Part shown: positions 1 through 64,000 of the stretch, piece after piece
Numbering within the stretch: the stretch's first letter is position 1
Layout: every line of letters starts with the position of its first letter
Virus record (IMG/VR): IMGVR_UViG_3300028591_000092
Coordinates: 107,662-171,661 of that record
Reading direction: 5' to 3' (one strand)
Source of the DNA: a virus
Lineage: Duplodnaviria; Heunggongvirae; Uroviricota; Caudoviricetes
DNA length: 64,000 nt
Notes under the pieces: generated by a model
What the model was told of the DNA's origin: nothing
What the model saw: the letters and a program-made list of their open reading frames with translations, nothing else
Databases searched by the model: none
Made by a program: the position numbers and the translations under genes

Positions 1-364
1 TTTTATGATTAGATACCACAACACCGCTATACGTACCGTCAGCAGCACTAATATAAGGTAAGACATCAGGCAGAGGAAGTGTAAGAAGATTTTCACTTAA
101 ATTTCCAACAGGTCTATCATATCCCTCTTCTACCGGATCGTTTTGATAATCATATGTAACACTTAATCCGTGAGAAAGTTTATCTGCTCTAGTAGCATCT
201 AAAATTCTAGTAAATAGAGTATTTCTAGAATAAGGAGTAGTCACATATTCTTCATTTTCATCAATATCAGTAGCAATCTAAAATTCTGTAGAAGCGGTAA
301 CCTAATTATAAATAAGTCCAATAGGAGAATCTTCAAAAGGTTTAGAATCAGGAGAAACGCAAAT

Positions 365-868
365 CTATTTATATCCAAAATCAGGTTCTTCTACATCATC
401 AACTAATTCAACAGAAGTAATTATATTTAATGACGGAACTAGTTTTTCTCCTTTGCAAGCAACAATACTAACAAAACAATCTTTTGTTTCTCCTGCTAAC
501 TGAAGTGCAATATTAAGTTTATCATGATCATTGTAGAATACAACTGCGTTAATTCCACTTAATCCTATATTCAATCCAGAAGCAAATGTAATAATTCCAG
601 ACTCTGCAGATTGTGCATATATATTAGATTCAACAGCCTTCTTAACAACATCTGCTTCGTCAACACACTTAAGATTTAAGAATAACTCATCAAATCCTCC
701 CTCAGCACTTCCATAAGAAAGAGTCGTTTTTATGTCAATCCACTTTACATTGTCCTCAGATATTGTGTGCGTGGGATTAGGAGCAAATAATTCCTTGCAT
801 TTATCACCAAAGGCAGCAAGAAATTCTTTTGTTACTAATTTCTTTGGGTTTAATACTTCTCTAATCAT
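365..868 (-). CDS. hypothetical virion/structural protein. ORF ends at TAG (365-367) and coding-like sequence continues to the window start, so the gene probably extends beyond position 1.
   Basis: ORF track. Stop codon is cta on the plus strand, i.e. TAG, consistent with readthrough elsewhere in this block. Confidence 0.4.
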   Translation of the reverse strand: MIREVLNPKKLVTKEFLAAFGDKCKELFAPNPTHTISEDNVKWIDIKTTLSYGSAEGGFDELFLNLKCVDEADVVKKAVESNIYAQSAESGIITFASGLNIGLSGINAVVFYNDHDKLNIALQLAGETKDCFVSIVACKGEKLVPSLNIITSVELVDDVEEPDFGYK

Positions 869-1470
869 AATACATCACTTAAATCAGATTCAACAGTTAC
901 AGGGTGAGAACTGGTCTAATGACCGTAATTCCAATTACCCATCTCATCTCTTGTTGCTTTATCTAATGTAACATCAAATGTTTTTTCCTCATCGTCTCCA
1001 ACTACAGTATGTTCAATCGATGAATAGATATCAGGAGCTCCTTGAATATCTTCCCAATTAACCGCTGCGGCTAATTCGCCTTTAAGTGCTTTCCATGTGC
1101 AAGTATCGGGGTCTAAAAAGAACATTTGACCTGTTTTTCTATTAATATAAATATTCATTTTTTCACAAATAGTTAGTGTATCAAAATCAACAAGAGGTTT
1201 GCCTAAAATATCTGCAGGAATACGTTCCCCTTCCCCAAAATAAGTAAGTGATACTGGGCAAGTAGGATCTGGAGTAAACGGTCTCGGGTGTAAATCACTG
1301 CCTACAACAACAGAAATTTCATCCCAATCTGCTGGGAATAAATCAGGGGCGTCCCAAACGCGTTTCCACGTATAGTTCGTTTGAGGAGTATTTACATTAA
1401 TGTAATATCCTTCTTGTGGGGTGTGCTCGATTTTAAAATCTCGTTGGCATAAAATATAATTAGTTCTCAT
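865..1470 (-). CDS. hypothetical protein. TAG at 916-918 is probably read through to TGA at 865-867.
   Basis: ORF 916..1470. In-frame TAG followed by 16 sense codons, then TGA. Confidence 0.4.
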
Positions 1471-1652
1471 TTCTTGTATTTTTTTCTATACCGCCTAAGG
1501 AGCATCAAGATAATCACTCCATTCATATAAATCATCTAGAACAATTAAAGCCAATATTTTTTTAAGTCCTTTAGGATCATTATCTCCAAGAAATCTAAGT
1601 CTATTAAATTTGTCTTTAATTGTTTCTAAAATAGTTGCTTTTACGTCAATCA

Positions 1653-2306
1653 TTATCGTCCACAATTACAAGAGTGAATAGGAGGACGTCTATACATTAA
1701 ACCTTCCTCACATTTAGAATTATTACCACAGCAAGATCCTTTACCTCTGCCATTAGAGGGACAATTACCAAAACAATTTCCAATAAGCTTGAAGTAGGCC
1801 TGTGCTGTATCAAGATCTTCTACAGCCATTGCTGCTGTATGCCCATAAAGAAGTAAATATTTTCTAATTACTTCATCAGGTATAAGATCCTCACAAGAAG
1901 TATCAGATTTTTCTTTCATAAAAAGATCATCCATCATACATCTATAAGCATAATTAACATCAGAACAAATTGCTGTACTTGTTAATTCATCTAAGTAATC
2001 TTCATTATTTATAGCCTTAAATGTTCCTATATATATAGCAGCAGTTGAAATTCCCAACTTATCAATTGGAAGTCTTACAACAAATCTTGTTTGATAAGAA
2101 TCTTCATCAGAATCAGTAGAATCGTCTACTGGAAACAAGGCTTGTGATAAATCATAAAACGATGATTTAAAATCATTTCCCTCTACAAATCGAACCTCTA
2201 ATTGCAAAGAGGTGAAATGAAATTCTTCCGGGCAACTAAATACCAAATCAAGATATTTGCTATCACCAGATATTCTAAATAAACTTATACTAATATTTTT
2301 ATTCAT
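1653..2306 (-). CDS. hypothetical protein with Cys-rich C-terminus (CxxC-type clusters)
   Basis: ORF track. C-terminal CCGNNSKCEEG...CNCG. Confidence 0.45.
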   Translation of the reverse strand: MNKNISISLFRISGDSKYLDLVFSCPEEFHFTSLQLEVRFVEGNDFKSSFYDLSQALFPVDDSTDSDEDSYQTRFVVRLPIDKLGISTAAIYIGTFKAINNEDYLDELTSTAICSDVNYAYRCMMDDLFMKEKSDTSCEDLIPDEVIRKYLLLYGHTAAMAVEDLDTAQAYFKLIGNCFGNCPSNGRGKGSCCGNNSKCEEGLMYRRPPIHSCNCGR

Positions 2307-2618
2307 CTTTCTTTTTCTTTTGTTTTGGTAATATAGAAATGCTGCCTCCTTTAAAAACAGAGGTAATTGAACTCAGTCCTAATAAAGAACATGCTGTAAT
2401 AATTAAAACCTATAATAATCCTTCAACACATTTGGAACCTCCTTCTGTTATTGTTAGATATATTATACATCCAAGTGCTACGAGCATGGCAATAGACCCA
2501 ACCAGTCTCTTGCTTGAGCCTATGCCATTCTCACTTAACATCTCTCTAAAAAATTCCTTTGAAGTTTTCATGTTTTTCTATCTTGAACTTCATCATTCTA
2601 CTTATTATTATCAAAAAG

Positions 2619-4778
2619 CTATGCCAGCTCAATTTGATTACGCTCTTTAACCAACTCAAGTTCTTTCTCTTTAGCCTCAGCCTTAGACTTAACATCATAC
2701 CACTTAATAGATTGCTCTGCAGTATTATTCTGTTGCTCGATAGCAAGTTTCTTCTCATTAAGTTGCTGAAGTTTCTTAGTATTAGCTTCAAGCTGTTGTT
2801 GCATTTTCTTGGCCTGATCTTGAGCCTGCTCTAATTGTTGAGTAAGTTGAGCAATTTGATTATTCTCAAGCTTCTTCTGCTTAATAGTCTTTCTAAGAGC
2901 TTCTTTCATTTCTGTCAAGCTCTTGCTTGTAGTAACATCAATAAGAATTTCAGGATCAACTTGATTGTTCTTAGCTAATTCAAGAGCCATTTGTTTAAGT
3001 AATTCCTGCTCTTTCATTATCTCTGTAGAATCAGCAAGATGTACATCATAATCAGTCTATGAATAGTATTCAGGCAAAGCTGTAAAGATTTCTTTTCTGT
3101 TGCCTAAAATTATTTGCCCTGTAAGACCTTTCTTATAAACTTTTCTTGCCAAATTTAATGCATCAGTAAGCATTTCTGCAACAAGAGTATCCATTACTTG
3201 ATAATATTGTTTAGTAATGATATAAGACTATTGCATTCCTGCTTCAACATTTGCCACAGCATCTCTCTGCTGAATACCGCCGAGTCTTTCTCTAAATACA
3301 CCAGTAATAGAGCTTGCTGTAGTTTCAACCATTTCAAGAGCTATTTGTACCGCCTATAAAGCACCGGGCTCAATCATGTCGTTATAACCATTAAATACTT
3401 GATTAATAACATCTCCTTCTTGAGAAGAATCAAATAAAGCCAAGCCAGATTTTCTATAAGCAAGATATTTCATAAGACGCTCTTCCATTTTATCTCCCAA
3501 CATTTCTGGAAGATGCGCTAAATCAACAATAGCACCTTTTGTACCGGAAAGAGCAATCATATTACTTTTAAAGTAATTTAAAAGATCAAAGTCGTCCTAT
3601 AATGAAGCTGTTTTTAGCATTAATGAATAAGGAGCGCCATGTCCATCGGTATAATACATTCCATTAATAGACAAAGTAACTTCATTAGGAGAATCCATGT
3701 CTCTAACAACATTATCGTCTTCGCCATCTAATATGTAAATATCAGATCCAATTCTAGTTACCTTATATCTTTGACCTTTTCTTTTCTTTCCGTCTTTGAT
3801 CCAATCAATCCATTCTACTTCGTAAACAGGAATTAAATCCCATTTACCATAGCGATTGTCGCTGTCAAACGTAACTCCAACACCATCAACAATACCAGGA
3901 TTGCTATAATCTCCATATCTAGCTCCACATGAAGTTATAAGAACATAATTTCTATTATCTTCATCATATACTTTAAGGTCGTCTAACTCATCAATATCTT
4001 TTTGAGTAAGATCATCTCCATATTTCATGATAATTTCTTCTTTAGTCATCCATTTTCTTACAACAGCTTTATATCCGTTTTTAAGATACTAGCTTTTAGG
4101 GTCTTTATCTACCCATGTATTTAAAGGATCTTCAATTTCAATTTGAAAATTCGTTCCAGCAGATGTTGGTATAACTTTATAATAAGCTTCTCCAGCGATT
4201 AATAGATCTAGTAAAATCTATTTTAATTTATTTTTAAAGTCAATTTTTCTTGATTGCAAAATATACTAAACTATGTTCTATCCAGCAATCTCGTAATTAG
4301 ATAGGAAGTTAATATCAACGGACTCCATTAAATCTTTAATCTCCTAATCTATAACAGGATCAATTGTTTTCTCTTCGCCAGGCTTTTTCCCAGCAAGAGC
4401 ATCATAGACGGCATTTGTGAGATATCTAGACACCCACTCTCTAATCTTAGAAGCTTTTTCAAGCTAGATATCCCTAAAAATGTTGGTTAGAGTTTTTTCA
4501 TCTTTACATGAAATCTTTGGTCTGATCTCTGTTGTTAAGAATTCACCAACAATTGCGTCTATGTGTTTTCTAATCAATGGAGTAAAGGAAATTGAAGTAG
4601 GATTTCCTATTCCATAATTTTTTTCAATATGTTCGTATTGATATTTATCTCTGATGGCATTATAATAATTATAAGCTTTAAACAGCCCTTCTTTTTCATG
4701 AACTAAATCGCCTATAACATAATCAGCCATCTCTACAAGATAATCGTCAGAACCTTTTTTACTTTTAGAAATTTCCAT
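2619..4778 (-). CDS. large structural protein, putative portal. One reading frame with at least 5 in-frame TAG codons; C-terminal coiled coil.
   Basis: ORFs 2619..3017, 3354..3560, 3597..4049 and 4464..4778 are all in the same frame. In-frame cta (TAG) at 3057, 3228, 3354, 3597 and 4089. Lies immediately downstream of terL in transcription order. Confidence 0.45.
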
Positions 4779-4786
4779 TTTTATAC

Positions 4787-5065
4787 CTAATTTTCAGGAA
4801 ATGTTTCTATATTTCCGTATATTTTTAAGACAGCATGTTGTGATCTGTCAAGTCTTCTTTTCTTTAATTCAGTCTTTACAAAATCTAAAAATTCTTCATC
4901 TGACTCACATTGGTTAGCCATTACTAAACCGCCAAAATGCTCATCATGTAAATATAAAGTACATTTATACAAACCATCATTTTTTGTGACTTTTAAAGGT
5001 CTAGTATAAATGCAGCAATAAAGAGTTTCAATTAACTCTTTAACTTTTTTCTCTAAACCATCCAT
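4787..5065 (-). CDS. small hypothetical protein
   Basis: ORF track. Confidence 0.35.
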   Translation of the reverse strand: MDGLEKKVKELIETLYCCIYTRPLKVTKNDGLYKCTLYLHDEHFGGLVMANQCESDEEFLDFVKTELKKRRLDRSQHAVLKIYGNIETFPEN

Positions 5066-7361
5066 ATTTCATTGTAGATTGTTGAGGAACATTTTTTATT
5101 ATGCCAAAAACTTTCTGACCGTATTCATTTGTATAATACCCAACATTTTCTAATTTTCTGTCACCAGAATTATCTAATTTAGGAACTTTACCCTACATAT
5201 CTTCATTTGCCAAAAGGCAAATTCCAAAAGCAGCCACAATATCAAACTTTCGTTTGTTTTCAAATGAGTAACTTATTAACTGATCAATTACTTCTAAATA
5301 ATCAATTTGATCATAAAAGTCTTCAACATATTCCTATATTAATTCAATTTGGTGTTCTATAATTGATGTTACTGCAGGAACACCGTATTGTCTTTTATTC
5401 TATTTTGAGGTGGTCAATGTTACAGAAGGTCTTCTCATTAAATAGTATTGTTTCTGATACTAAATAAAATGATTTATTACCCCCACTCTAGTCGCCTCCA
5501 CCAAAGCTTTTGCATTATAGAACTAACATAATTTTAATGCTGTATCAAAAGCTTCTCTTACATCATTAGGTCTTTCTAAATATAAAGCAACTATTTTAGG
5601 CGCCTTCAATCCAACCTATCTTCGCATTACGACGATACAGAACTTAGAAACATCGTCTTGCCCAGTAGAAGTGTCTTTGCCCTAGTCAACAGCGTCTATT
5701 CCTATACAATATAAATTATTAAATGGAATACCTTTATCATCTGTCATTGGCAACTCTGTAATAAGAATCTTTCCTTGATCAGTAAATTCTGCTTTAGGCA
5801 TAGAATTTCTGTCAATTCCTCCTATATCCTTATTGTAATCCCAAGAAAGTCTAATTCTCTTAGGAGGCTCAACTGCTTTTAGTTGTTCTATATTTACTTG
5901 CTGTTCTGTAAGTTTTTCAGTATTAAATACATTATCTCCTTCAAGGATAAATGCATCTTCTGGAGTAAAACAGTACTCTGCCTTATCCTATAATAATTTT
6001 TTAGGGTCTTTTATTTTACTCCAAGTATTTTCATAATATGCCTTAGCTCTTTCTTCGTCTACTACTCCTCTTGAATCAAACCCAGGATTACCAGGGCTTC
6101 CAAACCACATAGTATAAGAAGGAATAAAATATCCAGTTAAAACAAATTCACCATTTCTAGTATAATTATGTTTATAAGGAAGCATAAAATACTCCTCTGG
6201 ATTATAAAACATGTCTTTGAGTGCAGCCAGTTTTGGTCCAGTATCTCCAGACGTTCCAAATACAAATCTAGAACCGACTCTAAATCCATTGATTTCAACT
6301 AAAGCGCGAGATTGAATATAAGACTGTGTTAATTTCTCATTACTACCAGCCTCTTCAAAATAAAGACTATATGTACGACCTCCACGTAATTTACGAGGAT
6401 CATCTATTGTAACGCCTTCTACTCTAGACTTCCATCCAACCTCGTTTTTATCTTTATCTACCTTAGAAGCAACCTTGACTCTAGAAGTATCCGTTTTCAT
6501 TCTTACCCTTCTAAAGCCACCTTGAGTTTGAGTATTAAGGAAGTCGAATTCATTCCACACTTTACTCAAAGTATCATCAACATATCTGTCAGCATAGGCC
6601 GCAACTATATTTCTTGTGTTTTTATGAAAAGTATATGCATCAGCAAGATTACTTGCAGCAATCTAAGAAGCTCCAACACCACGAGATTTAAAAGCTACAC
6701 CATCCATTCCAAGAGCTCGACATAAAGCAAGGTAATGAAAATACTCATACTATTTTGCTAAGAATGTGGGGAAGTTTTCCTCTTGTAACTCTGCACCGCT
6801 TTTATCTAATACAGAAGGAAGTCTAAAATAATTTAAGAAGAAATAATTTTCTCCCGTTAAAGTATATCTTCCAATTGTGACACCGTCTCTACATCTTCTA
6901 AATTCTTCCATCCAGTGTACTCTATGAGCAAATGTTCCAGGAAGCAAACTAGTATATTTTCCAGTCTATCTGTAAGTGTCAGCAGCTACTGTAAATACTT
7001 TAGGGTCAAAATCTAATCCTTCAGTTTTTGTTATAGGCCGATACCCAGTTAATTCATAAGATAAAGTCGGATCAAAATATAAAATAGGATCCCCCTTTTT
7101 TACATCCCAAGAATTGGGATCTTTTTTAACTTTTTTTGGCAATTCTTCTTGCTGAGGCTGTTCTTTATACTCAAGCATTTTCTTGACAAGTTCCTGGGTT
7201 TTTTCTTCTTTTGTTGGAGTTTTTCTCTCACGAAGCCTAATCGCTCTCTCTTTGTCAAGCTGTTTAGCTCTTTCTATAGCCTCTTCAGTAGTCATTTGTT
7301 GCCTTATCTTGCGTTCTTTAGCAGATTGTTTTGCTAGCTTTTCTAGCTCTTCTCTTGTCAT
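5040..7361 (-). CDS. terL: terminase large subunit (T4 gp17-like), translated through multiple in-frame TAG codons
   Basis: Same-frame ORFs 5988..6569, 6750..6947 and 6966..7361 joined by TAG at 5988 and 6966. HWMEEFRRCRDGVTIGRYT resembles the T4 gp17 VEEWKKCRDDIVYF region; LYFEEAG is Walker-B-like. Hand translation of ~5690-5760 gives IGIDAVD-Q-GKDTSTGQDD, a terminase nuclease-like motif. Frame-0 TAA at 5040. Confidence 0.6.
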
Positions 7362-7374
7362 AACTTATTGATTA

Positions 7375-7953
7375 TTAGTCAAATAGACCAGGTGTTGTAT
7401 CTCCTCTTAATCCAGAAGCTTCATCTTGCTCCTCTTTATATTGTGCCTCTAATTCTTTTAATGCTTGTAAGGCTTTTGAAAGATTTTGCATCTCTGTTAA
7501 AGTATCTTTAATTCTAAATACAGGCATTCCTGTATCTGTTCTTTCGTTGTAATCTATACTATCAATAAAGATTTGCATCTTATGAATATTATTAGTATAG
7601 GTTTCTACCATTTGGCCTATTACAGAAGAACTTTTCTATAGGTCTTGATACTTTTTGCATGCTGCTTTAAAGATCGGATCATTATACTCCTCATCAGTAA
7701 GTCTAGATGCTTCTAAAGCATATTTATGGCGATTGGCCGGAGTGTCCTTACTCCCAGGAGCGCCCCAGTCAATAGCCATATAAATATATATAAGTTCTCT
7801 AAAACCTCTTAATTTCTTTTTTCCTGTAGGATCTTCCTTACAGATATTTCTTTCATTAGTCCACAAGTCCGCAAATTCTTTTACCAAAAGAATTTCCGGT
7901 TCATTAATGATTATTTTATTTTCGGCACTATCATATGCGAAAAATTTAATCAT
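7375..7953 (-). CDS. hypothetical protein directly upstream of terL (possible small terminase subunit); one in-frame TAG at 7636
   Basis: ORFs 7375..7611 and 7636..7953 share a frame and are separated only by TAG. Assignment is by position relative to terL. Confidence 0.3.
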
Positions 7954-8222
7954 TATTTAAATATTTTTTGATAGTTTATTCTTCCACCAAGTTTTCTTAA
8001 TCCAACACTTTGATATGCCAAAGCAACATTAGAAGGATAATATTCTTTATCTTCTGTTTTAGCTACCCAATCAGGATCACCAACAAGTGCGCCAACTCTA
8101 TGTTGTCTAGATCCAATAAGTGCGTTACTCTAATAAGGGGCTTCTGTTGCATCATCAAAACTGTCTTGTTTAATTTGCCCTCTTTCTTTAGCTTCGTTTC
8201 TCTACGTCATTTGAAGTAATTG

Positions 8223-9032
8223 CTATTTAGGTAATGCTTGTGCAAAACTACCAGGAACGACAGATCTAGATAAAAGTTCTCTCGGTGCTTTGCGTTCTGC
8301 TTCTATAGCAGCATCATCAATACGTCTTTGCATCGCAAGTCTAGTTTGCCCTCCAAATTTACCATCTACAGCAAGGCCATTGTCCTTTTGGAATTGTTTA
8401 ATGGCGGCAATAGTATTTGCTCCCATCTTTCCATCAGCGCCAGTTCTGCCAACATTATATCCTAAATCAATTAATCGCTATTGAATCTGTTGAATATCAG
8501 TATCTTTAAACCCCTGTCTCTTATACCAATCTAATGGTCCTTCATACTGACCACTTCCACCAAAATACATATCAAGTCCAGCCTTACCAAGACCAAGAGT
8601 CATTTTTGCTTTAGCAACATTATCTTGAAATTCCTACTCATTTTTTTGCTGAATTCTAGTAGCCAAGTCAGGAGCAACTTCAGGAGAGCTGGGATCAAAA
8701 GTACCCGAAACAACTGGCGGGACTGTTCTACTTTTAACTGTATTTGAAAGCATCTCGTCCATGAGCTGGCGAGCCCCGGCAACAGATTCTCTTCTTGCTC
8801 TTTCTTGTGCTGATTTTTCAGCATCTCTTATAGCCCCAGAAGTAAAATTAACACTACCTCTTCCATATCCATCCCATGCTACTTGGTCTGCTTCTACTCC
8901 CCATCTTTTATACATAGGAAGCGCCTCCGCAGCTTCTTTTACTAGATACGCTCGTCTGTTGTCAAGAGGATCAAGAGCTACAGGCGTTAAATAGCCCATT
9001 TTTCTACTACGTTCACTAGAAAGTTCTCCCAT
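8223..9032 (-). CDS. virion-associated peptidoglycan-binding domain protein (PG_binding_1-like at the C-terminus)
   Basis: ORFs 8223..8426 and 8634..9032 share a frame. Motif AIKQFQKDNGLAVDGKFGGQTRLAMQR. Confidence 0.5.
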
Positions 9033-9034
9033 AA

Positions 9035-9220
9035 TTACTTAATTATATTACCGTTACAATCAACATTTACAATCTTGCCTCCAAATTTAGCAAGCCTCTT
9101 CTTACAATTACATGGTTTCATTGCACCACCAATTTCTTTCTTTTTCATCTTGGCACCGCATTTATCTTCCACAACTCCACCGTCTTCTTTGCGTTTGAGT
9201 TTAGCTCCACACTTAGCCAT
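9035..9220 (-). CDS. small Lys/Cys-rich protein (repeated CGAK..K..GG units)
   Basis: ORF track. Confidence 0.4.
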   Translation of the reverse strand: MAKCGAKLKRKEDGGVVEDKCGAKMKKKEIGGAMKPCNCKKRLAKFGGKIVNVDCNGNIIK

Positions 9221-9369
9221 TTGAGCGCCTTGTGATTGTTTTTGCTATTGTGCAACTTGCACTCCCAAAGCAACATACTGAACCAATTGTTGCATTATTT
9301 CTGGATTAGCTGGAGCTTGTTTTATGAGTTCTTCAACTTGTTTAATAAATTGTTCTTGATCGTTCATAG

Positions 9370-9591
9370 TTATTTACTTTTATTAGTTTCTAATTCTTTA
9401 ACTGTTGGAATATTAAGTAAAGAGTCACCGCCAAAAATTTTTAAATAATCAATAACAGATTTGACTTCATCTCTTGTTTTATAAATTGGAGATAACAACA
9501 CTTGTTTAACTGTCGGCTGTTTTACCATAACAGTCTCTCCTAATCTTGGATCTAACGGTGACCACCTAAAAGATAAAAACTTATCTAACAT
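9370..9591 (-). CDS. hypothetical protein
   Basis: ORF track. Confidence 0.3.
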   Translation of the reverse strand: MLDKFLSFRWSPLDPRLGETVMVKQPTVKQVLLSPIYKTRDEVKSVIDYLKIFGGDSLLNIPTVKELETNKSK

Positions 9592-9599
9592 TTTCTTCT

Positions 9600-12180
9600 C
9601 TTTATATTTAGAAAGATCTACATTCTATTCCTATGTAGTATCCGGCACTAATTCCATAGACTCATTATACATCATTCTATTGCCTAGATTTGGGAAATAA
9701 ATGCTATTAAACAACTGCTTAGAAAGTTTTTCTTGTTCTGTATTTGTCATAATTAATCTTCTATTTTACTTAAGTCTTTCGTCGAAAATATCTCTTCCCT
9801 AAATATTCCCTATTTGTCCAAATACCTACAAACAATTCCTTGTAGGGTTTTCTACTTATTATCTCCATCTTTCAGAGTAAGTTCTTTCTTGCGAAGAACA
9901 TACATCTCTGGAGCATCTGCTAATTTGTTGTTCCGAACTTTATCGCCAGGAACAAAGTAACATTTATCTTCAAACATGTTCATTTTATTTAAAATATTTT
10001 GTGTAATTTAATTTTCCTCCCGATTTATATTGCCATTCCATATTTAAAAAATTTTCAGGAACGTTAATTTCATACCATAAGTTTCCTTTTCTATCTAAAA
10101 CGTTTTGCCTCACTGTTCCAGTTCCAAATAACTTTTCATATATTTTTGGGAAGTCAGCATACTTTTTAAGAATAGTTTTATGTGCTTCTGGATAGTCATA
10201 TATTTGTTGAGGAATAGAAGTCCTTTTTTTATTAAGTTCAACTATATCTGGTCGTAACTAAAATTCAGTATTATATATTTTATATTTCTAATCTGAATTC
10301 AAAGAAGGAGACGACAGTCTAGCTCGATTATTATCAATCCACTCATTACGAAGTTTATTATAATGATTGTCTATAATAGACATTTGAGAATCATAATTTG
10401 GATTAGATATATTTGCTTTTTTATAGCCCTCTATTTTTGCTGCTGTTTCTGACATTGGAAATCTAACTCGTTTTAATCCATTTTCAGAAGCATATTTTAA
10501 AATCTCATATATCTGTCGTTGTTGATAGTTTTCTCCCAAATGCTTTAATTCAGAAAAAGGCCTTTGTCCAACAGTCAGTTCATTCTCGAAAGATTTAAGT
10601 AGTTCAGCCTCATCTGACATTAACTCATTTAATCTTTTTACTTCATGTTCTTGCAACGTTCTTCCATCCTAGGCTTTTCCTTCGGCTATCGATTTTTTCC
10701 AAGCAGATAAGTTTTCTTTTATATCCTAAATGCGTGTATTAAGAAATTGTGCTCTCCTGTCTGTAAACTTTTCAAAAGGTTTCCATGTTTTTCTTTGTGC
10801 CCAATCACTTTGGTTTTCTAATATATGCAGAATATCAGGATCTTCTTTTGTAGTATAAGTTCTTACATGCCCCAATGTATTTGAATTAAAATGTGTATTA
10901 TTACCAACAGGAATTTGTCTGGAAGAAAGTGTGAATGTATGTAAATCCGGTGTTTCAGTATAAGAATTATACAAGTCTTCAAATTCTGTACCAAATTTTT
11001 TTCTTAGTTCTTTCATTGTAACTTGTTCTCCGACAACATTAGTAAATGGAGAATATTTACCGGAAATTCCATTAAAATTTCTAAAATTCTACTTCCACAT
11101 TAATTCCGGGTGAGCATTTAAAAATTTATCTGAAGCATCCCCTCCTTTTCCTCTTCCTTTAGTCTAAAACATTAGGCCGTTTATACCATAATCGTCCCAC
11201 ATGTCAGTCGGGGATTGTTCATATTTTACAAGATTTTCTTGAATTACTTTACGAAGATCTTTATAATTAATTTTGTCCTGACCTTCAAAATTTTTTATAA
11301 CTTTTCCAACAATATCTTGAGTCATTTTATCCTATTTTGCCAAATAGGAGTTTAACTATTTTATAGATATTGTTCCATCTTTTGATAACTGTTTTTCTAG
11401 TGGAGAACCTTCCATAAATCCTTTCAACTAATACCCAGGAAGCTCTGCATTGTTATAAGTTATTATTGGATAATTAGATTGTGGCTGTATTTGTGTTGAT
11501 TTATATACTTTAGGACTAAATAATTTAGAAAACTTTGTAGTCTTTCCAATCCTCGGCCCTCCAAGCCTCGGCCCTACTAACATACTAGCATCTAAAGCGT
11601 CTGAAACTAGCTCCTTTCCAAGCGTGCCATTATAAGCTTTTTGACCAAGTCTAGTAGTTGCGCTAGCCAAAAAACCTGACTATACTGCTGGATCAACAAA
11701 AGTTTTTGTAAAATTTAAAGCATTTCCAACTTTTGGAATATAACTTGCTGCCCCCTCTACCCATTTAGATGGAGTATAAAATCTTCCCATCCAATCAAGT
11801 CCGGTTTTAAGTCCATTAGTGGCTGCAGTTCCAACTCCAGCTTCTGCAGCCATAGGAGCTAATGTCCCTAAACTTACTGCAGCCAGCGGAATTCCTATTG
11901 CTCCAGCGGTTATTTTACTTAAATCAGATTCTTTAGATGCTTCTGTATGAGGGGCAAAATGTATATTTTTTGTTCCTTCATCATTAATATATTTTCTCTT
12001 AACTCCAGAAGTTACTACTATCTCAGGAAGTTCTCCGGCATCATATTGCAGATCTTGTGCAGTTCGTTCTATAGCAAAATTAGACGCGCTAGTCCCTTTG
12101 AATCCTAAAGATTCTGCTTTATTTAAATTTTCTTGATATTTATTTGAATTATACTAATCGTCTAATTTTACTTTTGCCAT
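9600..12180 (-). CDS. large TAG-interrupted structural protein gene(s). Same-frame fragments at 10288..10656, 10726..11016 and 11428..11670; ATG at 12178-12180.
   Basis: Three listed ORFs share a frame. Intervening stretches lack ORFs of 60 aa or more, consistent with multiple recoded TAGs. Confidence 0.3.
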
Positions 12181-12189
12181 AATTTATTA

Positions 12190-12558
12190 TTATTTAAATC
12201 TTTCAGTTAATCCTTCTGCAATAACCGCCTTCACGGCCTGTTCATTTACCATCCAATAGCAATTACCCATAAAAGGTACTGGAGTAAGTTGAAGAATATT
12301 TACTAATACATCATCTCCAGCATGTACATATTGACAATCAGGAGCAACTTCAATTACTTTTGCACATTCAATAGTAAGTTTCTTTTCTTCTACTTGACCA
12401 CTATCTGAATTAATAAAATCAGAGTTTAAATCAAGACCGTCTTCAGTTTGTTTGTTAAGATACGGATTTTCATCATAAACATCTACAATAATATTTTTGT
12501 AGATCGGTTTTAATTCTAAAGCATTATTCATAATCATTAAACATTTAATATTGTACAA
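12190..12558 (-). CDS. groS: GroES-like co-chaperonin (longer than canonical); real start probably at the internal MIMNN
   Basis: LKPIYKNIIVDV and the C-terminal AVKAVIAEG resemble GroES; lies immediately downstream of the groEL-like gene. Confidence 0.5.
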   Translation of the reverse strand: MYNIKCLMIMNNALELKPIYKNIIVDVYDENPYLNKQTEDGLDLNSDFINSDSGQVEEKKLTIECAKVIEVAPDCQYVHAGDDVLVNILQLTPVPFMGNCYWMVNEQAVKAVIAEGLTERFK

Positions 12559-14027
12559 TTTGTTGTTAATATAGTTGATGCTACCGAAATAGCATTTTCA
12601 ATTGTTGCTTTTACAACTAGATAAGGATCTATAATTCCTTCTTCGTAATAATTTCCAAAAGGACAACTCCAAAAATCAAAAGTTTGAAAACAATCTTTTT
12701 CTGTATGGTCGAGGCCATACACAATAGTGTTGCACACAGGATCTTTACCAGTTATCATTTTATATGGAGCCCTTAAAACATTTTCTAGTTTCATTTCTAA
12801 TGGGAATTCTCCAATTACTTTTGACAACGCCACACCACCTCCTGGCAGCACTCCACCATCCATAGCACATTTAGTAGCCATAATGGCGTCTTCAAATCTA
12901 TCACATCTTTCCTTCATTTCTATTTTAGAAAAACCACCAACATAAATAGTTGCCATTCCAGATGTAAAGTTTGCTAAACGCTTCTGATGAAATACTTCTT
13001 CGATTTCTGATAAAATAGAGTCTTTAAGAACATCTCTTATAGATTGAATTCTTGCTTCTAATTTATCAGAAGGATGATACCCTATAAATGTGGTAGAATC
13101 TTTTGTAATAACTACTTTTTCGCATTCAGAAGATTCTCCAAATAAAATTCTCATATCTTCTAACATAGTTTCCCTCATAACACCAAAGTTAGGGCTTACT
13201 ACTTCACAAGACATAAGCTTTTTAGAACCATCAGGATTAAACATATTCTTTGCAAGGAATAATGTTAATCCAGATTCAAATTCAGGAGCAATGAGCAGAA
13301 GGCTTTTGTGTTCTCTATAAGCTTTTCCTGCTATAGCTTCCATTTCTTTTCCCTCATCTAGCTTTGTATCAGATATGTAAATAATACAATTCTCTAATAC
13401 ACATTCGTTTTTACTTGTGTTTATAAAGTAAGGAGATTCGTAACCATTATCTATCTTAAATCCTTCCGTATATTCCACCCTATCCTTCACGTCCTCAGAT
13501 TCTTGATATGTTACTAAACCATCTTTCCCTACTTTATAAAAAGCCTCAGCAATAAGACCTCCAATAGTTGGATCATTATTTGCTGCAAGTGTGGCTACTT
13601 TTTTAATATCCTCTAAAGAAGATATGTCTTTTTTATGTTGTTTTAAATACCCAATAATCTCTTCACCCGCTTTTTTTAAATATCTAGATACTTTAATAGG
13701 GTCTGGATTATCTTTATACTGATTTATAATTTCATTTGCTAATATTGCTACAGTTGTAGAACCATCACCAACAGTCTTAGCCTGTTTAATAGACGCTTCT
13801 TTAATAACATCAATACCCATTTGTATATAAGGATCTGGATCATTTACAGAATCCATTACTGTAGCACCGTCTTTTGTGGATTTTAATAGTCCACCTTTTC
13901 TTATCATAACACATGAAGCATTTGGTCCAAAAGTTGTTTCAACAGCTTTCGTTGCCAAATTAGCTCCCTCAATAATTTTAGATCTAGCTTCAGATCCAAA
14001 TTTTACATTATCATATTCCATAACCAT
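12537..14027 (-). CDS. groL: GroEL/Cpn60-like chaperonin
   Basis: VKFGSEARSKIIEGANLATKAVETTFGP and DGSTTVAILA match GroEL N-terminal and ATP-binding motifs. 496 aa. Confidence 0.9.
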   Translation of the reverse strand: MVMEYDNVKFGSEARSKIIEGANLATKAVETTFGPNASCVMIRKGGLLKSTKDGATVMDSVNDPDPYIQMGIDVIKEASIKQAKTVGDGSTTVAILANEIINQYKDNPDPIKVSRYLKKAGEEIIGYLKQHKKDISSLEDIKKVATLAANNDPTIGGLIAEAFYKVGKDGLVTYQESEDVKDRVEYTEGFKIDNGYESPYFINTSKNECVLENCIIYISDTKLDEGKEMEAIAGKAYREHKSLLLIAPEFESGLTLFLAKNMFNPDGSKKLMSCEVVSPNFGVMRETMLEDMRILFGESSECEKVVITKDSTTFIGYHPSDKLEARIQSIRDVLKDSILSEIEEVFHQKRLANFTSGMATIYVGGFSKIEMKERCDRFEDAIMATKCAMDGGVLPGGGVALSKVIGEFPLEMKLENVLRAPYKMITGKDPVCNTIVYGLDHTEKDCFQTFDFWSCPFGNYYEEGIIDPYLVVKATIENAISVASTILTTNCTILNV

Positions 14028-14699
14028 ATTTTATTTTTAAATTACCATTTGCCTAAAACGCAATGTGAACTTGGGCTTGAAGTTTTCTTCTGCATGTAAC
14101 ACCCACAACCACACACAATATTCCTTCCAGGATAATCTACTAATTTTTCGTTTTCTTTATCCCAACATTTTTTACTATCACAAGTGTCCTTTTCCTTATT
14201 ATATAAAGGACACTATATACATATTTTCATCCTAGATTCAGAAAGTTCTTTTTCTCTTCCAAGAGCATAGTTACTCCAACCTTCTGCAATCTAGCCTAAC
14301 TATTCAAAACTATTAATTCCGAACATTATTTAAAGAATTTATAGTAGTTTACAGTTCCGCCATTTTTTTCAACAGGCCTTTGACGTATAAGATCTGTAAT
14401 ATAAGGTATTAAAGAGCGTTTCGGAGTTGTTGTAGCCTTGGATTCTATTTGTTTAATATAATTATTCCAATAATCTGCATCTATATCATTAACAGGAATC
14501 CAGTCTCCGCCGCTCGACTCCCATTGCTAGATTTCATATCCGCCATTTGGAAGATTTCTATATCTTCTTCCAGCTTCTTTAATTTCTTTCCACGGATTTT
14601 CTCTCCAAGGAGCATTATCTGTAAATAAAGTAACTTCTTTTCCTGTAGGAGATTTCATTCTCTAATATGTATTTAACAAACTACCCATTTTATTTATAT

Positions 14700-15260
14700 T
14701 TATTTTATAAACCCACCAATTCCTATTGTTCCATATATACCAATTTCAGGACCATACCCGAATGTGACAGTATTGATATTAGCATGACCGCCAAATCCAA
14801 CACCAACTCCCACTGACCATACAAGACCAACTTTCTTTGGAGGTAAAGTTATTGTTTTAATTTCTTTGTCATATTTATAATCAAGATGGACCTTGTCAAT
14901 ACCAGCCTCAATACCATGATAGTCTATTTCTATCTTCACTTCAGAACTGTCATTCTTTATGGTGTCTTTATATTGGCTCCATTTCATTGGAAGTTCTACA
15001 AATGTCTCTCCATCGTTGGTAACATATACTGAGTCTACTTTCAAAAGTGTGTCTTTAACAAACACTGTCTTTGTTTTTTCTACAAGGCGTTCTGTTGTTA
15101 TAGTAACAGTATCATGTACTGGAACATATTCAATTTTTACGCCTGGTTGACTTCCTCCGCACTTTTGTAGTAGTAACAGTGCTAGTATCGCATTTATCAA
15201 CAAACTCACTAGAAGACTCCAGCGGGTCTTTATCCAACTTGATTTCTTTTCTTGTTCCAT
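14700..15260 (-). CDS. membrane protein with N-terminal TM helix and Gly-rich C-terminus (possible lysis-associated/spanin-like)
   Basis: ORF track; hydrophobic LLVSLLINAILALLLL segment. Confidence 0.4.
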   Translation of the reverse strand: MEQEKKSSWIKTRWSLLVSLLINAILALLLLQKCGGSQPGVKIEYVPVHDTVTITTERLVEKTKTVFVKDTLLKVDSVYVTNDGETFVELPMKWSQYKDTIKNDSSEVKIEIDYHGIEAGIDKVHLDYKYDKEIKTITLPPKKVGLVWSVGVGVGFGGHANINTVTFGYGPEIGIYGTIGIGGFIK

Positions 15261-15354
15261 TTTCTTTTGAATTAGGCTTATAGCCGAATTTTAAATTCCA
15301 CATTAACATTAAACTAACAATAAGTTTCTTAAACCATTTAATCATATTACTCAA
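15130..15354 (-). CDS. small membrane protein
   Basis: ORF track; TM segment LIVSLMLMW. Confidence 0.35.
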   Translation of the reverse strand: MSNMIKWFKKLIVSLMLMWNLKFGYKPNSKENGTRKEIKLDKDPLESSSEFVDKCDTSTVTTTKVRRKSTRRKN

Positions 15355-15562
15355 AATTTAATGAGTTACATTTATCCATCTCTTCTTTAAGCTTTACTGC
15401 TTTAACATGCCATTTCAAAAGCTTTTCAATATCTGTTTTAATATATTCAACTTCAAATTCTTTTTTCTTTCTTAAATTTTCTACTTGAATGATTAAAAGC
15501 CTATCAATAATAAATTCAGGATTTAACTACTATAACATCCAAGCATATAAAGAAAGCTAAAA

Positions 15563-15823
15563 CTAGTAGTGTATACCAGGGCAATCTTCCCAGTCTACTA
15601 AAGGATATTTTAACCTTTTCGTCTTTTTCTTACCCACGTCATATATGCTTTTAAAAGCTATCTTCTCGTCGCTCTTAAAATCTATAATGGTAAGGTGATT
15701 ACCATCTCTGATAATACAATCCACAACACCAACTAACAAAAAGTCATCGTCTAGTGGTATTTCTACTTTAAACTCATTAAATATACCTTTATTTGATTTT
15801 AAAAATTCTTCAGTTCTCTGCAC
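15563..15823 (-). CDS. C-terminal part of a PD-(D/E)xK-type nuclease-like protein; reading frame probably extends upstream to ~16140 through TAG codons
   Basis: VGVVDCIIRDGNHLTIIDFKSDEK resembles the D...(D/E)xK core. Confidence 0.3.
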   Translation of the reverse strand: MQRTEEFLKSNKGIFNEFKVEIPLDDDFLLVGVVDCIIRDGNHLTIIDFKSDEKIAFKSIYDVGKKKTKRLKYPLVDWEDCPGIHY

Positions 15824-16337
15824 AGAATATTTTTCTGTATCAATTCCAAAATCTGTTTTTACAGAATGTAAATTAGTGCAAAAAAGATTATGAATCTGCT
15901 CATGAACTAATGTGCCTGTCTATTTTGCTTCCTCATTCTTTTCTGACCACTCTTTTTCTAATAAAGCTCTTTCTAAATTAAATTTATCAATATCTAAATT
16001 ATTAATCTAATCAAGAATAATCTTCTTACTCTTCAGAAGCTTCATTTTAATATCAGCAAAATAAACTTCTGGCAAAACTTTTTCTAAAGCTTTATAAGAT
16101 AACCAAAAATCTTTAGAAAACGTCTTATACTAATTTAGTAATCCAGTCACTCCAATTCTGTGCATACACATTATACATTTTAACATACAAAATTACAAAA
16201 AATAAATGAAAATAAAAACAAAAAAGCACAGAATCCTAAACAAAGATTCTATGCTTCTTTTATTAATATTACGTATGAAAAAACATTAATATTTTAAAAA
16301 TTAAAGTATTAAAGTGACAATAAAACTCCTAATACTA

Positions 16338-16778
16338 TTATTCCCAAACAGAGTATGTACTATTCTTGTATATAAGAAATTGCTTCCTCTGTTTTCCTTC
16401 TCTATTTTTAAATCCTATATGTAACCACTTTTTTACACCACTATATTCAACTATACATTGATCAAAATCTCTTGAATATAAAAAGTCTCTTGCAAACTCT
16501 TTAAATCTTTCGAAATCTCTGTCAACAGGCCATAAGTCAACCGCTTGTGCCGTGCAATGGCTAGAAGTGGCACTTCCGTGAACTGCCTTATTTAATTTTG
16601 GACCTCTATATCCAGAGTTAACTTTAATAGGTGTTCCCCACGCGCTTCTTAAAGGATCCAAAATCTGTTCTACGAATTCCTCCAACCCAGGCATTAAGTT
16701 GTCTGGGATGGAGTTATCTATTTTTAATCGCTCGGCTGTTTCTGATTTTTCAAATTCTTCTTTTGTAAAATATTCCAT
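16338..16778 (-). CDS. peptidase M15 (D-Ala-D-Ala carboxypeptidase/VanY-like) endolysin-type protein
   Basis: VNSGYRGPKLNKAVHGSATSSHCTAQAVDL motif. Confidence 0.75.
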   Translation of the reverse strand: MEYFTKEEFEKSETAERLKIDNSIPDNLMPGLEEFVEQILDPLRSAWGTPIKVNSGYRGPKLNKAVHGSATSSHCTAQAVDLWPVDRDFERFKEFARDFLYSRDFDQCIVEYSGVKKWLHIGFKNREGKQRKQFLIYKNSTYSVWE

Positions 16779-17082
16779 AATTACTTAATATTCAATACAT
16801 TACACTTAATCTATTTAATTCATCTAACAAATTCAACACTTTGGTTGAAATCTTTCCTTCCATTTTTTCTAATAGAGGTATACATTTCTCTACGCATTTT
16901 ATTGCGTTAGACAATTCCATAATTACAATTTCTTCATTTGACATAATGTAATCTTCCTTTATATAAAATTTCTTTTGCTTGAGGGGATAAAAGATATTTT
17001 ATTTTTATTTCCTTCTAATAATTCGTTTTTATATCATTATTATCTAAAGGAATAATTTCCTAAATGTTAGTTTTTAACATAT

Positions 17083-17409
17083 TCACCAAGATTTTTTTAA
17101 TTTGTTTAAATCTTCTTCTGTATATGCTTCTAATACAGTATTGAAGCTAACTCTATATTTATAAGGACACTCTCTTAAAGAATCTAATTGTTTTGGTTCT
17201 CTTTTTATTCCTTTTAAAGAGTCCTCTAAATCTCTAAGAGCTATAGCAATTTCTTGCATTCCGCTTATTGTTTCATCTATATAATGAAACTCAACATTAT
17301 CATTTTCCATTTCCCTGTGTCTATTAAAAAATTTTTTTGGACGTTCTACTTTAAAGAATTCCCCATTAAATTTTATTACACAAGGCACATTTTTATATTC
17401 TGTAACCAT
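17083..17409 (-). CDS. hypothetical protein
   Basis: ORF track. Confidence 0.4.
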   Translation of the reverse strand: MVTEYKNVPCVIKFNGEFFKVERPKKFFNRHREMENDNVEFHYIDETISGMQEIAIALRDLEDSLKGIKREPKQLDSLRECPYKYRVSFNTVLEAYTEEDLNKLKKSW

Positions 17410-17426
17410 ATTAAAAATATATTATT

Positions 17427-17504
17427 GGTTGCCCTCCAAGGATTCCAACCTTGCTCCCCTGATTTAGAGTCAGGTATAATCAATTGCAAATATACGAGAG
17501 GGCA
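17427..17504 (-). tRNA. amber suppressor tRNA (anticodon CTA, reads UAG); amino-acid identity not determinable by eye
   Basis: Reverse complement TGCCCTCTCGTATATTTGCAATTGATTATACCTGACTCTAAATCAGGGGAGCAAGGTTGGAATCCTTGGAGGGCAACC. 7-bp acceptor TGCCCTC/GAGGGCA; anticodon stem CCTGA/TCAGG with loop CTCTAAA (U33, CUA, A37); T-arm CAAGG-TTGGAAT-CCTTG. Confidence 0.7.
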
Positions 17505-17533
17505 GTACTAGCCTCATTTAAGAGGCTATATAA

Positions 17534-18253
17534 TTAAAGTAAAGTTAATCTTACAGTACCATTCTCATTAGAGAGAAAAATATGATCTTCATGCTGACAC
17601 AAATAATCAGCAACTTCCATATACTCATCATTAGTCATCTCAACAGCTTCTCCTTTCTTAAGCTTCTCAACCATATCTTTTACAACACCGTCTTTTACAG
17701 CATCAGTAATAATACCGCCAAGAATATCATCACTACAGTCTTGGTGCTCATTACGATTCTCTCTAAAAACTTTGAATAAATCTTTACGAATGTCTTCAGT
17801 TAATTTATTAAACCAGTCCTTTTCTCTTTTAGGAACGGCATCATAAAGGTCTTCCAAGAAGATTACAAAATCATCTATAGGATTAGATTTTTTAACGGGA
17901 GTTTCAGTTTGATGGCACTCTTCTTTATCTTTATAGGGATCACTGCATAATGTATTAGCATCAAGTCGATCAAGAATATCTTTTAACACAAAAGCAATTC
18001 CTTCTGGAGCTTTTTCAATACACTCTTCTAATACAGCCTCATCTTGAGTATAGAAAGCACTGATAATCTCTTTCAAAGCTTTTAACTCTTTGTAATCTTC
18101 TTCCGTAAAATTCAGATGATCTTCTCCAAACAAGAACTTCTCCCAGCCCTCATTCATAACTACGTCTTTTTCCTCTTTTGTAAGATCTCTCATAAGATCC
18201 TTTTCTAATAACTCAATTGTCTTGAGCCCTTCTTTCATTTGTTCAATTGTCAT
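17534..18253 (-). CDS. acidic hypothetical protein
   Basis: ORF track, 239 aa. Confidence 0.5.
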   Translation of the reverse strand: MTIEQMKEGLKTIELLEKDLMRDLTKEEKDVVMNEGWEKFLFGEDHLNFTEEDYKELKALKEIISAFYTQDEAVLEECIEKAPEGIAFVLKDILDRLDANTLCSDPYKDKEECHQTETPVKKSNPIDDFVIFLEDLYDAVPKREKDWFNKLTEDIRKDLFKVFRENRNEHQDCSDDILGGIITDAVKDGVVKDMVEKLKKGEAVEMTNDEYMEVADYLCQHEDHIFLSNENGTVRLTLL

Positions 18254-18266
18254 ATTACTATAATTT

Positions 18267-18833
18267 TTACATCCAAAATTGTTGTGCTAAAGCGTCTTTC
18301 CCTATATGAAAATGAGCTCCAGTACCACCTGTTTTATTTAACATCTCTTGTGTTGATTCATCTATAATACCATATCCTTTAGCTTTCATATATGAGCTAA
18401 TAGCAAGATTTGATTTAATCATTTTTGCCAGCATATCAAAGTTTCCATCCTCTGGAACAATATCCATAGCCTCTCCAGAAGCGTGATAAGAAGGCTTTCC
18501 TTGCTTTGTTGTTGCTCCTTCTCTATAACCTGACGTCATTCTAACTTTAATTCCTGCAGAAGCAAACATGTCAAGAAGAGTTTTCAAATCCTAGTTAATA
18601 TCTCCCACTTCTTGTGCTGCAGGAGTTTCCTGATATCCTTCAAACATTTGACGCCAAAGATCAAAGTTAGAAGTCTCCTCTTTAGAATCTTGTTTGTCGG
18701 GAGATTCGACTTCTTCAGAGGAAACATATAAAGGCTCTTCCTTCTTCTCTTCTTTTTTATCTTTGTTTCTAACTGCTCTATCGTAAAATATTTGCTTTGC
18801 TCTTAGTATATTGTTATTATCAAATATCGCCAT
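18267..18833 (-). CDS. peptidase M15-like domain protein (SGYR...H...D...H motif), one in-frame TAG at 18591
   Basis: ORFs 18267..18587 and 18591..18833 share a frame and are separated by TAG. MTSGYREGATTKQGKPSYHASGEAMDI...GAHFHIG. Confidence 0.55.
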
Positions 18834-19053
18834 ATATGTCTAAATAATTAATTTCTCCACCAAATAAATGTTTCCAGCGTCTTGCATTAGCAGCAAACGT
18901 AGCCCTCTTGCGAGTTACTGGATTAGAAGAATGTTTTCCTCTTTGAATACATTCTTCTGTAACTTTGCCACCACAGAAATCAGTAAACTTACCTCTATTC
19001 TTTTTCTTTATATGGATGCCAGATCCATTCTTGTATTCTTCAATATAATTCAT
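18820..19053 (-). CDS. hypothetical basic protein
   Basis: ORF track. Confidence 0.3.
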   Translation of the reverse strand: MNYIEEYKNGSGIHIKKKNRGKFTDFCGGKVTEECIQRGKHSSNPVTRKRATFAANARRWKHLFGGEINYLDIYGDI

Positions 19054-19089
19054 TCTCCAATATGTTTAGCAGTTTCTAATATATAAGCT

Positions 19090-22000
19090 TTTAATTCTGG
19101 CAATTCTTCTTTATTTGACCCATACTTTTTAATAGCCCCATAAATAAATGCCAATGAATCATCTGTAATTCCATATCCCTATATTTTATAGAGATCATTA
19201 TATCTTGGTTCTACTGTTCCCATTTTAAAAATTTTTTCTAAGATTATATTCTTCTCTGTATTTTCTAGTTTTACGTAAAGGTATTACTAATAATAACAGC
19301 ATTATAATAAATTTTATCATTTGAAATAACTTAAATAATTTAATTTTCCGCCGTATTTCTTTTTCTTTTTAAACAAAGATGCTACATCTGAAAAGAACCC
19401 ATTATCTATTGTTTTTAATCCTTCTTTAATTTCTTGCCCAACACTTGGTTTTGGATAATATGTATCCATTGCTTCTTTCCAAGAAACCCCATCCACTCCT
19501 GCTGATTTAACGGTCTGATTCTTCAGATCATTAGCCCAAAAATTGATTTGACTATATGGTGATTTTACTAAAGTATGATGACCAGCATCTATGATACCTC
19601 TTTCATTCGGACGTATGATAACTTTATTATTATCAATTGGTATATAATCTCCACCTTCTCCAGCGCGTCCTGCCCTCTACGCAGGAACATTTGCTTTTCC
19701 AATATAAATATCTTCAATATTGGAATTACTTGCTGCGTTTAACATTGACTGTTCTCCAGACTTAAACTGTTTAGTAATCGAATAAACATCTCCGGAAGAA
19801 GTAGTTATAAACTAATTTGAATCTTGTGGATATTTCTATAAATATTCTTTTGCCGATTCTGGAGTCACTTTATTATAGTAATGAATTAACGTATCTCCAT
19901 ATTGCTATCCAGGCAGCTATTTATCTGAATAATATATAGACTTATCATGTATATATGGCAATTCTTTTTCTGTAACATTTTGTCTTATCTCTTCAGCTAA
20001 CTCCGGAGGCATTTCATACATATTTACACGAGGAGTTTTTTTATAACTGTAAAAAATTCCGGCATTATCACCAGCATATTCATTATTTAGCGGTTTTGTA
20101 TTTCCATTGGTTACTATTTTAATTGGAGATTTTTCATTAGTATTTTGTGTCTATTCCTGTTGAGATTGCTATTGCTGTCTCTATTGCTCTTTTTTCTATT
20201 GTGACACAGGAGGTTGCTGATACTAAATATTATTTTGTTGCGGCTGATAATGCTGCGCTAAATATTTCTAGATAGCTTCTGAACTTATTTCAGGAAATGT
20301 ATAATAAGTTTTTCCGTTTACAACTTTAGCTAAACCAATTGTCTATTGTGGGGTTAATGTTTTAATAATAGGTTTTGGTTTTGGCTAATATGGTCTAGAT
20401 GCTGCCTTCTAAACAGTCTAAGAATTAGAAGACTGAATATCAGTAGTTGTCTACTCAATAGGTTTCGTTGTTGACCGAACAACAAGTTCCTTTTTTACAA
20501 CAGGAGGTTCTGGTGGTTTTTCAACAAAATCTTTAGATCCATTATCAACCATCCATACACCAGCAATATCTTTTGGATTTACTCCTCTAAGCCCATACTG
20601 TATTTGTCCAGATTTTGTCTTAACCACATATGGATTTAACATGCTTCCCCTAGTCTACATTGCACCAGAAGCCCAGGGATTATATAATTTACCAGTGTTT
20701 TGCCAGTTCTATAATTCTTCATCAGATAATCTATATATTAAAGATGTATCTCCGTACTATCCCTAATATCCTGTGCCACCAAAGTCTCCGGAGGCAAGAC
20801 CCTCTGGGACAGAAATCCACGTACTACTTTTCTAGCTCATTCTCCAATATGTTTAGCTTCAATTAATATATACTCTTTTAAATCCTCTAGATTCTCCTTC
20901 TCAGATCCGTACTAAGCAATAGCACCATAAATAAACGCTAATGTATCATCCTGTATACATCCTACAATTGGGTGTAAATCTGTATACTTTGGTTCTACTG
21001 TTTCCATTATTTAAAAAATTTTAGATAATTTATCATTGGAGCTACCGAAACAGTTCTAAACCATGTATTATGCTATTTGTACATTTTCTCAGCTTCTTCT
21101 ATTGATTTAGGAATATCATATCCATATTTTTCAGCAAACTCTTTCGCATTCTATAAGATTTCAGATTTGTTATTTTCTATAAATCTCTCAGATCCTTTAG
21201 GAATTCCCAATCTTTCTGCTTCTGTTAATTTAGAAGTTGTAGGCTAAACAGGCCCGTTTTCAATTTGAGATACAAATCTATTGTCCAATTGTAAATTAGG
21301 ATTTTCTTTCAATAAAGCATTGTAGTAATCAGCCGCTTCAGCTTCTGTTCCTACACCTCTCCCAGTCTATCTTCTTATAAATACGTCTCTAGAAGGTATA
21401 CTAGGAGTATTATCGTAAACAAACTATATTTTACTCGGATTAGATAAAGCTTTATTAGAAATCATTAAAGTTTTACCTTCGTTTGCAGGATTTAATTTCC
21501 AATTAATAACCTCATCGTTAATTAGCTATACATAATCCGGATCTGATACAATTTTTAAATCCTTCGGAGAAACTCCTTTAGATTTAGCCAATTGTTCTAT
21601 TTTTGACCTTACCACATCATCAAAGTCGATTAAAGTAGAATTAGATGCTGTTGTTTTACCCATAGTTGGGCCATAGTATTTTACTTTGCCATATGTTCTA
21701 ACAGGACCGTTTGCAAACAGATCGAGATAATTTCTTTTTGCCGATTGCTATATACCTTTTTGTAACGCTCGCCTTCCAGTAGCGACACCCAGTCCGCCTA
21801 GCAATAATCCCGATACTAAATCCAAAGCCAAAGCTTTCCCTCCAGATAACTAATTATCAAGATTAAAAAGATTATAATAATATGAAGGCATACCTGCACC
21901 AAGTATAGCATTAAAAGCTCTTGCTGCATTTTCTTTCGCTTTCGCTTCTCCTTCTTTCTGTCTTTGTAATTCTTGAAGGTTATTTTTTATAGCAGCTTGT

Positions 22001-22150
22001 TGATTTTGGTAAGCATCTCCATTGTCTTTTATAATAACACCTGGCTAAGAGTTCTTCTTTTCTATTGCAAGAAGCTGTTCTACAGTCATTCTTTTCTGTC
22101 TAGCTTCAGCGGCTCTAGGATGTTCTATAGGTTCTATGTATTTTGACATG
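19090..22150 (-). other. coding-dense minus-strand region with no ORF of 60 aa or more except 20451..20642; interpreted as two or more TAG-rich (Gln-rich if TAG=Gln) structural genes
   Basis: Coding-like codon periodicity; frequent cta triplets on the plus strand; absence of long ORFs despite no obvious intergenic signals. Confidence 0.3.
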
Positions 22151-22544
22151 TTATAATAATTTACATTTTAATATGCAAAATTACAAAAAAATATTTAAAT
22201 AAAAAATTAGAAATCAAATATTCTTAAATACAATATATAAAAAGAATTTAAATATATAATAGTAAAAAGACTATTTAGTAAATATAAAAAAGAAGATTAA
22301 GTTAAACTTTAAACCTTTAATGATTAACTTTCCAAAGCTTCAATTCTAGAAAGTAAAGCATCATACTCTTCTCTTGTTACAAATTTATCTTCAAGCTTTC
22401 TTAAAAAGATCTTGAAAAACTCTCTTGTAAATACAATTATTTCTTTTTCGTTTTCTTCCATAATATTTTATTATTAATTTTTTTTTGATTTCCCTATTTT
22501 ATATAGGTCGGGATAAACATCAAATTCTACTATATAAATACCTC

Positions 22545-23000
22545 TCATTTGTCAACTAATGTGAATGATATCTGTAAATCTTTATTTTCTAACAATTCTT
22601 TTCTTCTAATAGATAATTCTCCTTTCCAAAATATTTCTGGATTTATTTTAAAAGTACCTTTTTCACCAGATATAATATTTAAATCTTTTAAAAGTTTAAG
22701 ATTATTAGTAATCTGATTATTAGCAATTCCTAAATCAGTACCCATTTGGTGTCTTTCCTGAGTAGAAAGAATTACAACACCAGTATTAAATCCTGCATGC
22801 TCACACATCCAATCCAGAACTCTTCTAGTTACTCCCTGCTTTAATTGCCTAACAGGGGCAAAATAATCAAAGAAAGTTATATAAAAATGATCTGGATTAA
22901 TTTTTTCTGTAAATATTTTCTATGAATCATACTTCAATATCTCTCCAGTTTCCTTATCAATTACTTCACTTTGAATTGTTTGTACAATTTTTTTAGCCAT
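22545..23000 (-). CDS. winged-helix DNA-binding protein (regulator/initiator-like), ATG at 22998-23000
   Basis: ORF 22545..22808 plus same-frame upstream extension; sits next to iteron-like repeats. Confidence 0.4.
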
Positions 23001-23027
23001 AAAATAAATTTTTTTAGTGTATTAAAC

Positions 23028-23145
23028 AAATTTATATGTGTACATTTTTTTCATCAACAGTATACACAAGTTTATATGTACACTTATTTGTGTATCATTT
23101 ACACATATATGTGTGCAATATAAATATATATGTGTATAGTAAATA
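23028..23145. repeat. iteron-like repeats of TATATGTGTACA-type units (at least 4 copies, several palindromic TGTGTA/TACACA)
   Basis: tttatatgtgtacat, gtttatatgtacac, cacatatatgtgtgcaat, atatatatgtgtatagt. Confidence 0.5.
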
Positions 23146-23777
23146 TAGGTAACTTATTATAAACCAATAGTTTATTGATTTTTATTATATCTAATAATAT
23201 TATTCATTTAAAATCTAATGCAAAGATACAAAAAAATTTACAATAAAAAAACTAAAGAGCAAGTTTTCTTAATTATCAAATAAAACTTAACTTATAACAT
23301 ATATACATTATAAAAGTGTACATAAATTGAATGTAATAAGTCTAAAATAAATTTTTATAAAATTTCCCAAATTCAAAATATAGCCCCGGGGGTTATAGAA
23401 TGGAAAATTGATATATGGTGGGAGGGAGAGAACACCTACTCAACATGCCCCCCTACCTTTTATGATGGGAAACCGAACTCCCAGCGGGGCCTTGCCCCGT
23501 TGTGAGTCGCTTTTCCGTACCTAACGCAGGGGAACTGCGTAACACCCACAATGGTTGTAGAAGGGTTCGATTCCCTTCGTGGGTTCTACTCATCGCTCCA
23601 ATTCCACTAAAACAAGGCGGTAACTCCTTGTGAGGAAATGGTGAATTCCTAGTGAAGATAGTAGCTAGATGACTGTTGAGCTTGATAACCTCAACAAGTA
23701 ACCAGAGTACCACTGGTAATTCCTTGGAGCAAAACGATCCAGATAAGTCCTTCTGGGGGTAATATAGGCATTACGAT

Positions 23778-24299
23778 ATGACGTGCCGTTTTAATAATGT
23801 GGTATCGTGTATTAATTTGTCAACACAGATGGCTCTCGTGAGCCTGATTACTGATGGCTTTATGCTCACCACGAGGAAATATCATGGCTGGGTAATTGAG
23901 GGCCCAGATGGGCAGGTTGTTAAACTGTCAAAAGGTCTTAGCCTATGGGCAGACGTGTTTAGGACTTGGAAGCCAGAAGTGTTGAGAGATCGGATAAAGC
24001 TCCGTCTTCGCGGGGCCGAGACACAACTGTGGTTCAGGGGATCGGACCAAATTCCTACTGGCCTTCCAGAAGTGAAGGTAATTAAAAGTAGTCCAACCTG
24101 GCTACAGCATCTAGCAGGGGCAGACTGCTCACTGCCGGCCCCAAAAGAGGGGCAAAGAATAATCTTTGGCACCCTCATATATGAGAGGTGTCTTCTCGTC
24201 GGTGGGGACACCGACAGATGGAAACTTATCGAGTTTCCGTCAGAGACTTTAGCCCGCATATGTTGTGGGGAAGTTGATAACTCGACCGAGCGAGTATAA
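23778..24299 (+). CDS. hypothetical protein in GC-rich island (antisense ORFs 23882..24328 and 23453..23713 are probably artefacts)
   Basis: 173-aa ORF; ~50% GC against a ~30% background. Confidence 0.4.
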   Translation: MTCRFNNVVSCINLSTQMALVSLITDGFMLTTRKYHGWVIEGPDGQVVKLSKGLSLWADVFRTWKPEVLRDRIKLRLRGAETQLWFRGSDQIPTGLPEVKVIKSSPTWLQHLAGADCSLPAPKEGQRIIFGTLIYERCLLVGGDTDRWKLIEFPSETLARICCGEVDNSTERV

Positions 24300-24394
24300 A
24301 TAGACTTTAGGCTCGGTGCGTTGCCCAATCAGAAATGGTTGGGCAGGTAGTATTAACTAAAGTGCGTTAAGGAGCGCACGTTAAACAATAAAAA

Positions 24395-24673
24395 ATGAAA
24401 CAGGTGTTTGTTATCTTAGATGGACTTGACAAATTTGGAGGAAAAGGTCTTGTATTCAAAGTAGTGACAAGTTTATCCACTTTTGTTACTTCCGTACCCT
24501 CATGGGTCGGAACAGATTACAGATGCTCTCGTAACCAAGATGGGAGTGATCCTATTTGGTTTCCAATTGATCATCTTGAAGATTACCCTCCATTAAAAGT
24601 CTTCTATATTACGTTTACTAATTCTGAAGGGGACAAACATGTCTTTAGAATTGAAAGACGGAATGTCTATTAA
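24395..24673 (+). CDS. hypothetical protein
   Basis: ORF followed by GC-rich hairpin ACTCCTGCCAGTCAGGAGT. Confidence 0.5.
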   Translation: MKQVFVILDGLDKFGGKGLVFKVVTSLSTFVTSVPSWVGTDYRCSRNQDGSDPIWFPIDHLEDYPPLKVFYITFTNSEGDKHVFRIERRNVY

Positions 24674-24775
24674 TTCGAAACTCCTGCCAGTCAGGAGTCT
24701 ACACTCTTAGGCAAGGTGTACTGATGAGATAGCTCAACATTATTAACCTTTAAAAGTTGCGCACGACACGGATAA

Positions 24776-25024
24776 GTGTATAAAATTATGACAATGAACA
24801 TTGACATTACAGTGAGGTCTCACGGACTTTCCTCAGAAAATGTGTATGGAATTGCAATTTTGCAAGTCTTAAAACGAGACCTGGAAAGCCCTAATGCTTT
24901 CTGGGCGTCTCCCCTTGAGTATTGTTTGTATGCAGAGACAGACGAAGATATCAATTACTTAAGATCTTGGATATATTATAATCTAAGGGCAGATAAGAAC
25001 ATGTTATCCGACTTTGATGAATAA
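24776..25024 (+). CDS. hypothetical protein
   Basis: ORF followed by hairpin CTAGAGGC..GCCTCTAG. Confidence 0.5.
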   Translation: MYKIMTMNIDITVRSHGLSSENVYGIAILQVLKRDLESPNAFWASPLEYCLYAETDEDINYLRSWIYYNLRADKNMLSDFDE

Positions 25025-25103
25025 CAACAGGACTAGAGGCTTTGATCGGCCTCTAGTTCACTATTACAATTAACATTATTAACCATTAAAAGAAAGGAAC
25101 AAC

Positions 25104-25421
25104 ATGTTTACTTATGAAACAGAACTTGCACTATCTGTACTTAAAGGTATTCCTGATAATGTAAGTTATTACAGTGTCTTAAAAGAGGCTGACCGAATTG
25201 CCTGGATTAGAGAAAGAAGGCGAACTACCAATCTTAATGCATATAAAGAGTCCAAATCTTTAGATGCTGTAAGAGCATGGAAACGAGGTTCATATATACG
25301 CCTTGTAAACAGAAGAAGTATTCGAGGTCGTCAGCATTGGGTAGCACCGTCTACATTTAAATCTCATGTTCCAGGTGTGCACTTTATAATTAATGCAGGA
25401 GGATTGACTGCATTTAATTAA
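25104..25421 (+). CDS. hypothetical basic protein
   Basis: ORF track. Confidence 0.5.
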   Translation: MFTYETELALSVLKGIPDNVSYYSVLKEADRIAWIRERRRTTNLNAYKESKSLDAVRAWKRGSYIRLVNRRSIRGRQHWVAPSTFKSHVPGVHFIINAGGLTAFN

Positions 25422-25449
25422 TCCGGCAGGACATCACCTATTGGTTTAG

Positions 25450-26055
25450 GTGGTGTTCACTAAGACCTTGGGCAAGTCTAACAAACAATTAATGGTGTTA
25501 AGGAGCACCGGCCTAAAATATAAAATTATGAATAACAAAATCTTTATTGATCGTTGCGAAACGTTGATCGTAACGATGAAGGCTGGCAACTATGCAGTTG
25601 TTACTTGCAGACAAGTAGCAAGATGGCTTAAGTGCTCTGAAGCTGTTGCTGGGAATTTCTTGGCGAAAATGTGCAAGATGAGTATGTTGCAGAAGCAAGG
25701 AGCTGCATCTAAGACGTCGTATAAACTTACCGAGTGGTTTAGCAACTCGCTCTTAGAAAGCTTAAACAAATGCAATGGCGATGTCGGAGCTGCAGCGAAG
25801 AAGACAGTCGCGTGGTTTGTTGAACACCCGAAAGTTGCCGTGCATGAGATCACGACGGCGACAGGAAATAAAATCACTAAGGTTGTGTCTAGTGAAAAGC
25901 TTTCCGAAGAAGCGCAAACTGCAACAAACTATCTGCTTGCTATCATTAAGCAGAATGGAGACCTACTTGCGGAAGTCCAACTCTTAAGAGAAGAAGTGCA
26001 AAGACTTTCTGAATATGAGCAGAAGTATAAACAAATTAAATCTCTCATGAAATGA
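25450..26055 (+). CDS. putative winged-helix/HTH regulator (two HTH-like repeats)
   Basis: YAVVTCRQVARWLKCSEAVAGNFLAKM and a second similar segment. Confidence 0.45.
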   Translation: MVFTKTLGKSNKQLMVLRSTGLKYKIMNNKIFIDRCETLIVTMKAGNYAVVTCRQVARWLKCSEAVAGNFLAKMCKMSMLQKQGAASKTSYKLTEWFSNSLLESLNKCNGDVGAAAKKTVAWFVEHPKVAVHEITTATGNKITKVVSSEKLSEEAQTATNYLLAIIKQNGDLLAEVQLLREEVQRLSEYEQKYKQIKSLMK

Positions 26056-26306
26056 AAGCAATTCAGCTAATAATAATCTTCGACGAGCCAAAACCAAGGC
26101 TTCCAGAAGAAGAAGATCTGGATCAGCTGTATCAAGATGATCCTGAAGAATATGAATATGGTTGGCAATATACTAATAACAAATAACAATTTACGTACTC
26201 CTCTTGTACCAGGAGGATAAACATGTTGGTATCAAAGTCTGGTGAACGCCAACACCCACTCTATTGGCTCAGAGTGTAATGTTTAACAATTTAAAATCTT
26301 ACAGTT

Positions 26307-26915
26307 ATGAAATCTATTGACAAAACTACTAACTTAGTAGAAGCATCGTTCGAGAACGCTCAGCAGTATAAACTGGGCACGTGTGGACTTGGAACCGGTA
26401 GACGGTTCATCGTTCTTCCTGGCAAGCAGAAAGCCGAGTATTTCAAGGCTGGGACTAAGAATATTCCAGTCTTTAAGTATCGTGCTGCTATGCTCGGCAG
26501 AGACAATGAAATACTTTGCATAGATGCAGTCAACGTATCTGACATGATCCGTAACACATACGGCCAAGTCAAGTACGATGAAGAAGGTAACAGACTGCCT
26601 GCTCCTCAGATAGAGTTTGCTATCTCTACAAACGGCACAAGAGTTCCATCTACGTTTGGAGAGGAAGTTTCATGCGGCTGGGACGTGCGCAAACAGTTCG
26701 TCAAGAAGGAGGGCGATAAATCCTTATATGACGGAGTGATCGACTATCCTCAGGCTTTCGAGGTAGTTGGGCACGAGTTCCACTGGGTATCAGATTTCGA
26801 TCCTATTACATGGACTACCAAGCAGGATGAGAAAGGCTTCGTTGCCATGAGAATTAAGCTGATCCCAATCATCAAGAGAATCGATGTGCCTGAAGGAGTT
26901 AAGATACCTGAATAG
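26307..26915 (+). CDS. hypothetical protein (higher GC)
   Basis: ORF track. Confidence 0.55.
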   Translation: MKSIDKTTNLVEASFENAQQYKLGTCGLGTGRRFIVLPGKQKAEYFKAGTKNIPVFKYRAAMLGRDNEILCIDAVNVSDMIRNTYGQVKYDEEGNRLPAPQIEFAISTNGTRVPSTFGEEVSCGWDVRKQFVKKEGDKSLYDGVIDYPQAFEVVGHEFHWVSDFDPITWTTKQDEKGFVAMRIKLIPIIKRIDVPEGVKIPE

Positions 26916-27052
26916 TCACACTAATAGCCTGGAGTGTAATACACTTCAGGTTATTTTTTTTGGCGACTCAACAAGGTTTCTTATTTTAATTACGGGAGTT
27001 GAAGAAAAAATTTATTCCCAGAATATTATTGTTTAATTTTAAAAATATTATT

Positions 27053-27718
27053 ATGAAACAGATCGTAAATGAATTGAGCAACGGCTATGCAGCCGACATC
27101 AAGCCGATGGAGTTAACCGAGAGTCAGGAACTTGCCTTGTCGCGTATGAGTCGACTTGTAGTAGGTGCAACGTATCTGTTCCCTGCTCAGATTTTCCACG
27201 CTAAGCCAACTGAGAACTCTGCAACGGGTTTCTCGAACCGCGCAGCATGTTATGAGATCGCCGATGATGGCTCGATTACTGGTATTAAGACGTTGAGCTA
27301 TTCTGCTCTTCGTGCTGCGTATCTTGGTCGCGTAACCGCTGATGCTGAGATTCCTGTAATTGAAGCAGAAGAGCGTGAAGGCCTGAAGCGTGCTAAAGCA
27401 GGACAGGCATCATTCGTTAGCAACATTAAGGGCGGTCAAGCTCCTATTCAGAAGCTTGAGAAGGACGGCAAGAAAACCGCAATCATTACTGCACCGTTCG
27501 CATTGAAGGTTACAGGACGTGGCGAGTTCTACACCACTATTCTGGAGCGTCGTGATGACGGCCGCTATGATATGCAGGTTGATGCAAACGGAAACCTTGC
27601 TATTACTAGCCGTAACGACTACGAGTTCGACTATGTCGTTCCTACCAAAGAGATGCTTGAGAGCATTAACCCTGTAAAGGATATGCCGGAGCTGAGCTCA
27701 AAGGGCTTCATCCTGTAA
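27053..27718 (+). CDS. hypothetical protein (ORF 26999..27718; likely start at MKQIVNEL)
   Basis: ORF track. Confidence 0.5.
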   Translation: MKQIVNELSNGYAADIKPMELTESQELALSRMSRLVVGATYLFPAQIFHAKPTENSATGFSNRAACYEIADDGSITGIKTLSYSALRAAYLGRVTADAEIPVIEAEEREGLKRAKAGQASFVSNIKGGQAPIQKLEKDGKKTAIITAPFALKVTGRGEFYTTILERRDDGRYDMQVDANGNLAITSRNDYEFDYVVPTKEMLESINPVKDMPELSSKGFIL

Positions 27719-27950
27719 TGTTCTCCTGTCTCAAAGGTTTCATAACTGAGGATAGAGTATTCGAAAGCGAGAGCCAAAGCTTTCGAGTACTCATCCCTCA
27801 AAGACTTAACTTTAAAGATTGGAATAGAGAAATCTATGCTAACTTTAGAGTAATAGGAAAGAATTATATAATGGACAACTATGTTCTAGCATAATTTTTT
27901 TCTATTCACTCAACAAGAAACAAAACTAGGCAATTTATTATTGCCTTTTT

Positions 27951-28130
27951 GGTCCTATCATCTAGCGGGATCACCCCAATAGCTCTAGTACTAGCCCGTA
28001 AGAGGTTTGCTCTAAGCCGTTATAGCTTTATGGTGCAAAGTATAAGCCGGAAGAAGGAAACAGTGAGGGAGTGGTCAAAGGATAAATACTTCTCAAGTAT
28101 GAAACAGAGGTTCGAATCCTCTTGGGACTA
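27951..28130 (+). tRNA. tRNA-Glu(CTC)-like gene with a ~110-nt insertion in the D-loop
   Basis: Acceptor GGTCCTA/TGGGACT (G1-U72, U6-G67), D-stem ATCT/GGAT, anticodon arm AATAC-TTCTCAA-GTATG, T-arm AGAGG-TTCGAAT-CCTCT, discriminator A, no CCA. Upstream terminator AGGCAATTTATTATTGCCTTTTT. Confidence 0.5.
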
Positions 28131-28241
28131 CAAAGCATGCTTGTGAGCATGTGGTGTTATTCATAATGTGTATATTTTTTCCCCAAGAAAGTGCTATATC
28201 TTTCTTTAAGAGAGTGCGTTGTAAAATGTGCTCTCTTTTTT

Positions 28242-28442
28242 GGTCTTATCGTCTAGCGGTGATAATTGCGGCGAATCTGATACTACCAAGGCATGAGATA
28301 TTTCTATTATAGAATATAGGTTGCCAGAAGTAGGGATACTGGGTCCCGAAGACGCGTTCGGTGTGCACCTGGAACACTCACAGTTATCTTAGGACAATTA
28401 CTTCTCAAGTAAAAAACGTTGGTTCGAATCCAGCTGAGACTA
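28242..28442 (+). tRNA. tRNA-Glu(CTC)-like gene with a ~140-nt D-loop insertion (paralog of 27951..28130)
   Basis: GGTCTTA/TGAGACT acceptor with compensatory C5-T/G68-A change relative to the paralog; D-stem GTCT/GGAC; loop TTCTCAA; T-arm GTTGG-TTCGAAT-CCAGC. Confidence 0.5.
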
Positions 28443-28550
28443 CAAAGGAAGCGCTCGCTTCGTTCATGATAATAGATTAAGTTGGTTTATACAATTCCTT
28501 AATAAGGCCGCTTGGGAAAGTAGCCTTATTTTTTTCTAAAGAAACTCATT

Positions 28551-28763
28551 ATGGAAATAATATTTGAACTAGTGCTAGTATTGCTGCTAGGCTCGGCAAT
28601 ATACACAATCTTCTTCCTTAATATAGAAGATAAACAACAATGCCCACGTTGCGGAAAACTTACAAAGTATCAAGGAGCATATGTGGAAAAAGAATCTGGT
28701 AAAATAGTTTACCAATATAAATGTGACTGTGGATATATGTGGAAATCTTATAAAAGATTGTAA
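28551..28763 (+). CDS. small membrane protein with zinc-ribbon-like CPRCG...CDCG
   Basis: ORF track. Confidence 0.45.
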   Translation: MEIIFELVLVLLLGSAIYTIFFLNIEDKQQCPRCGKLTKYQGAYVEKESGKIVYQYKCDCGYMWKSYKRL

Positions 28764-29012
28764 GTGAAGTGAGGGAGAAAACACTCTTCTCATCTCTAAC
28801 TCCCTCATAATCAATATATTACAGCACATTCCTCCTTTCTTTCCCTTCAAATTTTGCGCGAGTTATTTTAAATATTGATCTTAAATGTAGAATTTGAAGA
28901 TGTTTTTTAATTAAACCTAAACTTTAACTTTCATTTTATCTGTATACATACAGGATGATATTAAAAAACATATCCTATATTATCTATATTGTTTAATTTA
29001 ATTTTTTTTTGA

Positions 29013-29333
29013 ATGGTAAAAGTACTTACTCGTGATCAGATGGAGCATATGAAGCGTGAGATTGCTACTCATTATGCTGCTAATCTGACGTATGGATTTG
29101 AGCAGATGGCTCTACGTTTTGGAAAGACTCCTCAGCAAATTAGGGGTGTTTATTATCGTCATTTAAATAATGGCAAGGGTGCTACATTATTTCATTTACC
29201 CAACTCAAATCCTAATGTAAAGAACAAACGAATCGAACGTGAACAAGCAGTTCCTACTATGCGTACTCGCGCACAGGGAGAGGCTACTGGCATGATTGGT
29301 TCTGCTTTACATCGTCTACGTACACGTCATTAA
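29013..29333 (+). CDS. hypothetical basic protein
   Basis: ORF track. Confidence 0.5.
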   Translation: MVKVLTRDQMEHMKREIATHYAANLTYGFEQMALRFGKTPQQIRGVYYRHLNNGKGATLFHLPNSNPNVKNKRIEREQAVPTMRTRAQGEATGMIGSALHRLRTRH

Positions 29334-29347
29334 TAAAAGAACAGGTG

Positions 29348-29370
29348 TAGTCAAGTAAAGAGATACTTCG
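29348..29370 (+). promoter_or_regulatory. copy a of the conserved 23-nt motif TAGTCA..ACTTCG (abuts the 5' end of tRNA-Gln)
   Basis: tagtcaagtaaagagatacttcg. Confidence 0.4.
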
Positions 29371-29442
29371 ATTTTTTAGCTCATTAGGTAGAGCATAAAG
29401 TTTTGGTCTTTAAGGTAGTTGGTTCAATTCCAACAGAAATCA
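29370..29442 (+). tRNA. tRNA-Gln(TTG)
   Basis: Acceptor GATTTTT/AGAAATC, D-arm GCTC-ATTAGGTA-GAGC, anticodon arm TAAAG-TTTTGGT-CTTTA, T-arm GTTGG-TTCAATT-CCAAC. Confidence 0.7.
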
Positions 29443-29682
29443 ACATTTGTAATACTCTTTACGTTATTCTCACCTTATGGGTATCTCACATTGGTTTGTG
29501 TGATACCTTCTATTTTTTTAAATTGTTACAATTATGGAAGTTAAAGTAGTAGTCAGTCAGAAGGAGGCTGATGTTCAGGAGCTTAATAAGCTTTATGAAC
29601 AAATTCGTATTATTGCCAAAAGATATGGATTTAATCCTAGTAAAATCAACTCATCTTTGGATGAATTAAAAATGGCAATAGT

Positions 29683-30471
29683 ATGAAAGACATTTCTAAT
29701 ATGACCGTATATACAGAAGGTATGCGTAAAACTTTATTTGACAAATGTTATTTTGTTGATAAGGCAGATGCAAATATCTTTGTAGATTACGGTTGTGGAG
29801 ATGGATCATTGATTCGTCTTCTTAGTCAACTTTTTCCTGGTAATCTTTACATAGGATTTGATACTAATGTTCAGATGTTAGAACTGGCAAAGCAAGATAA
29901 AGAGGATAATGCTGTGTTTGTTGGAACTAAAGAAGAACTTATATCATTACTATTTGGGAAAACAGGTAAAAAGTGTCTTATACTTAACAGTGTGATACAT
30001 GAGATTCATTCTTATTGTACACCTGAAGAAATAGAAGAATTTTATTCTTTTATTTTCAGTGGTGTTTTTGACTATATCTGCATTCGTGATATGATGCCGT
30101 CTTACTCTATTAATCATATGAGTAATCCGTCATATGTAGATAAAGTAAAGCATGTTTTATCAACATGTCCTTTACCTTCTGCTATAACATATCTGAATGA
30201 TTTTGAAAGTATTTGGGGTTCTATTAATTTTAATAAGAACATGTATCATTTCTTTTTAAAATACAGATATACAGCAAATTGGAAGAGAGAGGTTGAAGAA
30301 AATTACTTTCCAATTTGTAAAGAAGAATTTAAAGAAACTATACCAAATACGTATGATATTATTTATTTAGAGGAATTTCTTCTTCCTTATTTAAAGAAAA
30401 TCATACAGGAAGATTTTGGTATTGTTTTGGATGAATGTACACACGTTAAGTTTGTATTAAAAAGAAAATAG
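29683..30471 (+). CDS. class I SAM-dependent methyltransferase
   Basis: Motif I VDYGCGDGS; 262 aa. Confidence 0.75.
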   Translation: MKDISNMTVYTEGMRKTLFDKCYFVDKADANIFVDYGCGDGSLIRLLSQLFPGNLYIGFDTNVQMLELAKQDKEDNAVFVGTKEELISLLFGKTGKKCLILNSVIHEIHSYCTPEEIEEFYSFIFSGVFDYICIRDMMPSYSINHMSNPSYVDKVKHVLSTCPLPSAITYLNDFESIWGSINFNKNMYHFFLKYRYTANWKREVEENYFPICKEEFKETIPNTYDIIYLEEFLLPYLKKIIQEDFGIVLDECTHVKFVLKRK

Positions 30472-30479
30472 GTATAATA

Positions 30480-31860
30480 ACCTAACGTTTGGAAGTTCGG
30501 ACATAAAACTTCAAAGAGGCGACGGTACAGACTTAGCTATTTGTTAAGTAGTCTCATAGACTGGTGATGAACTATTCCAGTCACTCTTTTCTCAATAACC
30601 GAAAGTGGGGGTCCTAAACATAAGTAGCGCTAAAATTATGAACAGGAGTATATAATGAAATACACGGAGAAAAGATTTTATTTTACTGCATAATAGTTCC
30701 GTAAGGACAAATCAGAGAGATACTACGTGCAGGTAATGGCTCTGATTTTTTTAATAGTGTTATTACTCCACTTAATAGAGTAATTAAAGTCCAATTCGGT
30801 CATAAGGACCACGAGAGATGATTGTCTAGGCTCTCACTTTTGACGGATGGAAAGACATCTAAGTTTAGTATTTTGAAAACAAAAGTACTCAGAATAATAC
30901 TCTGTGAAAGTATTTTTTTAAAATCAGAACGAATTGCAATAAGTTCTGATGGAGAGGTTGCAAACTCTCATGGATATGTAGTATAAAGGAGTACTCTGCT
31001 GGGCTAGTGGTTATAAATGCTGTACAAGCTACCAGACTACTCGGCGGCGGCGTAGGTTAGAATCCTACCATATCTTCTAAAATCCATCAAATGACACGAT
31101 GGTTGACTCCTATCAATAGAGTAGGTACAGGCTGTTATTAGAAGCCACACGTCCTCCCGTGAGTGTGAGGTGTCCCAAAGTTATTCTTTTACTGGCACAA
31201 AAGTTTTAGTCAAGAACAAAAAAAGACAATTTTGAGCATAGTCGTCTGATCAGGACTATGCCTTCTATCTAGAGTGATTCTCTAAGGTTGATTACCAATC
31301 ATCTGACACTTTAAAAGTAAGCCAATAGGGGAAACTTTGTCAAAGTTTTAATAGTTTACTGACGTAAGATCTCATCAATCGAAAACTATTTGTTAGTAAA
31401 TATGGTAGCTATTGAGTCGCTCTTAATAGTAGAGGTTCGATTCCTCTTTTACTTCTAAATCCAATTCTCACAATTGGTAGCAGGCTGTAATAGAAGCCAA
31501 GTTTATCACTATAATGCATAAAGTGACATCAAAGAGTTAGATGTAAAATAGGACTGGTCAACTCAAAAAAGATCTTGGGCATAATTGCTTGGTTGTAATT
31601 ATGCTTTCTAATTAGAAAATTTCTTAAAACTATGTACATAAGTTTAACATATCTATTGGGTTGGTTGTTGACTTAGTTTTAAGAGATACTTAAAAATCCA
31701 TTCTATGATACCATGTTTTCGTAGAATAAGTAAGTGACATGGCACAATGCAGTTTGGTGGATTCTGCTTATTTTAGATAATATAATATTGCCATATACAA
31801 CTTTGATAACCAATCAATTTTATATCTTCCCCTCCTAGAATCCGCTAGGAGGGGATAACC
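30480..31860 (+). ncRNA. ~1.4-kb ORF-free structured region with duplicated ~80-100-nt units (31055-31155 and 31425-31505), each holding a T-arm-like hairpin and a GGTA(G)CAGGCTGT.ATAGAAGCCA motif; group-I-like AAGTCCAATTC at 30787
   Basis: No ORF of 60 aa or more on either strand. GTAGGTTAGAATCCTAC and GAGGTTCGATTCCTC hairpins. AAGTCCAATTC is shared with the tRNA-Leu intron at 43985. Confidence 0.35.
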
Positions 31861-31868
31861 TAGGTATT

Positions 31869-32252
31869 ATGAAAGAAACAAAACATTATTTTGAAGTGGG
31901 AGGATTAAAAGTTTTTTGGAACTTTTGGCTATTACCTTCTAATTTTATTGCTATAACATTTTTTGGTTGTGTTTTGAGTAATTTAAAGTATGAAAATTTA
32001 AAGAAATATTTAGAGTCATATAAAGGATATGTTATGATTAATCATGAAAGAATCCATATGTTGCAAGCGAATTCTTTTATATTAGGTTATTTCACTTTTT
32101 ATATTTTATATCTTTGGTATTGGATAAAAGAATTATTTAAATATAGATTTAATAATAATCTTTCTTATTATAATATTCCTTTTGAAAAAGAAGCTTTTGA
32201 TAAAGAACTAGATTTTAAATATAGTTCTTCCAAATGGAAAAAATATATTTAA
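31869..32252 (+). CDS. membrane protein with HExxH-like motif (HERIH)
   Basis: ORF track; hydrophobic segments; HERIHMLQ. Confidence 0.45.
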   Translation: MKETKHYFEVGGLKVFWNFWLLPSNFIAITFFGCVLSNLKYENLKKYLESYKGYVMINHERIHMLQANSFILGYFTFYILYLWYWIKELFKYRFNNNLSYYNIPFEKEAFDKELDFKYSSSKWKKYI

Positions 32253-32904
32253 TTTTATTTTAATTTTTATTTACATAAATCAATCGACTACATTGACGAT
32301 GGATTTCTCATAGGAGATTAAATTCGGACAATTCAGTTGGGATTGCCTAAGTGGAATTTAATAATTGTCTATTAGAAAAACTCGTAGCTTTACCACCAAG
32401 TGTTGTTTTTTATTTATACTGGGCTGCTATTTAGCGTTATTCGAAAGCACAGATTGATTTATGTAACAGTTTTTATTATTTTGTACTGTAAACAAAATGA
32501 CGAAATTTATTACACCGATAGACAGTATATATAAGCTGCGTAATTGAGTTTGCTAGTTTCTAAAACAGTAAGTCGCCTAGCGCGTGTAAAACTAGAATCT
32601 TTTTACCTTTCACAAAGTAAGAAGTGTCCCGAATCATAGGGGTGAAAAGGGGTTTGTAATTAGCCTTAATAAAAAGATGAGTTGTGTGAGGTTACGCCGT
32701 CGTTAAAAAAGTAAATAACGAGACGGGGTTGGTAGAAGCTCTTCTGGATGATTACTATGCATTCATCGCACTTTGAATGTAAAGAAGAGGATATTAGTAT
32801 TCTAGTCATATTAAATTTAGATACATACTCTTACTAGAGGAGGATTGTGTTATGTATCTTTTATGCCGGGATAACTCTCGCCTAGTCAGCGGGCCTGGCT
32901 CCAA

Positions 32905-33870
32905 TAGTTGAAGGAAAACAACTTTAAATAAACCCAGTGAAGGTAAACACGTTAAAACCCGTAGTCTGCATCGTAGCAGAATTCATGTCCATGAAGCTTA
33001 TAGGACTAGGGTTTAGCAATTTACCGAAATAAAATTGCATTTTACTATAGTTGAAGGAAAACAACTTAAAAAACCCGTTGAAAGTTCAGCATACTAGTTT
33101 TGAGAACTTTACAAAGAACGATCGGTATAGAGGTTCCAAGAGAGTTGACAGGTAGTACAAGACTCTCAAATTTATAGTTGAAGGGAAACAACTTTAAAAA
33201 CCAAATTGAAATTGTAAATTAGAGAACTATATGCATTCTGGGTAAACCGCTAGGTCAGTGAACGTCTAATTTGCATCTTGCAAGATTTCAATTTTTATTT
33301 GAAGATACCGAGGATGAGTTGCAGATATGCAATCGGTGGAGGTTCACGATGATATTAGAGGTAATGCTCCGTAATCGGAATAATGTGAATGTAGGTATTA
33401 AAATTAGTTGAATGCAACAACTTTAAAAACATGCTACCGAGGCAAAAAGAGGGGAAGGTCCCAATTATCAATGACGTCCACGATAAAAGGGGGATTCGAA
33501 TGAAGATTCTAGAATTGATTTCGTTTCGTAGGTAGCATTCTATAGTTGAAGGAAAACAACTCTAATAAACCCTTGGCAGTGCGGATGTGACAAGTAAACT
33601 AACATTTATCCGCTCCTCGGGTTTTCGTAAGCTTTTGTCCATAAAAATGCTTACTGCGATCTAACACTGCAGAATTGTTAGAAGGAAGATAACACTGGGT
33701 TTATCCGTTTTGTAAGTGTGCGATAGATAACTTACTATGTTTAGATAAATTCATAGTCAAAAATTGTCCGTGTTTTAGTAATTTACCGTGAGGAATAAAG
33801 AACCGAAATTGCATTTTACTACAGTTGAAGGAAAACAACTTTGATAAAACCGTTGATGGAAAACAACTAA
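32905..33870 (+). repeat. array of 6 copies of a hairpin repeat (T)AGTTGAAGGAAAACAACTTTAAAAAACC separated by 130-280 nt unique segments
   Basis: Copies near 32905, 33044, 33174, 33405, 33540 and 33822. Inverted repeat AGTTG..CAACT. Two copies share a longer ATTGCATTTTACTA prefix. Confidence 0.6.
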
Positions 33871-34007
33871 GAAAACCCTTTCTTATAGTTATGAAGTAGT
33901 AGCTATACACGGCAGGCAGTGCTTCCGCCTTAATTTCTCACTTAATCTTAAAGTGATGGCTGATAGGAAAGACTATCAATTTTTATGTTTAATATAAATA
34001 ATATATT

Positions 34008-34862
34008 ATGTTTAAAAATAATTGTTGTGACGGAATTTATCATTCTTACGATGTTCATTTTACATCTGTATGTGATAATAAATGTTCATTTTGTATTGAT
34101 AAAAAATATCAAGGCATAAACTGTAAAAAGCCAAATCCTAATGCTATTGCAAAAACTATTATTGACAATAGTGAAGGTTTTGATGATGTACTTTTTCTTG
34201 GAGGAGAACCATGTTTGTTCCTTGAAGAGTTGATTGAATGTATTGCATTAATCAAAGGGCAAACTAATTTGAAATGTTATATAACAACATCAATGCCAAA
34301 AACATGTTATGACAAAAAAGAATTATTCTTTGAATTAATTAACATGTGTGATGGTATTAATATTTCAGCACAGCATTATAATCAAGATATTGCAGATAAA
34401 ATTCGTGCAACAAAATCTAAATATGATAGAATGGCATTTTATAAATCTTTACCTTATAAAGAAAAATTCAGAATTAATTTAAATATTAATAAACCATATC
34501 TTTATAAGAAAGAAGATTTAATAGAATGTCTAAAATTTTTCGATGATCTTGGTTTTCCTGAGATTAAACTTTCAGAAATTCAGCATGGATCAGAATATTT
34601 TGTTTCATTTGAATCAATTTTTAATATTAAAATGAAATCACCTTATTCTAGCGGATGTCAAACATGGGTTGATATGAAACCGTGGATTCCGGATTTCAAA
34701 GGAAAACTTCTACTTAAAAGAAGTTGTTTTCTTTGTGAAAGTACACTTAAAGCAAGTTTCATGGATGGAGTAAAAGCATTATATAGACAATTTTCAAGAC
34801 CAGATGTAAAATATGGTGTTATTTATGAAAATGGAATGCTTTCTAAAAAAGGATGGATTTAA
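34008..34862 (+). CDS. radical SAM enzyme
   Basis: CDNKCSFC (CxxxCxxC) near the N-terminus and a GGEP SAM-binding motif. Confidence 0.8.
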   Translation: MFKNNCCDGIYHSYDVHFTSVCDNKCSFCIDKKYQGINCKKPNPNAIAKTIIDNSEGFDDVLFLGGEPCLFLEELIECIALIKGQTNLKCYITTSMPKTCYDKKELFFELINMCDGINISAQHYNQDIADKIRATKSKYDRMAFYKSLPYKEKFRINLNINKPYLYKKEDLIECLKFFDDLGFPEIKLSEIQHGSEYFVSFESIFNIKMKSPYSSGCQTWVDMKPWIPDFKGKLLLKRSCFLCESTLKASFMDGVKALYRQFSRPDVKYGVIYENGMLSKKGWI

Positions 34863-35168
34863 ATATGTGGACTAAGTTTGTAATTGCATTGATAAATAAA
34901 AAATTAAGATTCTTTGGTCATTGTGGTGGTTTTGGACATTGTTATTAAAATTACTTTAGTGATTTAAAGATTATCAATTTTTTGTAATCCGAGGTAGAAA
35001 GTAATATATTGTTACTGTAATAGGAAATTGTAGTAATACAAGATGGTTAGGGATACAAAAATCCTTTAATAAAAGGACAATGTATCATTAGGAAAGAGGT
35101 TGGGAATTGCGCAACCGTGTAGGATTACATTTTATATTGTGTAGTATAGTATACTTATAATTATTTTT

Positions 35169-35252
35169 AGCGGGATGTTAGAAGTTGGTCATCTAGCTGG
35201 TCTCATAATCCAGTGCCCTTGTGCCTCGTGAGTTCGAGTCTCACTCCCGCCA
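35169..35252 (+). tRNA. tRNA-Met(CAT)-like with an expanded (~14-nt) variable region and an A1-C72 mismatch
   Basis: Acceptor AGCGGGA/TCCCGCC, loop CTCATAA, T-arm GTGAG-TTCGAGT-CTCAC. Confidence 0.5.
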
Positions 35253-35271
35253 CTAAACAAATTAATTAACA

Positions 35272-35784
35272 ATGACATCAGAACTTTCGAAAGCTTTACT
35301 GAAATTAGCAACTGATTACACTCCTGCTCTTACAACTGAGTCGGATTATTATACAATTGGTTGCATTAAAGTAAGGTTTTCTGATCACATGTCAAATGAA
35401 ATGGACTGTGATCTAGCCGTCTTTTGTAACGGTAAATCAACTTATTGTTTAATTCCTTATATAGGAACTTGGAAAGAAGTAAGATGGTTTACTTCTATCA
35501 AAGAAATAATAAGTTATATTACTAACTTTGAGTATTTTGCTAGGACTTTTGTTAAATCATTCACACCGATTCATAGGGAAGTTACTCCTCAAATGATTAC
35601 GGAAGTAGAATGGGAAAAGAAATTTAAAGTGTATTATAACTCTAAAATTCTTTCTCCTTATTTTCCTAAATTATTCCAACTTTATAAAGATGGAAAGATA
35701 ACGATGAGGGAAATGGGCGAAATGTCTAGTATGTCAAAAAAAAAGCAAGTCGCAAAGTACAAACAATTACTTGGGGAGAATTAA
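35272..35784 (+). CDS. hypothetical protein
   Basis: ORF track. Confidence 0.5.
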   Translation: MTSELSKALLKLATDYTPALTTESDYYTIGCIKVRFSDHMSNEMDCDLAVFCNGKSTYCLIPYIGTWKEVRWFTSIKEIISYITNFEYFARTFVKSFTPIHREVTPQMITEVEWEKKFKVYYNSKILSPYFPKLFQLYKDGKITMREMGEMSSMSKKKQVAKYKQLLGEN

Positions 35785-36014
35785 TCTCTCCAAGTAATTT
35801 TCTTGATGTCATAAAATTTTGAAATTATGAATAACATAATTAAAGATGCTATACAAGAAGGATGGGATGATTATTATTCCAATTCTTCCACAGTTTATTT
35901 AACTGAAGAACCTTTTGAAGAAGGTTGGAAAGAAGGATATGAATGGATTCTTATAGAATTGTCTATTCGCGGATATATCTCCGATGAAATTGTTGAACAT
36001 TATATGAATGTATT

Positions 36015-36455
36015 ATGTGTTTGATTGTAAAACGTCCGGTAAAAATACAAACAGCTAAGGAAAATATGGTTGTTTATAAACTTGTAGAAGAACATAAGAG
36101 TTATTTAAATACAGGTCTTACAAGTTTATATGGTCCATTTCAATGGATTAAATATGGAATAGTAAAATGTCTTCCATTTAGTATAAGAGAAGATGATAAA
36201 TTTCATATTACGCCTTGTTGTTTTTATTTTAATACAGATATGATTACAGGGGGAGGATTTCATACTTTTAAAAATCTTCTTGATGCTGTAGCCTGTAATA
36301 AAACAATGTTCTCCCAATATACAATTTATAAATGTATTATTCCGAAAGGAATTCAATATATTGAAGGAATATTTATTCAACGTGGTACAAAAAGAATAGA
36401 AGAATATTCATCTTATGTTTCAAAAGAGTTAAGATTTGAAGAAAAATGTGTTTGA
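36015..36455 (+). CDS. hypothetical protein, paralog of 36446..36790 (both start MCLI.KR.V)
   Basis: ORF track; shared N-terminus and FHTFKNL/FFAFDNF region. Confidence 0.5.
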   Translation: MCLIVKRPVKIQTAKENMVVYKLVEEHKSYLNTGLTSLYGPFQWIKYGIVKCLPFSIREDDKFHITPCCFYFNTDMITGGGFHTFKNLLDAVACNKTMFSQYTIYKCIIPKGIQYIEGIFIQRGTKRIEEYSSYVSKELRFEEKCV

Positions 36456-36790
36456 TTGATAAAAGAATAGTTAGGTATGCAGATCATAATATACCTATTT
36501 TTAAAGTAGCTATTAAAAAAGGTGATAAATATTACAGTCCTTATCAAAATGATAATAGATTGTGGAGAGTAAATACTACAGATTTTACTATTTATCAATC
36601 TATATGTGTACAAGGATGTACTTTATTTGCTAAAGGATATTTCTTTGCTTTTGATAATTTTGGAGATGCTTTAAGTAGAGCAAGTTATAATCCTGACTTA
36701 GTAATATTAAAGGGATATATTCCAGAAGGAACTCGATTTGCTTACGAAAATGGAGAGATTTGTTCTCATAAAATGATTTTAAATATTTAA
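36446..36790 (+). CDS. hypothetical protein, paralog of 36015..36455
   Basis: ORF track. Confidence 0.5.
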   Translation: MCLIDKRIVRYADHNIPIFKVAIKKGDKYYSPYQNDNRLWRVNTTDFTIYQSICVQGCTLFAKGYFFAFDNFGDALSRASYNPDLVILKGYIPEGTRFAYENGEICSHKMILNI

Positions 36791-36792
36791 TC

Positions 36793-37014
36793 ATGAAAAA
36801 GTTTTTAATAGTTGTTATATGTTTATTAACAGTTACAACTACTCAAGCAGATTTGCTTGATCAAATAATTAAACTTATTGAAGATTATAAACAATCTAAA
36901 GAAATACTTGTCTCTGATACTAAGTATATTGTTAGTTCTGTAGATAGTCTTCAGAATCAATATCTTAATGATTCTACTATTGTAGTTAAAACATTTAAAA
37001 AGATAATTCAATGA
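36793..37014 (+). CDS. small secreted protein (signal peptide)
   Basis: MKKFLIVVICLLTVTTTQA. Confidence 0.45.
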   Translation: MKKFLIVVICLLTVTTTQADLLDQIIKLIEDYKQSKEILVSDTKYIVSSVDSLQNQYLNDSTIVVKTFKKIIQ

Positions 37015-37559
37015 AAAAAATTTATTCTTTGATCGTCTTATTGATGATCGCCACATTTTCTTTTGGCGCTGCTAAAGATGTAACAGCCAAATCTTCTTCT
37101 GTACAAACAATTCATAATGATGTAACTAACGCTATTAGTACTATTCACAATGATGTAAAAGACATTACAACTACTCTTTACGGAGATAGTAAAGATGCCG
37201 TAGCAGCATTGTATCCTGAAGTAAAAAGTGCCGTTGTTTCTATTGCAAAGGCTATTGGTGTAGCAGCAGAGCATGTTTATGGTGTTCTTGTTAAGAAGTT
37301 TGTAGTTGATGGTATTGTTCAACTATTGCCTTTTATTTTAGGATTAGTATTGGTCATAATAGGATGGATTAAATTAAGTAAATATATTAAAGAGCATGAT
37401 AAAATTGAATGGCGTATATTATACCCTGCTTCTTTAATTCTCTTTGGTATTTTTGCATTAACTGCTGTTGATTATGATGTTCTTGTTATGGGATTAGTTA
37501 ATCCTGAATATGGAGCATTAAATTATATTCTAGAGTATTCTAAACAAATGCTACAATGA
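37011..37559 (+). CDS. signal peptide plus C-terminal multi-TM membrane protein
   Basis: ORF track. Confidence 0.5.
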   Translation: MKKIYSLIVLLMIATFSFGAAKDVTAKSSSVQTIHNDVTNAISTIHNDVKDITTTLYGDSKDAVAALYPEVKSAVVSIAKAIGVAAEHVYGVLVKKFVVDGIVQLLPFILGLVLVIIGWIKLSKYIKEHDKIEWRILYPASLILFGIFALTAVDYDVLVMGLVNPEYGALNYILEYSKQMLQ

Positions 37560-38104
37560 GTAGAGTTAGATGGTTGACATTTTTGTATGTTCTTTTAGGA
37601 ATTTCTACAATTATTTTTACTGCATATGATGCTTTAAAAACAGTCAATTGTGAAATTCCTGGAGAAAATACAGAAGTTTATGCCGATAAAGTTTCTTCTG
37701 TAGATTTTTGGGATGTTTCTTTTGTGAATCCTGAAACTGAAGAAATTATTTGGCATGCTCGTTTAGATGATTATCAAAAACAAGTTTTATTTAAAACAAA
37801 AAAATATTTTCCTGAGAAAAATTGTTTTCTACCAAATAATTGGTGGAAATTATTACTGTTTTTTATAACTGTTATATTTTTTGCTATTACAATTCTTTCT
37901 GCTTTAGCTGGTATTATTCCTTGTTATACAAATAAAACATATCCTTTAATAAATAGATTAGAGGCATATAGGGATTGTAAAGAATGTATGTGGAAAAATG
38001 TTTGTTGTTTTAATGATAAACTTATTTTGTATAATCCAGATCTTAGTCCTTTAAAGAACAATTTTAAATCTTTCTTTGGATATGAAACGAGCGATTCTAT
38101 ATAA
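37556..38104 (+). CDS. 2-TM membrane protein, paralog of 38076..38591 (shared C-terminal ..FFGY)
   Basis: ORF track. Confidence 0.5.
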   Translation: MSRVRWLTFLYVLLGISTIIFTAYDALKTVNCEIPGENTEVYADKVSSVDFWDVSFVNPETEEIIWHARLDDYQKQVLFKTKKYFPEKNCFLPNNWWKLLLFFITVIFFAITILSALAGIIPCYTNKTYPLINRLEAYRDCKECMWKNVCCFNDKLILYNPDLSPLKNNFKSFFGYETSDSI

Positions 38105-38591
38105 TCTTTTTTGGATTAGTTTATGGTTAATTCTTTTTTTCTGTATTGAAAGATTTATTTTCTTCAGAGAAGTTGAATTAACATTTGGTGGTCGAATGAT
38201 TACTTACAACTCAGAGTTAATTGATAAGATTCCTGTTCATCGAGTTGTTATTCACGGTACAGATGTTAGATGGAATATCAAACTAACTAATGAACAGTTA
38301 AAGGATTTTATACAAAATCACAAATGTGTTGGATATTTATATAAAGAACATCTTTGGTGGTTTGTAATTGTTTGGATTGCTTTTGCTATTACGGCATTAG
38401 TTTGGATTTGTATTCTTTGTGAAGAAATTACTTATATTTCATATAATCCAAATGCAGATATTGGAAAAAGATTTGACTGGTATAAAAATTGTAATAAAAA
38501 GGATGTTGAATGGTATAATTATTTAGATTCTCTTGATCTTTCTCCATTTACTAATTCAATTAAAGAATTTTTTGGATATGGTATTGCATAA
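38076..38591 (+). CDS. 2-TM membrane protein, paralog of 37556..38104
   Basis: ORF track. Confidence 0.5.
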   Translation: MDMKRAILYNLFWISLWLILFFCIERFIFFREVELTFGGRMITYNSELIDKIPVHRVVIHGTDVRWNIKLTNEQLKDFIQNHKCVGYLYKEHLWWFVIVWIAFAITALVWICILCEEITYISYNPNADIGKRFDWYKNCNKKDVEWYNYLDSLDLSPFTNSIKEFFGYGIA

Positions 38592-39069
38592 TTAGTTTTA
38601 TGCAATATCTCTAATTTTTATATTATGAAAAGAACATTTTTTGTAAGTTATTGTATAGACAGAACTTATATTCATTTTTATAATGATACTATTACTTTAG
38701 TTCATGTAACTAATTTTGATGTTCCTAAAACATTATTTGATGTTTTACAAGCAAAACATTCTGATTATGTTGTGCTTATTAATTTTTGGGAAATAAATAA
38801 TTAATTTAAAGTAAATTGTAGTATATTTTTGGATAAGATAGACTTTATGTCTGTCTTGTCCTGCTTTTTACAATAAGTTCGTACCTTATTGTGTCTCTAA
38901 AACTAAAATAACTTTCCAAGTTGTTGAGGACACCTTAGTTTGTTATAGTAATTCTATTTTATTATTGTAGGTGCTATTGAATCGATAGTAACATTGTAAA
39001 CAACCAATTATTAGTAGTAAAATAGGTTAAATTATTATAATTTTAGGTGTAAAACACAAATGAAACATT

Positions 39070-39810
39070 ATGAAAATCAATAAACAACTTTTTGAAGATG
39101 TTCTTTCGGGTAAATTGAAAGGAACGTTTGTAAGTAGAGAAAAACGGCATTATAGTTCTAGCTTGTTACGCAGAAATTATGATAGATGGAGTACCACTCA
39201 CCCTTATTGTGTGAATGGCATGTCCTACTCACCAAATGGTTTTTTCCGTGTTGAAATTACCAGCGGTCCTCTTGATATTATAGATTTTATACCAGATACA
39301 AATACGAAAGAAAATGAACTAACAATTGAAATTCCCAATGGAAAAATAGTAGATTGGGATGAGTCAAAGAAACAGAACAAGATTGTTTTAAAAGATAAAC
39401 GATTGACTTATGAAGATGTTTGTATCGCATTGTATAATGGTAAAATGGTGTATTATACAGATGCGAAAGGTAATATAAACAGTATACCATTTTCTAAATT
39501 GGATGAAGATAATCCGTATAATTCAAATAATGCTTTTACCAAGCATCAACTTGAATGTATTCTTGCAAAAAATATGCTTGCCAACGTTGCAAAGTATCTG
39601 AACAACGGTTGGCGACCCAATAATAATGAGGAAAAATATGGTTGGTTTATTTACTATAATGGCAATTGTAACGAATTTGAATTTTCAAAGGCTAATGGGT
39701 TTGCTTATGATAGCAATGTATTTTTCAAATCCAAAGAACTTGCACAACAAGCAATTGAAATTCTTGGAGAAGAAACTGTTAAACTTGCATTAGAACCACT
39801 AGGAGTATAA
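39070..39810 (+). CDS. hypothetical protein
   Basis: ORF track. Confidence 0.5.
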   Translation: MKINKQLFEDVLSGKLKGTFVSREKRHYSSSLLRRNYDRWSTTHPYCVNGMSYSPNGFFRVEITSGPLDIIDFIPDTNTKENELTIEIPNGKIVDWDESKKQNKIVLKDKRLTYEDVCIALYNGKMVYYTDAKGNINSIPFSKLDEDNPYNSNNAFTKHQLECILAKNMLANVAKYLNNGWRPNNNEEKYGWFIYYNGNCNEFEFSKANGFAYDSNVFFKSKELAQQAIEILGEETVKLALEPLGV

Positions 39811-39816
39811 AATATT

Positions 39817-40332
39817 ATGGAAACAAAAGAATTAAAAATAACAATCCCTGAAGGATTTGAGATTGATAAAGAGAATTCTTCTTTTGAGAGAATAGTCTTT
39901 AAAAAGAAAGACACTAAACCAAGAAGTTGGGAGGAATATTGTGATAAGTTTAAAGGTCAATTTTATTATATCCAAGATAATAGAGACAATATTGCCACTT
40001 CCTTTGTTCCTAATGGATTGGTTTCTGCATACAAAAACTATGTTCCATCAAAAGAACTAGCAGAAGCGTTCCTCGCTATGATGCAACTTATGTCACTGAG
40101 ACAAGATTGGATTCATAAATGGTCAATAGAGAGTGGAATGACTGATGATTGGAAACCTGATTGGAAGAATGGTAATGAAACTAAATACTGTCTAATTCAC
40201 GTAAAAAATATTATTAAAATATGTGATTTTTATATAGCAAATCATACTTTATCTTTCCCAACAGAAGAAATGGCAGAAGATTTTATGAATTGCTTTAAGG
40301 ATTTGCTAGAAATTGCTAAGTTGTTAATTTAA
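39817..40332 (+). CDS. hypothetical protein
   Basis: ORF track. Confidence 0.5.
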   Translation: METKELKITIPEGFEIDKENSSFERIVFKKKDTKPRSWEEYCDKFKGQFYYIQDNRDNIATSFVPNGLVSAYKNYVPSKELAEAFLAMMQLMSLRQDWIHKWSIESGMTDDWKPDWKNGNETKYCLIHVKNIIKICDFYIANHTLSFPTEEMAEDFMNCFKDLLEIAKLLI

Positions 40333-40718
40333 AATGTGTGAAAACCAATATGAAGTTTCAGAATGCTCATATTCTATTTGTTCTGCAATTGGTTGGTATC
40401 CTGTAATCTGTCCTTATAATCAAGAAGAGTGTCCTAATTATAAACTATCGGATAAGGCTTAGACAGTGGATATTGTGATGAATCAGGAGATATAAATTTA
40501 TAATAGTGCGGTAAAAGTCTAAGAAACTTTCCTATTAAATTAGGTTTGGTATACTGTTCAAATCAGTCGGCTATTATAAGTTACCTATAGGTATATCTTT
40601 CGTACTGGATAGTTTCAATAAACAAACTGGTGTGATGCGAATAGATAGTTTATAATTTTTATTTGCTATAGATCATTGGTTTGATCTATAGTTTCTAGTT
40701 TTAAAATTTATAACAATT

Positions 40719-41165
40719 ATGAAAATAATAAATCATGAATGTTATGTATCTCTTGAAGTAGCAAGACTATTGAAAGAAGCAGGTTTTGATTGGGAAGTCA
40801 ATCACTGCTATCCGAGTTGTGATTCATTAGATAATTCTTGCTCAGGATATATGGAGGATTTGCGATTTTATCACAATATAAACGATGGTAAATATGGCGG
40901 TATGTCTGCCCCAACTCTCGATGTAGCACAAAGATGGTTGAGAGAGGTTAAAAGGTATTATGTTGCTTGGGAATTTAGCATGAATATTAATTTTTGTGGA
41001 CAAGAGTTATATGATTTTACAAATATAAGTGTTTATATTTTTGTTGATAGTGAACAAGGTAATATTTGTAAATGTAAGTTAAAAGAAAACTATAAGACAA
41101 TCGAAGAAGCCCAAGAAGCTGGTATTAAGAAAGCACTTGAATTGATCTTAGATGAAGAAAAATAA
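40719..41165 (+). CDS. hypothetical protein, paralog of 44636..45022
   Basis: Shared MKIINHE.YVSLEVA.LLK.AGFDW and EAGIKKALE motifs. Confidence 0.5.
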   Translation: MKIINHECYVSLEVARLLKEAGFDWEVNHCYPSCDSLDNSCSGYMEDLRFYHNINDGKYGGMSAPTLDVAQRWLREVKRYYVAWEFSMNINFCGQELYDFTNISVYIFVDSEQGNICKCKLKENYKTIEEAQEAGIKKALELILDEEK

Positions 41166-43373
41166 TATTATGAAAATAAAACAACTGATTGAGTATCTTC
41201 AAAAGTTTAATTCAGAAGATAGAATTTGTATTAAAGCGTGGGTAAAAAATAAAGAAGGACAATTTGAAAAACATTTTCTTCGTATAACAGGAATAGATGA
41301 TGATTGTAATGTTGGTCTTTGGAATTTAGTTGCTGATGAATTTCAAAAAAACGAAACTGCGTGGGAACCTGTTATTGATTGGGATAAGACAATTGCTAAT
41401 GAACGACAGCATAAATAAGAAAGTAAAATAAGATTATGACAGAAGAACAAATCAAACAAAATGCAGAAGCGTATGCCGAAGAGCATGCAGTACGCATAGA
41501 CGGTGGAGGTTGGGAAGAAGAATATGATTACAAAGAACAAGAAGCAGCCTACATCGCAGGTGCTCATAGCCGCGATGAGGAGATAGAGAAATTAAAACGT
41601 CTGTATGAGGAAGCACTCCATAAATATTATGAATCTGAATGTAAATTACGCAATCCGTGGATAAGTGTTGAGGAAAGGCTGCCAGAAGAAGATATAGACA
41701 ATAATGGATATTCTGTTAAAGTAATAGGAATGTTTGCAAACGGAGGTATATCTGATTGTTTTTGTTCATTAGATGAGAATATATGGTTCATAGATGGTCT
41801 TACTTGTGATAAACCTACACATTGGATGCAAATACCAAATTTAAACTGTAAATAATTATTATGAACTAACAATATGAGAACACCAATTACATTACAAGAG
41901 TTTCTATTTACTCTTAATCAAGATGAGGATATGCAAATTCTTCTTATTGACTATAAAGAAGATGATGTAATTAATAGTTTCTGGAAATCTGATTATATAG
42001 AATATAAAGAGGAACATAAAGATTGGTTTGTACAAGATTTTGTTCTAATGTCAAAAGGTCTTGAAATAACTATTGTTAAATCTGAAGAAGAATTAGATTA
42101 ATTAGTATGGAAAATACAAAACAAGCAGCCATTGATTTTGTAAACAATGGTGGTAAATGTATCTATCGTTATGGTTGGGGTTGGAAAGGAGCAGGCGCTA
42201 ACTATAAAACAAAAGAATGGGCACTTGATAAATTAAGTAAGTCTAGCTGGGATTTTGGCAAAGGCTTTTATGAGCTTTCTTGGACTAAACGAGATGGTGA
42301 AACTGTTCTTGAGTTTAATGAATTAGATGAAAATGATATGTGGTAATATGAAAACAAAAATTATTCCATTCGACTTGGAGACGGCAAAAAAAATCCAAAC
42401 AGGAATGATTGAAGGAGCGATCAAAACAAAAGATGGAAACCTTGCAAAACTGCTTGTCACTGATTTGAAAAGCGAGCAACCTATAGTTGCTGTTGTCCGC
42501 TGCGGGAGTTCAGAGGAGGTTGTGACGGTGTCAGTAGATGGCTGCTTCTATAAGTCTAAATGGAAAAGCAATTTTGACCTCGTTCTCGAAGTTCCAGACA
42601 ACGAACCGCAGTTCAAGCCATTTGATAAGGTGCTTGTGAGACATCCTTATAAGACAGAATTATGTGTGCCTGAAAACATATGGATACCAGGTATTTTTCA
42701 ATATAAAAACACTTATTTCAATTTATATTTTGTTAGTGGAAAATCTTATTGGGATTGTATCCCATACGAAGGTAATGAACATCTTGTAGGTACAACCAAT
42801 AAACCAAAGGAGGAATGAGTATGGCACATTACAGAAGTAGGTAGTAAGTAAATATTTTTATTTTTAATTTTTTTAATTATGGCTGCTATAGATAAGTTAT
42901 ATTTAAAGAATTATTATTCTTTTGATAAGTTTAGACTTTGGTGTCTTATTCATAAACCTTCTTTACTTAATTCTTTTTATCATTGGAATTTATCTGAAAA
43001 AGAGTGGAATGATTGGAAAGAATATTGTTATAATGAAAGACGTTCTTTATTAAAAGAGATCTATCATAAGTACAAGAATGCTCAAACTCTTGAAGCGGAT
43101 TATAAAAGAATGTATGAGCTTAATGGAAAAAAATTTCCTGGTATTCCAATTGAGCAATTGGAAGAAGAAGTAAAGGCTTTCAAGGAAGATTGGGAGGCAT
43201 TACAAAATAAAAAACAATGGATTGAAAGTTATTCTCTTCCTATTACTAATTTTTCTTGTAAAGAAGATGAATATCTTTTATGGCATTGCCCATTTAGTGA
43301 AATAAGAGAATATCTTATTAAACAATGTGGATATAAAGAAAAATGGTATTATAAATTATTTTTTAAAGAATGA
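41152..43373 (+). other. run of six small hypothetical genes (41152..41418, 41436..41855, 41874..42101, 42107..42346, 42327..42818, 42879..43373), tightly packed or overlapping
   Basis: ORF track; short intergenic spacing. Confidence 0.45.
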
Positions 43374-43627
43374 AAACGATACGAGAAATAGTAACATATT
43401 TGCTTGTTTTTATATCTATTGCAATTATACTTTATTGCATTAGTGGATGTAGTAATTCTTATGAAGAATATACAGTTAAATCTAATGGTACTTATATTGA
43501 AACTATTAGATTTAATTTTGGACAAGGTCAAGTTGTTGTAAAGGAATATACAGCTCCTAATGGAAAAACATTTTATATTTTTAAGAGTCTTTCTTCTGGA
43601 GATATAGATGTTATCTCTGCTGATTAG
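43370..43627 (+). CDS. small lipoprotein (lipobox ISGC)
   Basis: ORF track. Confidence 0.45.
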   Translation: MKTIREIVTYLLVFISIAIILYCISGCSNSYEEYTVKSNGTYIETIRFNFGQGQVVVKEYTAPNGKTFYIFKSLSSGDIDVISAD

Positions 43628-43633
43628 CAGATT

Positions 43634-44235
43634 GCCACCTTGGCGGAATTGGCAGACGCGAAGGACTTAATTATTAATTTGAGTGCACTGAGGGAAACCT
43701 TAGATGTAGAACCTCCCTAATTCGGTGGAAGCTAAGTTAGAATAAAAAAGAAAGTGTAGGTTTTGAGGAAGATTTCACGAGTCTCCGGACAATCCCGTAT
43801 CCTCTCTAAGTTTTTCCTTTTCTAATATGCTAATACCGAGCCAATGTTAAGATAGCGGAATGGGCTTGCTCTTACTTGAAATAATAGTAATGAGATTGTA
43901 GTGCCGTGAAAATAGACAGTGTGTAGAGACTATACAGGAGGAACCTAAGTTGAAATAAATTTAGTATGGAGTATTATGACCCACAAGTCCAATTCTTTGA
44001 AGGATTGCTTATGAATGGGATAAGAGCATAAAGCATTGCATCGAAACATACGCTTGCAAGATTTTAATATGGTTTAGATAGAGTCCAGACTACAACAAAT
44101 AGGTGTAGGTTCGTTGCCTACAGATTAAGTTCGTAATAACTTGCAGACGAAATCTATTTGGCTATGGAAACATAGAGTAGTAAGAAAATCCTTTGGCCCG
44201 AAGGGGCTATCCCGGTTCGATCCCGGGAGGTGGTA
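43634..44235 (+). tRNA. tRNA-Leu(UAA) interrupted after U34 by a ~516-nt group-I-like intron. Exons 43634..43668 and 44185..44235; intron 43669..44184.
   Basis: 5' exon GCCACCT-TG-GCG-GAATTGGCAGA-CGC-G-AAGGA-CTT and 3' exon AAAA-TCCTT-TGGCCCGAAGGGGCTAT-CCCGG-TTCGATC-CCGGG-AGGTGGT-A. Exon ends in U; intron ends in G; GAGT near the intron start can pair with ACTT of the exon (P1 with a U-G pair). Confidence 0.6.
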
Positions 44236-44365
44236 CTAATAAATTATATTAATAAATATTAATATATGGAAAAAATATTAACAAAAAACATTGTATATAA
44301 ACTTGGTTTACAAATTGTCTGTTATTACAGTTGAGGTGATTAGCTAAACTTAAAAATGCATAATT

Positions 44366-44632
44366 ATGGAAACGACAAAAGTAAATATTAATGCTCTTAT
44401 TAGAGTTCAATTAACGAAAGAAGGAGCACATGCAATAAATAAGCATAATACAAAATTAATTAATGACTTTATAATGAAGTTTCCTACAGCTGATACAAGT
44501 TTTTTGAAAACTGACTATGTAGAAGGTGATGTAATAGAAGATTCTTTGTGGTATGTGTTTTCAATAATCGGAGAATATCTAAACGGAAACACAAGGGCTC
44601 CTTTTGTTAATAATGAAATTGAATTTTTGTAA
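44366..44632 (+). CDS. hypothetical protein
   Basis: ORF track. Confidence 0.5.
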   Translation: METTKVNINALIRVQLTKEGAHAINKHNTKLINDFIMKFPTADTSFLKTDYVEGDVIEDSLWYVFSIIGEYLNGNTRAPFVNNEIEFL

Positions 44633-44635
44633 TTT

Positions 44636-45022
44636 ATGAAAATAATAAATCACGAAACTTATGTGTCGCTCGAAGTAGCGAAATTACTGAAACAAGCAGG
44701 ATTTGATTGGAAATGCTCACATCAATTTATTGATGGTAAAATAATTGAAATGCTTTTTTCATATTCAAATTCACAAATGTGTACAGAACATTTTGCTGCG
44801 CCAACTCTCGCTGTTGCTCAAAAATGGTTGAGAGAAATGAAGGGATGGGAAGCACAGGTAGCATACGGATTTGATGAGGACGGTCACAAAACTTATGTTA
44901 CAGAATGCGGAAATCCAGAAGGAGATTTGGAAGATTATAAAGTATATTTTCCGACGTACGAAGAAACTCTTGAAGCAGGTATTAAGAAAGCGCTTGAAAT
45001 AATTTTAGAAAAAGGAGAATAA
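44636..45022 (+). CDS. hypothetical protein, paralog of 40719..41165
   Basis: ORF track. Confidence 0.5.
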   Translation: MKIINHETYVSLEVAKLLKQAGFDWKCSHQFIDGKIIEMLFSYSNSQMCTEHFAAPTLAVAQKWLREMKGWEAQVAYGFDEDGHKTYVTECGNPEGDLEDYKVYFPTYEETLEAGIKKALEIILEKGE

Positions 45023-45025
45023 ATT

Positions 45026-45564
45026 ATGTTGACAGGCGGAAGATTAGTATTAACAAATGGTTATGTAATTGCATATACTGATAATTATAATACCAACTAC
45101 AATGATTGGAGTGGTCAAGATGGGTTTGTTATATTAGATAAGGCTGGTCAACGAATTGGTGGTCTTTATCAGCACGCAGTAGACGCTTTGGAAGATGCGT
45201 TGAAATATGAGGAGGAATAAGATTATGAAAGCAGAAGAATTAGAAAAACACCAGCGAGAAAGAGAAGTACATGCCAAAAAGGCAATAAAACTTCTAAAAA
45301 AGTGTTTAGAACTAGTTGAGAATTCACTAAAGAAAGGGGAATAATAATATGAAAAAGATTTATTACAAACACATCATCATCACAAAAGGAGACCAAGATT
45401 ATGCAGAAAAAGAAATCAACTCCTATATTAAGGATGCAGGAAACATCAACATCATATCACTAAATGTTGTTCCAGAGAGAGTTGGTGTGGTTGATTGTGG
45501 CGGATATGCGTTACCAAAGTATTGGTATCATATTAGTTTAGTATATACATCTAATGAAGAATGA
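45026..45564 (+). other. two small hypothetical genes (45026..45220, 45349..45564)
   Basis: ORF track. Confidence 0.4.
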
Positions 45565-45633
45565 AACATACTATTGTATTTGCATTAAAGTTTCTTATAA
45601 CGTTCTCCTTTAATATAATTAAATAGCTATATT

Positions 45634-45705
45634 TGTCTAATGGTATAAAGGCTATTACGTCAGATTTTGGTTCTGAAGATCTTGGTTCGATTCCAGGTTA
45701 GACAA
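45634..45705 (+). tRNA. tRNA-Gln(TTG), second divergent copy
   Basis: Acceptor TGTCTAA/TTAGACA, anticodon arm TCAGA-TTTTGGT-TCTGA, T-arm CTTGG-TTCGATT-CCAGG. Confidence 0.6.
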
Positions 45706-45731
45706 CTCGTTCATATTAAAAAAAATTAATT

Positions 45732-45995
45732 ATGTCTGAAGAAAAGAAAAAGAAAAGTGGTTATGCAATTTTGCGTGCAAAGTTGAATGACATGGAAAAA
45801 GAAAAAGAGCGTTTGATACAAGATAATGCTGATCTTGTTGCTCAAATTGAAGCTTTAAAAGCTAAGAAAAAAGATGTTGATTGGAAAAAATCATTTGATT
45901 CTTTGAATGAATGTTATGAAGAATATCGTACATTTATTCAAAAAAAGATTTCTAATCTTGGATTTCTTGGTAAAATTCTTTGGAATCGGGCTTAA
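45732..45995 (+). CDS. small coiled-coil protein
   Basis: ORF track; terminator GGGCTTAATTTAAGCCCTTT follows at 45988-46007. Confidence 0.5.
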   Translation: MSEEKKKKSGYAILRAKLNDMEKEKERLIQDNADLVAQIEALKAKKKDVDWKKSFDSLNECYEEYRTFIQKKISNLGFLGKILWNRA

Positions 45996-46007
45996 TTTAA
46001 GCCCTTT

Positions 46008-46119
46008 GGTCCTTTCGTCTAATAAGAGTATGAGACCTTCGCAGTTCGATCTGGATCATACTGGAATAGGACATATAATCGCTCGGTTATAGATGCAAGT
46101 TCGATTCTTGCAGGGACTA
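46008..46119 (+). ncRNA. tRNA-Glu-derived tRNA-like RNA (candidate Y-RNA-like). Acceptor-like GGTCCTT/AGGGACT, ~48-nt D-loop insertion, stem TATAA/TTATA closing a conserved 8-nt loop TCGCTCGG, T-arm GCAAG-TTCGATT-CTTGC.
   Basis: See finding. No CCA; discriminator A. Confidence 0.5.
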
Positions 46120-46185
46120 CAAAATGTAAATAGTTAAATGTATTCATAAAATTTTAACATAATTGTAATAAATAATTATTTTAAA

Positions 46186-46494
46186 TTGGTGTGTCTTCGC
46201 AGCCAACATTTTTATTGTATGTTTAAAAAGAATGATATAGTTTTTATTGATAAAAGGCAGTATATAACATACTTTAGATCTGAATGTAGTTTTAAGGAAG
46301 CTGAAGATGCTTTTAATGAAATTGCAAAAGAATATTCTTATTTTATTGTTAAAGCATTTAATAAAAATAAGAATTTAATTAATTTGTTGCCTGTATACAA
46401 GGATGCAAATACAGTAGTTAAACATCTTTGGTTAGATGTTCCTGCTTTTCTTTTTACTAAAATTTATAGAAATATTATTAATTTAGAAAATTAA
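46186..46494 (+). CDS. small protein of the I-x-(D/N)-L C-terminal family
   Basis: ORF track; ends ..NIINLEN. Confidence 0.4.
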   Translation: MVCLRSQHFYCMFKKNDIVFIDKRQYITYFRSECSFKEAEDAFNEIAKEYSYFIVKAFNKNKNLINLLPVYKDANTVVKHLWLDVPAFLFTKIYRNIINLEN

Positions 46495-46524
46495 GACATA
46501 ATAGTCAAATAAAGAATTTCATCG

Positions 46525-46596
46525 ACAGTGATTAGCTCAATTGGTAGAGTACAAAATTTGGTTTTTGAAGTAGTAGGTTCGATTCCTACATTATTG
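46525..46596 (+). tRNA. tRNA with a 6-nt anticodon loop TTTGGT (anticodon ambiguous: TTG or TGG)
   Basis: Acceptor CAGTGAT/ATTATTG, D-arm GCTC-AATTGGTA-GAGT, anticodon stem CAAAA/TTTTG, T-arm GTAGG-TTCGATT-CCTAC. Confidence 0.45.
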
Positions 46597-46634
46597 TAAC
46601 AAAATTTTCTTTATTACTTTCTTTATGTCTTTAT

Positions 46635-46723
46635 GGTCCTTTCGTCTAATAAAGTATTAGTTATACTGGTTAGGACACAAGATCGCTCGGTTTTGGATGA
46701 ATGTTCGAATCATTCAGGGACTA
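46635..46723 (+). ncRNA. tRNA-Glu-derived tRNA-like RNA, paralog of 46008..46119. D-loop hairpin insert AGTAT..ATACT; stem CAAGA/TTTTG closing loop TCGCTCGG; T-arm GAATG-TTCGAAT-CATTC.
   Basis: See finding. The ORF 46633..46893 N-terminus overlaps and is probably spurious there. Confidence 0.5.
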
Positions 46724-46740
46724 CTACTATATTTATTTTT

Positions 46741-46893
46741 ATGAAAACTCCTAAAGAAAAATTTCAAGAAAACAGTTCGGAAATTGTTCATATGTTGCAT
46801 GATCTTGGATATACTCCTCATACTATTGTACAAGATGCATTAAATGAACATATGGATGTATATGAATATATATCTATTCTTTTTGATTTATAA
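46741..46893 (+). CDS. small hypothetical protein (likely real start MKTPKEKF)
   Basis: ORF track. Confidence 0.35.
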   Translation: MKTPKEKFQENSSEIVHMLHDLGYTPHTIVQDALNEHMDVYEYISILFDL

Positions 46894-46895
46894 TT

Positions 46896-47569
46896 ATGAC
46901 ATTAGAAATTCCTATAAAATATGGTAATACATATTTACGAGTAGAAAGTTTACAGAGAGACATTAATGAAAAAATATATTATTTTCAATTATATCATGAT
47001 TTTAATTGTACAAATAAATTGTCTAATGAAGAATGTAGAATATTTTATGTAAAGTATTGTGGGTGTACAATGAGTGATTTTATCCTTAAAAATAAAAATA
47101 AGTATTTTAAAGGAATAAAACTTACAGAAATTCTTTTTGATGATTCTCCTAATTTCTGTAGTATTGAAGATCTTGTAAAATTTGTTATTATAATGAATAG
47201 AGTATTTTCATATAAAGAAATATATGATCGCGTATTAAAATAAGATATAGTATGATACTTTATTGGGATATAAAAAGTAACGACAGTTCTTCATGTTTTT
47301 GGATTAAGTTTTTTCATGATCCAAATAAAACATCATGTTTTACAATACGAGAAATTCAATCTTTTTGGATATCAATATTAAATAGTCCTCTTTCTATATT
47401 TTTATTTTCAAATAGACATAGTGAAAAAATTTTAAATACTATAAACTTTGCTAATATAGAGCATGTTGACTCCCCTGATTTTTATACGAGAGAAGATTGT
47501 TTTAAATTTATGAAATGGGTAGAATGTAAAATGTTTTACTCTGATTTAAGAAAAAGAATTCTTAATTAA
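46896..47569 (+). other. two paralogous small genes (46896..47243, 47252..47569) with similar C-termini (DSP.F..ED..KF....S....R.L)
   Basis: ORF track. Confidence 0.45.
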
Positions 47570-47581
47570 AAAATTATAGTC

Positions 47582-49273
47582 ATGACAAAAATTAATTCAA
47601 GAAATGCACAATTAAAAAGTGCTTTAGGTGCTATGGCTCCTAAGGAAAGAGTTAAAGAAGTTTTAAATATTCCAAAAGAAGATACTAAGAACCGTCAAGG
47701 TTTTGCAGCATATTCTTTGCCGGAAGAACTTCGTTTAATTAGCATGCTTAACACTCTTAAGGTACAGGAACAATTTTATCGTACCGAAAATAAGCAAATG
47801 CAAGAACTTAGAGATCTTATTGAACGTATAGGATTTAAAGATCCTTATTTTGTAGCTCAGTGTATTAAATACTCTCGATGCATGGGCGAAGGCATGCGTG
47901 ATATTAATAATATTGCTGCAGCTTTATTAGCTCCTTTTGCCTCTGGCCAAGAATGGGCAAAACGTTTCTATAGTCTGTATAATAAGAAAACACAGCTTGG
48001 TGGTTGCATTTTCCGTGCAGATGATATGAATGCAATTAAAACAGTATTTTCTGCTTTAAATACTCCTAAGCTTTCAGCCGCAATGAAAGTTGGTTTTCGT
48101 AATACTTTGGAAGCTCTTGATGCATATCAGTTAGCTAAGTATGCAAAGACAACTCGTGATATTGCAAATCTTGTTCATCCTAATCCTGAGAAATCTAAAG
48201 CAGTTATAACTTTAACTGGTAAAGATCGAGATAAATTTCTTGATGGAAAAGGTTATGATGAAAGTGCTTCTGAAATTACAGTAAAAGTGCTTGATGCTAT
48301 TATGTCCGGTATTACTGTTTCAGCAGATACTTGGGAAGTAGCAAATTCAGAAGCAGGTCAAGAAGTTGCTAAAGCTGTTAAAGCTGGCAAAATTACTGCA
48401 GAAGAAGGTAAAAAGATTTTAGCACAAGCTAAAGATCAGAATTTCCAAGATCTTCTTAAAGAAGGAAAACTTGGTGTTCTTGCTGCTTTGCGTAATATTC
48501 GTCAGATTTTACAATATTCAGATCAGAAAACTGTAGATTTGTTATGTGCTCTTCTTTCCAATCCTGAAAAGATTCGTCAAGGAAAGATCATGCCTTATCA
48601 AATTGATATTGCATATGAAGTATTAAATACTGAATTTCGTTCTTACGATAAGTATACACAAGTTCGTGATGCTTTAGTTCGTGGTTATGAAACTTCTGTC
48701 CCTAATTTAGCTGAAGCTCTTCCTGGAAAGACTTTAGTTATTTTAGATTGTTCTGGTTCAATGTCTGCATTTCTTTATGATTCTGCAAATAAACGTCGTT
48801 TGTATTCTAGTTGTCTTGATAAAGCCTCTTTGATTGCTGCTACTATTGCTAAAGCAACTGGGGCTGATGTTATTCGTTTTGGATCAAGAGCAGAATGGAC
48901 AAGCTACAACAAGAATCATACTGTATTTGATATTGCACAACAATTTGCTGCATCTCGTATGGGATGCACTTATTTGAATTATGCTTGGGATCTTGCTCGT
49001 GTAAGTCATAAAGATTATGATCGAGTAATTATTCTCTCGGATAATGAGTGCAACTCAATGCAAAGAGTGTCAACTTCTTATAAGCAGTATGTGCACGACG
49101 TATGCTCACCATATGTTTATTGTTGTGATATGGCAGCTTATGGAACTACTCCACTTGCAGGCGATAAAGTTAATTATTATTGTGGCTATGGCTATAAGTT
49201 ATTTGACGATATTGCAAGTAACGAGTTTAACCCAATGCAACACATTGAGAAAATAAGAAAGGTAGTCATTTGA
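47582..49273 (+). CDS. Ro60/Rsr-like protein: alpha-helical TROVE-like N-terminal ~370 aa plus C-terminal vWA domain with MIDAS motif
   Basis: 563 aa. VILDCSGSMS (DxSGS MIDAS). Size and architecture match Ro60/Rsr. Surrounded by tRNA-like RNA genes. Confidence 0.6.
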   Translation: MTKINSRNAQLKSALGAMAPKERVKEVLNIPKEDTKNRQGFAAYSLPEELRLISMLNTLKVQEQFYRTENKQMQELRDLIERIGFKDPYFVAQCIKYSRCMGEGMRDINNIAAALLAPFASGQEWAKRFYSLYNKKTQLGGCIFRADDMNAIKTVFSALNTPKLSAAMKVGFRNTLEALDAYQLAKYAKTTRDIANLVHPNPEKSKAVITLTGKDRDKFLDGKGYDESASEITVKVLDAIMSGITVSADTWEVANSEAGQEVAKAVKAGKITAEEGKKILAQAKDQNFQDLLKEGKLGVLAALRNIRQILQYSDQKTVDLLCALLSNPEKIRQGKIMPYQIDIAYEVLNTEFRSYDKYTQVRDALVRGYETSVPNLAEALPGKTLVILDCSGSMSAFLYDSANKRRLYSSCLDKASLIAATIAKATGADVIRFGSRAEWTSYNKNHTVFDIAQQFAASRMGCTYLNYAWDLARVSHKDYDRVIILSDNECNSMQRVSTSYKQYVHDVCSPYVYCCDMAAYGTTPLAGDKVNYYCGYGYKLFDDIASNEFNPMQHIEKIRKVVI

Positions 49274-49301
49274 TTACCTTTCTTATAACTTATATTGACA
49301 T

Positions 49302-49324
49302 TAGTCAGTGATTCACTTACTTCG
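49302..49324 (+). promoter_or_regulatory. copy b of the 23-nt motif
   Basis: tagtcagtgattcacttacttcg. Confidence 0.4.
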
Positions 49325-49326
49325 AA

Positions 49327-49440
49327 TTTGGTCTGCTAAACCGGCGGTCACTGGTTCGAGTCCAGTATATATTATAATATATTAGCTCAGTTGGTAGAGC
49401 GCCTTTTGTTTTATGTGAATTACGTTTTCTATGTCAATTA
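49327..49440 (+). ncRNA. unresolved tRNA-like module. A 3' half (anticodon-arm-like GGTCTGCTAAACC, T-arm ACTGG-TTCGAGT-CCAGT, ATATATT-A) is followed within 2 nt by a 5' half (AATATAT-TA-GCTC-AGTTGGTA-GAGC); the two acceptor strands are complementary to each other.
   Basis: Seen in sequence. Could be a permuted/circularising tRNA-like RNA or two split genes. Confidence 0.3.
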
Positions 49441-49558
49441 TTTTAGTGAGGATAACACTTTAAAACCTTTTATCTATAGTTTTGGGCAAAACTAAGCTGC
49501 TTTAAGAGTTGTGCAGAGGGTAGGATATTCTGCAGATTGCCTATCAAAACTCTTATTC

Positions 49559-49690
49559 GGCGAGCTAGTTAAATAAAAAAGTTTCACTCTAGTCTATATT
49601 CTTCGTAAGATAGTCATGATTTAGAGTTACTTCGGTTATAACAATTTCCTCCTAAGAAATCATATCCAGGTTCGAGTCCTGGGCTCGCCA
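49559..49690 (+). tRNA. tRNA-Arg(CCT)-like with a ~65-nt D-loop insertion that contains motif copy c
   Basis: Acceptor GGCGAGC/GCTCGCC (7/7), D-stem GTTA/TAAC, anticodon arm ATTTC-CTCCTAA-GAAAT, T-arm CCAGG-TTCGAGT-CCTGG. Confidence 0.45.
49611..49635 (+). promoter_or_regulatory. copy c of the 23-nt motif (inside the tRNA-Arg D-loop insert)
   Basis: tagtcatgatttagagttacttcgg. Confidence 0.4.
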
Positions 49691-49700
49691 CTATAAACTA

Positions 49701-49722
49701 TAGTCATAGATGAGTTACTTCG
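49701..49722 (+). promoter_or_regulatory. copy d of the 23-nt motif
   Basis: tagtcatagatgagttacttcg. Confidence 0.4.
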
Positions 49723-49871
49723 TGCATTAGTAAGAAAAAATTATGAATTTTTTCCACGTAGCTGTCACTAATGGGACAGACGTTGTTATACCGTAACGAC
49801 AAGAACGGTATTGACAGATGGCAAAGACCTCTTTCTCATCTAGTTTTCTTAGTTTATTTACTATATCTGTA

Positions 49872-49894
49872 TAGTCAAAAGAACACTTACTTCG
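49872..49894 (+). promoter_or_regulatory. copy e of the 23-nt motif
   Basis: tagtcaaaagaacacttacttcg. Confidence 0.4.
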
Positions 49895-49949
49895 AAATAA
49901 ATTTGGGATTTTATTATATTATAGTGTTTTTATTGTTCTTACAGATTAT

Positions 49950-50025
49950 TCCCTCTTAGCTCAGTTGGTTTTAGAGTACGAAACTTTTAATTTTGGGGTC
50001 CTGGGTTCGAGTCCCAGAGGGGGAA
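49950..50025 (+). tRNA. tRNA-Lys(TTT)
   Basis: Acceptor TCCCTCT/AGGGGGA, D-arm GCTC-AGTTGGTTTTA-GAGT, anticodon arm CGAAA-CTTTTAA-TTTTG, T-arm CTGGG-TTCGAGT-CCCAG. Confidence 0.65.
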
Positions 50026-50054
50026 CTAAATAAATTCTATTAAATTAAAATCAT

Positions 50055-50378
50055 ATGATAATTGAATTTTGTGGATGTAATGGTATTTTAATGGAAGAAT
50101 CTAGATATTGGTTATTGTTCCAACATCATTATGATACAATGTATTATATTTATAATATAATATGTAAAAAATTAAATATAAAAGTAGATGTTTTTGAACA
50201 TAATTGGTCTCCAATTTTACATATTATATTTAAAGAAAGACTAAATAAAGTTCGTTGGTTATCAGGTGAATTTCCGGAATTTTATAATAAAAGAGATCTT
50301 TTTATATTTATTTCTTCTATAAATCAAATTTATGGTACAACAAATAATTTTGTTGATTTAAATTTTTATTCTTTATAA
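50055..50378 (+). CDS. small protein of the C-terminal (I/F)(I/V)(D/N)L family
   Basis: ends ..NFVDLNFYSL. Confidence 0.5.
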   Translation: MIIEFCGCNGILMEESRYWLLFQHHYDTMYYIYNIICKKLNIKVDVFEHNWSPILHIIFKERLNKVRWLSGEFPEFYNKRDLFIFISSINQIYGTTNNFVDLNFYSL

Positions 50379-50451
50379 TAATAAATTTAGCGGCTATCGT
50401 ATAACGGTTAGTACTTAAGATTTTTTAAAAAGTATTGAAATAAAAAATAAT

Positions 50452-50536
50452 GGCGCTATCGACTAGTGGTTTAGGTCGCTGCTCTTTCAAGGCAGTTGGA
50501 TGTAAATCCTCACGAGTTCGAATCTCGTTGGCGCTA
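50452..50536 (+). tRNA. tRNA-Glu(TTC) with a 16-nt hairpin (GGAT-GTAA-ATCC) inserted in the variable region
   Basis: Acceptor GGCGCTA/TGGCGCT (G1-U72), D-arm GACT-AGTGGTTTA-GGTC, anticodon arm CTGCT-CTTTCAA-GGCAG, T-arm ACGAG-TTCGAAT-CTCGT. Confidence 0.6.
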
Positions 50537-50549
50537 CAATATACCATAA

Positions 50550-50572
50550 TAGTCATGTAAATACTTACTTCG
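50550..50572 (+). promoter_or_regulatory. copy f of the 23-nt motif, followed by T-arm-like hairpin GCCAG-TTCGAGT-CTGGT
   Basis: tagtcatgtaaatacttacttcg. Confidence 0.4.
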
Positions 50573-50692
50573 TTTATGCCAGTTCGAGTCTGGTTTTTCG
50601 TACATTACGAAAGTGGCGGAAAGGTAAACGCGCAAATCTGAAACATTTGTTAATAACATCATATCAGTATTTATAATTTTCTTTATGGTTTT

Positions 50693-50826
50693 GGTCCTCT
50701 CGTCTAGTGGGATAACTAGGATATTCAGCAAGTAAGAGATGTAATGATAAGCTTCATCTTATCTATGTTATCAAAGGACATTAAATCGCTCGGTTTAAGA
50801 CAGAAGTTCGAATCTTCTGGGGACTA
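50693..50826 (+). ncRNA. tRNA-Glu-derived tRNA-like RNA, third member of the TCGCTCGG-loop family. ~70-nt D-loop insertion; stem TTAAA/TTTAA; T-arm AGAAG-TTCGAAT-CTTCT.
   Basis: See finding. Confidence 0.5.
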
Positions 50827-50843
50827 CTAAAATTTTTAAAATT

Positions 50844-51290
50844 ATGATTTATATAGCTGGACCTTTTTCTACGGAGCAAGAAAGAGCTTCATTAGAAAAA
50901 ATGATTACATTAGTAAGAAAAAGATATCCTTTAGAAGATCTTTATATTCCTATGGATTTTAAAGTTGAAGGAGATTTTCAAAAATTAGATGGCACTTGGA
51001 ATCTTCCAAATCATGAGTGGGCAAAGAAAGTATATGAAGCAGACGTTGAACATTTATTATCTTCTAGAATGGTATTTGCTATGTATTGTGGTAGAATTCA
51101 TTCTTCTGGTAGTATTTGGGAAATTGGATATGCCTGTGGTAAAGAAATTCCTGTAATTTTATATATTCCTAAGTGGGCTAGTAATGAAATGTCCCTTATG
51201 GTTTTAAATGGAGTTTATGGTTATATAGATGAAAATAGTATGATTTATCCTTTTACTCCAAAATTACTAAAATCTTTTAATCAAAAATAA
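50844..51290 (+). CDS. nucleoside 2-deoxyribosyltransferase-like protein
   Basis: MIYIAGPF and SGSIWEIGYA motifs. Confidence 0.6.
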   Translation: MIYIAGPFSTEQERASLEKMITLVRKRYPLEDLYIPMDFKVEGDFQKLDGTWNLPNHEWAKKVYEADVEHLLSSRMVFAMYCGRIHSSGSIWEIGYACGKEIPVILYIPKWASNEMSLMVLNGVYGYIDENSMIYPFTPKLLKSFNQK

Positions 51291-51291
51291 T

Positions 51292-53644
51292 ATGACTAAA
51301 AAAAATATAAAGTTAGGAGATATTATTAAAACTAGAGAAGGATATTTATATATATATGCTAAATGTAATTTTAGGATTAGATATTTTAGTTGTAAAAAAA
51401 TACTATATTGTCCTCAAACAGGAAAATACTTTGGGCAAGGATTAGATAGTTTTAATAATAATTTAGAATATATATATTATAATCCCAATTCTAGACATGA
51501 TATTATAGATTGTTTTCGTCCATGCTCTAAATTTAAAACTATTAATATATCTGAATCTGATATTGGGAATATTACAACAGAAAAATATCGTATAATGTAT
51601 ATGTTATCTAATTCTTATTCTATTAAAAATTCATGTATAATTGATTTGTCTTATTTAAAATGATTTTTAAAAAATATTTATAGTTAGGAGAAAATTATAA
51701 TATTAATTATATATAGGGTTAGATCTAAAATTTTTATTAAAACATTCATATCCTGTTTATTCTGAATTTGTTGATTTAATTATTTAACAACTATTTTTAT
51801 GATTGAAAAAAAAGATGTTCAATTAGGTGATTTATTTCTTCTAAGTAATGGATATTATTATTTATATGTATATTGTCGTTCTTGGCGTAAAAATATATTT
51901 ATAAGGAATGGAGGATATTATAAAATATCTGGTTTAAATAACTACAATGAATATTTACAATATATTGATCCTTATTTATCACAAAATAATATGTTTGATA
52001 TTTTAAAAATTTATAGACCTTATTCTAAATATACAAAACGAATTATAGAATATACTACAAATTTTTATTTTCCTATTAGTTATATTATACATCATTCTGT
52101 AGATATTACTAATGGTACAAAGTTTACTATTGTTGATTTAAATAATTACTCTTAATATTAGATTTATAGTTTAGTGGTAAAACTAGTGACTCCAAATCTC
52201 CAATCCCTTGTTCGATTTTAAATAGATATACATTATTATTATGAAAAAAAGTGATCTTAAATTTGGTGATATTATAATTACTAAATATGGCTATATATAT
52301 GTTTTAGTATATGTAGATGGTGGTGAAGGAATTCGTTTTGTCAGAAGTAATGGAAATTATTTATTACCTGCTATGTTTGACACTGAACTTCATTGTAAAG
52401 GCAATAGAGATTTAGATATTGTTAAAGTAGTTCGGCCTTTACCTAAAGATAGAATTATTGCTGCTTCCCAAAGACATATTATTAAATATTATGATTTTTT
52501 TGGGGCTGTACGTCGGGGAACAGAGTTAAATTCTTATATTATTGATTTGTCTGTTTATAATGATCCTTGGCGGACAATGAAGGTTGATTCTTCAATGAGT
52601 TCTTTATTTAATATATAATATGTTAAAAGTTATTGGTAAAAATTTTGTTATAAGTATTAAAGGAAAATTATATAATGGAGAAATTTTTGGAGATACTTAT
52701 GATTTTTTTCTTTGTCGTATACGTACTGTAAAAAATAATAGATATGTATATTTTGGCAATGATTATTTATTTTCTTTAGTTAATATTAAAAAAAAAGATT
52801 TAATAGATTTCTATTATTCTATTCTTCATTATTATCCTAAAAATGGATGTTGCCCATGTACAAGAACAAAATCTGATACAATTAAAATATTATCAGCTTT
52901 AGATAAATTATCCAATAATGGTTGTTGTATAGATTTAAATTATATTGAATATGTTTAAATATTCTTCAAAAAATAATTATTTTAAATTTAATATTAACTC
53001 AAAAATATATGAAGGTATTATATGTTCTTCTGATTGCGGATATTATCCAAGATTTTTTGGTGATTATTTTGGGTACGAATATTATGCAATGCCTTTAATA
53101 GATCTTCATTTGTTTGAACAACCCAAAAAAGATAATCTTTTTAGACAAATTTTAGGATATACAAATCATTTAGGTTTTTGGCCTTATTGTAGTTCTAAAC
53201 AAGATGTTATAAAGGTGTTAAAATATCTTTCTAATTTAAGTAATAGAACAATTGTAAATTTAAATTTATATAATGATTAGAGTAATTGTGCCAATATCTT
53301 GGGCATCTGTTTTACGAATAAATTTATTTGATAAACTTAAAGCATTAGGTTATACTTGGAGCAAAGGAGATTCTTTAGATACTTTCCATGAAAAGTACCA
53401 GAATATGGCTTATATTGCTATATATCCTATAGATAAACACATCATTAAGTTTGGTACAAATTTAGAAACAGGAACCAAACTTCATGGAGAATACGGTTAT
53501 AATTATGTTACTGAATATAAAGAAGTAGATCAAATTATAAGTGTAGTTAAACTTGTTTCTATGTTTTTAAAAATTTGTAAAGTAGAATATGCTGAAAAAA
53601 GCTTTGTTCAAGAACATAATTCTTTAAAGAGATATAAAATATGA
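51292..53644 (+). other. tandem array of six small paralogous genes (51292..51663, 51799..52155, 52241..52618, 52620..52958, 52945..53280, 53273..53644) sharing N-terminal K.GD(I/L).......GY.Y and C-terminal I(I/V)(D/N)L(N/S).Y
   Basis: ORF track alignments by eye. Confidence 0.5.
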
Positions 53645-53818
53645 GTAAAGGATGTAAAGTATGGAATATAATTAATTCCATTTTTATTGCTTGTTTATAT
53701 TTTTGGATGCTTCTTACATTAGGAAATTTTCCAAAAATTGAGAAACAAATAACTGAAATTCAATATAAAATACAAAATATTGAATTTTATATAACAAACA
53801 CACAAAATAAAAAATAAT

Positions 53819-54097
53819 ATGACTTATTTTATAATTATTTTAGTACAACTTTTTTTATTATCTGTTGTATTTATGACCTTTGAGTACGAAAATAAGATTT
53901 GGAATGTATTAGCAATATTTAGTGCTGTTGTTCCTATATTAGGAATAATAATATTACCAATTCTTATTGGAGTAAGCGCTGTTAAAGCCTGTGAAGATTA
54001 TAGGTGGCAAACACCAACTATAAAAATTAAAGAAACAAAATTGAATAAATATTTATATTCTACTCATTTTAAAAACAAAAAAGATGAAAAATTTTAA
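53819..54097 (+). CDS. small 2-TM membrane protein (NfeD-like partner candidate)
   Basis: ORF track; overlaps the downstream SPFH gene. Confidence 0.4.
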   Translation: MTYFIIILVQLFLLSVVFMTFEYENKIWNVLAIFSAVVPILGIIILPILIGVSAVKACEDYRWQTPTIKIKETKLNKYLYSTHFKNKKDEKF

Positions 54098-54914
54098 ATT
54101 TCTATTTTCTTTGGCACTATGTATAGTGTCTTTGGCTTTTACAAGTTGTATTACTTGTGTAGATTCTGCAGAAGTTGGCATTAAGTTTAATAAACTGTCT
54201 TTGACAGACCAAGGAACTCTTGATGCTGTAACTGTAACAGGTTATACTAGTTATAATCCTTTTACAACTTCTATTTATACGTACGAAACTCGTGTACGAT
54301 CTGCGAACTATAAACCATTTATAGTTCAAACTAAGGATGGTTCTAAATTTTCTATGGATCCTAATCTTAATTATCATTTGATTCGAGAGAAAGCTATTGA
54401 TGTTTTTTCAAAGTATCGTAAATCTTTGGATTATATTGAATCTAACTATATGCAAACTGCTATATATGATGCTTATCGAATTAATGCTAATAAATATACT
54501 GCAGATGAATTAGTTGCTAATCGAGCACAGTTTGAAGATAATGTTAAAGCTATGCTTGATACAACTTTGCGCGCAGAAGGATTTCATGTAGAACAATTTA
54601 CTTCGCAGATTGAACCGCCTCAAAGTTTAACTGACATGATTAATGCTAAAGTTGCAGCTGTTCAAGCAGCACTTAAAGCAGAAAATGAAGTTAAAAAAGC
54701 TGAAGCAGATGCAAAAATTGCAGTAGCTAAAGCTGAAGGTGAAGCAAAAGCAATGCGTGTGCGTGCTGATGCTGAGGCTTATTATAATATGAAAATCTCT
54801 AGTTCTCTTTCAGATCGCATTGTTCAAGAAGATTTCCTTGAAAAATGGGATGGAAAGATGCCAGGGTATTATATGCCTAGTGGAAATGCTGGAGTATTTA
54901 AAATGCTTCCATAG
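54084..54914 (+). CDS. SPFH/Band-7 (HflK/C, flotillin-like) domain lipoprotein
   Basis: Lipobox FTSC; Ala/Glu-rich coiled segment AEGEAKAMRVRADAEAY typical of SPFH proteins. Confidence 0.65.
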   Translation: MKNFKFLFSLALCIVSLAFTSCITCVDSAEVGIKFNKLSLTDQGTLDAVTVTGYTSYNPFTTSIYTYETRVRSANYKPFIVQTKDGSKFSMDPNLNYHLIREKAIDVFSKYRKSLDYIESNYMQTAIYDAYRINANKYTADELVANRAQFEDNVKAMLDTTLRAEGFHVEQFTSQIEPPQSLTDMINAKVAAVQAALKAENEVKKAEADAKIAVAKAEGEAKAMRVRADAEAYYNMKISSSLSDRIVQEDFLEKWDGKMPGYYMPSGNAGVFKMLP

Positions 54915-55414
54915 AAATGTCTTAAATGAGACATAGGGTAATCCAGGACAAAGCCCCCCTTGTAACTAGCCTGGTAGTTTATTTTGGTAACTGTATTATT
55001 TGATTTGAGATCGTTTTAAAATTAAACTATTACGTATCGTGAAACCAAAAAGCGTGTGTAAGAAATAATCAGAAGGAAATGATAAGAAATACGGTTATGC
55101 TATTGAATTATTTTAGTAATTGCAATAGTTGTAGCTGGGAATCGACAGATAGGTTCCCTGGCCAATAAAACAAAAGTTTGTTAAAGAAAATTAAAAGTTA
55201 ATGGTGGTTTAATAATCTTTTTGTGAGCCAAACTTTTGTAAGAGGGGAGAATGCCTCAATAAGCGATTAAGTGTACAATTAATTGCTTCAAATCCATTAC
55301 TTTATTAAAATAATTTACGAAATATTTCAACCAACTGATAGGAAATCAGCCAACGAAATATTAGTATAGGTCAAAATTATTTTATTAAAGTCTTTCTTTT
55401 CTTTTTTGTTTAAA

Positions 55415-55690
55415 TATATATTATCTGCCGCGATGACCCCGGATAGGCGAGCGATGATAATATATCTTCTTAATAGGATGTTAACAAACAATCGGTTCCA
55501 AGTCCGGATAGCCTGACAAAGCAGGTGAGTCGAAAGCCCGATAGCCTCGGATCGGTGTTAGAGAGTCCGTAAAAGGCCACATCTTTAAGAAGGGATTTAC
55601 TACTGAACGCTGGGAGCTAGCCGAGGATAGTTAGTGACTATCAAGGTATGGTGGGTTCGAACCCCACAGTAGTAACTGATTTCATTAATT
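55415..55690 (+). ncRNA. GC-rich structured non-coding segment ending in a tRNA-like module (55597..55690: acceptor TACTACT/AGTAGTA, arm GATAG-TTAGTGA-CTATC, T-arm GTGGG-TTCGAAC-CCCAC)
   Basis: No ORF. Multiple GC helices (CCCCGGATAGGCGAGCG, AAGTCCGGATAGCC, GCCCGATAGCCTCGG). Confidence 0.35.
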
Positions 55691-55752
55691 AATTCTTATA
55701 GTTGACATAAGGTTTTTTAATGCTTTCTCAATTGAATTTATTATGTTAGAGG

Positions 55753-56055
55753 GTGGAGGGTGGTAATTTTATGAATTATTATACAATAGCAGAACATATA
55801 ATTGACAATTTTCTTTTATGTTATTTTGGCATACAAGATTATTCAAGGGCAAAAGATATCTTTGTGTATTGTGGTACGTTGGCTCGTAGTTTTGATTGGG
55901 GTGATACACCTGAAGGCTTTCGTTTTTGGAGCACACTTGATCATAAACAAAACTATATTTTTGAGAGGCCAATTATTTATAAAAACTTTTTATTAAACTA
56001 TTATTTTCATAGAAATATTATAGATCTTTCTATATATAATGAAAAAACAAATTAA
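55753..56055 (+). CDS. small family protein (paralog of 58170..58451; shared W(G/D).T.EGF.FW and C-terminal IIDLS.YN)
   Basis: ORF track. Confidence 0.5.
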   Translation: MEGGNFMNYYTIAEHIIDNFLLCYFGIQDYSRAKDIFVYCGTLARSFDWGDTPEGFRFWSTLDHKQNYIFERPIIYKNFLLNYYFHRNIIDLSIYNEKTN

Positions 56056-56874
56056 ATTTGTGGAAGAGACGAAGAATAGTAATCCTTCTGCATCCATAAC
56101 TCGTATCAATGAAGATACGTTTTGTGTAGTTAACTTTATGCTTCCTGGTGCTTTTGCTAAAAGAAATTCCAATGCAAACACTAAAGAGGAAATCAAAAAA
56201 ATGAAAATGTCTCCTATCTTGGATGAAAACAAGAAAGGGCGTTTTATTTGTCCTACTTATGGTGCTCCTGGAAGAAAGCTTCAACCTGGCGAGCCTCTGC
56301 CGAAACATTTTTATGTTGGTCCAAAACATTATAATCCGGCCACATATCACACTTGTGCTTTGCGTAGAGTGTATCATTCTGAAGCTTTGCAAGCACTAAG
56401 TTCTGATGAAGCAAGGCCTTACGGCTATACTAAAAAACAATGGGATACGATGGGTGTGTATAATCGTCTTTCTGCTCAATTTAAGATTGATGCAGAAGAA
56501 TTGTTCCCAGGTAATCCAAGTGTTACTTTTGAATTTGTGAACTAATGAAACATGTTATTTCAGCAACGTTGATACCGACAAATGGCATCAATGTCAAATT
56601 ATCCAAAGATCTTTTTTTAGAGAATTTCATTGACACTTCTGAAGATATCTTAGACAGATTTCCTGTAGGAAGCGCTGTTGAAATAATCTACGATCATTTC
56701 TTTTATGATGACAAGGGTGCTCTTCAAATGAAACATTGTAGATGTATTATAAAACAGTCTAAAAGAGGCGTTTTTAATAGGTCCATTGAAAATGTTCAAG
56801 TTGAAAAAAATATTAGATCTTGTTTATATACTTATAATCAAAAAAGAAAATTTCTAAAGAATAAGCTCTCTTAG
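56039..56874 (+). other. two hypothetical genes (56039..56545, 56545..56874)
   Basis: ORF track. Confidence 0.5.
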
Positions 56875-56899
56875 AGGGCTTATTTTATTTGGGCCGTAG

Positions 56900-57214
56900 A
56901 GGAATTGATTCACATGTTAGCTATTATAAGACAGCAGAGTGATGACTTAATCATCAAAACAAAAATAAATGGCAGATCTTATTCTACCTATAGAATGGCT
57001 GCGTAAGCCATTTCTCTGGTTGTTGAGTAACCAAGGAACATAATACTCATAGTTGGTTTCTTTGTTTAGTAAAACAAAGTGGTGGAGGTAGCGAGTCGAA
57101 TAGACCAGTTACCCCGTGATAAGCAACACGTAAAAAAGCAAGCTGTATAGTTCTTATAAAAAGCGGTGGAGAAGACTGGAGTTCGAATCTCCAACGGTCC
57201 ACAATTAATTGAAA
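56900..57214 (+). ncRNA. possible ~315-nt tRNA-like or intron-containing RNA. 5' GGGCCGT pairs with 3' ACGGTCC flanking T-arm TGGAG-TTCGAAT-CTCCA.
   Basis: Seen in sequence; internal structure unresolved. Confidence 0.3.
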
Positions 57215-57227
57215 ATCAAATAGTTAT

Positions 57228-57659
57228 ATGATCACATATCAAGAATTAACATTATGTTATGTTCCTTCTACTGCAAAATTAGCATATAGTATATTTAAAC
57301 CCACAAAAGAAGTGGATTTTAATAAAGTTATTGCTGATTTTGAAAAATCAAATACAAAGTGTTTTATAGCACTTGATAATGAAAAAGTAGTTGGATTAAT
57401 AACACTAAATATTTTTAAACCATTATTTACTGATTTTCCTAAGGCTCATATTTCTTGGATTGCTGTAGATGAAGCGTACAGGCAAAAAGGAATAGCAAAA
57501 ATTCTTATGCAAATGGCAGAAGAATTTTGTAAGCATAAGAAATGTAAATATATGGATTTATCTTCAAGAAATGTTCCAGAAAGAATGGCTGCACATGCCT
57601 TATATGATTCTTTTGGATTTAAAAGTGATACACAGAAATATTTTATTAAACATTTTTAA
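57228..57659 (+). CDS. GNAT family N-acetyltransferase
   Basis: Motif A-like WIAVDEAYRQKGIAKILM. Confidence 0.7.
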   Translation: MITYQELTLCYVPSTAKLAYSIFKPTKEVDFNKVIADFEKSNTKCFIALDNEKVVGLITLNIFKPLFTDFPKAHISWIAVDEAYRQKGIAKILMQMAEEFCKHKKCKYMDLSSRNVPERMAAHALYDSFGFKSDTQKYFIKHF

Positions 57660-57662
57660 GTT

Positions 57663-57986
57663 ATGGAAAAAGATTACACTGTAATTTTTCATCTAGGAGA
57701 AAAACGTGGTACTACTGTAGCTGTTCTTACTTCTAATGAATCTGGAGTAACGTATCGTGGTATTGCTCATTGCAATCCTTCTGATACATATAATCAAGAA
57801 GTAGGAGCTCGTATTGCTGAAGCCCGTGCTCGTAAGAAGTTTTTTAAAGCTGAAGCAAATGAAGCTAAACTCCAAGTTGAAATAGCAAAACGTCTTCTCG
57901 CAGTTGCCGAGCGTACTGCTCAAAAGAAAGTTAATCGTTTTGAACGAGAAAGCAACTGGTTGGATAAATATGTAAAAACTATTTAA
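57663..57986 (+). CDS. hypothetical protein
   Basis: ORF track. Confidence 0.5.
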   Translation: MEKDYTVIFHLGEKRGTTVAVLTSNESGVTYRGIAHCNPSDTYNQEVGARIAEARARKKFFKAEANEAKLQVEIAKRLLAVAERTAQKKVNRFERESNWLDKYVKTI

Positions 57987-57998
57987 CCTAGAATGGTT

Positions 57999-58073
57999 GG
58001 GTCTATCGTCTAGTGGTTTAGGACGTTTCTCTTACAAGGAAAAGATTCGGTGGTTCGAATCCACCTTGACCCA
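57999..58073 (+). tRNA. tRNA-Val(TAC)
   Basis: Acceptor GGGTCTA/TTGACCC, D-arm GTCT-AGTGGTTTA-GGAC, anticodon arm TTTCT-CTTACAA-GGAAA, T-arm GGTGG-TTCGAAT-CCACC. Confidence 0.7.
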
Positions 58074-58079
58074 CAAAAA

Positions 58080-58153
58080 GGGCTTGCAGCTCTAATTAGT
58101 AGAGCCCTATATTTGCAATGTAGTCGTTGCGCGTTCGAATCGAGTCAGGTTCA
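58080..58153 (+). tRNA. tRNA-Ala(TGC) (acceptor carries three G-U pairs)
   Basis: D-arm GCTC-TAATTAGTA-GAGC, anticodon arm CTATA-TTTGCAA-TGTAG, T-loop TTCGAAT. Confidence 0.5.
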
Positions 58154-58169
58154 CTAAATTATATAATGT

Positions 58170-58451
58170 ATGATAAAAAGTAATGAACAATTAGCAAGAC
58201 GTATAATATATTATTTTTTAAAAGCAAATCCTTCAAAAAAACCAATTGATTACCTTAAAGATAATTATGAATTATATTATGCACGTACTTTTTATTGGGG
58301 TTATACTGATGAAGGATTTGATTTCTGGCAAGCTATATATGAAATAAAATTTAAAAGATCAGAAAAACGTGTTAGAGAATTTTTAAAAAAATATTTTTTT
58401 AATAAAGAATATCATCCTAATATAATAAATTTAAATTATGTCGAAGACTAA
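58170..58451 (+). CDS. small family protein (ends IINLNYVED)
   Basis: ORF track. Confidence 0.5.
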   Translation: MIKSNEQLARRIIYYFLKANPSKKPIDYLKDNYELYYARTFYWGYTDEGFDFWQAIYEIKFKRSEKRVREFLKKYFFNKEYHPNIINLNYVED

Positions 58452-58576
58452 TAAAAAGAAATCTTCTTTTTCAGAAAGTGATAAAAAATTAAATTTTTGT
58501 GGTTCTAAAAATAGACACAATAAAATAGACATCAATAATGAATTAGATAATTTTTTATCAGAAGATTATTAATATA

Positions 58577-58664
58577 GGAAGTTTGGCAGAGTTGATCTAT
58601 TGCACTGGACTTGAAATCAAGCGGGCTGTAAAATGTTCCGGAGATTTGAATCATTCAGCTTCCA
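58577..58664 (+). tRNA. tRNA-Ser(TGA), class II
   Basis: Acceptor GGAAGTT/AGCTTCC, loop CTTGAAA, long variable arm; overall resembles canonical tRNA-Ser(UGA). Confidence 0.6.
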
Positions 58665-58666
58665 CC

Positions 58667-58749
58667 GGAGAATTACCAAAGTTGGTGAATGTGGCACACT
58701 GCTAACGTGCTATGTTAGAAATGGCGCAAAGGTTCGAGTCCTTTATTCT
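58667..58749 (+). tRNA. tRNA-Ser(GCT), class II, abutting the previous tRNA
   Basis: Acceptor GGAGAAT/ATTCTTC, anticodon arm GCACA-CTGCTAA-CGTGC, T-arm AAAGG-TTCGAGT-CCTTT. Confidence 0.55.
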
Positions 58750-58789
58750 TCGCAACATTATTCTAGGCCTGAATATGACTAATAGGAAA

Positions 58790-58866
58790 GACTATTCGTT
58801 CGTAGAACAATGGAAGTTCACCAGAATTTAATAGTCTGGAGATTGTGGTTCGAATCCACACGAATG
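58790..58866 (+). ncRNA. tRNA-like element with stem CCAGA/TCTGG closing a 9-nt loop ATTTAATAG; T-arm TGTGG-TTCGAAT-CCACA
   Basis: Seen in sequence; D-arm not resolvable. Confidence 0.3.
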
Positions 58867-59122
58867 TCAACTTGTTACTTGAGTTGGTCACTAGGAGAGT
58901 AACAGCCCTTGGACAAAGACCAATGTCACGAAGGGAGTGGTGAGAGAGGAATACATAACACCCTGAAAGATGCGGTTTCTCCAAACAGGTACCAAAAGTG
59001 GACACGATGCCCTCCTTAAAGCCTGTTTTATTATACCTTCAAGTTTTGCACTCTAATGTGTGCTATAATGGCATGTCTGTATGATCGGTGATACTTTGTA
59101 TTAGAAACCTTTGAAGGTTTAT

Positions 59123-59196
59123 GGTGTTTGTGGCCGAGTGGTTTAGGCGCAAGATTGTGGTTCTTGTTTACGCAGGTTCGACTCCTGTCAAATACC
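59123..59196 (+). tRNA. tRNA-His(GTG) with G-1/C73
   Basis: G-1 plus GTGTTTG/CAAATAC acceptor, anticodon arm CAAGA-TTGTGGT-TCTTG, T-arm GCAGG-TTCGACT-CCTGT, C73. Confidence 0.6.
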
Positions 59197-59201
59197 CTTA
59201 A

Positions 59202-59274
59202 GACACGTTAGTTCAGTAGGTTAAAATGTTAGCCTGTCACGCTAATGTCACGGGTTCGAATCCCGTACGTGTCG
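59202..59274 (+). tRNA. tRNA-Asp(GTC)
   Basis: Acceptor GACACGT/ACGTGTC, anticodon arm TTAGC-CTGTCAC-GCTAA, T-arm ACGGG-TTCGAAT-CCCGT. Confidence 0.7.
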
Positions 59275-59280
59275 CAATAT

Positions 59281-59357
59281 ATGACCGAGATAGCTCAGTC
59301 GGTTAGAACTGCATCTTACAAATGTTCTTGTTAAGAGTTCTAATCTCTTTTGTCATT
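59281..59357 (+). tRNA. degenerate tRNA-like (possible Val-TAC-like): D-arm GCTC-AGTCGGTTA-GAAC, loop CTTACAA, T-arm AAGAG-TTCTAAT-CTCTT
   Basis: Imperfect acceptor and anticodon stems. Confidence 0.3.
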
Positions 59358-59440
59358 CAAAAACACAGAGTAAGGTGACTGATAGAACAGTCCCTGTAAG
59401 TTCTTGTGATTCGCAACAAGTTTATAAATGTTCTGCAATC

Positions 59441-59512
59441 ACTCCGCTAGTTCAATGGATAGAACAGATGGTTACGGACCATCTAATCAGCGTTCGAATC
59501 GTTGGTGAAGTA
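59441..59512 (+). tRNA. tRNA-Arg(ACG)
   Basis: Acceptor ACTCCGC/GTGAAGT (6/7), D-arm GTTC-AATGGATA-GAAC, anticodon arm GATGG-TTACGGA-CCATC, T-arm CAGCG-TTCGAAT-CGTTG. Confidence 0.55.
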
Positions 59513-59528
59513 CTGTAAATTTAATACA

Positions 59529-59885
59529 ATGAATGATTTTCATACTTTAGTCCACACACAAGATTGGAAAGATTATAAATCTCATTATATTTTTGAGATA
59601 AATGGTCATGGAATGATTCGTATTACTCAATATAATAATGAATTTGAACTTTCAGATTTATTTGTAACAGATGGGTATCGTCAACATGGGATGGGAACCT
59701 ATCTATTAAATATTGCAATAGAATATTGCAAAGAGTTAGCAGATCATGGAAGAATTCTAATTTCTACTAATGATCATTCAGAAGAATTTGCTGAAGAATG
59801 GTATAAGAAAATTGGATTTGTATTTGACCATGTTGAAACTCCTATTTGTTATCCTTTTGAAGAAACTGGAGAAATAGAATTTTGA
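59529..59885 (+). CDS. GNAT family N-acetyltransferase (ORF 59502..59885; start probably at MNDFHTL downstream of the tRNA)
   Basis: YRQHGMGTYLLNIAIEY motif A-like. Confidence 0.6.
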   Translation: MNDFHTLVHTQDWKDYKSHYIFEINGHGMIRITQYNNEFELSDLFVTDGYRQHGMGTYLLNIAIEYCKELADHGRILISTNDHSEEFAEEWYKKIGFVFDHVETPICYPFEETGEIEF

Positions 59886-59896
59886 AAAACAAGATA

Positions 59897-59919
59897 TAGT
59901 AGTTAAAGAGATACTTCGG
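59897..59919 (+). promoter_or_regulatory. copy g of the 23-nt motif
   Basis: tagtagttaaagagatacttcgg. Confidence 0.35.
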
Positions 59920-59967
59920 TTATGTGGAAATAATAAAAAAGCTCTCTTTATTGGTTCTTACCTTTAT

Positions 59968-60039
59968 TGCCTCTTGGTATAACGATTATTACGTCTGGTT
60001 TTGGTCCAGAAGATAGAGGTTTAACTCCTCTAGAGTCAA
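59968..60039 (+). tRNA. tRNA-Gln(TTG)-like, third copy with the same loop TTTTGGT
   Basis: Acceptor TGCCTCT/AGAGTCA (6/7), anticodon arm TCTGG-TTTTGGT-CCAGA, T-arm AGAGG-TTTAACT-CCTCT. Confidence 0.4.
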
Positions 60040-60045
60040 CAATTT

Positions 60046-60117
60046 GTGGGTATAGCTCAGTGATAGAGCGAATGACTTCCACTCATTAGGTCGCGAGTTT
60101 GATCCTCGTTGCACGCT
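60046..60117 (+). tRNA. tRNA-Gly(TCC)
   Basis: D-arm GCTC-AGTGATA-GAGC, anticodon arm AATGA-CTTCCAC-TCATT, T-arm GCGAG-TTTGATC-CTCGT. Confidence 0.6.
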
Positions 60118-60153
60118 CTAAAAAATTAATTAGTTATGTAGAAATTAAAGAAA

Positions 60154-60642
60154 ATGTTATTTATTTTATTAGTATTGTTGTCAATAAATATTTACGCCGA
60201 CAATAAAGACCAAAAACCTTATCAAATTGGATATACTACAAAGTATTTACAAGGAAAATATAATTCAGATTATTATATAGAGAATCTTGAACAACCTAAT
60301 ATTTATTATGTTGGATCAATAAAAAGTCCACAAAGACCATTTAGTGGCAACTGGTTAGATGATTTAGAAGACTGGACTAGAATGAATGGAATACTGGGTC
60401 TTGGTTATGATGAGAATTGGCCTAGTTATGTAGATGAAGATTATTGGTTACAGTTTTTATCAGAATATTCAGAATATGAAAATGAAGCTGAGAAATACTT
60501 TGTAGATAGAGGGCAAGCTCCCCCATGGAAAGTTCCTATAGGAAATTCTACAGTATTAATAATATTTACATTGCTCGTCTTTATAAAAAAATTATATATA
60601 CGATTTGTACGACGGTCTAAAAAATATAGTAGTATGGTTTAA
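60154..60642 (+). CDS. secreted/membrane-anchored protein (signal peptide, C-terminal TM)
   Basis: ORF track. Confidence 0.5.
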   Translation: MLFILLVLLSINIYADNKDQKPYQIGYTTKYLQGKYNSDYYIENLEQPNIYYVGSIKSPQRPFSGNWLDDLEDWTRMNGILGLGYDENWPSYVDEDYWLQFLSEYSEYENEAEKYFVDRGQAPPWKVPIGNSTVLIIFTLLVFIKKLYIRFVRRSKKYSSMV

Positions 60643-60780
60643 CTCTCGCTCGTTCCACTTAAATATTATTGTTATGGATAATTATAAAGTAGAAGGAAAT
60701 ATGTTATTTCAGGATAATAAAACTATGTTAACTTGGAGATCCTTTCTATCATTTTAAAGGCAAATAAAAATTTAATATAA

Positions 60781-60857
60781 TGCAGTAGTCGCCTAGTCTG
60801 CTTATGACACCACATTTCCAATGTGGAATAACGTGAGTTGGAATCCCATTTACTGCA
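60781..60857 (+). tRNA. tRNA-like (possible Gly-TCC): anticodon arm CCACA-TTTCCAA-TGTGG, T-loop TTGGAAT, acceptor TGCAGTA/TACTGCA
   Basis: D-arm unresolved. Confidence 0.35.
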
Positions 60858-60858
60858 C

Positions 60859-60931
60859 GGGGATATGGCGTAATGGTTAGCGCAATTGACTGTTAATCAA
60901 TGGGTTACAAGTTCGAGTCTTGTTATCCCCG
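60859..60931 (+). tRNA. tRNA-Asn(GTT)
   Basis: Acceptor GGGGATA/TATCCCC, anticodon arm ATTGA-CTGTTAA-TCAAT, T-arm ACAAG-TTCGAGT-CTTGT. Confidence 0.7.
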
Positions 60932-60986
60932 CTAAACACTTTGTGTTTATTTAAGATATATTTTAAACTTTTTAATTTTTGACATT

Positions 60987-61220
60987 ATGATTTCAGCAAG
61001 TCAAGCACAAGAGTTAACTGGCTATCAGAAAGCCATTGAGTACATTAACAAGAACATTAAGAAAGCTGCTTCTAATGGTGAGAGTACGTATACGTACACC
61101 ACTGACATGAAGACCAAAGCTAGTGCAATTGTTAAAGCACTTAAAGAGTTGGGATTTAGCGTACGTTTTGTACACACTCCTAAAGCTCAACGTGAGCACA
61201 AGGTTGTTGTAAATTGGTAA
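60987..61220 (+). CDS. hypothetical protein, followed by terminator AGCCGGGTAATCCCGGCTTTT (61249-61269)
   Basis: ORF track. Confidence 0.5.
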   Translation: MISASQAQELTGYQKAIEYINKNIKKAASNGESTYTYTTDMKTKASAIVKALKELGFSVRFVHTPKAQREHKVVVNW

Positions 61221-61269
61221 TTTATAACAATAATTAAAGCATTTTGACAGCCGGGTAATCCCGGCTTTT

Positions 61270-61343
61270 AGGGTAGTGGCCAAGTCCGGTAAGGCGCTAC
61301 ATTTGGGATGTAGAGATCGCAAGTTCGAATCTTGTCTACCCTA
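61270..61343 (+). tRNA. tRNA-Pro(TGG)
   Basis: Acceptor AGGGTAG/CTACCCT, anticodon arm CTACA-TTTGGGA-TGTAG, T-arm GCAAG-TTCGAAT-CTTGT. Confidence 0.7.
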
Positions 61344-61358
61344 CTAAAATTTAATATT

Positions 61359-61956
61359 ATGTATTTTGAAGGAGATATTGTTAGAATTAAAGAATTTGAT
61401 AGAAGAGAATGGGGGGCATATCCTTGTACAGTATGTGGTTATATGGCTACACTTTCTGGTAAATGTTTTACAATAAGATATGTTCGCAAAAGACGCTTTG
61501 AAAATAAAGAACATTATGATCGTGTTGTAAAATTGCTTAAAACAACTTATAAATATTTTAATGGCGATACTCATTGGTATCTTTTAAAAGGTATTGGAGG
61601 GTATAATTGGTCTTCTTCTATGTTTGAATTAGTAAAAAGAACTAATTTTATAGATTTAAATTATGTACAAGATTGGAGATAAAGTTCATATAAGAAAAGA
61701 TATTGATATTTATAATGGCTGGAGATATCCTGGAGGTTTTGTTCGTTCTATGATTCCTTTTATTGGAAAAGTACTCACAATATGTAAAATTGAACGAATG
61801 TGCCCACAGGATGCATCTTCTGAATATTATTATTATAATGGTGATCCTCATTTTTATTTTTTAGAAGAAGATCTTCAAAGGCATTATTGGTCTTCTTCTA
61901 TGTTTGAGCCTGTTTATAATAATATTTTCGATTTAGAAGTATATAAAAATAATTGA
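61359..61956 (+). other. two paralogous small family genes (61359..61682 and 61663..61956; shared WSSSMFE.V and C-terminal (I/F)(I/F)DL..Y)
   Basis: ORF track. Confidence 0.5.
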
Positions 61957-61974
61957 CCTGTATTTTTGGACATG

Positions 61975-62055
61975 GTTTATTCCGTAAGTGGTAGCGGGGT
62001 TGATTATAAATCAACTGCTTTCGAGCTCGTGGTGTTCGACTCACTCAACTTCCAC
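61975..62055 (+). repeat. tRNA-arm-containing element homologous to 23540..23610 (CGTGG.GTTC.ACTCA....TTCCACTAAA)
   Basis: Sequence similarity seen by eye; no clean tRNA fold. Confidence 0.3.
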
Positions 62056-62062
62056 TAAATTA

Positions 62063-62137
62063 AACTCCTGTAGCTCAGTTGGTTAGTAGCGTCACACTCA
62101 TAATGTGAGGGTCGGGGATTCAAGTTCCTCCAGGAGT
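62063..62137 (+). tRNA. tRNA-Met/Ile2(CAT)
   Basis: Acceptor ACTCCTG/CAGGAGT, anticodon arm TCACA-CTCATAA-TGTGA. Confidence 0.7.
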
Positions 62138-62138
62138 A

Positions 62139-62213
62139 CTGTCCAGTATATCAGTTGGTTAGATTGTCATCCTGATAAGATGGAGGTCGTTGGTTCAAGT
62201 CCAACCTGGACAA
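62139..62213 (+). tRNA. tRNA-Ile(GAT)
   Basis: Acceptor TGTCCAG/CTGGACA, anticodon arm TCATC-CTGATAA-GATGG, T-arm GTTGG-TTCAAGT-CCAAC. Confidence 0.7.
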
Positions 62214-62229
62214 CAAAATTTTAGAAATT

Positions 62230-62827
62230 ATGAAATTTAATATAGGAGATAAAGTTCTGGTAAATCCAAATAAATATTTTGAATATTTCTCATGGGCTTT
62301 TACAACAAAAGAATCTTGTAATAGTTTTTATGAGAATGTTATAAATATTTATGAATATTTTATTATACTTTCTTGTACTCCTTATGCAGTATTTTGTCAG
62401 GGTATATATAAATGTAAATATTCAAAAGCATTTTATCTTAGATCAGATAAATATGTATGGCCAAAAGAAGTATTAGATTCTTATTTTCAAAATATTATTA
62501 ATTTATCAGATTATGAATTTTGAAGAACTTAAAAAAGGTGATAAAGTTAGTATTGATTTAAGTGCAGTTAAAAAGGAATTTGATTTTAAAGAAACTCAGT
62601 TTAAAAATTTTAACAATTTCTATGAAAAAAGAGTAATTCCTTATAAATATTTTATTGTTGAAAAACGATATAATAATGGCACAATTTGTGGTAGAGGGAT
62701 TTTAAAACTAGAATATGAAAAACTTGGTTATAAAATATTATTTAAAATTCCTATATCTATTATTAAAGTATATAATCCTTGTATAATTAATTTATATGAC
62801 CATATTTATAGTAAGTATTCAGTATAA
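62230..62827 (+). other. two small family genes (62230..62523, 62513..62827) with C-terminal IINL motifs
   Basis: ORF track. Confidence 0.5.
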
Positions 62828-62946
62828 GTTTAGAGAATATAGCTGCCTTATCTCCTATGATAAAGAAATAATTTAAATTTACTCGTCATGGAAATGAGAA
62901 TAAATAAAAAATTTAGCGTTTAGTTTATATTGGATAAAATAGTTAT

Positions 62947-63192
62947 TTGACCTATAAAAGAATTGGGTTCAAATCCCAAAACGTTACTATGATTACAAAA
63001 ATATTAAATAATTCAAATAATAAATGGTTAGATATAACAGAACCTCCTTGTGGAGAGGTTATTCTGTTATTTGCAGATGGATTTATTGCAAGAGGAATAT
63101 ATAATTTTCAAGAAGAATATTGGTATTATTATGATTCTTTTATGAATTTACAAAAATCTTGTGATCATCCTAAATTTTATATTAGTTTATGA
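62947..63192 (+). CDS. small hypothetical protein (N-terminus overlaps a degenerate tRNA-like 3' end; real start may be the internal MITKIL)
   Basis: ORF track; TTGGG-TTCAAAT-CCCAA hairpin at ~62962-62980. Confidence 0.35.
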   Translation: MTYKRIGFKSQNVTMITKILNNSNNKWLDITEPPCGEVILLFADGFIARGIYNFQEEYWYYYDSFMNLQKSCDHPKFYISL

Positions 63193-63325
63193 AATATTTT
63201 ATATTAATACTTTCTTTATTTTTAATAAGTTGTGATGGTTATAAAGGACTTCACAGAGAAAATTATGGTAGAAGTAATTTAACTAAAATGGAACAAAATA
63301 AAGAAATTCAAAATCATTATGTAAG

Positions 63326-63994
63326 ATGAATATATTTCAACGTTTATGGATAAATTTGCAATTATTATTTAATGACTATGCTTATTGTAAATTATTTAGA
63401 TTAGAAGATTATGATATTCCTAAATTAGGCATGGAATCACAAGGAATGGATATATATAATAATCGCTATATTATTCAAGGAAGTGATAACACAGGGAAAT
63501 TACCTAGTTTAGCTATTATTGACATTAAAAATAAAAAAATAATATTAGAATATGAACTGCCTTTTAATGGTTGCCATATGAATAATATTAATTTAGGAAT
63601 TAAATTAAATAAAGATTATTTATTCCCTATTTTTTATATTAGTGAGTGTAGAAATAAACGTCGTTGTTATGTTGTAAATGTCTCTAAAGATCTTTCTTCT
63701 TGTGATTTAATTCAAGAGATTTATTTCGATACTAAATTACATTATAAAAGTTTACAATGCCCATTTGATTGGATTGTTGATCATTTTGAAAATTATATTT
63801 ATACTTTTGGTATGACTGGAAATTATGGGGAAATGGAAATTTGTAAATTTCGACTTCCAGTATTTAATTTGAAAAAGCGTACTTTTACAGATAAGGATGT
63901 TCTTGATTCTTTTACAGTGCAAAATTGTTTTACATATCAAGGAACTAAGATTATAAATGGTAAACTATATGCATTCAGTGGTCTTGATACTTAA
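63326..63994 (+). CDS. hypothetical protein
   Basis: ORF track. Confidence 0.5.
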   Translation: MNIFQRLWINLQLLFNDYAYCKLFRLEDYDIPKLGMESQGMDIYNNRYIIQGSDNTGKLPSLAIIDIKNKKIILEYELPFNGCHMNNINLGIKLNKDYLFPIFYISECRNKRRCYVVNVSKDLSSCDLIQEIYFDTKLHYKSLQCPFDWIVDHFENYIYTFGMTGNYGEMEICKFRLPVFNLKKRTFTDKDVLDSFTVQNCFTYQGTKIINGKLYAFSGLDT

Positions 63995-64000
63995 GAATAT

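What the first reader, a model, noticed from the sequence alone, without database searches (positions are those of the whole stretch)
30480..31860. 1.4-kb ORF-free structured region with internally duplicated units and a group-I-intron-like motif
No ORF of 60 aa or more on either strand. Two ~80-100-nt units (31055-31155 and 31425-31505) each combine a T-arm-like hairpin, a CTTCTAAA(T)CCA tract and GGTA.CAGGCTGT.ATAGAAGCCA. AAGTCCAATTC at 30787 recurs in the tRNA-Leu intron at 43985. This may hold one or two intron-containing RNA genes or a large ornate ncRNA, as reported for other phages near tRNA clusters.
Basis: seen in the sequence. Interest (0 to 1): 0.6.

Follow-up and report, generated by a model that had tools for sequence, protein, structure and literature searches.

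The report
Interrupted phage tRNA plus repeated trailers
This gene-free 1.4 kb of a large phage is not a group I intron or a giant structured RNA; it is a dispensable, lineage-specific cluster holding a tRNA gene split by a 29-base insert, a decayed tRNA-like element and three copies of a small hairpin-rich unit.

Summary
Window 30472-31868 has no ORF of 60 aa or more, and the two repeated units are real and beyond chance.

- **No known large RNA.** Nothing matches Intron_gpI, GOLLD, ROOL, OLE or tmRNA even at E<=10. The same search does detect the window's genuine tRNA-Leu group I intron. Folding energies are ordinary.
- **AAGTCCAATTC** recurring at 43985 is chance-level.
- **An interrupted tRNA.** 30972-31076 (Rfam tRNA, 39.3 bits) is homologous to an uninterrupted 77-nt tRNA-Val(AAC)-type gene of a related phage. 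It shares that gene's 56-nt two-hairpin leader but carries 29 extra bases in the anticodon loop.
- **A degenerate tRNA-like element** lies at 31315-31455.
- **Three "E" units** lie at about 30487-30752, 31084-31285 and 31462-31625. Each runs 5' hairpin, GGTA(N)CAG plus hairpin, then a terminal hairpin. E0 is the weakest copy.
- **Dispensable.** A 96-97% identical relative lacks exactly 30487-31461 (975 bp). That joins the promoter-like TATAAT directly to the third unit.

Most likely this is a co-transcribed cluster of tRNA-like and small RNA genes cut at the tRNA-like elements. The 29-nt insert resembles the "enigmatic" tRNA introns of Lak megaphages. Function is unproven, and decay of an old tRNA array is a serious rival.

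The parts
30473..30478 (+). Promoter-like -10 hexamer TATAAT, just after the methyltransferase stop codon. A start site about 7 nt downstream would coincide with the left edge of the 975-bp segment.
   Evidence: Read from the sequence. The -35 is poor, so the consensus scan did not report it. Its role is inferred. In L072 the same hexamer sits at the same distance from unit E2.
30487..31461 (.). 975-bp accessory segment (boundaries +/-1 nt) that is absent from a 96-97% identical relative.
   Evidence: In L072 (SRR27422544), window 30401-30486 aligns to 867-952 and window 31461-31580 aligns to 952-1070. The L072 junction reads AACCTAAC|CAATTCTCAC.
30487..30752 (+). Unit E0, the weakest copy. 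It has a 5' hairpin (30488-30497 / 30507-16), GGTACAG plus hairpin AGACT/AGTCT (30524-30553), and a terminal hairpin ATCAGAG/CTCTGAT (30711-30746) followed by T7.
   Evidence: The Y stem differs from E1 and E2 by a G-C to A-U double change.
30916..30971 (+). Conserved 56-nt leader with two hairpins (30923-30950 and 30952-30969), both showing UUGCAA in the loop.
   Evidence: Together with the tRNA 5' half it is 94% identical over 83 aligned positions to L071 6367-6449. The proteins of the two phages are only 56% identical. There is one compensatory C-G to U-A change in hairpin 1. nhmmer found it nowhere else.
30972..31076 (+). tRNA gene A, a 105-nt cloverleaf with a 29-nt insert in the anticodon loop (about 31007-31035; with a canonical 37/38 position, 31010-31038).
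   Evidence: Rfam tRNA 39.3 bits against a gathering score of 29. It is homologous to the 77-nt tRNA-Val(AAC) of L071. Removing any 29-nt block starting at 31006-31013 restores a 77-nt tRNA for ARAGORN. The anticodon and T stems co-vary with L071.
31084..31285 (+). Unit E1. Hairpin X is CCATC/GATGG (31084-31102). GGTACAG plus hairpin Y GGCT/AGCC spans 31124-31147. Hairpin Z is GCATAGTC/GACTATGC (31236-31261), followed by CTTCTA.
31315..31455 (+). Degenerate tRNA-like element B. It has a canonical T-arm (31431-31447) and a 7-bp acceptor-like stem extended by leader-trailer pairing, but no usable anticodon arm.
   Evidence: Rfam tRNA 21.6 bits, below threshold. The ARAGORN intron-mode call is dubious. 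No single deletion gives a unique tRNA. Fold.
31462..31625 (+). Unit E2, a paralog of E1. Hairpin X is CCAATT/AATTGG (31461-31477). GGTAGCAG plus hairpin Y spans 31476-31499. Hairpin Z is GCATAATT/AATTATGC (31579-31604), followed by TTTCTA.
   Evidence: It is colinear with E1 over about 200 nt. Two stem pairs of Z are changed on both sides and still pair, plus one further inner pair that RNAalifold predicts. The first 119 nt are retained in L072 at 97.5% identity.
31687..31700 (+). Weak third copy of the junction motif, TACTTAAAAATCCA.
   Evidence: families D1 and D8. May be chance.
31828..31855 (+). Perfect 11-bp G+C-rich hairpin with no T-run, 13 nt upstream of the ATG of the 127-aa gene.
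   Evidence: I18. It accounts for the only clearly negative z-score in the region.

Best explanation
The region is a lineage-specific, non-essential cluster of small RNA genes on the + strand, inside the tRNA-rich early region of a large phage that carries a TAG-suppressor tRNA. It lies on a 164.5-kb metagenomic contig.

**Layout**
1. Promoter-like TATAAT.
2. Unit E0.
3. An uncharacterised stretch of about 160 nt.
4. A two-hairpin leader followed by tRNA A, which has 29 extra nucleotides in its anticodon loop.
5. Unit E1.
6. The degenerate tRNA-like element B.
7. Unit E2.
8. About 200 nt, then a strong hairpin.

**Proposed mechanism (inferred, not shown)**
- The cluster is transcribed rightwards.
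- The tRNA-shaped elements are cut out by host RNase P and RNase Z. This both releases them and defines the ends of the E RNAs that follow.
- tRNA A can decode only if its 29-nt insert is removed, in the way proposed for the "enigmatic" tRNA introns of Lak megaphages. Otherwise it is a non-decoding tRNA mimic or a dead gene.
- E1 and E2 arose by tandem duplication of a unit of about 350 bp.

**What is shown**
- The parts and their repetition.
- The homology of tRNA A to an uninterrupted tRNA.
- The 975-bp presence/absence difference between close relatives.
For: - **tRNA A is a tRNA.** Rfam tRNA scores 39.3 bits at 30972-31076.
- **It has an uninterrupted homolog.** The 56-nt leader and the tRNA 5' half are 94% identical to a 77-nt tRNA-Val(AAC) gene in L071 (83 aligned positions), and the 3' part is 84% identical.
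- **The insert is discrete.** Removing 29 nt restores a 77-nt cloverleaf with a 5-bp anticodon stem.
- **The stems co-vary.** Three anticodon-stem pairs and one T-stem pair differ on both sides from L071 and still pair.
- **E1 and E2 are paralogs.** They are colinear over about 200 nt (nhmmer 1.6e-37). The stem of hairpin Z keeps two pairs through double changes, plus one further inner pair that RNAalifold predicts. Hairpin X is kept with a different sequence.
- **The GGTA(N)CAG-hairpin is enriched.** Three of the window's eight copies fall in this region.
- **The missing segment is unit-bounded.** L072 lacks exactly 30487-31461, so the same TATAAT abuts E2 where it abuts E0 in the window.
- **Relatives carry real tRNA arrays.** L077 and L079 hold them just upstream of their homologs of the 127-aa gene, separated by one ORF.
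- **No sign of coding.**
- **Precedent exists.** Short unexplained tRNA introns and highly expressed long intergenic regions are described in Lak megaphages (PMC6784885).
Against: - No expression or processing data exist.
- The promoter is a bare -10 hexamer with a poor -35 and was not reported by the consensus scan. The host's promoter type is unknown.
- The E units were found only in this phage and its near-identical relative. The structural support therefore rests on 2-3 paralogs.
- E0 resembles E1 and E2 only in the GGTACAG-hairpin and one short block.
- Folding energies are not better than shuffles.
- 975 bp is dispensable in a close relative, which fits junk as well as accessory function.
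- By my inspection of the sequence, no bulge-helix-bulge splice motif fits the 29-nt insert.
- No RNA ligase or splicing endonuclease was seen among the window proteins that were scanned.
- The identity of tRNA A after removing the insert is ambiguous: Val, Ala or Thr depending on the register.
Confidence: 0.45

Rival explanations
1. The region is a decaying tRNA array. An ancestral run of tRNA genes and spacers was duplicated. It is now eroding: one tRNA was inactivated by a 29-nt insertion, another degraded beyond recognition, and the spacers carry no function. The sequence survives only because it is harmless.
For: - Relatives carry intact tRNA arrays in the corresponding neighbourhood.
- Element B and other tRNA-like scraps in the window (46008-46119, 49625-49682, 28374-28442) score below threshold.
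- 975 bp is deleted without replacement in a 96-97% identical phage.
- There is no thermodynamic signal, and nothing is conserved outside this lineage.
Against: - tRNA A keeps every stem intact, including an anticodon stem that has co-varied relative to L071.
- The 24-nt core of the E units is 22/24 identical and the hairpin stems are maintained by double changes, while the surrounding sequence has drifted to about 55-60% identity.
- The deletion in L072 removes whole units and keeps the promoter-to-E spacing.
Confidence: 0.3
2. The 975-bp segment is a non-autonomous mobile cassette without an ORF, of MITE, PATE or integron-cassette type. It inserted at the start of E2 and brought tRNA-like sequences with it.
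For: - There is a clean presence/absence difference with only 1 nt of ambiguity.
- The ends form an imperfect inverted repeat: GTTTGGAAGT at the left, ACTTCTAAATC at the right (read).
- All unit junctions share a CTAA..C | CA-like sequence.
- The leader plus tRNA A is 94% identical in a phage whose proteins are only 56% identical, and it sits at a different position relative to the methyltransferase gene there. This suggests horizontal movement.
Against: - No target-site duplication.
- No second copy of the segment or its ends in the window or in any collection searched.
- No transposase or integrase nearby.
- The paralogy of E1 (inside the segment) with E2 (outside it) argues for deletion of tandem units in L072 rather than insertion.
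Confidence: 0.1
3. This is the first reader's view: the region is one large ornate structured RNA, or it contains group I intron-bearing RNA genes.
For: - It is ORF-free and hairpin-rich, and it lies near tRNAs.
- The phage does carry a group I intron in tRNA-Leu that falls below Rfam's gathering score, so weak introns can be missed.
- GOLLD and ROOL RNAs are typically found near tRNAs in phages (my own knowledge).
Against: - No Rfam match at E<=10 to Intron_gpI, GOLLD, ROOL, OLE or tmRNA, although the positive control is found.
- ARAGORN's intron mode finds no long-intron tRNA here.
- Two thirds of the region is absent from a near-identical phage.
- The interior is not alignable with L071.
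- z-scores are ordinary.
Confidence: 0.05
4. The region has hidden protein coding, either short genes or genes read with TAG or TGA recoded.
For: - The phage carries a tRNA with anticodon CUA, and its - strand late genes are fragmented in code 11.
- Recoding creates ORFs of up to 106 aa in this region.
Against: - The neighbouring + strand genes are intact in the standard code.
- The recoded ORFs hit nothing significant in PHROGs or Pfam (the only Pfam match is DUF2706, 15.9 bits against a cut-off of 25).
- The only ORF with a good Shine-Dalgarno sequence is 12 aa long.
- The tRNA-type elements occupy the same sequence.
Confidence: 0.03

Closest known systems
"Enigmatic" short introns in tRNA genes of Lak megaphages (Devoto et al. 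2019, PMC6784885)
   Same: - A tRNA gene of a large gut-type phage is longer than normal because of a short insert in the anticodon region.
- Presence/absence is seen between related phages.
- No Rfam classification and no known removal mechanism.
- The same genomes have an alternative genetic code and long non-coding regions.
   Different: - This phage is much smaller (164.5-kb contig, 33% G+C) and is not shown to be a Lak phage.
- The Lak intron sequences were not compared here.
- The insert position is ambiguous (33/34 to 37/38).
- Splicing is unproven in both cases.
Group I intron in tRNA-Leu(UAA), cyanobacterial type (Rfam RF00028)
   Same: - An insert in the anticodon loop of a tRNA.
- A true example sits in the same window at 43634-44236.
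   Different: - The insert here is 29 nt, an order of magnitude too short for a group I core.
- No RF00028 match.
Archaeal and eukaryal protein-spliced tRNA introns (bulge-helix-bulge)
   Same: - Similar size range.
- The insert pairs with the anticodon region. A 7-bp helix, 31006-31012 with 31035-31041, appears in the predicted fold.
   Different: - No two 3-nt bulges separated by 4 bp could be drawn (my inspection).
- Bacteria and their phages are not known to have the splicing endonuclease.
- No such enzyme was seen in the window.
tRNA-linked small RNAs released by tRNA processing: MHV68 TMER tRNA-miRNA genes, MALAT1-mascRNA, E. coli 3'ETS-leuZ (recalled from my own knowledge)
   Same: A tRNA-shaped element is directly followed or preceded by hairpin-containing RNA, whose end would be set by RNase P or RNase Z cleavage.
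   Different: - This is an analogy of architecture only.
- No processing data, no sequence relationship, and no known target for the E units.
GOLLD and ROOL large ornate RNAs of phages
   Same: ORF-free, in a phage, next to tRNAs.
   Different: - No Rfam match at E<=10.
- The region is modular, repetitive and mostly dispensable.
- No excess predicted stability.

Membership tests
tRNA (Rfam RF00005), element A 30972-31076 | Covariance-model score at or above the gathering score, with acceptor, D and T arms. | tested here: met
   39.3 bits against 29. All stems pair.
tRNA (Rfam RF00005), element A 30972-31076 | A 7-nt anticodon loop with U33 that presents an anticodon. | tested here: not met
   As encoded, the loop region is 36 nt on the ARAGORN stem (42 nt on the Rfam stem). 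A canonical loop appears only after removing 29 nt.
tRNA (Rfam RF00005), element B 31315-31455 | Covariance-model score at or above the gathering score. | tested here: not met
   21.6 bits against 29. No unique deletion restores a tRNA.
Group I intron (RF00028) | A match to the catalytic core model (P3-P9). | tested here: not met
   No hit at E<=10 in 30300-32000. The positive control, the tRNA-Leu intron, scores 30.6 bits with E 7e-6.
Group I intron (RF00028) | Interrupts a functional gene, ends in G, and is at least about 200 nt long. | tested here: not met
   The only interruption is 29 nt. The 975-bp segment ends in C or T and does not interrupt a recognisable gene.
GOLLD / ROOL / OLE / tmRNA | A match to the Rfam covariance model. 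| tested here: not met
   No hit at E<=10. A sub-threshold tmRNA-like match lies elsewhere in the window, at 56891-57204.
Protein-spliced (BHB) tRNA intron | Two 3-nt bulges on opposite strands, separated by a 4-bp helix, at the splice sites. | tested here: not met
   Inspection of the pairings around 31004-31039, using the stems. The best central helix has 3 of 4 pairs and the bulge sizes are wrong. No dedicated BHB search tool was run.
Protein-spliced (BHB) tRNA intron | The insert is removed and the halves are ligated in vivo. | not testable with these tools
   Needs tRNA-seq or a Northern blot.
Lak-type enigmatic phage tRNA intron | A short insert in the anticodon region of a phage tRNA, defined by alignment with an uninterrupted homolog. 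| tested here: met
   Alignment with the tRNA-Val(AAC) of L071. Definition taken from PMC6784885.
Lak-type enigmatic phage tRNA intron | Sequence relationship to the published Lak introns. | not tested
   The supplementary intron sequences were not retrieved. An 18-nt core of the insert has only chance matches in IMG/VR.
Non-autonomous transposable element (MITE / PATE) | Multiple copies, target-site duplication or a defined target, and terminal repeats or hairpins. | tested here: inconclusive
   The ends form an imperfect 10-11-nt inverted repeat. There is no duplication and no other copy anywhere.

The most novel reading that the evidence does not exclude
A bacterial virus uses tRNA-shaped elements as processing punctuation to release a private family of small regulatory RNAs, the E units. 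It also carries a tRNA whose 29-nt intron, at or near a non-canonical anticodon-loop position, is removed by a protein-based or otherwise unknown splicing route that has not been described for bacteria or their phages.
Probability: 0.12. Interest if true: 0.65.

Novelty: new member of a known kind. Interest (0 to 1): 0.3.

Why it matters
If the 29-nt insert is removed in vivo, this would be a second, independent and much smaller genomic setting in which to study the unexplained short tRNA introns of gut phages. The case comes with a ready-made uninterrupted homolog for comparison. If the E units are real small RNAs, they would show tRNA-like elements acting as processing handles in a phage. 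If neither holds, the region is a clear example of how phage tRNA arrays duplicate, decay and are deleted unit by unit. It also warns that ORF-free stretches near phage tRNAs need not be large ornate RNAs.

Tried and rejected
**Searches for relatives that found nothing useful**
- blastn of the region against 50,697 phage records: no match.
- Motif scans of IMG/VR, JGI metagenome contigs and GTDB genomes: only chance hits, in coding or unrelated sequence.
- Regex, nhmmer and GGTA(N)CAG-hairpin searches for the leader and the E units in all fetched loci: only the same phage and L072.
- The three "other" contigs that encode the flanking proteins (L068-L070) are 100% identical to the window and add no variation.
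- The gap after the methyltransferase gene in L071 holds no tRNA-like element or E unit.
- A global alignment of window 30430-31100 with L071 5776-6520 shows homology only in the leader and tRNA.

**Ideas tested and dropped**
- The UUGCAA loops of the leader as a recurring motif: not recurrent.
- GGTATAAT / ATAACCTA as a recurring promoter: not recurrent.
- The sigma-70 and terminator consensus scan: at background level, and its two "terminators" are simply the T-arms.
- A deletion scan of element B and of the tRNA-like element at 46008-46119: no unique canonical tRNA.
- Reading CTTCTAA as an Arg(UCU) anticodon loop, a permuted-tRNA reading of the units, and a YrlA-like reading: all rejected by inspection, or because there is no RF02553 match in the region.
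- Recoded ORFs: no significant family hit (one sub-threshold Pfam match).
Full report
**Context.**
- The window is part of a 164.5-kb metagenomic phage contig (ENA ERZ27256846 k141_3103349). Fragments from JGI 3300024345 and SRR8436538 are 100% identical to it.
- Positions 1-23 kb are - strand genes that are fragmented in code 11. They lie near a tRNA with anticodon CUA, which points to TAG recoding.
- Positions 23-64 kb are + strand genes that are intact in the standard code. About 25 tRNAs are interspersed among them, together with a Pistol ribozyme, a Ro60-like gene followed by a YrlA-like RNA, and a tmRNA-like RNA.
- The finding lies between a SAM-methyltransferase-like gene (29683-30471) and a 127-aa gene (31869-32252).

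**Checking the observation.**
- No ORF of 60 aa or more exists on either strand.
- CAGGCTGT-N2-4-AGAAGCC occurs exactly twice in the window, against none in 100 shuffles.
- The best local alignment of the two units scores 31. One of 2000 shuffles and none of 2932 other genomic segments reach that score.
- The 11-mer AAGTCCAATTC does recur at 43985, and that position is inside a real group I intron. ARAGORN's intron mode reconstructs a tRNA-Leu(UAA) at 43634-44236 with a 516-nt intron. Rfam Intron_gpI scores 30.6 bits (E 7e-6) there when the stretch is searched alone.
- The 11-mer itself is chance-level, and the two regions share nothing else.
- Predicted folding is no more stable than shuffled controls or than neighbouring coding sequence.

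**What known RNA families say.**
- At E<=10 the only meaningful Rfam matches in 30300-32000 are to the tRNA model. One is 39.3 bits at 30972-31076, above the gathering score, with 44 nt between the anticodon-stem strands. The other is 21.6 bits at 31394-31455.
- There is no Intron_gpI, GOLLD, ROOL, OLE, tmRNA or YrlA match.
- The same procedure does find the window's weak tRNA-Leu intron. The negative result therefore counts against a group I intron here.

**Comparative evidence.** Close relatives are rare. There were no hits in the phage collection, and only chance hits to the motifs in IMG/VR, the JGI contigs and the GTDB genomes. Two loci reached through the flanking methyltransferase were decisive.

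- **L072** is a 1070-nt contig whose methyltransferase is 95% identical. It aligns at 96.5% up to window 30486 and resumes at 97.5% from window 31461. It therefore lacks 975 bp. Its junction reads ...TAGGTATAATAACCTAAC|CAATTCTCACATTGGTAGCAGGCTGTAAGAGAAGCC.... Two thirds of the "region" is thus dispensable.
- **L071** is a 57-kb contig whose methyltransferase is 56% identical. At a different position relative to that gene it carries a normal-length 77-nt tRNA-Val(AAC). This gene's 56-nt upstream leader and 5' half are 94% identical to window 30916-30997, and its 3' part is 84% identical to 31044-31080.
- Between L071 and the window, nothing else in the region is alignable.

**tRNA A.**
- Compared with L071, the window copy has a different anticodon arm and is 28 nt longer overall.
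- I deleted every possible block and re-ran ARAGORN. Removing any 29-nt block that starts at 31006-31013 yields a 77-nt cloverleaf with a 5-bp anticodon stem (CUGGG/CUCGG) and a CU-NNN-UA loop.
- The register decides the anticodon: GAC or AAC (Val, as in L071), AGC, or AGU. With the canonical 37/38 position (removing 31010-31038) the loop is a fully canonical CUAGUGA.
- Compared pair by pair with L071, three anticodon-stem pairs and one T-stem pair differ on both sides and still pair. The cloverleaf, including the stem that flanks the insert, has therefore been maintained.
- The insert pairs with the anticodon region in a 7-bp helix. I could not draw a bulge-helix-bulge motif, and an 18-nt core of the insert is found nowhere else.
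- The leader has two hairpins, with one compensatory change between the two phages. Both loops show the palindrome UUGCAA. Its role is unknown.

**Element B (31315-31455).** It has a canonical T-arm and a 7-bp acceptor-like stem. The interior is three unrelated hairpins, and no single deletion gives a unique tRNA. I treat it as a tRNA-like remnant or mimic.

**Repeated E units.**
Window 31072-31285 and 31450-31625 are colinear over about 200 nt (nhmmer 1.6e-37).
- Each copy has four parts:
  - the junction CTTCTAAA(A)TCC;
  - hairpin X, with a different sequence in each copy but a hairpin in both;
  - GGTA(N)CAG plus hairpin Y (GGCT/AGCC);
  - hairpin Z, whose 8-bp stem keeps two pairs through double changes (a third, inner pair that RNAalifold predicts also co-varies); Z is followed by (C/T)TTCTA.
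- A third and weaker copy, E0, starts exactly at the left edge of the 975-bp segment. It has a 5' hairpin, then GGTACAG plus hairpin AGACT/AGTCT (one compensatory change relative to Y), and a hairpin followed by T7 at 30711-30752.
- Three of the eight GGTA(N)CAG sites in the 64-kb window (both strands) fall in this 1.4 kb, and all three are followed by a hairpin.
- The L072 deletion removes E0, tRNA A, E1 and B. It leaves E2 abutting the TATAAT hexamer just as E0 does in the window.
- No E-like unit exists in L071, L077, L079 or the other loci.

**Coding potential.**
- The only ORF with a good Shine-Dalgarno sequence is 12 aa long.
- ORFs created by reading TAG or TGA as sense (up to 106 aa) hit nothing significant in PHROGs or Pfam.

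**Interpretation.**
- The most economical reading is a lineage-specific accessory cluster of tRNA-type and small-RNA-type genes, generated by tandem duplication. Related phages (L077, L079) keep ordinary tRNA arrays in the same neighbourhood.
- I infer rightward transcription and processing at the tRNA-shaped elements by RNase P and RNase Z. This is established biology for tRNA precursors, but it is not shown here. Such processing would also set the ends of the E RNAs.
- The 29-nt insert fits the description of the "enigmatic" short tRNA introns of Lak megaphages. Those were also defined by alignment with uninterrupted copies, and they also lack a mechanism (PMC6784885).
- Large gut phages with recoding and many self-splicing introns are known as well (PMC7886860). 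That fits the tRNA-Leu intron in this window.
- The main rival is plain decay of a duplicated tRNA array. A mobile-cassette reading of the 975 bp cannot be excluded, but there is no second copy and no target duplication.
- The large-ornate-RNA, group I intron and hidden-coding readings are disfavoured.

**Verdict.** What remains is an interrupted phage tRNA gene with precedent in the literature, plus a private family of repeated hairpin units of unknown function. Interest is moderate to low until expression data exist.

Noticed in passing
window 43634-44236 (+): tRNA-Leu(UAA) split by a 516-nt group I intron in the anticodon loop. ARAGORN's default mode misses it, and Rfam Intron_gpI scores only 30.6 bits against a gathering score of 50.
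   Followed up: partly
window 47570-49270 (+) and 49338-49411 (+): A 567-aa Ro60/TROVE-like protein (phrog_850, 1.6e-28; weak Pfam vWA_Ro60 and TROVE hits). It is followed directly by a sub-threshold YrlA (Y RNA-like) match of 41.3 bits against 69. This looks like a phage-encoded Ro60 / Y RNA pair. The relatives L077 and L079 also carry TROVE genes.
   Followed up: partly
window 56891-57204 (+): A tmRNA-like RNA (Rfam RF00023, 27.4 bits against 47, E 3.3e-7). ARAGORN's intron mode miscalls it as an intron-bearing tRNA-Leu.
   Followed up: no
window 24280-24352 (+): A full-length Pistol self-cleaving ribozyme (68.2 bits against 34.5).
   Followed up: no
window 32906-33868 (+): Six copies of the hairpin motif AGTTGAAGGAAAACAACT, usually preceded by TATAG or TACAG. 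They lie at irregular spacing (143, 127, 368, 279 and 28 nt) in the next ORF-free gap. 0.19 matches are expected by chance. They could be iterons, promoters or small-RNA repeats.
   Followed up: partly
window 17426-17504 (-) and 1-23000: A tRNA with anticodon CUA (amber suppressor) sits among - strand late genes that are fragmented in code 11. Examples are a TerL fragment at 5991-6662 and GroEL at 12540-14030. Summed ORF length in the window rises from 39 to 56 kb when TAG is read as sense, and by about the same amount when TGA is.
   Followed up: partly
window 46008-46119 (+), 49625-49682, 28374-28442, 52160-52230: Further sub-threshold tRNA-like elements. The first is 112 nt long with a large internal insert. 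No single deletion restores a canonical tRNA.
   Followed up: partly
L071 6424-6500 and 9196-9270: The related phage encodes tRNAs with A34 anticodons, Val(AAC) and Thr(AGU). These are unusual for bacterial systems, where only Arg(ACG) normally has A34.
   Followed up: no
L077 3416-3565; L079 8183-8334: ARAGORN's intron mode predicts a tRNA-Lys whose roughly 75-nt "intron" overlaps a predicted tRNA-Ser(CGA). This recalls the tRNA-within-intron reported for Lak phages, but it may be an artefact.
   Followed up: no
window 30655-30693 (+): A 12-codon micro-ORF (MKYTEKRFYFTA) with a strong AGGAG ribosome-binding site 6 nt upstream, inside unit E0.
   Followed up: no

Follow-up and report, generated by a model that had tools for sequence, protein, structure and literature searches.

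What are the repeated hairpins that fill the non-coding DNA in front of a radical SAM gene in this phage genome, and what might they do for the sequences that they punctuate? The original prediction, made from the window (the whole 64,000-nt stretch of DNA that was analysed), described six repeats carrying an AGTTG/CAACT inverted repeat in an ORF-free stretch ending at that gene. It offered three meanings: promoters or terminators for a cluster of small RNAs, processing sites of a polycistronic non-coding RNA, or leaders of very short peptide genes. The repeats and their GTTG/CAAC inverted repeat are real, although the count was incomplete. As listed in Table 1, the consensus (T)ATA-GTTG-AAGGAAAA-CAAC-TTTAAAAACC is present in six well-conserved and two degenerate copies, all on the + strand; the six originally recognized include one degenerate copy (33405), and two had been missed (33852–33878, 28 nt after 33824, and 32936–32960). 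The repeats are 28–30 nt long, are 77–100% identical to one another, and have start-to-start distances of 143, 127, 230, 138, 279, and 28 nt. ATA directly 5′ of the stem is conserved, TTTAAAAA follows the stem, and an A/U-rich single-stranded tail lies on its 3′ side.

A 28-mer query allowing up to 3 mismatches found 5 matches in the window compared to 0 expected from shuffled sequence. When no more than 1 mismatch was allowed, the 16-nt core of the hairpin, GTTGAAGGAAAACAAC, was found 6 times, always on the + strand and always inside 32907–33867; the lone extra core match (3 mismatches, chance expectation 0.95) lies at 57256 on the − strand, far from the array. The ORF-free stretch also holds on the + strand, where no ORF of at least 60 aa is found between 32253 and 34007 with the standard code, the sole ORF of that length being a 69-aa GTG ORF on the − strand (33701–33910). 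Read-through of TAG, TGA, or TAA yields no + strand ORF of at least 80 aa, and the frames that appear are nearly all on the − strand.

Table 1. Features of the repeat array and its downstream neighbor (window coordinates).
Feature	Coordinates	Strand	Description
Non-coding element, ~165 nt, without leader motif	32241..32404	+	Opens the ORF-free region; no ORF
Leader copy 1	32905..32935	+	TA-GTTG-AAGGAAAA-CAAC-TTTAAATAAACCC
Leader copy 1b, degenerate, tandem	32936..32960	+	AGTG-AAGGTAAA-CACG-TTAAAACCC; 3-bp stem
Cargo 1	32961..33047	+	No homolog among loci compared
Leader 2 + cargo 2	33047..33175	+	Member of structured RNA “family A”; nhmmer 83 bits
Leader copy 2	33048..33076	+	28-mer and core match
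Leader copy 3	33175..33203	+	Loop AAGGGAAA
Cargo 3	33204..33404	+	Start (AAATTGAAATTG) matches unit L092_7210
Leader copy 4, degenerate	33405..33432	+	TA-GTTG-AATGCAA-CAAC-TTTAAAAACAT
Cargo 4	33433..33542	+	No homolog among loci compared
Leader copy 5	33543..33571	+	28-mer and core match
Cargo 5, mosaic	33572..33821	+	33573–33617 98% identical to L118; 33747–33818 matches L100 and L118
Leader copy 6	33822..33850	+	28-mer and core match
Leader copy 7	33852..33878	+	Tandem with copy 6; loop ATGGAAAA, tail TAAGAAAACCC
Cargo 7	33879..33990	+	33932–33985 recurs in L109, L114, and L121
Radical SAM gene	34008..34862	+	PF04055 and Fer4_12; CDNKCSFC and GGEP in translation; neighbor, outside the element

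The downstream gene is a radical SAM gene, as had been proposed from its motifs. Its position next to regular repeats with unique intervening sequence would suit an array of short precursor peptides matured by the enzyme (RiPP-like), or a CRISPR-like array; we regard both as extremely improbable. In a search of ORFs of at least 15 aa after the eight copies, under the standard code and with TAG read as Gln, no common start, frame, or sequence emerged. The sole “peptide” common to the copies is the translated repeat, which stops after 7–34 codons. HMM classification assigned the enzyme to PF04055 and Fer4_12 only, with no SPASM or maturase family above cut-off (best NCBIfam score of 39 bits vs 129.7). 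The repeats have no conserved link to the gene: no motif occurs within 6–12 kb of five IMG/VR homologs (59–63% identity) or of the Lak-A1 and Lak-C1 copies, seven homologous loci in all, and the five IMG/VR homologs have no tRNA within that distance either.

With respect to a CRISPR-like array, near-identical direct repeats within the 23–50-nt range are present, but uniform unique spacers are absent; the intervals span ~12–250 nt, recur as conserved modules in other contigs, and in one case (family A) are structured. No Cas-like Pfam or PHROG match was found in the neighboring ORFs (31869–32252, 34008–34862, and 35272–36790). Like CRISPR and type III toxin-antitoxin RNAs, the array would yield a non-coding transcript punctuated by direct repeats that contain a small hairpin or pseudoknot. 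The array differs from both in having long, structured, conserved RNA genes between its repeats instead of 25–50-nt spacers, in that the repeats are not tandem, and in that no cas or toxin gene is linked.

The sequences between the repeats, which we refer to as cargos, are non-coding modules that are conserved but shuffled. Blocks 77–80% identical to the element at 32241–32404 occur in L024 (1247–1371), L048 (1440–1605), L097, L098, L108, and L119. The 3′ end of cargo 1 (AAATTGCATTTTACTA) recurs at the end of cargo 5, and a segment of cargo 3 (33305–33401) shares 96% identity with L096 2245–2341. Cargo 2 has copies that are 97% identical in L092 and L106 and 85% identical in L108, and it belongs to family A, for which we collected 27 distinct full-length members in related loci. 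The family has the layout leader - AAACCC GUUG - variable helix - ACAAAG - covarying helix - CCA GAGAG(U/A)UGA ... CUAGACUCUC AAAUUU. Its consensus fold shows compensatory changes in two helices, and its indels have lengths not divisible by three. Folded as single sequences, the cargos give modest z-scores (−0.04 to −1.8). Cargo 7 ends in a terminator-like hairpin, GATAG-GAAAGA-CTATC AATTTTT (33962–33984), 24 nt upstream of the start codon of the radical SAM gene; our terminator scan of 31700–35400 returned 0 sites under a rule (at least 3 G-C pairs) that is too strict to call this hairpin.

The repeat is conserved in relatives. In related phage contigs (120–498 kb), non-coding DNA rich in tRNAs carries the same motif in arrays that hold up to 12 copies, all in one orientation. 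Using the leader as a search handle, we found more than 150 further copies in ~40 other loci. The motif lies on the 5′ side of conserved modules, whose order is shuffled between contigs with breakpoints falling at the motif, and all 182 of the 182 tRNAs called in the array loci are on the motif strand. In these relatives some cargos are tRNAs or tRNA-like RNAs, which begin 6–12 nt after the CC of the motif. Another cargo (L096 3202–3289) is a mimic of a 23S rRNA fragment, matching positions 2127–2214 of the LSU model at 60.1 bits; the match was not reproduced in an E-value-mode re-run of 2900–3600, with differing filters the probable cause. This cargo is probably a copy of the L1 stalk. The compensatory pairs and non-triplet indels of family A, the tRNA and tRNA-like cargos, and the 23S fragment mimic together indicate that the cargos are RNAs and not peptides. 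The part of the original prediction that invoked a small-RNA cluster or a polycistronic non-coding RNA fits these shuffled structured modules on the tRNA strand; the peptide genes are not supported.

Is the repeat itself an RNA element? Among the megaphage copies the stem is nearly invariant (GTTG/CAAC), and the variants that occur (GTTG/CAGC, GTTG/TAAC, ATTG/CAAT, TAAG/CTTA, and CAAG/CTTG) still pair on the + strand. Further instances came from unrelated Firmicutes-type phages, in which an identical hairpin followed by an AAACC tail opens 103 distinct early-mRNA leaders. A −10 box is present in 98 of these 103, of which 72 are TG-extended (TGnTATAAT type), and the hairpin mostly begins 9–13 nt past the box, which places it a few nucleotides from the likely transcript start. 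Some 12–13 nt downstream of the hairpin, a second GGA lies inside an AGAAAGG Shine-Dalgarno sequence. We anchored instances on the loop and AAACC tail alone and obtained 30 distinct stems. Nineteen of the 30 pair fully, and all 19 differ in sequence. Paired stem cells amount to 87.5% compared to 51.5% in shuffles, and cells changed on both sides number 43 compared to 13.6; 0 of 500 shuffles reached either value. This strong covariation of the 4-bp stem in mRNA leaders points to an RNA-level element at transcript 5′ ends. Most of the covariation comes from the Firmicutes-type group, and since the megaphage stem is almost invariant, a common function in both groups would rest on the shared exact 16-mer and AAACC.

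These data bear directly on the idea that each repeat is a DNA-level promoter, read by a phage polymerase or sigma factor or by the host through a variant −7 box, with each unit starting near the CC. One copy stands 5′ of every module, the spacing to tRNA cargos equals a typical tRNA leader length, and both family A and the last module of the window end in a hairpin plus T-run, after which re-initiation would be called for. The −7 consensus of Bacteroides promoters is TAnnTTTG, from which TATAGTTG departs by a single base, and 5 of the 103 mRNA-type leaders have no upstream −10 box. However, the loop is constant while the stems covary, which a site in duplex DNA would not tolerate, and a hairpin of 4 bp with an 8-nt loop lacks the stability needed for extrusion from DNA. 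The TAAG/CTTA and CAAG/CTTG variants drop TTG yet keep pairing, position 1 of the putative −7 box can be T, A, or G, no correctly spaced −33 TTG is present, and the distance from hairpin to CC ranges from 5 to 11 nt. TAnnTTTG occurs in the window about as often as expected (55 vs 51.6), promoter-like sites do not exceed shuffles (18 vs 19.4), and neither sigma-70-type −35/−10 hexamers (TTGACA-N17-TATAAT) nor the Bacteroidetes-type TTG-N19–21-TAnnTTTG accompanies each copy. Moreover, a conventional promoter sits just upstream in 98 of the 103 mRNA leaders and in L129, where a Bacteroidetes-type promoter (TTG-N20-TATCTTTG) ends 13 nt upstream of the hairpin, so that the motif lies inside the transcript. 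A DNA-level promoter function is therefore disfavored, and we consider it doubtful. The repeats can also be rejected as terminators, as no T-run follows the stem and the motif is 5′ of the modules.

Covariation between the loop and the tail suggests a further structural feature. GG loops occur with a CC tail in 71 of 95 cases, 10 of 11 loops with one G have one C or no C in the tail, and copy 4 of the window, which can also be read as GTTG-AATGCAA-CAAC-TTTAAAAAC, is the one variant to combine a loop AUG with a tail CAU in place of the usual GG and CC. We propose that the loop GG probably pairs with the downstream CC to form a mini H-type pseudoknot, although the putative helix 2 is just 2 bp with little variation, and joint decay of degenerate copies could mimic the GG/CC association. 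By itself the hairpin has little stability (−3.5 kcal/mol, z = −1.2), which implies that extra tertiary or partner contacts are needed. The predicted fold resembles compact H-type pseudoknots such as preQ1-I and the luteovirus frameshift element in its short helix 1, 2-nt loop 1, short helix 2, and A-rich loop 3 of 5–9 nt; it is unlike them in that helix 2 has only 2 bp. No preQ1-I match was obtained from Rfam at E-values up to 10, and the segment corresponding to the preQ1-I ligand-C loop reads AAAA, ACAA, or ACAUA. A function as riboswitch or frameshift element is implausible, since as many as 12 copies precede RNA genes.

Closer in appearance are two Rfam motifs, GP20-b (RF03003) and DUF805 (RF03081), which likewise have a 4-bp hairpin, an 8–10-nt loop, and a UAAAAAA tail. 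Loop-tail complementarity is possible in all three, as GG:CC here, GC:GC in GP20-b, and CC:GG in the DUF805 consensus. Both motifs differ in loop sequence and are single cis-regulatory 5′-UTR elements of phages and bacteria, located upstream of particular genes and not used as leaders in arrays of RNA genes, and scores against both fall far below their gathering thresholds (GP20-b, 17.8 bits vs 36.2, E = 0.7–4.9, with degenerate copy 1b only; DUF805, 17.5 bits vs 51.1).

Taken together, we favor, with somewhat better than even confidence, the explanation that 32241–33990 is an array of small non-coding RNA genes, each with a portable 5′ leader, within the tRNA island of a gut or rumen megaphage that is related to Lak phages and recodes TAG. 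Its host would be Prevotella or another member of the Bacteroidetes, judging from distant similarity to Lak phages alone. Each repeat would be a ~30-nt RNA leader module that directly precedes a structured RNA cargo, a different one in each case. It would consist of a 4-bp hairpin closed over the purine loop AAGGAAAA, followed by an A-rich linker and CC. The array and the co-oriented tRNAs are probably transcribed together, and the leader would supply each module with a defined, self-contained 5′ structure. Because early mRNAs of unrelated phages, whose hosts belong to another phylum, begin with this module at their extreme 5′ end, the leader may act in 5′-end protection and punctuation with no phage-specific protein required; its biochemical role would be that of a stabilizer, a punctuation mark, or a factor tag. 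Protection of the 5′ end cannot apply to mature tRNA cargos, from which RNase P would remove the leader.

Known 5′ stabilizers, namely the ompA leader, the SP82/SPO1-type early RNA stabilizer, and the cryIIIA STAB-SD (reviewed in PMC3997798), offer a functional parallel. They too place a structure or a Shine-Dalgarno-like purine tract a few nucleotides from the 5′ end, include early mRNAs of large Firmicutes phages, and would act without a phage protein. A structure close to the transcript 5′ end fits the promoter geometry of the 98 of 103 mRNA leaders and L129. The stabilizers differ in that none is known to carry a conserved loop-plus-CC signature, to be common to hosts of different phyla, or to occur on arrays of non-coding RNAs.

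Alternatively, each repeat could be an endonuclease site at which a polycistronic precursor is cut into unit RNAs, with the hairpin remaining on either product. CRISPR repeats, ToxI repeats, and RNase E/Y sites beside hairpins provide precedent. Most array copies have no recognizable promoter of their own, all tRNAs are co-oriented, the conserved ATA and the A/U-rich tail flank the stem, and internal mRNA-type copies lie behind another hairpin (L054 5765 and L077 2294). Against cleavage, we found no candidate nuclease gene that is linked or shared and no self-cleaving ribozyme in the arrays, and the motif of mRNA leaders already occupies the primary 5′ end, where cleavage would serve no obvious purpose. 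Processing is compatible with the leader explanation rather than exclusive of it; as the function of the repeat in its own right, we assign it only a small probability.

The invariant AAGGA of the loop raises the question of whether the leader is instead a tag or decoy for a factor that reads a GGA hairpin loop, such as a CsrA-like regulator or the 30S anti-Shine-Dalgarno. CsrA targets combine a GGA in a hairpin loop with a GGA in the Shine-Dalgarno sequence, and the CsrB and RsmZ sponges consist of many GGA hairpins. The second GGA of the mRNA leaders falls in just such a Shine-Dalgarno sequence, and the arrays would offer up to 12 loops. We nevertheless judge this unlikely, since a tblastn search of 815 kb of phage DNA revealed no CsrA homolog, and Bacteroidetes have been reported to lack CsrA. 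Furthermore, a GGA reader leaves the invariant CC and the A-rich linker unexplained, the copies lie 100–350 nt apart, unlike clustered sponge RNAs, and no host genome uses the motif.

Even less probable, in our estimation, is that the repeats are RNA anti-CRISPR-like mimics of the Cas13b direct repeat. Cas13b direct repeats start with GUUG and end with CAAC, the Prevotella buccae repeat ending in ...GAAAGGUAAAAACAAC. The motif is similar to that repeat in its GTTG...CAAC ends and its GAAGG-AAAACAAC core, and the presumed host genus carries Cas13b. The motif, however, is 16 nt and not 36, its stem varies freely in the other phage group, and it is fused to conserved cargos and Shine-Dalgarno sequences. 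A search of bacterial genomes recovered no CRISPR array with the hairpin-plus-tail, using a pattern that would miss a full-length Cas13b repeat.

Several other identities were rejected. An rrn boxB-boxA antitermination leader has a conserved GCUCUUUAACAA-like boxA after a hairpin; in some copies CUUUAAAAAC is similar to the 3′ portion of boxA, but CUUU itself varies (UUA, UCU, UAU, and UGA occur), and the boxA-like sequence is missing from the mRNA-type leaders. On inspection of the sequence, we also discarded a tRNA D-arm mimic, an RNase P mini-substrate, integron attC-like sites, ToxI-type repeats, and a dimeric operator palindrome, each being at odds with the conserved positions, the spacing, or the covariation.

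Structured RNAs within phage tRNA clusters have precedent. The tRNA cluster of phage T4 encodes the stable small RNAs “species 1 and 2.” As in T4 and Lak, the arrays described here place structured non-coding RNAs among co-oriented phage tRNAs, presumably co-transcribed and processed. They differ from T4, for which no shared leader or modular shuffling has been described, in having 7–12 modules per array from unrelated families under one 30-nt leader, and from Lak in that the published Lak genomes do not contain the motif. Large and highly expressed intergenic regions have been reported for Lak megaphages (PMC6784885). Our results provide an anatomy for one such unexplained giant-phage intergenic region, as separate small-RNA genes with a common 30-nt leader, and a handle with which to search for further megaphage small-RNA genes, whose cargo can be a copy of an rRNA fragment, probably the L1 stalk.

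If the leader is indeed a self-sufficient 5′ stabilizer or tag, it would constitute a compact RNA-expression tool for both Bacteroidetes and Firmicutes and a route to asking what megaphage non-coding RNAs do. A more speculative proposal, which we hold to be rather unlikely, is that the portable, protein-independent mini-pseudoknot is a cap-like 5′ guard or identity tag exchanged across host phyla. Megaphages would use it for an RNA library mimicking the translation machinery, comprising tRNA-like RNAs, the probable L1-stalk copy, and new structured families. Such RNAs might serve as decoys against host defenses that target RNA, or they might retune host ribosomes.

The leader and family A are newly defined here as an uncatalogued 5′ leader and a new structured RNA family. 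A search of 185,579 bacterial and archaeal genomes found essentially no copies of the motif, with the only genuine instances located on phage-like contigs; neither the motif nor the mRNA-type leader occurs in GenBank phage records, published Lak genomes included. The motif is not described in the literature found by searches that covered the sequence, Lak non-coding RNAs, phage tRNA-island RNAs, and exonuclease-resistant phage RNAs. No RNA-binding protein common to the window and the mRNA-leader phages was found; the sole protein that they share is a nucleoside 2-deoxyribosyltransferase. Rfam searches of the window, the related arrays, and the mRNA-type leaders at gathering and permissive thresholds gave no catalogued match to the motif itself and returned tRNAs, the LSU fragment in L096, sub-threshold look-alikes, and one Pistol ribozyme, which lies elsewhere in the window, outside the array.

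The 28-mer that the original prediction described as one of six hairpin repeats preceding a radical SAM gene matched the window five times with at most 3 mismatches, versus none in 100 shuffles, confirming the array. Its 16-nt core, GTTGAAGGAAAACAAC, returned six matches with at most 1 mismatch, six of six on the + strand and all inside 32907–33867. The copy at 33405 (copy 4), previously counted as the sixth, is degenerate (GTTG-AATGCAA-CAAC-TTTAAAAAC), and two copies had been overlooked, a tandem at 33852 and a degenerate tandem at 32936. The repeats are real, but they now number eight, with a start-to-start distance of 28–279 nt instead of 130–280 nt. The proposed ORF-free stretch also held up: between a small ORF (31869–32252) and the radical SAM gene (34008–34862), positions 32253–34007 contain no + strand ORF of ≥60 aa in the standard code and none of ≥80 aa with TAG, TGA or TAA read through, and the lone standard-code ORF of ≥60 aa (69 aa, GTG start) lies on the − strand at 33701–33910. 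Each copy consists of a ~30-nt leader (4-bp hairpin, A-rich linker and CC) with a cargo on its 3′ side.

We take the window to come from a Lak-related, TAG-recoded megaphage on the basis of its tRNAs, ORF coverage, similarity to Lak phages and the sizes of motif-sharing contigs. The A+T-rich window carries 20 tRNAs called by ARAGORN and a few found by Rfam only. Reading through TAG lifts ORF coverage from 0.67 to 0.83, which, together with the CTA tRNA, suggests that TAG is recoded in part of the genome. The only GenBank phages similar to 32250–35300 are Prevotella Lak megaphages (72–74% over 131 nt, inside the radical SAM gene), and contigs sharing the motif reach 318, 381 and 498 kb. A Prevotella host, as for Lak, would be assigned only by analogy. 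In a related contig (L024), ORFs with in-frame TAG at 2060–2860 and 3940–4500, such as a GIY-YIG-like gene between tRNAs, agree with recoding of TAG in this group of phages.

The repeats are conserved in relatives. An exact-match scan of IMG/VR found multiple copies of the 16-mer in four contigs (L024, L032, L048 and L055), and a 19-mer scan of metagenomes found 32 loci, with a maximum of 12 copies in 4 kb (L096, L107). Copies are co-oriented within every locus, and all ARAGORN tRNAs in motif-bearing loci (182/182) lie on the motif strand. The megaphage consensus is (T/A)ATA-GTTG-AAGGA(A/C)A(A/TA)-CAAC-TT(T/A)AA(A/T)AAACC. Downstream sequences are unlike from copy to copy, yet are found again between contigs in altered order: window 33078–33173 has counterparts in L092/L106 (a unit at 97% identity) and in L108 (85%), 33305–33401 is 96% identical to part of an L096 unit, and L092_7210 matches the start of window cargo 3 but lies ahead of the cargo-2 homolog in L092, the reverse of the window order. 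Because cargos recur in different order, we view the array as shuffled leader-plus-cargo modules.

The cargos look like RNAs. Together with its leader, cargo 2 (33047–33175) belongs to a structured family, family A, with 27 distinct full-length members in related loci. Its conserved single-stranded joints (AAACCC-GUUG, ACAAAG, CCA-GAGAG(U/A)UGA and CUAGACUCUC-AAAUUU) are separated by length-variable helices with compensatory changes. Homologs of the leaderless element at 32241–32404 mostly lie after a family A unit in related contigs. Other cargos are tRNAs or tRNA-like and start 6–12 nt 3′ of the CC (L024 228–296; L032; L096 3420; L107 782; L112 3018; L113 1480), cargos of this kind being few (5 of 162 copies, ARAGORN). 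A cargo at L096 3202–3289 (+) matched positions 2127–2214 of the bacterial 23S rRNA model (60.1 bits, E = 4.6e-15) in a single run that was not reproduced under different settings; by this match the phage would encode a copy, or a mimic, of part of an rRNA, presumably from about the L1 stalk. The remaining window cargos have partial or absent homologs and modest folding z-scores. Family A and the tRNA and tRNA-like cargos fit the suggested non-coding RNA cluster. Short peptide genes, another proposal, gained nothing: small ORFs downstream of the repeats shared no features, and the sole recurrent “peptide” was the translated repeat itself, stopping after 7–34 codons. Nor did HMM classification favor a peptide maturase, as the radical SAM protein matched generic radical SAM and Fer4_12 domains only and no curated family at its cut-off. 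No motif or tRNA was found within 6 kb of radical SAM homologs (59–63% identity) in five IMG/VR contigs, nor any motif within 12 kb of the Lak-A1 and Lak-C1 homologs, and a hairpin with AATTTTT behind it closes the window's final module, 24 nt short of the radical SAM ATG; hence the adjacency of array and gene looks incidental.

Sequence comparison provides evidence that the hairpin may act as RNA. Among instances selected by loop and AAACC tail alone, with no requirement for pairing, pairing across the full 4-bp stem is seen in 19 of 30 distinct stem combinations, no two of which have the same sequence. Paired cells amount to 87.5% (51.5% in shuffles; 27–53% in a register-slid control), and 43 cells changed on both sides, compared to 13.6 in shuffles. 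The megaphage stem is nearly fixed, and its variants (GTTG/CAGC, GTTG/TAAC, ATTG/CAAT, TAAG/CTTA and CAAG/CTTG) still pair on the + strand, some via G-U. Where a promoter is recognizable (Firmicutes-type leaders and L129, an A+T-rich, tRNA-bearing 84-kb contig binned as “Tenericutes” with the appearance of phage DNA), the hairpin begins a few nucleotides past the expected start site. In L129, a textbook Bacteroidetes promoter, TTG-N20-TATCTTTG, ends 13 nt upstream of ATA-GTTG and is found again before a tRNA-Leu. The pairing covariation, the variable spacing and these conventional promoters upstream of the motif all oppose a main rival, that the repeat is itself a phage-specific promoter.

Most single IMG/VR matches of the 16-mer were not chance. 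Some 35 contigs of 20–180 kb carry the 16-mer, or its loop on another stem, in the following arrangement: TGnTATAAT, ~10 nt, a 4-bp stem enclosing AAGGAAAA, 2–3 nt, AAACC-AGAAAGG, 7–9 nt and ATG. Of 103 distinct leaders, 98 have a −10-like box (TG-extended in 72 of those), the box ends 9–13 nt before the hairpin in 77 (mode 10), and CC lies 14–17 nt ahead of ATG. These contigs are Firmicutes-type phages using the standard code, as judged from one whose closest cultured relatives are large Enterococcus myophages and one binned with a Bacillota MAG. The genes behind the leaders are early-type (DEDD-like exonucleases, small acidic or winged-helix-like proteins); about 100 have their own TGnTATAAT promoter and leader (L022 6408–11532, L070 6472–14589, L066, L075 and ~30 other IMG/VR loci). 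The combination of covarying 4-bp stem, loop, AAACC and AGAAAGG Shine-Dalgarno is absent from Rfam.

The leader is probably a miniature H-type pseudoknot, with GUUG/CAAC as helix 1, GG/CC as helix 2 and an A-rich third loop. We infer this fold because the hairpin is marginal by itself (−3.5 kcal/mol, z = −1.2), the most conserved positions are the loop and the distant CC, and the A-rich linker between stem and CC varies (5–6 nt in the mRNA type, 8–11 nt in the megaphage type), a variation that fits a groove-crossing loop more readily than a protein or polymerase site at fixed distance. A CC tail accompanies the GG loop in 71 of 95 distinct copies; where the loop has just one G, the tail carries one C or no C at all in 10 of 11, and in window copy 4 an AUG loop goes with a CAU tail. 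This association may reflect degenerate copies losing both features at once, the variation being too small for proof. Two weak Rfam look-alikes, GP20-b and DUF805, likewise combine a hairpin with an A-rich tail, and carry GC/GC and CC/GG at matching places.

Leader-bearing RNAs have a single copy each, on the 5′ side and, where a recognizable promoter allows a judgement, at the primary 5′ end; they include mRNAs as well as non-coding RNAs, in phages assigned to two host phyla. Phage-like contigs excepted, the motif is all but missing from 185,579 bacterial and archaeal genomes, and no RNA-related protein shared by the window and the mRNA-leader phages was found. The simplest account of these shared features is a self-contained 5′ leader, which would work by itself or through universal host machinery. 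Two roles seem most likely: the leader might shield the 5′ end from 5′-end-dependent decay, by analogy with 5′ stem-loops and polypurine stabilizers, or punctuate and insulate adjacent structured RNAs within a long transcript of the tRNA island. We lean slightly toward a leader of RNA genes overall, and give the specific stabilizer role perhaps half that weight. The other main rival, an endonuclease processing site, is compatible with such a leader; then, in falling order of likelihood, come a CsrA/30S tag, a Cas13b-repeat mimic, RiPP precursors and CRISPR. Phage tRNA clusters with small RNAs, 5′ leader structures and mini-pseudoknots are already known; as far as can be told, what is new is that a single leader is used in modular fashion along an array and is shared across host phyla. 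No Rfam 15 family matched the leader at threshold, no GenBank phage contains the motif, and full-text literature searches returned no description, though it may stand under an anonymous identifier in an extensive collection of RNA structures predicted for viruses (PMC10690425).

Coordinates of features in the window and, where named, in L129.
Feature	Position	Strand	Remark
tRNA, anticodon CTA (amber suppressor)	17426–17504	−	sole tRNA on this strand, all others opposite
tRNA-like paralogue pair, 71 nt each, 76% identical	28070–28140, 28382–28452	+	GGTTCGAATCC T-arm
tRNA match, 105 nt, 39 bits	30972–31076	+	missed by ARAGORN
Non-coding element, ~165 nt, no leader	32241–32404	+	recurs in ≥6 related contigs (77–80% identity)
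tRNA with two-base “anticodon” (tg)	46525–46598	+	ARAGORN
Nucleoside 2-deoxyribosyltransferase-family gene (PF05014)	50799–51290	+	only protein common to window and Firmicutes-type leader phages
Repeated Bacteroidetes-type promoter, 30 nt, TTG-N20-TATCTTTGCAGTG(C/T)GAAAATA	L129 ~150–205, 590–650	reverse	ahead of leader-headed RNA and tRNA-Leu

The paired tRNA-like elements score 24–27 bits, slightly under the tRNA cut-off, and ARAGORN does not call them; 31394–31455 holds a third T-arm-like piece. The 105-nt tRNA match possibly contains an intron, and tRNA matches of 140–190 nt occur in related loci (L048 6388–6578, L097 4259–4450, L109 1856–2014). A second ORF-poor stretch of ~1.4 kb (30472–31868), 5′ of the array, has G+C above that of coding DNA and contains tRNA-like pieces but lacks the leader motif. 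At 24280–24352 (+), a full-length Pistol self-cleaving ribozyme (RF02679; 68.2 bits, cut-off 34.5) overlaps the end of ORF 23778–24299.

Follow-up and report, generated by a model that had tools for sequence, protein, structure and literature searches.

Among ancient bacterial group I introns, that of tRNA-Leu(UAA) is the textbook example, and the mixture of vertical and horizontal inheritance behind it has been debated for decades. In cyanobacteria (Anabaena) it is 249 nt long. The IC3 intron of Azoarcus pre-tRNA-Ile(CAU) has a compact core and two GAAA tetraloop contacts, L2-P8 and L9-P5. A survey of 333 tRNA group I introns from 18 phyla assigned 81% of them to subgroup IC (PMC13011429, mSystems 2026); position 34/35 in tRNA-Leu was a common site, Bacteroidota tRNA-Leu(UAA) genes were included, the cyanobacterial tRNA-Leu intron served as the self-splicing positive control, and the survey takes in no phage genomes. 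According to a 2014 review (PMC3984707), all phage introns described to that date lay in protein-coding genes, despite the many tRNA genes that phages carry. In the literature searched, which lacked most subscription journals, no group I intron was described from a phage tRNA gene. An IC3-like tRNA-Leu intron is a kind that is already known; its setting in a phage tRNA appears unreported in that literature.

The locus described here lies in a 64,000-nt stretch of viral DNA (hereafter the window). With a probability of roughly 85%, we read it as a functional tRNA-Leu(UAA) gene of a large, AT-rich phage that is interrupted by an IC3-like group I intron of the tRNA-Leu type (Table 1). The window encodes more than 20 tRNAs as well as proteins resembling GroEL and Ro60, with PHROG matches, and it shows signs of stop-codon (TAG) recoding. 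These features, together with the homologues in phages Atu_ph07 and LR756501 presented below, give good support to the phage setting put forward in an earlier note on this DNA. A Y-RNA-like RNA, a pistol ribozyme, and a tRNA methyltransferase-like ORF are located near the intron.

Table 1. Coordinates of the interrupted tRNA-Leu(UAA) gene and of its intron elements, numbered along the window.
Feature	Position	Strand	Sequence and basis
tRNA-Leu(UAA) 5' exon	43634..43668	+	35 nt, GCCACCTTGGCGGAATTGGCAGACGCGAAGGACTT; ARAGORN, spliced and unspliced
Group I intron	43669..44184	+	516 nt; Rfam Intron_gpI, family covariation, threading onto family structure
P1	43665..43684	+	Exon ACUU plus intron AA (43665-43670) with UUGAGU (43679-43684); direct reading
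P10 guide	43678..43680	+	UUU, predicted 3 bp with 3'-exon A44185-A44187 once the first splicing step is complete; sequence reading
P2 hairpin	43688..43703	+	CUGAGG/CCUUAG, GAAA tetraloop L2 at 43694-43697
P3 5' strand	43712..43716	+	CCUCC; 6/6 P3 pairs covary
P4 and P5 base	43721..43840	+	P4 43721-27/43834-40; P5 base 43730-32/43829-31; enclose the P5 extension
P5 extension	43733..43828	+	96 nt; fold z -0.25, not exceptional
P6 and P6 extension	43841..43921	+	C43841-G43921; C43842-G43919, U43920 bulged
P7 5' strand	43926..43934	+	GAGACUAUA; A43927 bulged
P3 3' strand	43937..43941	+	GGAGG; closes the P3/P7 pseudoknot
P8	43943..44073	+	ACC/GGU base, receptor, helix GUUGAAAU/AUUUUAAU, then P8 extension 43957-44060
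P7 3' strand	44079..44086	+	UAGAGUCC
P9 three-way junction	44090..44180	+	P9 CUAC/GUAG 44090-93/44177-80; extended P9a 44096-44160
P9b	44162-66/44171-75	+	CUAUG/CAUAG, GAAA loop 44167-70; 5/5 pairs covary
Omega-G (intron terminal guanosine)	44184..44184	+	3' splice site directly after; sequence reading
tRNA-Leu(UAA) 3' exon	44185..44235	+	51 nt, AAAATCCTT...GGAGGTGGTA

The 5' exon contributes the acceptor, a 3-bp D stem with its loop, the 5' strand of the anticodon stem, and C32 U33 U34, while the 3' exon contributes A35 A36 A37 A38, the 3' strand of the anticodon stem, the long variable arm, the T arm, the acceptor 3' strand, and A73. CCA is not encoded after the 3' exon, where the next bases are CTAA. 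Joined in silico, the two exons form a canonical class-II tRNA-Leu, which ARAGORN calls tRNA-Leu(taa) with a 3-bp D stem, a long variable arm, a T arm, a G1·U72 pair, and A73. On the unspliced DNA, its intron mode returns tRNA-Leu(taa) i(36,516). The exons of a canonical tRNA-Leu(UAA) with the loop CTTAAAA, as well as an intron of about 516 nt after U34, had been predicted in the earlier note, and ARAGORN agrees with both at the same coordinates. The intron, whose first letters are AATTATTAATTTGAGTGC and whose last letters are GAGTAGTAAG, is inserted between U34 and A35, within a spliced anticodon loop CUUAAAA that is closed by an exon-exon anticodon stem; this stem covaries among relatives in the RNAalifold analysis (columns 1-4 with 180-183). 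For a group I intron, an exon with a final U and an intron with a final G, leaving the loop CUUAAAA, fix the splice boundaries without ambiguity. The terminal G is also found in the aligned relatives. The P1 proposed in the note between GAGT and the exon ACTT can likewise be read directly, GAGU (43681-43684) pairing with ACUU (43665-43668) and forming a U43668·G43681 wobble at the 5' splice site.

The window intron is not a one-off: it is a member of a large family that is also present in bacterial chromosomes. A total of 58 other distinct tRNA-Leu genes with a homologous intron at the same site were recovered from Agrobacterium phage Atu_ph07, the 735-kb uncultured phage LR756501, IMG/VR and metagenome contigs, and bacterial genomes. 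The intron is 278 nt long in Atu_ph07, an isolated jumbo phage in which the locus spans 112890-113251 (minus strand) of MF403008, and 205 nt long in LR756501. Nothing is annotated at the intron site in the Atu_ph07 record, and the paper on this phage makes no mention of introns. A short P1 pattern produced 240 matches, mostly by chance: 35 of the 120 viral matches were real, corresponding to 35 IMG/VR loci with a homologous intron, and 12 of the 120 genome matches were real, corresponding to bacterial genes that share the P1 motif and the core. The eight bacterial genes with noted taxonomy all belong to Bacteroidota, and a G1·U72 pair is present in both phage and Bacteroidota tRNA-Leu genes. 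Short-form relatives measure 191 to 213 nt and the compact set spans 191 to 278 nt; at 516 nt, the window intron is indeed twice the usual size. Long-form relatives come from viral and metagenome contigs, and one relative, L084, carries a LAGLIDADG-like ORF. None of the relatives found is close to the window intron over its full length, and a megablast search with a 20-kb part of the window turned up nothing in the phage collection. Searching for relatives of the window phage via a flanking 164-aa ORF returned one distant locus, without the tRNA, and no intron-less allele of the gene was found by a look-up through the downstream protein, which retrieved the source contig of the window itself (ENA ERZ27256846 k141_3103349, 164.5 kb) along with an identical fragment of 1.5 kb.

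The group I identity of the insert was evaluated with the Rfam covariance model and with alignments. The Infernal check suggested in the earlier note held in part: in a 771-nt search, Rfam Intron_gpI (RF00028) matched positions 43659-44108 with P1-P9 aligned (E = 8e-6), but the score of 30.6 bits is below the gathering score of 50 bits, and the match was lost in scans of the whole window, both at the gathering score and in a permissive scan. Rfam also returned nothing at E <= 0.1 for the Atu_ph07 and LR756501 intron loci, despite introns that are plain by eye and by covariation. The Rfam model is insensitive to this intron family, and its gathering score is a detection threshold rather than a structural criterion. 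For covariation, a hand-drawn P1-P9b structure that includes the P3/P7 pseudoknot was applied to an alignment of 39 relatives and to a second one of 26 sequences, window included, with shuffled and slid controls. Paired cells amounted to 95.1% in the 39-sequence alignment, versus 77.6% when shuffled and 28 to 42% when slid, with changes on both sides at 35/54 pairs; in the 26-sequence alignment, 95.7% were paired and both sides had changed at 20/39 pairs. P7 covaries at 3 to 4 pairs, and RNAalifold independently finds the anticodon stem, P1, P2, P3, P4, P6, P8, P9, and P9b. The window intron threads onto the family structure with 46/54 pairs, and most of the pairs that fail fall in hairpin tips that have been replaced or are traits common to its subgroup. 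P1 with its U·G, the P3/P7 pseudoknot together with the P4-P6 domain, the G-site in P7, and the terminal G are all present in it. The P3-P7 core, whose absence would have spoken against the note's reading, was found, and P3, P4, P6, P7, P8, and P9 are backed by compensatory changes in both alignments. The insert is a group I intron with an IC3-like core. The resemblance exceeds what chance would produce, given the Rfam E-value of 8e-6 and the 58 other tRNA genes with a homologous intron at the same site.

The additional length of about 300 nt is distributed over four extensions at the tips of P5, P6, P8, and P9, outside the catalytic core. The 82-nt P6 module (43841-43922) is about 95% identical to those of relatives L247 and L260 and includes a compensatory change from GCGG/CCGU to GUGG/CCAC, and the P8 interior matches that of L251 and L253 at 100% identity over about 105 nt, in introns that are otherwise divergent. 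By these comparisons, the window intron is a long, ORF-less, mosaic variant, at least two extensions of which (P6 and P8) have been swapped, module by module, between it and other family members. The P5 extension has no similarity to any other sequence retrieved, and an exact-word search of viral contigs for the P4-P5 junction, the P5 extension, and the P9 extension found nothing. Relative to shuffles, the P5, P6, and P8 extensions fold with z values of -0.25, -0.66, and +0.16, respectively, i.e., no better than chance, and their structure is therefore unproven; the P9 region reaches a z of -3.0, with none of 200 shuffles as stable. While the short-form relatives fit the compact IC3 architecture (P2, no P2.1, no P5abc, about 200 to 300 nt), the window intron does not, and given its 516 nt and its P5, P6, P8, and P9 extensions, it is an expanded derivative rather than a typical IC3 tRNA-Leu member.

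Consistent with the absence of a long ORF claimed previously, the longest stop-free run in the intron is 42 codons under code 11, and the ORFs listed within it encode 34 aa (minus strand) and 32 aa (plus strand). It is very improbable that the insert is or contains a minus-strand protein gene instead, namely a 141-codon frame at 43624-44049 (-) that reads TAG as sense. Such a frame has a stop-free run of 135 codons with TAG as sense, was annotated by the gene caller on the source contig, and would fit the signs of TAG recoding in the window, but it lies opposite the tRNA 5' exon and the conserved ribozyme core, contains 5 in-frame TAG codons, and matches nothing in Pfam or PHROG, even with the cutoff relaxed to E <= 1. 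It also spans the P5 (unique), P6 (shared with L247), and P8 (shared with L251) modules and is therefore not conservable as a unit. On these grounds, the frame was rejected as a homing endonuclease or other gene. No homing endonuclease ORF was found in the window intron, either among the code 11 runs of up to 42 codons or in the TAG-as-sense antisense frame.

Within the core, the four exon-side pairs of P1 are invariant (39/39 and 26/26 relatives), and AAUUUGAG and the AAAA of the 3' exon are kept across the family, from which a P10 pairing may be deduced. In a tRNA-Arg(UCU) copy of the same intron family, the exon ends in UUCU and the guide is changed to GGAU. Both sides have changed at 7/7 pairs of P2. 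The P4-P5 joints are GA (J4/5) and AA (J5/4), and P8 holds a canonical 11-nt GAAA-tetraloop receptor, CCUAAG (43944-49)/UAUGG (44068-72). In P7, G43926-C44086 and G43928-C44085 flank the bulged A43927 and are invariant in 26/26 sequences, the latter being the predicted guanosine-binding pair. Three irregularities were observed. C43717 faces A43936 at the inner end of P3, a mismatch common to the subgroup L247, L251, L260, and L271; P6 is weak, consisting of C-G plus C·U, or a bulge, as in independent relatives; and P7 contains an A43932·G44081 mismatch at a covarying pair that is standard in the 25 other sequences.

Such irregularities are what would be expected of a decaying, splicing-dead intron, which, having lost its homing endonuclease and gathered insertions, ceased to be active and turned the tRNA-Leu(UAA) gene into a pseudogene. 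The P7 mismatch is unique to the window, three of the four extensions show no stability beyond shuffles, no ORF is found inside, and ARAGORN calls a second, intron-less TAA-anticodon tRNA at 58796-58868. We nonetheless consider decay quite unlikely. The P3 and P6 oddities recur in four or five independent relatives and are therefore subgroup traits rather than signs of decay, while the core elements, both GNRA loops, the 11-nt receptor, omega-G, the U·G, and P10 are all intact. The exons still give a flawless tRNA, whose codon UUA is the most used leucine codon of the window (41% of leucine codons in plus-strand ORFs; 14% are UUG, together 55%), and the call at 58796 has an aberrant loop and lacks Rfam tRNA support.

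For the functional gene, a mechanism can be modelled on the Anabaena and Azoarcus pre-tRNA introns, and it is by analogy with these that splicing competence, tertiary contacts, and a role for the extensions are proposed. The pre-tRNA would be transcribed from the plus strand, and the intron would fold into P4-P6 and P3-P9 domains, held together by two tetraloop contacts: the GAAA of L2 would dock into the 11-nt P8 receptor, and that of L9b at another site (P5 in Azoarcus). A free guanosine held at G43928-C44085 would attack the bond after U43668, shown in P1 as U·G. G44184 would then take the G site, with P10 and the exon-exon anticodon stem positioning the 3' exon, and exon ligation would create the anticodon loop CUUAAAA. 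End-trimming and CCA addition would finally yield a tRNA reading UUA and UUG.

In vivo, many group I introns of large size require protein assistance. A non-autonomous intron that needs a phage or host maturase or RNA chaperone, making the tRNA-Leu supply conditional, would suit the AT-rich sequence (37% GC), the peripheral domains of low predicted stability, and the neighboring Ro60-like protein, Y-RNA-like RNA, tRNA methyltransferase-like ORF, and pistol ribozyme. We regard this as unlikely, as the core is the same in the short-form relatives and in the cyanobacterial intron, the cyanobacterial one self-splices (PMC13011429), and no maturase-like ORF is present in or adjoining the intron.

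The family has consequences beyond this locus. Close relatives in phage tRNA genes, including that of the cultivable Atu_ph07, which grows on A. tumefaciens C58, offer a concrete vector for horizontal spread, and phage tRNA introns contradict the statement that phage group I introns occur in protein-coding genes only (PMC3984707). These genes escape standard tRNA finders, and also Rfam at its curated threshold, which leaves inventories of phage tRNAs incomplete, along with the codon-usage arguments that rely on them. Long ORF-less mosaics show that peripheral ribozyme domains are traded as modules, and compact and expanded natural variants could interest makers of circular RNA, who use the Anabaena permuted intron-exon system. 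A wider proposal, which we hold to be unlikely, is that the anticodon loops of several tRNAs of large phages (Leu-UAA, Leu-UAG, Arg-UCU, Ser-UGA, and Lys-UUU) are colonized by diverse, recombining, unrecognized group I introns, that phages carry the tRNA-Leu intron between bacterial phyla, and that the intron could gate or shield the tRNA. If true, phages would be vehicles between phyla for a supposedly ancient, vertically inherited intron. Nor would the intron be just a neutral parasite: by its splicing it could control how much of a heavily used tRNA is available, or it could hide the pre-tRNA anticodon loop from host anticodon nucleases until it is spliced.

Among known introns, that of the window appears related to the cyanobacterial/plastid tRNA-Leu intron, with which it shares the tRNA and the 34/35 site (U34/A35), a site that the earlier note had pointed out. 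Both have a short P1 with U·G and keep the exon-exon anticodon stem, a P2 with a GNRA loop and no P2.1, the core motifs …GAGCCAAG…, …GUGYAGAGACU…GAC…, and …AGUCC…, and a P9 three-way junction ending in a …GYAGCGAAAGCU… hairpin. A provisional copy of the 249-nt Anabaena intron forms 46/54 family pairs, with 50 to 61% identity. The window intron differs in its phage host, its size (516 versus 249 nt, with the extensions at P5, P6, P8, and P9), its guide (UUUGAGU versus AUUGAG), and the perfect 11-nt receptor in P8. In contrast to all introns longer than 500 bp in PMC13011429, which carry homing endonuclease genes, the 516-nt window intron has none. Like the Azoarcus intron, the crystal-structure model of the subgroup, it combines GAAA loops at L2 and L9b with a P8 receptor, predicted to make the corresponding contacts; the Azoarcus intron occupies another tRNA and insertion position, is about 205 nt long, and has no peripheral extensions. 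The T4 td, nrdB, and sunY, Twort, and SPO1 DNA polymerase introns are also phage-borne self-splicing group I introns, some of which carry homing endonucleases, as does L084, but these classical introns belong to subgroup IA and lie in protein-coding genes. Introns of Lak megaphages (PMC6784885) likewise interrupt tRNA genes, in gut phages that are very large, AT-rich, and alternatively coded; they were found by eukaryote-mode tRNAscan and termed enigmatic, and the text consulted gives them no ribozyme class, whereas the window intron has a demonstrable group I ribozyme fold.

The earlier note placed a tRNA-Leu(UAA) gene split by a group I-like intron at 43634-44235, and the sequence reads as it claimed. 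Spliced in silico, the two exons form an 86-nt RNA that ARAGORN identifies as tRNA-Leu(taa); its D stem has 3 bp and its variable arm is long. Given the unspliced DNA in intron mode, the same program returned tRNA-Leu(taa) interrupted at position 36 by an intron of 516 nt. The proposed splice boundaries are the only pair allowed by the group I rules (exon ending in U, intron ending in G) and leave the anticodon loop CUUAAAA. G+C makes up 37% of the intron, 59% of the exons, and 32% of the window as a whole, and no ORF within it exceeds 42 codons under code 11, in agreement with the note. Since UUA and UUG represent 41% and 14% of the leucine codons in 56 plus-strand ORFs of the window, the interrupted tRNA is the leucine tRNA for which the phage should have the greatest need. 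ARAGORN also reported an intron-less, 73-nt class-I "tRNA-Leu(taa)" at 58796-58868 (plus strand) for which Rfam gave no tRNA match; the anticodon region of this call, CCAGA-ATTTAATAG-TCTGG, has an oversized loop in which a UUA anticodon (ochre suppressor) can also be read.

The Rfam Intron_gpI model, the check proposed in the earlier note, aligned with 43659-44108 from P1 to P9 (E = 8e-6 in a 771-nt search), but its score of 30.6 bits falls short of Rfam's curated gathering threshold (50), and the output of whole-window Rfam scans contained no Intron_gpI match. The comparative evidence is stronger. It comes from a family of homologous introns in tRNA-Leu anticodon loops of phages, metagenome contigs, and bacterial genomes, divided by length into short, medium, and long forms, the window intron being a long variant. 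For 39 short and medium forms aligned with MAFFT, a P1-P9b structure with the P3/P7 pseudoknot was drawn by hand. Standard pairs filled 95.1% of the cells, compared to 77.6% for shuffled sequences and 28 to 42% when the 3′ partners were slid by 1 to 3 columns. Two-sided changes occurred at 35 of the 54 pairs, with P2 (7/7), P3 (6/6), P6a (4/4), and P9b (5/5) being the best-supported helices. A second alignment, restricted to core segments of 26 sequences that include the window and 12 long forms, had 95.7% of its cells paired (33 to 37% in slid controls) and 20 of 39 pairs changed on both sides. Without a supplied structure, RNAalifold found the exon-exon anticodon stem, P1, P2, P3, P4, P6, P8, P9, and P9b. 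The P1 described previously, including its U-G pair (U43668·G43681), is present and invariant among the tRNA-Leu genes, and a family copy in tRNA-Arg(UCU), where the exon ends in UUCU, carries the guide GGAU instead of GAGU, as predicted by P1 pairing. The P3-P7 core, on which the earlier note staked its reading, could be drawn, and P3 covaries throughout. The finding is real and its interpretation right; judging from the sequence, this intact, covariation-supported core would be competent for splicing.

Threaded onto the family structure, the window intron makes 46 of the 54 pairs. The missed pairs include the outermost P2 pair and the replaced hairpin tips (P6a and P9a). C43717·A43936 in P3 and C43842·U43920 in P6 are shared by four or five independent relatives and are therefore subgroup traits. 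In P7, A43932·G44081 is the sole nonstandard cell among 26 sequences, the pair being A-U, U-A, or G-C elsewhere. This mismatch has Watson-Crick pairs on either side and is separated by four pairs from the G-binding pair; we regard it as tolerable, yet as the one real blemish of the window intron.

Coordinates of the split tRNA-Leu gene, the intron helices and extensions, and family introns in other tRNA genes (L numbers denote relative loci retrieved by pattern scans)
Feature	Position	Strand	Remarks
tRNA-Leu exon 1	43634-43668	+	GCCACCU-UG-GCG-…-CGC-G-AAGGA-CUU
tRNA-Leu exon 2	44185-44235	+	AAAA-UCCUU, long variable arm, T arm, AGGUGGU, A73
P1	43665-70 / 43679-84		U43668·G43681 at splice site
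P2	43688-93 / 43698-703		loop GAAA
P3	43712-16 / 43937-41		
P4	43721-27 / 43834-40		J4/5 = GA, J5/4 = AA
P5	43730-32 / 43829-31		
P5 extension	43733-43828		
P6	C43841-G43921, C43842-G43919		U43920 bulged
P6 extension	43843-43918		
P7	G43926-C44086, then G43928…A43934 with U44079…C44085		A43927 bulged
P8	43943-45 / 44071-73		11-nt GAAA-tetraloop receptor CCUAAG / UAUGG at 43944-49 / 44068-72
P8 extension	43957-44060		
P9	44090-93 / 44177-80		closes three-way junction with P9a and P9b
P9a extension	44096-44160		
P9b	44162-66 / 44171-75		loop GAAA
omega-G	44184		
P10	U43678-80 with A44185-87		potential pairing
Introns in other tRNA genes	L244 644-1287 and 2621-3233; L247 2150-2455; L256 4510-5132; L260 4119-4561; L271 1529-2141		

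When the region was compared with phage records by sensitive BLAST, the matches were confined to the 5′ exon and P1-P3 and fell in unannotated DNA of the isolated 490-kb Agrobacterium phage Atu_ph07 and the 735-kb uncultured phage LR756501. At both loci a tRNA-Leu(taa) gene is interrupted where that of the window is, by an intron of 278 nt in Atu_ph07 and of 205 nt in LR756501. These introns align with the window intron across the cores and display compensatory changes in P2 and P3. Viral contigs, bacterial genomes (one per species), and metagenome contigs were scanned by sequence pattern. The short-form pattern, GGACTT-N5-12-ATTTGAGTG (exon end and guide sequence), retrieved 120 loci from the viral contigs, of which 35 proved to be genuine split tRNA(UAA) genes; their introns measure 191 to 213 nt, except for one of 1160 nt. 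The same pattern yielded 12 interrupted tRNA-Leu(UAA) genes in bacterial genomes (introns of 218 to 336 nt), and the eight carriers whose titles were checked were all Bacteroidota (Saprospiraceae, Bacteroidia, Emticicia, and unclassified Bacteroidota). With the long-form pattern, ATTTGAGTGC-N26-38-AATTCGGTGGAA, 7 viral and 33 metagenome contigs were found (introns of 357 to 899 nt). Distinct interrupted tRNA-Leu genes number 59, that of the window included. The G1·U72 pair of the window tRNA recurs in many long-form phage copies and in the Bacteroidota chromosomal copies, a weak hint of a Bacteroidota-associated lineage.

The same intron family also occurs in tRNA-Arg(UCU), -Ser(UGA), -Lys(UUU), and -Leu(UAG) genes of large phage-like contigs, and at least two of these interrupted tRNA genes lie on a single 334-kb viral contig. 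On metagenome contig Ga0256871_1088469 (L273), two intron copies lie head to tail, ~10 nt apart (…GTGGTAAG-TTTTAGATTA-ATTTGAGTGC…). At L246, L265, and L280, the 5′ part of the intron lies outside a recognizable tRNA gene and may be inside protein-coding sequence. On the IMG/VR contigs L014, L017, L044, L049, L104, L108, and L120, the short-form intron is harbored by tRNAs of class-I shape that have the anticodon UAA and no long variable arm.

Approximately 300 extra nucleotides are located at four hairpin tips of the window intron. Only the P9 domain folded better than shuffled sequence (z = -3.0), the P5, P6, and P8 extensions being no better (z = -0.25, -0.66, and +0.16, respectively). The 82-nt P6 module is ~95% identical to those of L247 and L260; three of its four differences convert GCGG/CCGU to the compensated GUGG/CCAC, and a G/A pair is swapped across an internal loop. 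The P8 interior (~105 nt) is 100% identical in the window, L251, and L253, while the latter two share only 76% identity with the window in the exons and P1-P3 and have P5, P6, and P9 modules that bear no relation to its own. The P5 and P9 extensions of the window had no match among the sequences retrieved. In P2 and the base of P5 the window resembles short forms, and in P3, P6, P7, and P8 long forms. This mixed resemblance, along with the sharing of modules, indicates that the window intron is a recombinant mosaic. L084 (IMGVR_UViG_3300028591_000131, 2100-3344), a relative of 1160 nt that is expanded in the same way, contains a LAGLIDADG-like ORF (…GMMIGDSYL…AFWYMDDGS…) between P7 and the P3 3′ strand, where a homing endonuclease gene is not usually located; endonuclease-driven mobility thus exists in the family, and the window copy is devoid of an endonuclease ORF.

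A metagenome contig of 164.5 kb (ENA ERZ27256846 k141_3103349) contains a stretch identical to the window. The window's more than 20 tRNA genes, PHROG-matched GroEL-like and Ro60-like proteins, suppressor tRNA, and ORFs that lengthen with TAG as sense, along with homologous introns in bona fide phages (Atu_ph07 and LR756501), point to phage DNA, as the earlier note held. The suppressor tRNA (17426-17504, minus strand) has the anticodon CUA. With TAG taken as a sense codon, the window has 8 rather than 2 ORFs of 300 codons or more, and the gene caller of the source contig reads through TAG at 43625; together, the tRNA(CUA), the longer ORFs, and this read-through suggest partial TAG recoding in the window. 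The same reading opens a 141-codon minus-strand frame at 43624-44049, annotated by that gene caller, which we rejected as an artifact: it overlaps the tRNA exon and ribozyme core in antisense, includes five TAG codons, and crosses modules of different origin. It had no Pfam or PHROG match.

Other features of the window are a GroEL-like chaperonin gene (12537-14027, minus strand; PHROG 5725, E = 2.5e-96; Pfam Cpn60_TCP1) and, on the plus strand, a full-length match to the Pistol self-cleaving ribozyme at 24280-24352 (Rfam, 68.2 bits; gathering score, 34.5). A Ro60-like ORF at 47582-49273 (plus strand; PHROG 850 "RNA-binding protein," E = 1.6e-28; Pfam Ro60 vWA domain below cutoff) is followed 65 nt downstream by a Y-RNA-like (YrlA) match at 49338-49411 (plus strand; 41 bits; gathering score, 69), and the two look like a phage-borne Ro60/Y-RNA module. 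A tmRNA-like match at 56891-57204 (plus strand) covers the full model length (27.4 bits; gathering score, 47; E = 3e-7) and was read by ARAGORN in intron mode as tRNA-Leu(aag) with a 213-nt insert. Over-long tRNA-like matches lie on the plus strand at 30972-31076, 46008-46119, and 31315-31455, where the tRNA model of Rfam matched stretches 105 nt (39.3 bits) and 112 nt long (27.9 bits, slightly under the gathering score of 29); ARAGORN in intron mode proposed inserts of 49 and 55 nt, in models that look poor. These loci may carry short non-group-I insertions like the "enigmatic" tRNA introns of Lak phages.

The window intron matches the IC3 intron of cyanobacterial and plastid tRNA-Leu(UAA) in insertion site, as previously noted, and in P1 design, exon-exon stem, core motifs, and P9 three-way junction. 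What we take to be the 249-nt Anabaena intron, in a sequence not drawn from a database, makes 46 of the 54 pairs of the family structure with 50 to 61% identity. A group I intron at tRNA-Leu 34/35 would not by itself astonish a specialist. According to a 2014 review, the phage introns known to that date were all in protein-coding genes, although phage tRNA genes are many (PMC3984707), and the Lak megaphage paper described phage tRNA introns as previously unreported, calling its own "enigmatic" (PMC6784885). Introns are unmentioned in the Atu_ph07 paper, and our literature search, of incomplete coverage, did not turn up any phage tRNA gene described as carrying a group I intron. What is new and useful is that these introns sit in phages, that they form a sizeable family that had been overlooked and that reaches several tRNA species, and that its members exchange modules, and as Atu_ph07 is cultivable, the family is directly testable. 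A 2026 survey of bacterial tRNA genes, which found 333 group I introns across 18 phyla, includes tRNA-Leu 34/35 and Bacteroidota tRNA-Leu(UAA), and every intron longer than 500 bp carried an endonuclease gene (PMC13011429), a pattern to which the ORF-less 516-nt intron of the window is an exception. The window intron is an expanded, mosaic member of a known intron type, and its genomic setting appears not to have been reported before.
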